A DNA stretch of 32,000 bases from Nostoc punctiforme PCC 73102. Lineage in GTDB: Bacteria; Cyanobacteriota; Cyanobacteriia; Cyanobacteriales; Nostocaceae. Position numbers and translations under genes: made by a program. The stretch is taken from the NCBI RefSeq assembly GCF_000020025.1, contig NC_010628.1:4170001-4202000 (forward strand). Direction: 5' to 3'. Below the pieces are notes generated by a model. That model was given only the letters and a program-made list of their open reading frames with translations, ran no database searches and was not told where the DNA came from. Shown one piece after another: positions 1 to 32,000 of the stretch (the stretch's first letter is position 1; every line of letters starts with the position of its first letter).

Positions 1-16428: not shown

Positions 16429-19400
16429 GTGGAACCCGTAGCAATTATTGGCATTGGCTGTCGTTTTCCTGGTGCTAACAACCCAGACGCTTTTTGGCAT
16501 CTTTTACGCAATGGGATTGATGCGATATCAGAAGTGCCTGTGGAACGATGGGACATTGAAAAATTTTACCATCCCCAGCCTGGGACACCAGGAAAAATGA
16601 ATACTCGTTACGGTGGATTTATTGAACAAGTAGATCGGTTTGATCCAGATTTGTTTGGTATTTCTCCTCGGGAAGCCAAGGCAATGGACCCCCAACAACG
16701 CCTGGTTTTAGAAGTTGCTTGGGAAGCCTTGGAAAATGCCGCGATTGTACCTGCTGAGATATCTGGCACCCAAACGGGGGTTGTCGTTGGCATCGGTAAC
16801 TATGACTACGGCATCTTGTCATCCAAAGACTTAGACCGAATCAGTGCCTATGATGGTACTGGCAATACTATTAGTATTGCTGCTACTCGCCTATCTTACC
16901 TATTGAACCTTAAAGGTCCGAGTTTTACTATTGAAACGGCTTGCTCGTCCTCCCTAGTTGCGCTGCACTTAGCCTGTCAAAGTTTGCGAAATCAAGAAAC
17001 CGATTTATTCGTAGTCGGAGCGGTGAGCTTGATGTTGTCTCCGCAACAGACTATTACCTACTCTAATGCTCACATGATGGCAGAAGATGGGCGTTGCAAA
17101 ACCTTTGATGCTAAAGCAGATGGTTACGTCCGTGGTGAAGGATGTGGGGTTATATTGCTCAAGCGTCTGGCGGATGCGATGAGGGATGGAGATAATATTC
17201 AGGCAATTATCAGAGGTTCAGCAGTTAACCAAGATGGACTGAGCAATGGGATGACAGCACCTAACAGCGTTGCTCAACAAGCTGTAATTCGCCAAGCGCT
17301 GCAAAATGCTAGTGTTGAACCTGCCCAAATTAGCTATATTGAGGCTCATGGCACTGGCACATCACTGGGAGATCCCATTGAAATCAGGGCTTTAAAAACC
17401 GTTCTCATGCAAGGCCGCAGTTCTGAGCAACCATGCTGGATTGGTTCAGTGAAAACCAATATTGGCCATTTGGAAGCTGCCGCGGGAATGGCTGGGTTAC
17501 TGAAAGTAGTTTTGGCGCTGAAGCATCAACAAATTCCGCCTCATTTAAATCTTCAAGAGCTAAACCCCTTAATTTCCTTTGACGACATTCCCTTTGCTAT
17601 TCCTTGCGAACTGCAACCTTGGCAGGTAAATACTGAGCCTCGCTTTGCAGGTATCAGTTCCTTTGGTTTTGGCGGTACTAATGCCCATGTCATTTTAGAA
17701 GAAGGCAGAGGACAGCAACGAGGAAATCAGAGCCAGAGAATAGATATCCTGGAACGTCCTCTACATTTACTCACTATCTCTGCAAAAACTCCTCCGGCTT
17801 TGTCTGAATTAGCACAACGTTATGCGAACTTTTTGGATGAAAATCCAGAATTAGCTTTGGCAGATATTTGCTACACAGCTAATAGAAAGCGATCGCATTT
17901 TGAACACCGTTTGGCAGTTGTAGCAGATTCTACTTCTGAGTTAAGGCAGCAACTACAACTTTTCACTGCTAGAACAGAAACAACTACAATAGTCACAGGT
18001 CAGGTACAAGGCAACAAGCGCCGCAAAATCGCCTTTTTATTTACAGGACAAGGGTCACAGTACACCGGGATGGGGCAAAAACTGTACCAAACTCAAGCTA
18101 AATTCCGGCAAATCATCGAGCAATGCGACCAAATTCTGCAACCATATCTAGACAAACCATTACTAGAAGTTTTATATCCTCAACCAGAGACAAACAGCCC
18201 CATCGACAACACCGCCTATACCCAAGTTGCTCTATTTGCCCTAGAATACGCCCTCTACCAACTGTGGCAATCCTGGGGGATTAAACCAGATGTAGTCATG
18301 GGGCATAGCGTCGGAGAATACGTCGCCGCCTGCGTCGCTGGGGTATTTAGCCTCGAAGACGGGTTGAAATTGATTGCCGCCCGTGGGAGATTAATGCAAG
18401 CCCTACCGGAAAACGGGGCGATGGTAGCAGTCATGGCCACAGCAGAGCAACTACAGCCACTGCTAGCAGCATACAAAGAAAAAGTCGCCATCGCCGCCGT
18501 CAACGGACCCCAGAGTCTGGTAATCTCTGGAGAGAAATCAGCCATCAGTGCCATCACCAGCCAACTAGAAACCGCAGGGATCAAAACCAAACAACTACAA
18601 GTATCCCACGCCTTCCACTCCCCCTTGATGCAGCCGATGTTGGCAGATTTTCTGCAAGTCGCCAATGAAATTAAGTTTGCTCCACCGCAGATGAAGCTGA
18701 TTTCTAATGTCACTGGACAACTAGCCACAATAGAAATCGCCACAGCCGAATATTGGTGTCGTCATATTCTTAATCCTGTAGAATTTGCCGCAAGTATGGC
18801 GACACTACAACAGCAGAAAGTGGCAATATGTGTAGAAATCGGTCCCAAACCGATATTGTTGGGTATGGGTCGTCAGTGCAACCCCACAGTTGAGGGATTG
18901 TGGTTGCCCAGTCTGCGCTCGGGACAAGATGATTGGCAGGTGATGTTATTATCCTTGGCACAGTTGCATTGTCATGGTGTGGCTGTGGATTGGCTCTTGT
19001 TTGATGCTGATTATTCCCGTGTGCGTTTGTATTTGCCTACTTATCCTTTCCAACGTCAGCGTTTTTGGATAGAGAGTAAAACTGACCAAAAAACCGATCG
19101 CTTAGTTCACAGCTCGATTGTAAAGCTACTACATCAAGGAAATATAGAACAATTAACCCAGCAGTTAGCCAGTCAACTATCAGCAGATGAGCAGACATAT
19201 TTGCCAAAACTGCTGGAAGTGCTGGTGAAGCAACACCAGATGGAAATCAATTCCCCAGCCATTCTCGATTGGTTTTATCAGATCGAATGGCAACCCCAAC
19301 CCCGCCGCCAGCCAGAGACACAAAAAAATGGAGCGCCTAAAAAAGTTGGTAGTTGGCTAATATTAGGCGATCGCACTGGTTTGGGACAAGCCATAGCCCA

Positions 19401-21183
19401 ATTACTGCAAAACCAAGGTCATAGTTGTGTCCTTGTCTACCTTGGTGATGACTATCAGCAGCAAGGAACTGCCACTTGGTCGATGAACCCAGCTAGACGG
19501 GAAGATTTTCAGCGTTTATTGCGAGAAGCTCTGCCATCTGGTGAATTAGCTTGGTGTGGAGTCATACATCTGTGGAGTTTAGAAACAACCCAAACAAAAG
19601 ATTTGTCCCTTGTTGAGTTAGTACAAGCGCAAACCTGGGGATGTATCAGTGTATTACATCTGCTCCAGGCGATCGCGGAAAATCCACAACCCATAAATCC
19701 CACTTTCTGGTTAGTGACGCGGGGGGCAATCTCTGTCAATTCCTCACTGCCAGCCGTACAGCAATCACCTGTGTGGGGGCTAGGTAAAGTAGTAGCACTG
19801 GAACACCCAGAGTTATGGGGAGGGATGGTAGATTTAGACCCCCAACCCACAGCCGATGAAGCTTTCACACTATTGACAGAAATTAGCGATGCTCAAAAAG
19901 AAGACCATTTAGCTTTTCGTTCTGGACAGCGTTATGTAGCACGGTTAGTACCGATGCAGCCAACAGCATCATCAAAGAAGGATTTCAACAGCAATGGCAC
20001 TTATCTAATTACTGGTGGGCTTGGTGCATTGGGACTCCAACTAGCCCAGTGGCTTGTTACCCAAGGCGTAAAATCCTTAGTGTTGCTAGGACGCAGCGAT
20101 GCTTCACCAGAGGCACAGGCAACTATTACCAGGATGCAGGCATCTGGGATCGAGATTTTGGTAGCACAAGCAGATGTATGCAATAGAGCAGATATGTTGC
20201 AGGTGCTAGAAACAGTGGCAGCATCAATGCCACCCCTGAAAGGTGCGATCCATGCAGCGGGTGCAGTTGGCTATGATACCATCACCGCAATGGATTTGAC
20301 TACCTGGGAATCTATTCTGCGTCCAAAAGTACTGGGAGGATGGATTCTGCACGAACTCACCCAGGATATGCAATTAGACTTGTTTGTCAGTTTTTCCTCC
20401 ATCGCCTCTGTGTGGGGATCAAAAGGACAAGCCCATTACGCAGCCGCCAACCATTTCCTCGATACCTTAGCAAATTACCGACGCAGCAGAGGATTACCTG
20501 GATTAAGTATCAATTGGGGACCTTGGGCAGAAGTAGGCATGGCTGTAGGAGAAGCCCAACAGTTTTTAGCCCGGATGGGAGTCGAGGCTTTGCCACCACA
20601 GCTAGCACTGGCTGCTTTGGGGTTGACTTTGAGAGGAGATGCCGCCCAAGTGACGATCGCTAATATTGATTGGACTGTGTTTAAAGGTATTTATGAAGCC
20701 AGAGGGCAACGCCTGCTATTGGAGAAGTTAGAAACACACATACAGGAAAACACAGAAAAAGCTCTAGATGAAAAGTCAGAAATATTACAAAATTTAACAG
20801 CAGCAACAGCAACTGAACGCCAACCGATTTTAATTGCTTACCTGCAAGCAGAAATCTCTAAAGTGTTAGGAGCGGCTCAACTAGCAGATACACACCGGGG
20901 TTTCTTTGAGATGGGTATAGATTCTTTAATGGCCGTAGATTTAAAAAACCGCCTAGAAACCAATCTCAACTGTTCTTTACCTGGAACTCTGCTGTTTGAA
21001 GTACCCAACATTCAAGACTTAGCAACATATCTGGGTAAGGAAGTCTTACATTGGCAAGACGAACCACAGGAAGTAGCAACCGAGCCGAATACAGATTTAT
21101 TAAAAATTACACAACTATCTCAGGAGGAGGTGGAAGCGTCAATTGCTGATAAATTGGCAGAACTAGAAAGCTTAATTGGGTAA
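16429..21183 (+). CDS. Type I PKS module 1: KS-AT-KR-ACP
   Basis: GTG start with GAGG 8 nt upstream. The KS begins at residue 2, so there is no N-terminal docking helix. KS about 16429-17703: Cys 16942-16944, His 17347-17349 in EAHGTGT, His 17467-17469. AT about 18025-18900: GHSVG Ser 18307-18309, and the malonyl-type HAFH at 18607-18618. Post-AT linker runs to 19074. A dimerization-element-like helix (LHQGNIEQLTQQLA) precedes the KR, about 19100-20700: TGGLGALG 20011-20034, Tyr 20437-20439. ACP Ser is at 20923-20925 (GIDS). The C-terminal tail LSQEEVEASIADKLAELESLIG looks like a docking element. Confidence 0.95.
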   Translation: MEPVAIIGIGCRFPGANNPDAFWHLLRNGIDAISEVPVERWDIEKFYHPQPGTPGKMNTRYGGFIEQVDRFDPDLFGISPREAKAMDPQQRLVLEVAWEALENAAIVPAEISGTQTGVVVGIGNYDYGILSSKDLDRISAYDGTGNTISIAATRLSYLLNLKGPSFTIETACSSSLVALHLACQSLRNQETDLFVVGAVSLMLSPQQTITYSNAHMMAEDGRCKTFDAKADGYVRGEGCGVILLKRLADAMRDGDNIQAIIRGSAVNQDGLSNGMTAPNSVAQQAVIRQALQNASVEPAQISYIEAHGTGTSLGDPIEIRALKTVLMQGRSSEQPCWIGSVKTNIGHLEAAAGMAGLLKVVLALKHQQIPPHLNLQELNPLISFDDIPFAIPCELQPWQVNTEPRFAGISSFGFGGTNAHVILEEGRGQQRGNQSQRIDILERPLHLLTISAKTPPALSELAQRYANFLDENPELALADICYTANRKRSHFEHRLAVVADSTSELRQQLQLFTARTETTTIVTGQVQGNKRRKIAFLFTGQGSQYTGMGQKLYQTQAKFRQIIEQCDQILQPYLDKPLLEVLYPQPETNSPIDNTAYTQVALFALEYALYQLWQSWGIKPDVVMGHSVGEYVAACVAGVFSLEDGLKLIAARGRLMQALPENGAMVAVMATAEQLQPLLAAYKEKVAIAAVNGPQSLVISGEKSAISAITSQLETAGIKTKQLQVSHAFHSPLMQPMLADFLQVANEIKFAPPQMKLISNVTGQLATIEIATAEYWCRHILNPVEFAASMATLQQQKVAICVEIGPKPILLGMGRQCNPTVEGLWLPSLRSGQDDWQVMLLSLAQLHCHGVAVDWLLFDADYSRVRLYLPTYPFQRQRFWIESKTDQKTDRLVHSSIVKLLHQGNIEQLTQQLASQLSADEQTYLPKLLEVLVKQHQMEINSPAILDWFYQIEWQPQPRRQPETQKNGAPKKVGSWLILGDRTGLGQAIAQLLQNQGHSCVLVYLGDDYQQQGTATWSMNPARREDFQRLLREALPSGELAWCGVIHLWSLETTQTKDLSLVELVQAQTWGCISVLHLLQAIAENPQPINPTFWLVTRGAISVNSSLPAVQQSPVWGLGKVVALEHPELWGGMVDLDPQPTADEAFTLLTEISDAQKEDHLAFRSGQRYVARLVPMQPTASSKKDFNSNGTYLITGGLGALGLQLAQWLVTQGVKSLVLLGRSDASPEAQATITRMQASGIEILVAQADVCNRADMLQVLETVAASMPPLKGAIHAAGAVGYDTITAMDLTTWESILRPKVLGGWILHELTQDMQLDLFVSFSSIASVWGSKGQAHYAAANHFLDTLANYRRSRGLPGLSINWGPWAEVGMAVGEAQQFLARMGVEALPPQLALAALGLTLRGDAAQVTIANIDWTVFKGIYEARGQRLLLEKLETHIQENTEKALDEKSEILQNLTAATATERQPILIAYLQAEISKVLGAAQLADTHRGFFEMGIDSLMAVDLKNRLETNLNCSLPGTLLFEVPNIQDLATYLGKEVLHWQDEPQEVATEPNTDLLKITQLSQEEVEASIADKLAELESLIG
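18025..19074 (+). repeat. AT-domain repeat copy 1, near-identical to 22923-23972
   Basis: It is collinear with copy 2 at a constant offset of 4898 nt with no indels. Identity is roughly 95% by eye over 1050 bp. The flanking KS and KR sequences of the two genes are far more diverged. Confidence 0.9.
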
Positions 21184-21200
21184 AGGGCAGTATATATAAA

Positions 21201-24200
21201 ATGAATAATATATCAAAAAAAGTAGATAAAGATAAATTAGAGCAACTGAATTCATCACAACGCATCCTTTTAGCTTTAGATGAGGCTGTCAAAAAATTAA
21301 AAGATGTCGAGCGTGCTAAAACGGAAGCGATCGCTATTGTGGGTTTGAGCTGTCGTTTTCCTGGTGGTGTCACAAATCCAGAAGAATTCTGGCAACTGCT
21401 GATCGATGGTGTGGATGCAATTACAGAAATTCCTAGCCAAAGGTGGCATCTAGAAGATTACTATCACCCCAATCCAGATACGCCAGGAAAAATGTATTCC
21501 CGCTACGGGGGATTTTTGCAGCAGGTAGACCAATTCGACGCTCAATTTTTTGGTATTTCCCCACGAGAAGCCATCAAGTTAGACCCGCAGCAACGCTTAT
21601 TGTTAGAGGTAACTTGGGAAGCCTTAGAAAATGCTGGGATAATTCCTCAAGAACAAGTAAATGGGCAAACAGGCGTGTTTATTGGCATTACGACCAACGA
21701 CTACGCCAGACTCATTACTCCCGGTGGTGACTTGAGCCAAATCGATCCCTATTATCTCACTGGTAATCCCTTGAATGCCGTAGCGGGTCGCTTGTCTTAT
21801 ACTCTGGGATTGCATGGCCCTTGTATGGCTGTAGATACAGCTTGCTCATCCTCCTTAGTAGCCGTGCATCTAGCTTGTCAAAGCTTACGGAACCAAGAGT
21901 GCGATCGCGCTTTAGCTGGTGGCGTCAACTTAATTTTATCTCCAGAAAATAATATCGGCTTGTCAAAAGCCAAAGTCTTGTCTGCTGATGGACGGTGCAA
22001 AACCTTTGACAGCGAAGCTGATGGTATTACCAGGGGAGAGGGTTGTGGCGTTTTGGTACTCAAACGCCTCTCAGATGCGGTGGCTGATGGCGATCGCATC
22101 TTAGCCTTGATTCGTGGTTCCGCAGTCAATCAAGATGGTGCTAGTAGTGGGTTTACTGTACCTAACCGCAACGCCCAAGAAAACTTGATTCGCCAGACTT
22201 TAACCAGGGCTAATGTCAAACCAGAAGAGGTAGATTATGTAGAAGCTCACGGCACTGGTACTTCCCTCGGCGATCCCATTGAAGTCAGAGCTTTAGCTGC
22301 TGTTTTAGGTGCTGGACGCACAGCAGAAAATCCTCTGAAAATTGGGGCGGTGAAAACAAATATTGGGCATTTAGAATCAGCCGCAGGTATTGCCGGGATG
22401 ATTAAAGTCATACTCTCCCTACAACATCAGCAAATTCCGCCCCATTTGCATTTAAAGCAACTTAACACCCACATTAACTGGGACGAATTACCTGTATCAG
22501 TAACCACGCAAGCTACACCCTGGCCAGTGGGAAATAAACAACGCCTTGCTGGAGTCAGTTCCTTTGGCGCGAGTGGTACTAATGCTCACGTAATTTTAGC
22601 AGAAGCACCAACTAATAATTCTCTATCCAAACCGCAAAATGCCAAATTTATTGAGCGCCCTCAACATTTGCTGAATCTCTCAGCAAAAACTGAGAAGGCT
22701 TTGCGGGAATTGGTGCAACGTTATATTAATTATTTACAGTCCAATCCCGAAAAATCTTTAGCAGATATTTGCTTTACTGCTAATACTGGGCGATCGCATT
22801 GGAAATATCGTCTGAGCATCTTGGCTGACTCTACAATGTCAGCATTGGCGCAGTTAACTACCTGGGCATTGGGTCAGGATCTTCCGGGAGTAGTTTTGGG
22901 CGAGGCAGAGTCAACTAGTAAAAAAATCGCCTTCCTATTTACAGGTCAAGGGTCACAGTACGCCGGGATGGGACAAAAACTGTACCAAACCCAAGCCAAA
23001 TTCCGGCAAATCATCGACCAATGTGACCAAATTCTGCAACCATATTTAGACAAACCATTACTAGAAGTTTTATATCCGCAACCAGACACAAACAGCCCCA
23101 TAGACAACACCGCCTATACCCAAGTTGCTCTATTTGCCCTAGAATACGCTCTCTACCAACTTTGGCAATCCTGGGGGATCAAACCAGATGTAGTCATGGG
23201 GCATAGCGTCGGAGAATACGTCGCCGCCTGCGTGGCTGGGGTATTTAGCCTCCAAGACGGGTTGAAATTGATTGCCGCCCGTGGTCAATTAATGCAAGCC
23301 CTACCAGAAAACGGGGCAATGGTAGCAGTGATGACCACAGCAGAGCAACTACAGCCACTGCTAGCAGCATACAAAGAGAAAGTCGCCATTGCCGCCGTCA
23401 ACGCTCCCCAGAGTCTGGTAATCTCTGGAGAGAAATCAGCCATCAGTGCCATCACCAGCCAACTAGAAACCGCAGGGATCAAAACCAAACCACTGCAAGT
23501 ATCCCACGCCTTCCACTCTCCCTTGATGCAGCCGATGTTGGCAGATTTTCTGCAAGTCGCCAGCCAAATTAAGTTTTCCCCACCGCAGCTCAAGCTGATT
23601 TCTAATGTCACAGGAGAACTAGCCACAACAGAAATCGCCACAGCCGAATATTGGTGTCGTCATATTCTTAATCCTGTAGAATTTGCCGCAAGTATGGTGA
23701 CACTACAACAGCAGAAAGTGGCAATATGTGTAGAAATTGGTCCCAAACCGATATTGTTGGGTATGGGTCGTCAGTGCAACCCCACAGTTGAGGGATTGTG
23801 GTTGCCTTCTTTGCGATCAAGACAAGATGATTGGCAGGTGATGTTATTATCCTTGGCACAGTTACATTGTCATGGTGTGGCTGTGGATTGGCTGTTGTTT
23901 GATGCTGATTATTCCCGTGTCCGTTTGCATTTGCCTACTTATCCTTTCCAACGTCAGCGTTTTTGGATAGAGACGGTTGATGGGCAGCGAGATCAACCTG
24001 CGCTGATATCCAGAAATGGCAAAGGTAGAAAAATTATCCATCCTCTGTTGGGACAACGTTTGCCCCTCGCAACTAGCCAATCAATTCATTTTGAGTCTCA
24101 AATTAGTGCTGCGTCACCGACTTTTCTCCAAGACCATTGCATCTATGATGCGACTATCTTACCTGCCACTGCTTACATAGAAATGGCTTTGTCCGCAGGG

Positions 24201-27200
24201 GCAATTGTCTTCAAAACAGATCGCGTGCAGTTAGAAGCAGTATCCATCCAGCAAGCTTTGGTATTTTCTGGAGACGAACCGAAAACTCTGCAAGTGGTGC
24301 TGACTCCCGAAAACACCAGAGTATATTCTTGGCAGGTGTTGAGCTACTTAGAGGATGAGAGTAATGTCGATAACTGGACACTCCATGCATCTGGCAAGGT
24401 AGGGCTAGGCAATGCAGAAACTCATTCTGCCGCAGTGGATCTAGCTGGTTTGCTGAGTGAGGATTCTACAGAGATATCTGTCAAAGAATATTACCAAAGT
24501 TTACACGATCGCGGGTTTGATTATGGCGAGCAATTTCAAGCGATCGCCCGCCTCTGGCAAGGAGAAACCCAAGCCGTGGGGTCAGTTCGCCTACCCTTAC
24601 CCCTGACAGCAGATGCTAGTAAATACTTGCTACATCCAGTATTATTAGATGCTTGCTTTCAAATATTAGGTACAAACTTTCCCGATAACGGGCAGCAAGA
24701 TGTCTACTTACCTGTAGGCGTGGAACAATTGCAAGTCTACCAACGTGCGGGTAATTCTCTGTGGAGTCGGGTAGAAAAGATAGAATTTCAAGATGTTAAG
24801 CAACAGCATCTGCAAGCTGATTTGTCTTTGGTGAATGATGCTGGTGAGCTAGTCGCTAAAATCACAGGCTTATCTTTTCGTCGCATCACCCAGAAAGCCT
24901 TTCAACGCATCTTGGCAAAAGTATTACCAGCACCACAAACTACAGACAACTGGTTGTATCAAATTGCTTGGCAAAGACAAAACTTGGAGCCAGCATCTAG
25001 TAACAAACAGCCTAGCAGCTGGCTGATATTTGCTGACCAAGGTGGTTTGGGGCAGAAACTAGCCCAGTTGTTGACAGCAGCAGGCGATCGCTGCATCATG
25101 GTTTCTGCGGGAGCAGTTTACCAGCAGTTACAAGCCGATCGCTATCAAATTAATCTGGCTCATCCTGAAGATTTTGGCCGCCTCATCCAAGACAACCCTT
25201 GTCAGGGAATTGTTCATTTATGGAGTTGCGATGCCACCACCGAGCCACAACTTACTAGTTGTGGCAGTGTGTTGTTTTTACTACAGGCAATTTACAATGC
25301 CAAATTGCCAGCATTGCCCAGTCTATACTTAGTCACTAAAGGTACACAAACAGTAGGAGGACAACTAACTCCACTACAAGTCCAGTCAGCAACCTTGTGG
25401 GGATTGGGACGGGTGATTGCCTTAGAACACCCAGAATTGCACTGCGTCCGCCTGGACATAAATCCTGATGCTCCAGAAGATCATATCCCATCCGTTGCCC
25501 AGGAATTGTTAGTGCCAAGCCGAGAAGACCAGATTGCTTACCGCCAAGGACTACGTTACGTCGCTAGGTTGGTACGGTCTGACGTTGCTAGGGAAGCAGA
25601 TGTCAACAGTCAGGCTTTCCAACTGCAAATTTCTGAGTACGGAGTTTTTGAGAACTTGACCTTGGCAGCGATGCAACGCCGTCAACCAGGGCCAGGAGAA
25701 GTAGAAATTGCTGTCCGGGCTGTGGGTTTGAACTTCCGCGATGTCCTGAATGCTTTGGGTATGCTTAGGGAATATACTGAGCAAATGGGGATTACGGATG
25801 CTAAAGAACTACCCTTTGGTGGCGAATGTTCTGGTATAGTCGTGGCGGTTGGCGAGAATGTCTCGCACCTACAAGTGGGTGATGCCGTGATTGCGGCTCA
25901 GACCATAGGCAGCTTTGCTAGCTTTGTGATTGTCAGGTCAGAATTTGTAGTCCGCAAACCGGAAAACCTGACTTTTGAGGAAGCAGCGACAATTCCCACT
26001 GCATTCTTAACTGCGTACTACGGTTTATACCAGCAAGCCCAGCTCAAATCTGGAGAGCGAATATTAATTCATGCAGCCGCTGGGGGTGTAGGACAAGCGG
26101 CTGTGCAGTTAGCCCAACGGGTGGGAGCAGAAGTACTAGCCACAGCTAGCCCTAGGAAGTGGGAGCATCTGCGAGCTACAGGGGTGAAACAGGTGATGAA
26201 CTCCCGCAGCTTAGAGTTTGCTGACCAAATCCGAGAAATCACCTCTGGACAAGGAATTGATGTGGTACTCAATAGCCTGAATGGGGAGTATATTCCTAAG
26301 AGTCTGGAAGTGTTGAGCGATCGCGGTCGGTTTATTGAAATTGGTAAAATTGGTATCTGGGATGCCGAGCAAGTCAAAGATAGCAGACCGGATGTCGGCT
26401 ATATCCCCTTTGATTTGTTAGATATCTCCCTAGAAAATCCCAGTTTAATTGGGGAAATGTTAGGGGAACTAATGGCAGAATTTCAACAGGGTTCCCTCAA
26501 ACCCCTGCCAGTAAGTGTCTTCTCAATTCAGGATGTCGCCAATGCTTTCCGGTATATGGCACAATCCAAACACATTGGTAAGGTAGTAGTCAGCATCCCC
26601 CAACGTCAGATGCCCAAGGAAACAACGATTCAGGCTGATAGCAGCTACCTGATTACTGGCGGCTTGGGGGCGTTGGGTTTACAAGTAGCTCAATGGTTGG
26701 TTGAGCAAGGCGCACAAAACCTCGTGTTGATGGGAAGACGTGGCGTATCCCCAGAGAACCAACCAGCAATTGAGCAGTTAGAACAAGCGGGAGCGCGGGT
26801 GTTAGTTGTCACCGCAGATGTGTCTCAGCAAGAAGACGTGAGCCAGATGTTAGCCACCTTGAACGCATCCATGCCTCCCTTGCGTGGCATCATCCATGCG
26901 GCTGGCTTGTTGGCAGATGGGATGTTACTTAGACAGACTTGGGAAAATTTTGAACTGGTTATGGCTCCGAAGGTTGCAGGTGCGTGGAATTTGCATACTT
27001 TAACCAAGGAACTAGACCTAGATTTCTTTGTTTGTTTCTCCTCCGTATCGGCTTTATTGGGTTCCCCTGGACAAGGTAACTATGCAGCAGCTAATGCCTT
27101 TATGGATGCACTAGCGCATCATCGTCAAGCATTAGGGTTGCCAGGGTCAAGTATCAACTGGGGACCTTGGGCAGATGCAGGTATGGCAGCTGCTTTAAGT

Positions 27201-27833
27201 AGTCGGGAACAGGCTCGTTGGGCGGCGCAAGGTGTACAGCCGATTCCTTTAGAGCCAGGGTTGCAGATATTAGCAAAAGTGGTTCAGCAAAATCTCGCTC
27301 AAGTCGGGGTGTTACCAGTGGACTGGTCTAAATTTACAGCCCAATTCCCCAGCGATGTCGAACTACCCTTCTTAGCAGAATTTACTAACGCAATATCAAA
27401 AGTTACACCGCAGGTAGCCGAACTCCGGCAACAACTAGAAGCAGCTGCGCCAAAACAACGCCCAATTTTATTAATGAATTATGTGCGATCGCAAATTGCC
27501 AAAGTGCTGAATTTAACATCAACAGAGGAAATTGATCCCAAAGAAGGTTTTCTGCAATTGGGTATGGACTCGTTGATGGCGGTGGAATTAAGAAACCGTC
27601 TACAAAGTAGTTTAGGCTGTTCTGTCCCAGCATCGTTGATTTTTGATTATCCCACAGTGGATGCTCTAGTAAGTTATCTCATTCAGGAATTATGGACAGA
27701 TCGACCGCCTGAACCATCAACAGAAAATTCTCCCCCACCAGCACAGGGGATAGCTGAGTCAGAACTGGAGGAATTATCGGATAGCGAAGCCGAAGCATTG
27801 TTGTTGAGCAAGTTAGACAACTTGAAATATTAA
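21201..27833 (+). CDS. Type I PKS module 2: KS-AT-DH-ER-KR-ACP (fully reducing)
   Basis: N-terminal docking helix LNSSQRILLALDEAVKKLKDVE. KS about 21315-22610: Cys 21843-21845, His 22248-22250. AT about 22923-23800: Ser 23205-23207, HAFH 23505-23516. DH about 24030-24900: HPLLGQRLP with His 24039-24041, plus YGEQFQ and LLDACFQ. ER about 25620-26590: HAAAGGVGQAAVQLA near 26070-26115. KR about 26641-27200: Tyr 27081-27083. ACP Ser is at 27570-27572. The C-terminal docking tail is LSDSEAEALLLSKLDNLKY. Confidence 0.95.
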   Translation: MNNISKKVDKDKLEQLNSSQRILLALDEAVKKLKDVERAKTEAIAIVGLSCRFPGGVTNPEEFWQLLIDGVDAITEIPSQRWHLEDYYHPNPDTPGKMYSRYGGFLQQVDQFDAQFFGISPREAIKLDPQQRLLLEVTWEALENAGIIPQEQVNGQTGVFIGITTNDYARLITPGGDLSQIDPYYLTGNPLNAVAGRLSYTLGLHGPCMAVDTACSSSLVAVHLACQSLRNQECDRALAGGVNLILSPENNIGLSKAKVLSADGRCKTFDSEADGITRGEGCGVLVLKRLSDAVADGDRILALIRGSAVNQDGASSGFTVPNRNAQENLIRQTLTRANVKPEEVDYVEAHGTGTSLGDPIEVRALAAVLGAGRTAENPLKIGAVKTNIGHLESAAGIAGMIKVILSLQHQQIPPHLHLKQLNTHINWDELPVSVTTQATPWPVGNKQRLAGVSSFGASGTNAHVILAEAPTNNSLSKPQNAKFIERPQHLLNLSAKTEKALRELVQRYINYLQSNPEKSLADICFTANTGRSHWKYRLSILADSTMSALAQLTTWALGQDLPGVVLGEAESTSKKIAFLFTGQGSQYAGMGQKLYQTQAKFRQIIDQCDQILQPYLDKPLLEVLYPQPDTNSPIDNTAYTQVALFALEYALYQLWQSWGIKPDVVMGHSVGEYVAACVAGVFSLQDGLKLIAARGQLMQALPENGAMVAVMTTAEQLQPLLAAYKEKVAIAAVNAPQSLVISGEKSAISAITSQLETAGIKTKPLQVSHAFHSPLMQPMLADFLQVASQIKFSPPQLKLISNVTGELATTEIATAEYWCRHILNPVEFAASMVTLQQQKVAICVEIGPKPILLGMGRQCNPTVEGLWLPSLRSRQDDWQVMLLSLAQLHCHGVAVDWLLFDADYSRVRLHLPTYPFQRQRFWIETVDGQRDQPALISRNGKGRKIIHPLLGQRLPLATSQSIHFESQISAASPTFLQDHCIYDATILPATAYIEMALSAGAIVFKTDRVQLEAVSIQQALVFSGDEPKTLQVVLTPENTRVYSWQVLSYLEDESNVDNWTLHASGKVGLGNAETHSAAVDLAGLLSEDSTEISVKEYYQSLHDRGFDYGEQFQAIARLWQGETQAVGSVRLPLPLTADASKYLLHPVLLDACFQILGTNFPDNGQQDVYLPVGVEQLQVYQRAGNSLWSRVEKIEFQDVKQQHLQADLSLVNDAGELVAKITGLSFRRITQKAFQRILAKVLPAPQTTDNWLYQIAWQRQNLEPASSNKQPSSWLIFADQGGLGQKLAQLLTAAGDRCIMVSAGAVYQQLQADRYQINLAHPEDFGRLIQDNPCQGIVHLWSCDATTEPQLTSCGSVLFLLQAIYNAKLPALPSLYLVTKGTQTVGGQLTPLQVQSATLWGLGRVIALEHPELHCVRLDINPDAPEDHIPSVAQELLVPSREDQIAYRQGLRYVARLVRSDVAREADVNSQAFQLQISEYGVFENLTLAAMQRRQPGPGEVEIAVRAVGLNFRDVLNALGMLREYTEQMGITDAKELPFGGECSGIVVAVGENVSHLQVGDAVIAAQTIGSFASFVIVRSEFVVRKPENLTFEEAATIPTAFLTAYYGLYQQAQLKSGERILIHAAAGGVGQAAVQLAQRVGAEVLATASPRKWEHLRATGVKQVMNSRSLEFADQIREITSGQGIDVVLNSLNGEYIPKSLEVLSDRGRFIEIGKIGIWDAEQVKDSRPDVGYIPFDLLDISLENPSLIGEMLGELMAEFQQGSLKPLPVSVFSIQDVANAFRYMAQSKHIGKVVVSIPQRQMPKETTIQADSSYLITGGLGALGLQVAQWLVEQGAQNLVLMGRRGVSPENQPAIEQLEQAGARVLVVTADVSQQEDVSQMLATLNASMPPLRGIIHAAGLLADGMLLRQTWENFELVMAPKVAGAWNLHTLTKELDLDFFVCFSSVSALLGSPGQGNYAAANAFMDALAHHRQALGLPGSSINWGPWADAGMAAALSSREQARWAAQGVQPIPLEPGLQILAKVVQQNLAQVGVLPVDWSKFTAQFPSDVELPFLAEFTNAISKVTPQVAELRQQLEAAAPKQRPILLMNYVRSQIAKVLNLTSTEEIDPKEGFLQLGMDSLMAVELRNRLQSSLGCSVPASLIFDYPTVDALVSYLIQELWTDRPPEPSTENSPPPAQGIAESELEELSDSEAEALLLSKLDNLKY
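22923..23972 (+). repeat. AT-domain repeat copy 2, near-identical to 18025-19074
   Basis: See copy 1. The paired antisense track ORFs 18255..18743 with 23285..23641, and 18770..18961 with 23668..23859, are by-products of this duplication. Confidence 0.9.
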
Positions 27834-27878
27834 CTGCATATTACACGACAAAATCACACACAATCACCAAAAACAACC

Positions 27879-30200
27879 ATGAGTTCAGAACAAGCTAATT
27901 CCCTATCTCCTATCAAACGGGCGCTGATGGCGCTAGAGAAGATGCAGGCCCAGCTTGATGCTGTAGAATATGCCAAAAAAGAACCGATCGCGATCGTGGG
28001 CATGGGTTGCCGATTCCCTGGTGGTGCTGATAACCCGGAGGCATTTTGGCAGTTGTTGCGTGATGGTGTTGATGCAATTATCGATATTCCAGGCGATCGC
28101 TGGGATACAGCAGCTTACTACGACCCCAATCCAGATACACCAGGAAAAATTTACACCCGTAAAGGAGGCTGTTTAAGCGATCGCTTGGATAGCTTTGAAC
28201 CCCAGTTTTTTGGGATTTCTGCCACAGAAGCCAAAAGCCTCGATCCCCAACAACGCTTGTTACTAGAGGTTGCTTGGGAAGCCCTGGAAAATGCCAATCA
28301 ATCACCAGAAAAGTTGTTTAACAGCCTCACAGGTGTATTTTTAGGCATCTGTAGCAATGACTATAACAACATGATTTGGCAGACTGGCGGCGCTACTCAA
28401 GTAGATGCTTTTTGTGCCACTGGCAATGCTTTAAGTGTAGCGGCTGGACGCTTATCTTATTTTTTGGGGTTAAAAGGGCCGAGTTTAGCTGTTGATACTG
28501 CTTGTTCTTCCTCATTAGTGGCACTACATTTGGCCTGTCAACATCTGCGGAATCAAGAGTGTCATCTGGCATTAGTGGGTGGAGTCCACTTACTGCTATC
28601 ACCAGAAACCAGTGTGGCTTTTGCCAGAACCAAAATGTTAGATGCTGATGGATACTGTAAAACCTTTGATGCTGACGCTAATGGCTATGTGCGTGGTGAA
28701 GGTTGTGGCGTCATCGTCCTCAAACGCTTGTCTGATGCTGTTGCTCACAAAGATAAAATTCTCGCTGTAATTCGCGGTTCCGCAGTCAACCACAATGGTC
28801 GCAGTAGTAGTTTAATTGCCCCTAACGGCCCGTCTCAGCAAGCCTTGATTCGTCAAGCCTTGGAGAATGCTAGTGTTGAACCCGCTGCTGTGAGTTACAT
28901 AGAAGTGCAAGGTACCAGCACATCCTTAGGACAACCAATTGAAGTGGAAGCGTTAGCAGCAGTATATGGCAAAAATCGCCCCCTAGACAATCCCTTGCTG
29001 ATTGGGTCGGTGAAAACTAATATTGGTCATCTGGAAGCAGCTTCCGGTATTGCAAGTTTAATGAAAATAGTACTTGCCATGCAACATGGCCAAATACCAC
29101 CCCACCTGCACTTGCATCAGCCCAATCCTTATATTGACTGGGAGAAATTACCAGTCAAAGTACCAACACAGAATATCCCTTGGGACAAAGGAGATCGGCA
29201 ACGCTTGGCTGGAATCAGTGCTTTTAGCTTTAGTGGGACTAATGCTCATATAGTGTTGGAAGAATACACAAATGCGGAAAATCCACAAGGGTTATCACGT
29301 TCTCTGCATATATTAGCCCTGTCCGCCAAGACACAAGAGTCACTAGTGCAGTTAACAGCAGCATACGAAAAGTACTTAGTTGGCAATCCAGAGTTGAATT
29401 TGGCAGATATTTGTTTTACAGCTAATACTAAGCGATCACATTTTCCCTACCGTCTAGCTGTAACTGCTGCTTCCACCTTGGAACTGGCAGGAAAACTAGG
29501 GGCTTTTAGAGACGGGAAAGCAGTAGAAGGGTTAAGTCAAGGTAAAGCCACTACTAATTTCCCAGAAGAACTACAAATACCCGATCTCAACTCCAAATCA
29601 ATAAATTGGCAAAGCATTTTGGAAAACGTTACTCAATCATATATCAAAGGTGTGACAATAGACTGGGCGGCTTTGTATCCAGATGATTTGTGCGCTCGCC
29701 TCCAATTACCAAATTATCCTTGGCAACGGCAACGCTATTGGATTGAGTCTGGAACACAGATCAATGCAGACTTGTCTATTATTGACTCGATCAAGCAGGG
29801 AAATGTGCATCAGCTAACTCAACAGTTGTCAGCAGCAGAAAACCTATCTGCCGATGAATGGGAATTATTGTCGCAACTGCTAACAAAATTAACAGATCCA
29901 TCGCCATCTATACAGCAATTGCAACGCCAATCGCTGACACTCACAGATATTCAAAACTGGCTAGTCTCGCAAATAGCCAAAGAAATGGGAGTCAAACCAG
30001 ATGATATAGAGGTTCAAGCACCTTTTGATAGTTACGGATTAGATTCCATGTTAGCAATTAGTATTGCCAATGCCGGACAAAAATATTTAGGAATCCAGGT
30101 TTCTCCATTGATGTTAGTACATTATCCGACAATTGCCGTACTTTCGCAGCACCTAGCTACAGAATTGGCAGCATCTGAAACAGAAGCTTTTGAAATTTGA
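27879..30200 (+). CDS. Degenerate PKS module 3: KS(Cys-Gln-His)-[AT-less linker remnant]-dimerization element-ACP
   Basis: N-terminal docking helix LSPIKRALMALEKMQAQLDAVE. The KS retains Cys (28503-28505, DTACSSS) and the second His (29028-29030). The EAHGTGT motif, however, reads EVQGTST, with Gln codon CAA at 28908-28910. The KS-AT linker (SLHILALSAKT...FTANTKRSHFPYRLAV) runs directly into the post-AT linker (VTIDWAALY...LPNYPWQRQRYWIE). About 20 aa replace the whole AT core. There is no KR. ACP Ser is at 30045-30047 (GLDS). Confidence 0.9.
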   Translation: MSSEQANSLSPIKRALMALEKMQAQLDAVEYAKKEPIAIVGMGCRFPGGADNPEAFWQLLRDGVDAIIDIPGDRWDTAAYYDPNPDTPGKIYTRKGGCLSDRLDSFEPQFFGISATEAKSLDPQQRLLLEVAWEALENANQSPEKLFNSLTGVFLGICSNDYNNMIWQTGGATQVDAFCATGNALSVAAGRLSYFLGLKGPSLAVDTACSSSLVALHLACQHLRNQECHLALVGGVHLLLSPETSVAFARTKMLDADGYCKTFDADANGYVRGEGCGVIVLKRLSDAVAHKDKILAVIRGSAVNHNGRSSSLIAPNGPSQQALIRQALENASVEPAAVSYIEVQGTSTSLGQPIEVEALAAVYGKNRPLDNPLLIGSVKTNIGHLEAASGIASLMKIVLAMQHGQIPPHLHLHQPNPYIDWEKLPVKVPTQNIPWDKGDRQRLAGISAFSFSGTNAHIVLEEYTNAENPQGLSRSLHILALSAKTQESLVQLTAAYEKYLVGNPELNLADICFTANTKRSHFPYRLAVTAASTLELAGKLGAFRDGKAVEGLSQGKATTNFPEELQIPDLNSKSINWQSILENVTQSYIKGVTIDWAALYPDDLCARLQLPNYPWQRQRYWIESGTQINADLSIIDSIKQGNVHQLTQQLSAAENLSADEWELLSQLLTKLTDPSPSIQQLQRQSLTLTDIQNWLVSQIAKEMGVKPDDIEVQAPFDSYGLDSMLAISIANAGQKYLGIQVSPLMLVHYPTIAVLSQHLATELAASETEAFEI
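27981..29265 (+). other. KS domain of module 3 lacking the HGTGT histidine, predicted non-elongating (KS0-like)
   Basis: Aligned with KS1 IEAHGTGTSLGDPIE and KS2 VEAHGTGTSLGDPIE, KS3 reads IEVQGTSTSLGQPIE. Confidence 0.8.
29299..29750 (+). other. KS-AT linker fused to the post-AT linker, with the AT catalytic core deleted
   Basis: The junction lies around 29545-29610 (GKATTNFPEELQIPDLNSKSINWQSILENVTQSYIKGVTIDW). The motifs GQGSQ, GHSxG and HAFH are all absent. Confidence 0.8.
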
Positions 30201-30242
30201 TTTATATTTTAAAAAATTAGATAATTAAGGATTTTAGCAATC

Positions 30243-30407
30243 ATGAATATCACTGAACTTGTAGATAACTTGACTCAAAAAGGTGTAAAATTATGGGTTG
30301 ATAATGATAAACTTCGCATTCATTCACCCAAAGGAATATTAACACCAGAAATCCAAAGCGAACTGGCAAAACGCAAAGTCGAAATTCTCAGTTTACTGCA
30401 AAGAAAA
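30243..30407 (+). other. N-terminal beta-hairpin (TubC_N-like) docking domain
   Basis: MNITELVDNLTQKGVKLWVDNDKLRIHSPKGILTPEIQSELAKRKVEILSLLQRK fits the pattern GVxLWxxxxxLRxxxPxGxLTPExxxxLxxxKxExxxLL of TubC-type docking domains. Confidence 0.75.
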
Positions 30408-32000
30408 AATAACGATTCTGAATGTCCTACAGATAATGGTCAATCCCTAAGCTTACAAACTATCGGACGTTTAATTGGCGGTTTTTCCCAAAAAACCGAT
30501 ACAGATTTTAAGCCGCCTGTTACCAACCCCGAAGTTATGGCGCAAAAGCTGAAAATTACTTTTCGACCCTTGCCCAAGGGATATCAAGAAGCAGCAATTA
30601 TTAAATTTCGAGAACAATTAACGCAGAAACTCCAAGATTGTGGCGTGCAGATTGCAGATTGGGAATCAGCCACCAAAGAAATGAACTATGAAATCACCAT
30701 TCCCCTAACTAATCTGCGAAAGACAATCAAAACTAGGGTGGTGAAAGCCGATGTTAGTGCCATTATCGATGTTGAAAGAAAACCGAATTTACTCAGTAAG
30801 CTGAAGATTTGTATTGCAGAAAATCTCTATAATTTCTATTCTCAATTTATTTGGAAACATCAAAAACAGTCTGTCTCCAAAATTGCTCAATTTATCAGTT
30901 GGGCTGAAGAGAATATTCAACCAGTAGAAGACCCTACCAATACCCAAATTATTGTATTGACAGACTTGGATGAAGAATTTGTTAGCTCCAATCTCCCCTA
31001 TCAACAAAAAATCCCTATTGGCGTAAATACTCTAGTCAGAACATTTTCTGAGATTGTCATTGGTGTGTCTTCTCATCAGATTTCTATATTAAATATGAAT
31101 CTTTCCGATTCTACATTTCCTGTGGAATCAATCGATGATTTTGTTTTGAAATCTTTAACACCGAAAATATACGTACCAATTTTACCATTGCCGTTGAGCA
31201 GATTTACCATTAGTCAATATGACCCAAATCAATCCCCCTATGCAGCCCAACTGGTAAAATTTGGTCAAGAATTAGCAGCAACAGAATTGCTGCCTTCTGG
31301 ATTCAAAATTGACGATGTAATTACCAGAAAATCCCATCGAGATATTGTAGACTGGATGGCAAATGGGAGAACAGGTGTATCTTATGGTTTTGTCGCTTAT
31401 GCAGAACCTCCACAATATGTCGGGGCTGGAGAAATCTCAGCTAGTGAATGGGAGAACTTATCACCCATCCCTGGATTTAGCAACGATGAACTGCGACTAA
31501 ATCAAATTGGTAGGAGATATTTAAAAACCAAAATTGGTAATGAATATCGATACAAACAAATACCAGATATTTGGGTTGTCAGTTCTCGTTCGGGTTCCAA
31601 AAAAACAGACCTAAATTTGGAAACCGATATTCTCAGGATTGGCTTGCAAGATAGGCTGTTGTTGCAATTACCAGAAGCAATTAACCCAAGCGCTGGGGAT
31701 ATTAAACCATCATACGACTTGTACGTGATGGTGGCGATCGCCCTCTCTGCTTCCCTATATGCGCCAGAACTCATTGAAAATGGTGCGCCAATGGTTCATT
31801 TCCACGGATACCCATCTCTTGATTGGTTTAAGTCCGAGAAAGAATATTACACAGGTGTCCACAATCCCTCAGTTCCCTGTGGAACTTATGAATCAGGAGT
31901 CTTTAACTTCCTGGGGATATACGATTTAGTTCAACAACATGGCAGTGATATTGCCTTAGCTAGTCTCATTGAACCAGATCACGGTACAAATATCATCGGC
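30243..32000 (+). CDS. Partial ORF of at least 586 aa, open to the window end: TubC-N-type docking domain followed by an unassigned region
   Basis: ATG at 30243, 42 nt after the PKS3 stop, with TAAGGA upstream. I translated all 586 codons by hand and found no stop. It is absent from the ORF track, presumably because no stop codon falls within the window. After residue 55 I recognise no ANL, condensation (HHxxxDG), TE (GxSxG), FkbH or PLP motif. Confidence 0.85.
   Translation, partial: MNITELVDNLTQKGVKLWVDNDKLRIHSPKGILTPEIQSELAKRKVEILSLLQRKNNDSECPTDNGQSLSLQTIGRLIGGFSQKTDTDFKPPVTNPEVMAQKLKITFRPLPKGYQEAAIIKFREQLTQKLQDCGVQIADWESATKEMNYEITIPLTNLRKTIKTRVVKADVSAIIDVERKPNLLSKLKICIAENLYNFYSQFIWKHQKQSVSKIAQFISWAEENIQPVEDPTNTQIIVLTDLDEEFVSSNLPYQQKIPIGVNTLVRTFSEIVIGVSSHQISILNMNLSDSTFPVESIDDFVLKSLTPKIYVPILPLPLSRFTISQYDPNQSPYAAQLVKFGQELAATELLPSGFKIDDVITRKSHRDIVDWMANGRTGVSYGFVAYAEPPQYVGAGEISASEWENLSPIPGFSNDELRLNQIGRRYLKTKIGNEYRYKQIPDIWVVSSRSGSKKTDLNLETDILRIGLQDRLLLQLPEAINPSAGDIKPSYDLYVMVAIALSASLYAPELIENGAPMVHFHGYPSLDWFKSEKEYYTGVHNPSVPCGTYESGVFNFLGIYDLVQQHGSDIALASLIEPDHGTNIIG

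What the first reader, a model, noticed from the sequence alone, without database searches (positions are those of the whole stretch)
27879..30200. Terminal module decayed to KS(C-Q-H)-linkers-dimerization element-ACP
Three coherent changes convert a former KS-AT-KR-ACP module, one resembling module 1, into a likely non-elongating transfer module.
- The decarboxylation histidine of EAHGTGT is Gln (EVQGTST, CAA 28908-28910). The acyl-accepting Cys and the second His are kept.
- The AT catalytic core is cleanly excised, leaving the pre-AT and post-AT linkers fused.
- The KR is gone, yet the helix that precedes KRs in DH-less modules survives. Compare IKQGNVHQLTQQLSAAENLSADEWELL with LHQGNIEQLTQQLASQLSADEQTYL in PKS1.

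KS0 domains are well known in trans-AT systems. A KS0-ACP derived from a cis-AT module and placed at the end of an assembly line is unusual. It implies the chain is parked on ACP3 for a dedicated partner enzyme.
Basis: partly seen in the sequence, partly recalled or inferred. Interest (0 to 1): 0.8.

Follow-up and report, generated by a model that had tools for sequence, protein, structure and literature searches.

The report
Non-elongating PKS hand-off module NglF
This gene is NglF of the Nostoc punctiforme nostochloroside cluster: a ketosynthase whose decarboxylation histidine is glutamine, fused to a carrier domain, which most likely only passes the finished lipid chain to a docked release enzyme. 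That idea was published in 2024, and the design is common in cyanobacteria, not a one-off decay.

Summary
The ORF 27879-30200 encodes a KS with Cys209, Gln344 (CAA 28908-28910) and His384. It also has a KS-AT linker, a post-AT linker, a short helical segment and an ACP (Ser723). It has no AT and no KR.

The window is the ngl (pks3) cluster of Nostoc punctiforme, and the ORF is NglF. Glasser et al. (Nat Chem 2024, Supplementary Note 3) already report the H344Q C-Q-H change. They draw the protein as KS*-ACP and propose that it off-loads the chain to the docking protein NglG. The functional idea is therefore published, but it has not been tested biochemically.

The ancestry claim fails. NglF nests inside a large cyanobacterial family of about 1000-aa KS(C-Q/N-H)-dead AT-ACP proteins. 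Each is followed by an NglG homologue. Only the final AT excision is specific to the NglF lineage.

All 80 NglG loci I examined have a carrier ending in an E-x-F-E-I-type tail directly upstream. In 33 of them I detected no adjacent KS, which fits a role for the KS as an adaptor. NglG combines a beta-hairpin docking domain with a class II aldolase-like domain that keeps its His triad.

A rival remains open: the KS may still condense, with NglG then trimming one carbon.

Novelty: already known. Interest: moderate.

The parts
27879..30200 (+). NglF (Npun PKS3; ACC81788 / WP_012409764), 773 aa: KS(C-Q-H)-linker domain-post-AT linker-helical segment-ACP-tail
   Evidence: ORF list and translation. 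100% identical to P0001 from Nostoc punctiforme. Named NglF and drawn as KS*-ACP in PMC10849952.
27879..27980 (+). N-terminal region before the KS (residues 1-34), the presumed docking helix that receives NglE
   Evidence: Sequence MSSEQANSLSPIKRALMALEKMQAQLDAVEYAKK precedes the KS. dN/dS is 0.09. The docking role is inferred, not tested.
27981..29114 (+). Ketosynthase domain (residues 35-412)
   Evidence: Pfam PF00109 E 1.9e-97 and PF02801 E 2.9e-42. dN/dS is 0.095 against an 88%-identical orthologue.
28503..28505 (+). Cys209 codon (TGT), the acyl-accepting cysteine in DTACSSS
   Evidence: Cys is present in 92/92 family members.
28908..28910 (+). Gln344 codon (CAA) in place of the HGTGT histidine (EVQGTST)
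   Evidence: Gln in 88 and Asn in 4 of 92 family KS domains; His in all 7 canonical KS domains compared.
29028..29030 (+). His384 codon (CAT), the second catalytic histidine (KTNIGH)
   Evidence: His in 92/92 and the preceding Lys379 in 92/92.
29121..29519 (+). KS-to-AT linker domain (residues 415-547), retained
   Evidence: Pfam KAsynt_C_assoc, CurL-like_PKS_C and RhiE-like_linker. dN/dS is 0.11.
29559..29564 (+). Junction (Phe561|Pro562) where the AT domain is missing
   Evidence: Alignment with KS-AT0-ACP relatives and with NglD/NglE shows a single gap covering the whole AT. BLASTP coordinates agree.
29562..29753 (+). Post-AT linker (residues 562-625, ...LPNYPWQRQRYWIESG)
   Evidence: Aligns to NglD 811-880 and to the post-AT linker of relatives. 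Relaxed constraint, dN/dS 0.47.
29775..29891 (+).
   Evidence: Similar to NglD 897-935 and conserved in the KS-AT0-ACP and split KS-AT0 relatives, where it forms the C-terminus. Absent in P0009/P0010. No PDB sequence match.
29958..30155 (+). ACP domain (residues 694-759); phosphopantetheine Ser723 at 30045-30047
   Evidence: Pfam PP-binding E 1.4e-13. GLDSM motif.
30162..30197 (+). C-terminal tail ELAASETEAFEI, the presumed short linear docking motif for NglG
   Evidence: A tail of type E-x-F-E-I ends the carrier directly upstream of NglG in 80/80 loci. Binding was not tested.
30243..32000 (+). NglG (Npun_F3362, ACC81789), first 586 of 620 aa; runs off the window. Beta-hairpin docking domain (residues 3-53) + unknown domain + class II aldolase-like domain
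   Evidence: Pfam TubC_N E 1e-18. Profile against PDB: AerJ betaHD 1.1e-10, EpoB, TubC, enacyloxin Bamb_5915. AF2 model of a 97%-identical homologue has pLDDT 86. Foldseek to rhamnulose-1-P aldolase E 1.3e-4.
31794..31808 (+). NglG VHFHG (His519, His521), aligned with the two-His metal motif of class II aldolases
   Evidence: Invariant in 50 homologues. All three MAFFT modes align it with RhaD IMHCHA, FucA VVHNHA and AraD IVHTHS; the E-INS-i run that adds YgbL also aligns VVHLHS.
31971..31985 (+). NglG EPDHG (His580), aligned with the third metal histidine of class II aldolases
   Evidence: Invariant. Aligned with FucA QHHG, AraD HSHG, RhaD PFHG and YgbL ANHG.
27651..27830 (+). C-terminal 60 residues of NglE after its ACP, the presumed docking partner for the NglF N-terminus
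   Evidence: Sequence shown. The role is inferred from position only.

Best explanation
NglF is a non-elongating ketosynthase-carrier hand-off module.

1. The C20 chlorinated acyl chain built by NglD and NglE is transferred from the NglE ACP to Cys209 of NglF.
2. The decarboxylation histidine is Gln344 and no acyltransferase is present, so no malonyl unit is added.
3. The chain is passed on to the phosphopantetheine arm on Ser723 of NglF's own ACP.
4. That ACP carries a C-terminal tail (...ETEAFEI) that recruits the beta-hairpin docking domain of NglG, the next gene product.
5. The metal-dependent class II aldolase-like domain of NglG then releases the chain through C-C bond chemistry.
6. After reduction by the adjacent short-chain dehydrogenase, this gives the C21 1,2-diol lipid of the nostochlorosides.

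Shown here: domain content, the residue changes, conservation, purifying selection, gene adjacency, and the docking-domain and aldolase-like folds. Inferred: the transfer itself, tail-docking binding, and the chemistry of NglG.

NglF did not arise by recent decay of a module-1-like unit. It is the AT-less end member of an old, widespread KS(C-Q/N-H)-AT0-ACP family.
For: - **Catalytic residues.** Gln344, Cys209 and His384 are at the stated codons. Across 92 family KS domains, Cys, Lys379 and His384 are invariant, and the HGTGT His is Gln (88) or Asn (4). His is present in all 7 canonical KS domains compared.
- **No working AT in the family.** GHSxG has become G-x-(G/D/N)-x-G. Only about the first 125-155 of 319 Pfam AT positions match. 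AT is absent altogether in NglF and its clade.
- **Purifying selection.** dN/dS is 0.095 for the KS, 0.11 for the linker domain and 0.13 for the ACP plus tail.
- **Conserved pairing with NglG.** NglG follows NglF or its homologue in every locus inspected. In 80/80 NglG loci a carrier ending in an E-x-F-E-I-type tail lies directly upstream. In 33 of these I detected no adjacent KS, so NglG appears to need only an acyl-carrier, and the KS looks like an adaptor between a PKS module and that carrier.
- **NglG folds.** The N-terminus is a betaHD domain. The C-terminal domain has a class II aldolase-like fold with the His triad aligned.
- **Literature.** KS0 domains are defined by loss of the HGTGT motif (PMC5772238) and act as transfer stations (PMC10952193). 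SLiM-betaHD docking recruits stand-alone enzymes to carrier proteins (PMC9113145). The authors of the ngl cluster propose the same role (PMC10849952 Supplementary Note 3).
- **From my own knowledge.** The E. coli KAS I H298Q mutant is decarboxylation-deficient (von Wettstein-Knowles et al., FEBS J 2006). Enacyloxin release uses KS0 -> PCP -> betaHD-C domain (Masschelein et al. and Kosol et al., Nat Chem 2019).
Against: - No biochemical test exists for NglF or any relative.
- The product has 21 carbons: C16 + 2 + 2 + 1. One carbon must therefore be added after NglE, and a third condensation followed by loss of one carbon would explain this equally well (PMC10849952).
- The replacement is strictly an amide (Gln or Asn), not the mix of residues expected from simple loss of function. 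This could mean a tuned catalytic role.
- Twelve related loci have a split KS-AT0 that keeps the histidine (DAHAVGT). In the one such locus inspected in full (L092), it is the only KS, sitting between a FAAL-loaded ACP and the tailed ACP. A pure transfer step seems wasteful there.
- Malonyl could in principle be loaded in trans by the housekeeping FabD.
Confidence: 0.6

Rival explanations
1. NglF is still a condensing enzyme. The Gln/Asn-His pair replaces His-His, much as KAS III enzymes use His-Asn. ACP3 is loaded in trans with malonyl, or with a hydroxylated C2 unit. A C22 beta-keto (or 2-hydroxy-3-keto) thioester forms. NglG then removes the terminal carbon, either by OtnC-like decarboxylation of a 2-hydroxy-3-oxo acid or by oxidative C-C cleavage. 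This would give the C21 1-hydroxy-2-ketone, which the neighbouring reductases turn into the 1,2-diol.
For: [quoted passage not shown]
- Strict Gln/Asn conservation and strong purifying selection on the KS.
- Split relatives keep His. In the one such locus inspected in full (L092), that KS is the only one in the cluster.
- The class II aldolase family contains a 2-hydroxy-3-oxo-acid decarboxylase: E. coli YgbL is Pfam Aldolase_II and is annotated as putative 3-oxo-tetronate 4-phosphate decarboxylase.
- An SDR gene directly follows NglG in four of the six annotated loci (L003, L004, L005, L006, L092), and an epimerase-type reductase follows in the other two (L001, L091).
Against: - The equivalent His-to-Gln mutant of E. 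coli KAS I loses decarboxylation (my recollection of von Wettstein-Knowles 2006; not found in the library).
- Every family member lacks a working AT.
- I detected no adjacent KS in 33 of 80 NglG loci.
- No genes for hydroxymalonyl or glycolyl carrier loading were seen in the loci read.
Confidence: 0.27
2. NglF is a decaying, skipped remnant with no role. The chain passes from the NglE ACP directly to a release enzyme.
For: Loss of AT and KR-type domains, and the altered catalytic His. The post-AT linker evolves faster, with dN/dS 0.47.
Against: - The reading frame is intact.
- dN/dS is about 0.1 on the KS, the linker domain and the ACP.
- Cys, Lys, His and the ACP Ser are invariant.
- The docking tail lies on NglF, not on NglE.
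- The architecture is conserved across Nostocales at 68-98% identity.
Confidence: 0.03
3. The His-to-Gln change or the missing AT is a sequencing or assembly artefact.
For: None found.
Against: - The identical protein is on 90 independently assembled contigs.
- Ten orthologue clusters share both features.
- The published annotation of the same strain reports H->Q at residue 344.
Confidence: 0

Closest known systems
NglF itself, as annotated by Glasser, Cui, Risser, Okafor and Balskus (Nat Chem 2024, PMC10849952; Fig. 3a 'KS*', Supplementary Note 3)
   Same: Same gene, same H344Q C-Q-H observation, and the same proposal that it acts as a transthiolase handing the chain to NglG (Npun_F3362), a docking-domain protein with a putative aldolase domain.
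   Different: The paper does not describe three things: the family-wide KS(C-Q/N-H)-AT0-ACP ancestry, the conserved carrier tail, or the split and KS-less variants. Its aldolase call rests on a SWISS-MODEL template at about 14% identity. Here it rests on an AF2 model, Foldseek and an aligned His triad.
Enacyloxin chain release: Bamb_5919 KS0 -> Bamb_5917 PCP with C-terminal SLiM -> Bamb_5915 betaHD-condensation domain
   Same: A non-elongating KS moves the finished chain to a dedicated carrier. A short C-terminal motif on that carrier recruits a stand-alone release enzyme through a beta-hairpin docking domain. The docking part is covered in PMC9113145. Bamb_5915 (6cgo) matches the NglG N-terminus.
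   Different: In NglF the carrier is an ACP fused to the KS. The release enzyme is class II aldolase-like, not a condensation domain. The product is a 1,2-diol lipid with one extra carbon, not an ester. The dual transacylation itself is cited from my own knowledge (Masschelein et al. 2019).
KS0 domains of trans-AT PKSs (for example mupirocin MmpA KS0, swinholide terminal KS0, FR901464 KS0)
   Same: Cys is kept, the HGTGT motif is lost, and the chain is transferred without extension. They often pair with an ACP as a platform for a trans-acting enzyme (He et al. 2014, cited).
   Different: NglF belongs to a cis-AT-type lineage. It keeps the KS-AT linker domain and post-AT linker, and its relatives keep a dead AT.
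E. coli KAS I (FabB) H298Q mutant
   Same: The same residue change at the homologous histidine of a Cys-His-His ketosynthase. It is reported to lack decarboxylation (from memory: von Wettstein-Knowles et al., FEBS J 2006).
   Different: This is an engineered point mutant of a type II FAS enzyme, not a natural conserved variant. I could not retrieve the paper.
KSQ / chain-length-factor type decarboxylating KS
   Same: A KS-fold domain with a Gln substitution in the catalytic triad.
   Different: There Gln replaces the cysteine and decarboxylation is retained. In NglF the cysteine is intact and Gln replaces the histidine, so the consequence is the opposite.

Membership tests
Non-elongating ketosynthase (KS0) | Thiolase-fold type I PKS ketosynthase domain | tested here: met
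   Pfam PF00109 E 1.9e-97 and PF02801 E 2.9e-42.
Non-elongating ketosynthase (KS0) | Active-site cysteine retained | tested here: met
   Cys209 in DTACSSS. Present in 92/92 family members.
Non-elongating ketosynthase (KS0) | HGTGT histidine or motif lost | tested here: met
   EVQGTST with Gln344. Gln in 88 and Asn in 4 of 92 family members. Definition taken from PMC5772238.
Non-elongating ketosynthase (KS0) | No chain extension at this module, judged from the product structure | tested here: inconclusive
   The product is C21 from a C16 starter with two complete modules. The fifth carbon is unexplained (PMC10849952).
Non-elongating ketosynthase (KS0) | Transacylation without condensation shown biochemically | not testable with these tools
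   Needs an in vitro assay.
cis-AT modular PKS extension module | Integrated, catalytically competent acyltransferase | tested here: not met
   No Acyl_transf_1 hit in NglF. Relatives have GHSxG Ser replaced and a truncated AT.
SLiM / beta-hairpin docking pair | N-terminal betaHD (TubC_N) domain on the downstream protein | tested here: met
   Pfam TubC_N E 1e-18. Profile against PDB: AerJ 1.1e-10, EpoB 1.5e-8, TubC 3.8e-7. Foldseek to 8aqq, TM 0.89.
SLiM / beta-hairpin docking pair | Short conserved C-terminal motif directly after the upstream carrier domain | tested here: met
   ...SETEAFEI in NglF. An E-x-F-E-I-type tail ends the carrier upstream of NglG in 80/80 loci.
SLiM / beta-hairpin docking pair | Physical binding of the tail to the betaHD domain | not testable with these tools
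   Needs ITC or NMR, or a complex prediction that the tools do not offer.
PKS dimerization element (DE) of DH-less KR modules | Helical segment immediately N-terminal to the KR structural subdomain | tested here: inconclusive
   True for the NglD copy, which lies about 17 residues before PF21394. NglF and its whole family have the segment but no KR.
PKS dimerization element (DE) of DH-less KR modules | Homology to a structurally defined DE (spinosyn module 3, PDB 4IMP) | tested here: not met
   phmmer of the segment finds no PKS chain. The 4IMP match covers only the KR part.
Class II aldolase / adducin family (for the partner NglG) | Family fold | tested here: met
   Foldseek to L-rhamnulose-1-phosphate aldolase, E 1.3e-4, probability 1.00, TM (target) 0.45, on a model of a 97%-identical homologue with pLDDT 86.
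Class II aldolase / adducin family (for the partner NglG) | Three metal-binding histidines and the acidic catalytic residue | tested here: met
   H519/H521, H580 and D492 are invariant. H519/H521 and H580 align with the HxH and HG motifs of RhaD, FucA and AraD in three MAFFT modes. D492 aligns with the PSSE/PSSD motif in E-INS-i mode only, and YgbL was aligned in E-INS-i mode only. Ligand identities are taken from my own knowledge.
Class II aldolase / adducin family (for the partner NglG) | Significant match to the family sequence profile | tested here: not met
   No Pfam Aldolase_II hit at E <= 1. hhalign probability 1.4%. The PDB profile search finds only the docking domain.

The most novel reading that the evidence does not exclude
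The trio of atypical KS, tailed carrier and betaHD-NglG, usually with a reductase gene next (an SDR in four of the six annotated loci), is a widespread and biochemically uncharacterised chain-termination cassette. There are 291 loci in species-representative genomes, and the best 80 are all cyanobacterial. The cassette would convert an acyl thioester into a 1-hydroxy-2-ketone / 1,2-diol terminus with a net gain of one carbon.

In the most novel version, the C-Q/N-H ketosynthase is not dead. It is a tuned condensing enzyme. NglG would then be a metal-dependent class II aldolase-fold enzyme that releases the chain by decarboxylative or oxidative C-C cleavage on or next to a carrier-bound thioester. 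That would be a new PKS off-loading chemistry.
Probability: 0.25. Interest if true: 0.75.

Novelty: already known. Interest (0 to 1): 0.4.

Why it matters
How nostochlorosides gain their fifth extra carbon and their vicinal diol is an open question, stated as such by the cluster's discoverers. NglF and NglG sit exactly at that step.

The comparative result here points to a specific unit. The tailed carrier plus NglG is the constant element. A KS with an altered HGTGT site appears next to the carrier in 47 of the 80 loci, and a fused C-Q/N-H KS in 34 of them. In the fused loci whose gene content I inspected, it follows a modular PKS. This narrows the biochemical experiment to three proteins. 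It also suggests that hundreds of cyanobacterial lipid clusters share one unexplored termination chemistry.

For the finding as written, the value is lower. The KS* call and its proposed role are already in the literature.

Tried and rejected
- **NglG middle domain.** An AF2 model of residues 66-330 (pLDDT 77) gave no significant PDB match: best E 7e-3, TM below 0.35. Its fold and role remain unknown.
- **hhalign of the NglG C-domain.** Against a three-sequence class II aldolase alignment it gave 1.4% probability and a different local match. I rely instead on Foldseek and on the motif order, which was consistent in three MAFFT modes.
- **Helical segment against PDB.** phmmer gave only a chance hit to a transcription regulator. 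A longer query reached 4IMP only in its KR part.
- **Gene conversion between NglF and NglD.** I tested this as an explanation for the similar helix. blastn shows no high-identity tract there, so I rejected it.
- **RTX protein as NglO.** I first guessed that the 1693-aa RTX protein (4211-9292) was the CylK homologue NglO. The published cluster borders (Npun_R3355 thioesterase to Npun_F3373) place it outside the cluster.
- **Literature searches.** Searches for later work on NglF/NglG, for the locus tags, for this BGC family and for H298Q found nothing beyond the 2024 paper.
- **Motif census regex.** My first version missed variants such as DAVCSSS and misfiled one locus. I redid the census with a looser pattern.
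Full report
**What is there.**
The ORF at 27879-30200 (+) encodes 773 aa. Pfam finds:
- a complete ketosynthase (35-412);
- the three families that mark the KS-to-AT linker domain (415-547);
- a PP-binding domain (694-759).

It finds no acyltransferase and no ketoreductase. The two upstream PKS genes in the window score strongly for both: PKS1 is KS-AT-KR-ACP and PKS2 is KS-AT-DH-ER-KR-ACP.

Cys209 is TGT 28503-28505. Gln344 is CAA 28908-28910, in EVQGTST. His384 is CAT 29028-29030. The ACP serine is Ser723.

BLASTP against PKS1 aligns residues 35-560 with 2-529 and residues 552-672 with 811-933. About 280 AT residues are therefore missing, between ...GKATTNF and PEELQIPD.... The segment SIIDSIKQGNVHQLTQQLSAAENLSADEWELLSQLLTKL (633-671) resembles the stretch of PKS1 that lies just before its KR.

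None of this is an assembly artefact. The identical protein is recorded on 90 contigs, and ten orthologue clusters at 68-98% identity share the Gln and the AT-less layout.

**Identity and prior knowledge.**
The protein is 100% identical to ACC81788 / WP_012409764 of Nostoc punctiforme PCC 73102 / ATCC 29133. The window is the ngl (pks3) cluster, Npun_R3355 to Npun_F3373. This cluster makes the nostochlorosides, which are chlorinated glycolipids with a C21 1,2-diol tail built from palmitate plus five carbons (PMC10849952).

That paper draws this protein as KS*-ACP. [quoted passage not shown] It cites a KS0 'transthiolase' precedent (He et al. 2014). It proposes that this third PKS (NglF) off-loads the intermediate, and that termination is done by the hypothetical protein NglG (Npun_F3362). 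NglG is said to have a PKS-docking domain and perhaps an aldolase domain.

I found no later work on it.

**Ancestry.**
The database says otherwise.

Apart from the AT-less orthologues, the closest relatives are proteins of about 950-1050 aa annotated as KS-AT-ACP. They are 60-75% identical over the KS plus linker; NglD and NglE are only 54-57% identical. These relatives share four features:
- EVQGT(G/S)T, or EVNGT in a few;
- an AT whose GHSxG serine is Gly, Asp or Asn, and whose central part is deleted, so that only the first 125-155 of 319 Pfam AT positions match;
- the same helical segment;
- the same ACP and C-terminal tail.

In a neighbour-joining tree without bootstrap support, all Gln/Asn KS domains form one group separate from NglD, NglE and the other His-type KS domains. 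The AT-less proteins (P0001-P0010) form a single clade nested inside that group.

Only four strongly conserved KS positions separate the family from canonical KS domains: D306N, G311S, A343V and H344Q/N. Cys209, Lys379 and His384 are invariant in 92/92.

The order of events was therefore: AT death and HGTGT change early; AT excision late, in the NglF lineage; and loss of the helical segment later still in two relatives.

The 'dimerization element' label remains a positional guess. No solved DE is detectable by sequence, and the segment persists in a family with no KR.

**Is it functional?**
I compared NglF with the 88%-identical orthologue from Nostoc sp. ChiSLP02.

| Region | dN/dS |
|---|---|
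| KS | 0.095 |
| Linker domain | 0.11 |
| ACP plus tail | 0.13 |
| Helical segment | 0.20 |
| Post-AT linker | 0.47 |

This is not a decaying remnant.

**The partner.**
The gene starting at 30243 runs off the window. Its product begins with a TubC-type beta-hairpin docking domain. The evidence is Pfam E 1e-18 and a profile search of PDB that finds AerJ at 1.1e-10, then EpoB, TubC and the enacyloxin release enzyme Bamb_5915.

An AF2 model of a 97%-identical full-length homologue has pLDDT 86 and pTM 0.83. It matches L-rhamnulose-1-phosphate aldolase with Foldseek E 1.3e-4.

Five segments are fully or nearly invariant among 50 homologues: GRTGVS, SRSG, PSYD, VHFHG and EPDHG. VHFHG and EPDHG align with the HxH and HG motifs of E. 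coli RhaD, FucA and AraD in all three MAFFT modes. The full five-motif correspondence, in the right order and including YgbL, is seen only in E-INS-i mode. The correspondences are GNVS, P(T/S)G, PSSE/PSSD, HxH and HG. The three histidines are the family's metal ligands, from my own knowledge.

Sequence-profile methods do not detect the relationship. NglG is therefore a very divergent member at best. The middle domain (residues 66-330) has no recognisable fold.

**Context across genomes.**
NglG relatives occur at 291 places in species-representative genomes. The best 80 are all cyanobacterial. In all 80, a carrier protein or domain ending in an E-x-F-E-I-type tail lies directly upstream.

| Unit directly upstream of NglG | Loci |
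|---|---|
| Fused KS(C-Q-H)-AT0-ACP | 29 |
| Fused KS(C-N-H)-AT0-ACP | 1 |
| AT-less fused KS-ACP, like NglF | 4 |
| Complete His-type module | 1 |
| Split KS-AT0 (His kept, but DAHAVGT) plus a stand-alone tailed ACP | 12 |
| Stand-alone tailed ACP, no adjacent KS detected | 33 |

Of the stand-alone ACP loci whose neighbours I scanned, several lie in PfaD / PUFA-synthase-like contexts with a PapA-like acyltransferase or a reductase nearby.

Typical fused clusters read: desaturase, ACP, CylC-like halogenase, KS-AT-KR-ACP, KS*-AT0-ACP, NglG, then an SDR or epimerase-type reductase, then glycosyltransferases.

The AT-less type co-occurs with an extra fully reducing module in all three such loci whose gene content I inspected: N. 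punctiforme, L005 and L006.

The constant unit is the tailed carrier plus NglG. A fused C-Q/N-H KS appears in 34 of the 80 loci and, in those whose gene content I inspected, it follows a modular PKS. That is the pattern expected of an adaptor that moves a chain from a PKS ACP to the NglG-specific carrier.

**Mechanism.**
Best reading (about 0.6): the chain passes from the NglE ACP to Cys209, then to Ser723-Ppant. The tail recruits NglG. NglG performs release with C-C chemistry, and the neighbouring reductase gives the diol.

Support comes from four sources:
- the definition and behaviour of KS0 domains;
- SLiM-betaHD recruitment of stand-alone enzymes;
- the enacyloxin KS0 -> PCP -> betaHD-C precedent (my knowledge);
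- the decarboxylation-dead H298Q mutant of E. coli KAS I (my knowledge; not retrievable).

Main rival (about 0.27): the KS still condenses and NglG removes one carbon. Four observations fit this rival:
- The carbon count is 16+2+2+1.
- Only amides replace the His.
- Split relatives keep His. In the one split locus read in full (L092), that KS is the only one in the cluster.
- The class II aldolase family includes a 2-hydroxy-3-oxo-acid decarboxylase that yields a hydroxyketone. E. coli YgbL is Pfam Aldolase_II and is annotated as putative 3-oxo-tetronate 4-phosphate decarboxylase.

Against the rival: no working AT exists anywhere in the family, the H->Q mutant data point the other way, and 33 NglG loci have no adjacent KS.

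**Verdict.**
The functional interpretation is reasonable, and it is now better supported by comparative data, but it is already published for this exact gene. The evolutionary story and the claim of rarity are wrong.

What remains interesting is the unresolved chemistry of the widespread cassette of tailed carrier, NglG and a neighbouring reductase, and whether C-Q/N-H ketosynthases are truly inert in condensation.

Noticed in passing
window 18034-18984 (NglD AT) and 22932-23882 (NglE AT): The AT domains of NglD and NglE are 95% identical in protein and 94.5% in DNA. Their KS domains are only 61% identical. This suggests recent AT homogenisation (gene conversion or domain swap) within the cluster.
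   Followed up: partly
window 30438-31232 (NglG residues 66-330): This roughly 265-residue alpha/beta domain lies between the docking domain and the aldolase-like domain. It is highly conserved (for example the invariant ILNMNLSD) but has no Pfam, NCBIfam or significant PDB fold match.
   Followed up: partly
loci L037, L041, L043, L044, L046, L057, L063, L066, L070, L075, L076 and L092 (7043-9933): A 'split' variant: an 850-880 aa KS-AT0 protein ending in the helical segment, followed by a separate ~100-aa tailed ACP and then NglG. The KS keeps the histidine, but the motif reads DAHAVGT. In L092 it is the only KS in the cluster, sitting between a FAAL/ACP/CylC-like set and NglG.
   Followed up: partly
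loci L045, L052/L091, L054, L067, L079, L086 and others (33 of 80): NglG and its tailed ACP also occur with no adjacent KS detected. Of the six loci listed here, L052/L091, L054 and L086 have a PfaD-type enoyl reductase nearby, L079 and L086 a PapA/condensation-like acyltransferase, and L052/L091 a thioester-reductase-like protein. The neighbours of L045 were not scanned, and L067 gave only an unrelated HAD/AAA protein. What loads that ACP is unclear.
   Followed up: partly
loci L005 (12369-18307) and L006 (13777-21543): In the closest AT-less relatives outside N. punctiforme, the genes after NglG are an SDR, a UbiA-family transferase, a HAD hydrolase, a methyltransferase and a very large repeat protein: SBBP, cadherin and RTX repeats in L005, SBBP and DUF4114 in L006. 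The glycosyltransferase set is absent, which hints at a different head group.
   Followed up: no
window 16429 (start of NglD): The longest possible NglD ORF starts (GTG) directly at the KS core (MEPVAIIGIGCRF). It lacks the ~35-residue N-terminal region that NglE and NglF have. This is consistent with NglD taking its substrate from the free-standing ACP NglB rather than from a docked module.
   Followed up: no
window 14899-16269 (NglC): The CylC-type halogenase gave only a sub-threshold AurF hit (24 bits) in the Pfam copy used and no NCBIfam hit. Homologues in related loci carry the newer PF28091 CylC-like label.
   Followed up: no
window 2465-3589 and 4211-9292 (minus strand): An IS66-family transposase fragment and a 1693-aa protein with 36 matched RTX (HemolysinCabind) stretches lie just outside the published left border of the cluster, which is the thioesterase NglR at 10429-11274.
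   Followed up: no
proteins P0009 and P0010 (727 and 705 aa); locus L006 9360-11543: Two AT-less relatives have also lost the whole helical 'DE-like' segment, so the post-AT linker runs almost straight into the ACP. The segment is therefore dispensable for the KS-ACP unit.
   Followed up: partly
locus L082 (upstream of 10001): In one NglG locus the upstream protein is a 2095-aa module with a normal EAHGTGT ketosynthase. Its ACP ends in ...DDMEEIIL directly before NglG. A canonical module can therefore also feed NglG.
   Followed up: no

Follow-up and report, generated by a model that had tools for sequence, protein, structure and literature searches.

A docking-domain protein with a predicted aldolase-like fold as a candidate chain terminator in an ngl-type polyketide cluster

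How does a C20 acyl chain exit a polyketide assembly line as a C21 1,2-diol? The gene analyzed here, which we call X, sits at this unexplained step of nostochloroside biosynthesis. The C21 tail of the nostochlorosides needs five carbons beyond palmitate, yet no more than two elongating modules are available to build it; it bears a hydroxyl group at C6 and a chlorine at C12, and the end once bound as a thioester has become a 1,2-diol (PMC10849952). Termination must therefore supply both the remaining carbon and the oxidation pattern of an alpha-hydroxy-carbonyl. The discoverers described a pathway with little precedent and proposed the protein NglG, with a possible aldolase domain, as its terminator (Glasser et al. 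2024, Nat Chem, PMC10849952, Supplementary Note 3). Beyond that 2024 paper, our literature search returned nothing on a follow-up of NglG, on aldolase-like polyketide release or on 1,2-diol biosynthesis, and no biochemistry for any member of the X family, NglG included.

Gene X and its genomic neighborhood

The stretch of DNA analyzed as a whole, 32,000 nucleotides in length (the window), encodes in order a thioesterase (minus strand), a FAAL, an ACP, a CylC-like protein, a KS-AT-KR-ACP, a KS-AT-DH-ER-KR-ACP, a KS-ACP and X, matching Npun_R3355 to Npun_F3362. The window is thus occupied by an ngl-type (nostochloroside) cluster, of which the following members concern us:

10429..11274, minus strand: type II thioesterase, the NglR counterpart (Pfam Thioesterase, E 4e-42)
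27879..30200, plus strand: KS-ACP, the NglF counterpart and predicted docking partner of X (Pfam domains, alignments and tail statistics)
30243..32000, plus strand: gene X, NglG-type, 586 of about 620 codons (stop-free translation)

The ATG of X lies 42 nt past the stop of the KS-ACP gene (30200) and is preceded by an AAGGA 12 nt upstream; the gene is missing from the program-made list of reading frames only because its frame runs off the window. The original prediction, made from the letters of the sequence, had described just such an unlisted frame of at least 586 codons, and the stop-free translation agrees with it and contains all four of the peptide strings that it quoted. The closest full-length homologue, from Nostoc sp. 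C117 (P0001), is a protein of 620 residues that is identical to X at 569 of 586 positions with no indels and extends 34 residues past the window end; X is therefore expected to lack about 34 residues within the window, with its stop codon about 102 nt beyond it. X is a real, conserved gene, far beyond chance, because more than 120 full-length cyanobacterial homologues (62-97% identical) were recovered. As all of these are separate proteins stopping at about 620 residues, the suggestion that X might be the N-terminal domain of a larger megasynthase is ruled out.

X is the counterpart of NglG (Npun_F3362, ngl/pks3 cluster of Nostoc punctiforme ATCC 29133; PMC10849952), an orthology assigned from the matching gene order and from the presence in the adjoining KS-ACP of the His-to-Gln substitution at position 344 published for NglF. 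Both proteins occupy the same place after a KS(His344Gln)-ACP, in clusters with the same order from the thioesterase onward, and both combine a docking domain with a weakly aldolase-like C-terminal part. NglG, like X, is described as a hypothetical protein for which a role in ending the assembly line has been proposed, and the idea that X had been previously undescribed was thus overtaken by the 2024 paper, which had named both the docking and the possible aldolase domain (PMC10849952).

In a 97% identical locus (L001) the genes downstream of X encode an SDR, a sugar-lactone oxidase, a second SDR, an epimerase, a GMC oxidase, a glycosyltransferase and a methyltransferase, a set that fits a 6-O-methylgulose glycolipid. 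More widely, an SDR of 285 residues lies directly 3' of the X homologue in 25 loci, and MGDG-synthase-like glycosyltransferases and PapA5-like or PlsC-like acyltransferases are recurrent neighbors. The family extends over hundreds of cyanobacterial clusters with at least three architectures, a Pseudomonas pair with a ligase, and about 270 genomes, mostly of Patescibacteria and archaea. Relatives in these roughly 270 genomes, for the most part patescibacterial but also from Thermoplasmata and Ignavibacteriota, are devoid of the docking domain and adjoin a PlsC-type acyltransferase.

Many X homologues belong to PfaD/hgl-like clusters with DevB-like exporters. Heterocyst glycolipids are even-numbered fatty alcohols, and the X family is common in non-heterocystous strains; for these reasons we did not adopt a role for X in making them.

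The docking domain and its carrier-protein partner

The N-terminal part of X is a beta-hairpin docking domain, as the original prediction had read from the first 55 or so residues:

30249..30401, plus strand: TubC_N docking domain, residues 3-53 of X (Pfam, PDB sequence matches and Foldseek)

These residues match the Pfam TubC_N profile (PF18563) with an E-value of 1e-18 and 67.6 bits against a cut-off of 26, and resemble in sequence the solved domains of AerJ (8aqq, E 7e-8), TubC (2jug) and EpoB. The AF2 model has a helix at 3-12, strands at 16-20 and 23-27, and helices at 35-43 and 45-58, which is the alpha-beta-beta-alpha-alpha fold of the solved docking domains. The modeled domain superposes with Foldseek on AerJ 8aqq with a target-normalized TM of 0.90 and an rmsd of 1.2.

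Such a domain had been taken to imply recruitment of X to the tail of an upstream carrier protein, and a credible partner was indeed found in the preceding KS-ACP, whose relevant features are:

28908-28910, plus strand: codon for Gln344, in place of the HGTGT histidine, as in published NglF
30024-30050, plus strand: ACP serine motif
30171-30197, plus strand: C-terminal tail ASETEAFEI

A tail of the form E-x-[FILMVY]-[EQV]-[ILV] ends 52 of the 63 ORFs that lie directly upstream of X homologues, as against 7 of 547 other ORFs (Fisher p 2e-56), and these seven exceptions are themselves ACPs located two genes upstream. The same motif is present on the Pseudomonas ligase-carrier protein directly upstream of its X homologue. 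The docking partners are carrier proteins throughout, most commonly a bare ACP of about 101 residues (42 of the 63 loci). It is therefore well supported by sequence that X would dock on the acidic C-terminal tail (ETEAFEI) of the KS-ACP that precedes it.

The KS-ACP retains Cys209 and His384 of the KS and has no AT. Among 13 cases of the KS protein nearest upstream of X, the HGTGT histidine is replaced by Gln in 12 and by Asn in one, and GHSxG is absent in 12 of the 13, whereas the next KS protein further upstream keeps both the histidine and GHSxG in all seven cases. Since the KS is without the HGTGT histidine and without a working AT, the type I PKS partner of X is predicted to be non-elongating, and would only park the finished C20 chain on its ACP. 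A parallel is seen in chlorosphaerolactylate biosynthesis, where ClyE, a KS0-AT0-carrier module, receives a FAAL-primed and CylC-chlorinated chain and passes it unextended to a docking-domain enzyme, ClyF, by which the chain is joined to an alpha-hydroxy acid of small size (PMC7923214). ClyF differs in being an NRPS of the type C-A-KR-T-TE that forms an ester, whereas X is predicted to be aldolase-like and its proposed product has a new C-C bond.

The body of X and its predicted aldolase-like domain

On the model, X would have three parts, with some 270 residues of an alpha/beta region lying between the docking domain and a C-terminal class II aldolase-like domain. Its conserved segments beyond the docking domain, in which the counterparts of aldolase motifs are putative, are as follows:

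30438..31232, plus strand: N-terminal alpha/beta region, residues ~66-330, with no family match
31092-31109, plus strand: conserved NMNLSD motif
31155-31187, plus strand: conserved L-x-PKI-x-x-P-x-x-P motif
31233..32000, plus strand: class II aldolase-like domain by Foldseek, residues ~331-586 and beyond, cut by the window end
31365..31391, plus strand: GRTGVSYGF, residues 375-383, putative counterpart of the G-N-x-S strand, mapped by eye
31584..31607, plus strand: SRSGSKKT, residues 448-455, putative phosphate- or anion-binding loop, following strand 442-448
31704..31718, plus strand: KPSYD, residues 488-492, putative counterpart of P-S-S-E/D (acid/base and fourth metal ligand), mapped by eye
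31797..31808, plus strand: HFHG, residues 519-522, putative His-x-His metal ligands
31971..31985, plus strand: EPDHG, residues 577-581, putative third His ligand

For residues 60-586, neither Pfam nor NCBIfam gave a match at E <= 1. At this threshold X matched none of the NRPS condensation, thioesterase, reductase, FkbH or PLP-dependent terminator families, in agreement with the absence of C, TE, reductase and FkbH signatures remarked on from the translation; Foldseek matches to C/Cy domains (5t81, 6cgo) were due to the docking domains only (TM about 0.1). The N-terminal region, in which the wide family conserves N286, K308, P312 and P315, had a pLDDT of 69 when modeled separately. A Foldseek search of the PDB with these ~270 residues recovered no structural relative (best match E 0.04, TM <= 0.35), and the matches to the Dbf4 BRCT, small GTPases and flavodoxin-like folds were set aside as noise.

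The full AF2 model (pLDDT 84.6, pTM 0.81) was matched by Foldseek to the E. coli rhamnulose-1-phosphate aldolase RhaD with an E-value of 1.6e-4 and a probability of 1.00, at a moderate TMt of 0.47 over about 315 aligned columns, and also to the decarboxylase 2z7b. From these matches, a class II aldolase-like fold is predicted for the C-terminal ~250-290 residues, and the start of this domain was placed by secondary-structure mapping; weak SWISS-MODEL matches to aldolase templates had been obtained for residues 437-607 of NglG (PMC10849952). Thus, the description of X as belonging to an unrecognizable family stands insofar as its body falls into no HMM-defined family, and gives way for the C-terminal ~250-290 residues, where the predicted fold is recognizable.

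Sequence profiles do not support membership in the class II aldolases. The Aldolase_II profile (PF00596) matched none of 32 diverse family members at E <= 10, and a PDB profile search with X returned docking domains only. Profile-profile comparison by hhalign of X with FucA, and with a FucA/AraD/RhaD profile, gave probabilities of 0.1-1% and placed the HFHG of X in a wrong register on the H-H-G motif; a search to deepen that profile recovered only close enterobacterial orthologues. In pairwise Smith-Waterman comparisons, AraD alone was significant (z 4.9, 0 of 300 shuffles), with FucA and RhaD not significant; the AraD alignment sets MVHFH on IVHTH (H95, H97) and H580 of EPDHG on H171 of HSHG.

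Across 32 family sequences, down to 21% identity, R376, S450, G451, K454, S490, D492, H519, H521 and H580 are invariant, as are G382, Cys546, E577 and G581. Altogether 17 invariant columns, with His, Asp, Ser, Lys, Arg, Cys and Glu among them, are retained by cyanobacterial, patescibacterial and archaeal members even where identity is down to 21-26%, and most of them fall in the predicted active-site motifs. Outside the His motifs the residue mapping onto the aldolases was made by eye: SRSGSKKT was compared in this way with TGSGK of RhaD and KPSG of AraD (PDB-verified sequences), and KPSYD, which the Smith-Waterman alignment sets in a different register, begins helix 491-506 of the model as its counterpart does in FucA. 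The order of these two motifs agrees with the predicted strands and helices, their equivalence to the aldolase motifs being judged by eye. The low pLDDT of residues 375-378 suggests a mobile loop. Two of the strings originally quoted, DIWVVSSRSGSKKT and MVHFHGYP, can be read as the phosphate-loop and His-x-His motifs of this fold. On the model, X would hold a metal site of one Asp and three His together with an anion-binding loop, and would depend on a metal.

The putative motifs of X (Ser-Gly loop, P-S-x-D/E, H-x-H, (I/V)-P-C, H-G) run in the order seen in RhaD, FucA and AraD (PF00596), whose fold is also the one predicted for its C-terminal ~250-290 residues; the spacing between the histidines is 59 residues in X and 61 in FucA, and RhaD, like X, has an insertion after the first strand. 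X differs from these enzymes in showing no HMM or profile-profile similarity to them, in its additional 270-residue N-terminal region and docking domain, in not conserving the Asn of G-N-x-S, and in its substrate, presumed to be a long-chain thioester on a carrier protein where theirs is a sugar phosphate.

The class II aldolase fold also hosts decarboxylases and O2-dependent enzymes: NovR/CloR and TqaM (O2-dependent and decarboxylating) and 2z7b (3-hydroxy-2-methylpyridine-4,5-dicarboxylate decarboxylase) share it with X, and illustrate its capacity for decarboxylation and oxygen chemistry on non-phosphorylated substrates. In sequence, none of them is detectably related to X, and none relies on a docking domain for its recruitment.

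Candidate routes to the 1,2-diol terminus

The position and partners of X are compatible with the chain-processing or off-loading role first suggested for it. X probably turns the finished fatty chain into a one-carbon-longer 1,2-diol head via a metal-dependent aldolase-like domain. For the specific proposal that X is a chain-terminating enzyme creating this terminus by enediolate C-C bond chemistry, we tentatively put the chances slightly below even. FucA, RhaD and AraD stabilize a metal-bound enediolate. By analogy, with the docking domain bound to the ETEAFEI tail and the KS-ACP holding the finished C20 chain, X would take the acyl thioester as electrophile and couple it to the metal-bound enediolate of a small alpha-hydroxy-carbonyl donor, the simplest being dihydroxyacetone phosphate (DHAP), making a C-C bond and freeing the ACP. 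Once the two-carbon part that activates the donor is lost, possibly by a retro-Claisen reaction that releases phosphoglycolate and is catalyzed by X or the thioesterase, the acyl chain would have gained one carbon and ended as a 1-hydroxy-2-ketone. Reduction of this ketone to the 1,2-diol would fall to the short-chain reductase of the adjoining gene, and glycosyltransferases and acyltransferases would decorate the diol into a glycerol-free mimic of a glycosyl-diacylglycerol. The metal dependence, the donor, the making of a C-C bond and the sequence of the steps are what we infer, DHAP itself being a guess. The scheme requires an extra C-C cleavage beyond the coupling step, to which no enzyme has been assigned.

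The type II thioesterase is a possible partner in release or editing. Because a thioesterase of this kind is fused to one X homologue (P0135) and another is encoded in this cluster, the product may stay thioester-bound after X acts.

AfsA-type butenolide synthases and the peroxisomal DHAP acyltransferase likewise pair an activated fatty acyl group with DHAP. The resemblance to the proposed action of X ends with this pairing; their folds are unrelated and they form an O-acyl ester rather than a C-C bond. O-acylation of DHAP was excluded as the reaction of the cyanobacterial X: the aglycone derived from the published formula of the nostochloroside (C28H55O8Cl) has no unsaturation and only three oxygens, and the link is hence C-C and not an ester or ether.

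The discoverers' own account (Supplementary Note 3 of PMC10849952) makes X a lyase: a larger adduct such as an acyl-sugar is formed first, a retro-aldol cut by X leaves the C21 vicinal diol, and something other than X releases the chain from the ACP. The aldolase-like fold predicted for X would suit this, as would the many sugar-modifying enzymes of ngl-type clusters and the thioesterase found in the cluster and fused to an X homologue. We nonetheless consider it unlikely, as no enzyme of the cluster is assigned to joining the chain to a sugar carbon, and in many homologous clusters nothing but X and a single SDR separates the carrier protein from the glycosyltransferase. The docking domain and conserved tail, moreover, put X on the acyl-ACP itself, and a retro-aldol cut of the FucA or RhaD type gives an aldehyde and DHAP, adding no carbon by itself.

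The carbon count (two gained, one lost) and the positions of the hydroxyl and chlorine would be equally well accounted for if the KS(Gln) condensed a malonyl unit supplied in trans to give a C22 3-oxoacyl-ACP, which X would hydrolyze, decarboxylate and oxygenate, in the manner of OtnC-type decarboxylases or NovR/CloR-type O2-dependent enzymes, to a C21 1-hydroxy-2-ketone or 2-oxoaldehyde. Decarboxylases and NovR/TqaM do have the same fold, and the thioesterase fusion is compatible with a tethered product. An Asn donates the hydrogen bond in KAS III, and the Gln or Asn of the partner KS might still do the same. However, the AT is dead or absent in 12 of 13 partners and the HGTGT histidine lost in all; the same module type gives no extension in the cly pathway; 42 of the 63 loci have a bare ACP as the partner; and the conserved Ser-Gly-x-x-Lys loop, together with several basic residues, points to an additional anionic ligand. 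This route through a beta-keto intermediate thus appears distinctly unlikely.

Ketose-derived glycolyl-ACP and FkbH-type glyceryl-ACP provide precedents for a further scheme, in which X leaves the chain untouched and makes or loads a glycolyl, glyceryl or hydroxymalonyl-type unit on the docked ACP; the KS(Gln) would join the chain to this unit, and the thioesterase would free a 2-hydroxy-3-oxo acid that then loses CO2. The bare ACP as commonest partner, the invariant Cys546 and the thioesterase fusion are in line with it. Yet we know of no thioester-forming chemistry in the class II aldolase fold, and Cys546 aligns with a structural Cys or a Val in FucA and AraD. Further, condensation is not expected of a KS without the HGTGT histidine, and the Pseudomonas partner is a fatty-acid-type ligase-carrier fusion without any KS, all of which renders the scheme highly improbable. 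It is scarcely credible that X is a non-catalytic scaffold or pseudoenzyme bridging the ACP to downstream tailoring enzymes, for although it has no HMM-level match to any enzyme family, the 17 invariant columns lie mostly in predicted active-site motifs and the docking-less forms are conserved in about 270 genomes.

Returning to the enediolate reading, the pathway place it would give X is elsewhere taken by thioesterases, R domains, the CurM/Ols sulfotransferase-thioesterase and condensation-domain release (enacyloxin, 6cgo), and the enacyloxin release enzyme also has a beta-hairpin docking domain; none of these off-loading devices is aldolase-like in fold and none adds a carbon. If the mechanism is true, X would represent a new way to end polyketide and fatty-acid lines, C-C bond formation by a docked, aldolase-like metal enzyme, and a new off-loading part for pathway engineering. 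New for X in the present analysis are the AlphaFold match to class II aldolases with the invariant acidic residue and three histidines, the absence of structural relatives for the N-terminal 270 residues, the tail-bearing carrier partner, the non-elongating PKS partner and the docking-less relatives in about 270 genomes. Handles for experiments are offered by the conserved tail used in docking, by the partner of KS(Gln)-AT0 type and by the residues put forward as catalytic.

The family could also bear on the origin of bacterial long-chain 1,2-diol lipids and on membrane building in reduced-genome bacteria. As a speculation that we regard as a long shot, it may provide the synthase that is still missing for the backbones of long-chain 1,2-diol lipids, joining an acyl thioester to a central C3 phosphate to yield a one-carbon-longer chain with a glycerol-like head. 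If so, the cyanobacterial form with the docking domain would terminate PKS and PUFA-type lines whose products, diol lipids that are acylated and glycosylated, mimic MGDG; the docking-less form would let organisms incapable of fatty-acid synthesis build membrane lipids from scavenged fatty acids independently of glycerol; and the family could explain the 1,2-diol membranes of bacteria such as Thermomicrobium. For the docking-less relatives, O-acylation of DHAP is a possible activity.

Reading frame and cluster identity of the docking-domain ORF

The ORF at 30243-32000 (+), here called X, translates as 586 codons without a stop; an AAGGA precedes its ATG, which lies 42 nt beyond the KS-ACP stop codon at 30200. 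Its absence from the ORF list is due solely to its running off the window. Residues 3-53 match Pfam TubC_N (E 1e-18) and also resemble docking domains of known structure (AerJ, TubC, EpoB), and the other 530 residues have no Pfam or NCBIfam match at E <= 1. The original prediction of a stop-free frame with a TubC_N-like N-terminus, followed by a region of no recognisable family, agrees with these results. A search of 5.8 billion proteins recovered more than 120 full-length homologues (613-647 aa, 62-97% identity), for which TubC_N is the sole Pfam annotation and which are cyanobacterial wherever an organism is named. In place of the full-length gene, which the original prediction had proposed to obtain, the closest of these, P0001 from Nostoc sp. 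C117, was used; it shares 569 of 586 positions with X in an indel-free alignment and extends 34 residues past the window. The homologue lengths and this extension argue that X is a stand-alone enzyme of about 620 aa; the earlier suggestion that it begins a larger megasynthase is thereby ruled out. For a secondary-metabolite enzyme the conservation is very high, with a mean column identity of 69% over 36 members.

Upstream of X in the window are the following genes:
type II thioesterase gene, divergent
fatty acyl-AMP ligase gene
14423-14740 (+), 105-codon gene for a small ACP, flanked by the ligase and halogenase genes
14899-16269 (+), CylC-like dimetal-carboxylate halogenase, 456 aa, 53-54% identical to PF28091-tagged proteins
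KS-AT-KR-ACP module gene
KS-AT-DH-ER-KR-ACP module gene
27879-30200 (+), KS-ACP gene, directly before X

The small ACP falls under the 150-aa cut-off of the ORF list and is 66% identical to a Pleurocapsa cluster ACP over 77 aligned residues. The halogenase ORF has no match in the local Pfam copy, the PF28091 tag being a precomputed annotation of its relatives. With the listed GTG (16429) as its start, the first PKS has a KS domain that begins at residue 1; since its homologue in L001, a 97% identical ngl-type locus, has 1587 aa as against 1584 aa here, translation probably starts a little further upstream.

Gene-order comparison matches this organisation to the ngl (pks3) cluster of Nostoc punctiforme, which produces nostochlorosides, chlorinated C21 lipids bearing 6-O-methylgulose on a terminal 1,2-diol (PMC10849952). 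NglF, the third ngl PKS, has a His-to-Gln change at residue 344 (PMC10849952), and the KS-ACP protein of the window has Gln at this residue, in the motif EVQGTSTS. Counting genes from the thioesterase (Npun_R3355) places X at Npun_F3362; judged by gene order and the shared Gln344, X is the counterpart of NglG. Supplementary Note 3 of PMC10849952 lists NglG as hypothetical, notes its PKS docking domain and proposes that it terminates the assembly line, reporting weak SWISS-MODEL template hits to rhamnulose-1-phosphate aldolase (~14% identity, residues 437-607; PMC10849952); our literature search found no later work on NglG. The finding is real and interesting but the enzyme is not previously undescribed as first suggested, being the counterpart of the uncharacterised NglG, already a suspected terminator. 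The present analysis adds a confident model with a candidate metal site, a docking-partner rule (the carrier protein bears the tail and, if it belongs to a type I PKS, sits on a KS(Gln)-AT0 module that does not elongate), at least three cluster architectures using X, and a large branch of stand-alone relatives that is associated with lipid acyltransferases in bacteria of reduced genome and in archaea.

Docking partners and the wider family

We surveyed partners in seven genomic contexts and 79 metagenomic loci. Among 63 X homologues with a same-strand gene no more than 400 nt upstream, that gene encodes a bare ACP of ~101 aa in 42 and a KS-containing module in 14. The tail E-x-[FILMVY]-[EQV]-[ILV] closes the upstream protein in 52/63 cases versus 7/547 other ORFs (Fisher p 2e-56), and all seven exceptions are ACPs two genes upstream of an X homologue; these sequence statistics support the predicted recruitment to the C-terminal tail of an upstream carrier. 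The minimal pair is found in Pseudomonas huaxiensis, whose docking-bearing member was also detected in the HMMER scan described below:
L088 7951-11854, AMP-binding ligase with a C-terminal carrier, then docking-bearing X

Here the ligase-carrier fusion ends in LEFMEV and X starts 4 nt later. RHS-repeat proteins flank the pair.

All 13 partners that are type I PKS modules have a KS without the HGTGT histidine (Gln in 12, Asn in 1), and in 12 of 13 the AT lacks GHSxG, whereas the next module upstream is normal in 7/7. A degraded AT reads GYGVG, GQGVG or GSGTG at this motif and, as alignments show, is also shorter by ~100 residues, the HAFH motif among them; in the window the whole AT is deleted. 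The partner KS forms a distinct clade that keeps the Cys and second His and has NHNGRSSSL in place of NQDGxSxG (27879-30200 in the window; loci L002 and L084-L086). The window substitution is:
28908-28910 (+), Gln344 codon of the KS-ACP gene, replacing the HGTGT histidine

ClyE is a carrier module of the same KS0-AT0 type, which hands a chlorinated fatty chain, unextended, to a docking-domain enzyme (PMC7923214). The tail-bearing carrier, the non-elongating module and this precedent together indicate that X would receive a finished acyl-ACP.

An exhaustive HMMER search of 1.84 billion cluster representatives with the X core minus its docking domain returned 126 representatives, including proteins of 500-565 aa without a docking domain (21-35% identity). 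Also among them is the metagenomic P0135 (837 aa), in which a docking domain, the X core and a type II thioesterase are naturally fused; it suggests that X and a thioesterase work on one and the same carrier-bound species. Stand-alone members are found in 270 species-level genomes, and the 80 of their loci that were retrieved (L004-L083, e.g., L055 7213-7902 and 8001-9629) are mostly from Patescibacteria (labelled Parcubacteria, Saccharibacteria etc.), the rest including some Thermoplasmata, Ignavibacteriota and a few gammaproteobacterial MAGs. Of 76 such loci, 42 have a same-strand PlsC-type acyltransferase gene upstream, no more than two genes away in 34 of these; 64 encode a 7TM histidine kinase, mostly as the immediate downstream neighbour, and 6 encode an AMP-binding ligase upstream. 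These loci sit amid housekeeping genes (DnaK, DnaJ, tRNA synthetases, ScpA, ScpB). Many other homologues (L087, L109-L139; metagenomic, Symploca) come from PUFA-synthase/hgl-like clusters (DH, KS, PfaD) that also encode a bare ACP, a PapA5-like acyltransferase and DevB/HlyD-type exporters, often with conserved small genes (~92, 222, 200 and 273 aa) 3' of X.

Fold and proposed chemistry

An AlphaFold2 model of P0001, built with 36 homologues, is confident (pLDDT 84.6, pTM 0.81). Its top Foldseek matches in the PDB are nine structures of E. coli L-rhamnulose-1-phosphate aldolase (E 1.6e-4 to 5e-4, probability 1.00, target-normalised TM 0.44-0.47, ~315 aligned columns); 2z7b, a decarboxylase of the class II aldolase superfamily, is also returned, and the docking domain superposes on AerJ with TM 0.90. 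The N-terminal 270 residues, modelled separately (pLDDT 69), have no structural relative below E 0.04 in Foldseek. The aldolase relationship is not confirmed by Pfam (no Aldolase_II match among 32 members at E <= 10) or by hhalign of the family against class II aldolases (probability ~1%). For the part after the docking domain, the search for a known family yielded a structural match of the C-terminal region and no HMM match.

With FucA, AraD and RhaD sequences checked beforehand against the PDB, Smith-Waterman alignment of residues 436-620 to AraD gave z 4.9, with 0/300 shuffles as high, and paired MVHFH with IVHTH (His95, His97), VPC with IPC and EPDHG with HSHG (His171). Read from the model's secondary structure, X appears collinear with FucA over eight elements:
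1, strand GRTGVSYGF
2, inserted beta-meander, RhaD-like
3, strand and loop WVVSSRSGSKKT
4, two strands
5, KPSYD opening a long helix
6, strand MVHFH
7, VPCGT and helix
8, strand, PDHG, strand, helix

The columns invariant across 32 sequences are P315, R376, G382, P441, S450, G451, K454, D462, S490, D492, H519, H521, G538, C546, E577, H580 and G581; all but P315 belong to the C-terminal domain and most lie inside the collinear motifs.

The nostochloroside tail amounts to palmitate plus five carbons, as against two modules able to elongate, and the module-1 hydroxyl and the chlorine fall on C6 and C12. Hence the former thioester carbon is C2 and the new carbon is C1, with the glycosylated oxygen, and by carbon count the terminating step must add one carbon and an alpha-hydroxy-carbonyl pattern. 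Class II aldolases characteristically work through a metal-bound enediolate, which would by analogy be the natural route to such a termination. X would acylate the enediolate of a small phosphorylated alpha-hydroxy-ketone, DHAP being the simplest candidate, with the acyl-ACP; loss of the two activating donor carbons would give R-CO-CH2OH, which would be reduced to the diol by the SDR that directly follows X in 25 loci. The thioesterase fusion, the N-terminal region without a relative and the failed profile tests are real weaknesses of this scheme. Set beside it, retro-aldol cleavage of a larger adduct by X seems unlikely and a beta-keto route with decarboxylation and oxygenation rather improbable; that X builds an extender unit is very doubtful.

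Product class and neighbouring genes

X is repeatedly accompanied by MGDG-synthase-like glycosyltransferases and by hydroxyl-esterifying acyltransferases, PapA5-like in the PUFA-type clusters and PlsC-like in Patescibacteria, and nostochlorosides occur as fatty-acid esters (PMC10849952). These associations suggest that the family makes acylated, glycosylated long-chain diols, glycerol-free analogues of glycosyl-diacylglycerols. Bacterial 1,2-diol membrane lipids are found in Thermomicrobium roseum, whose genome paper called their biosynthesis unresolved (PMC2615216).

Downstream of X, L001 continues with an SDR, a sugar-1,4-lactone-oxidase-like flavoenzyme (12892-14229), a second SDR, an epimerase-like protein and then a GMC oxidoreductase, a GT4 glycosyltransferase and a methyltransferase. 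This flavoenzyme is of the L-gulonolactone oxidase family, and the product of the cluster bears gulose, a rare sugar stated to be of unknown origin. After the cluster, L001 has a separate SBBP and RTX protein. In the window, a 1693-aa protein with 26 matched RTX calcium-binding repeat stretches (4211-9292, -) adjoins the cluster; no beta-propeller was detected in it, so it is not obviously a CylK/NglO homologue. Three further ORFs were noted:
222-974 (-), 250-aa ORF without a family match
18255-18743 (-), 162-aa antisense ORF inside the first PKS gene, probably spurious
2465-3589 (-), IS66-family transposase (DDE_Tnp_IS66, zf-IS66, DUF6444), whose DDE domain appears to be cut short at its C-terminal end
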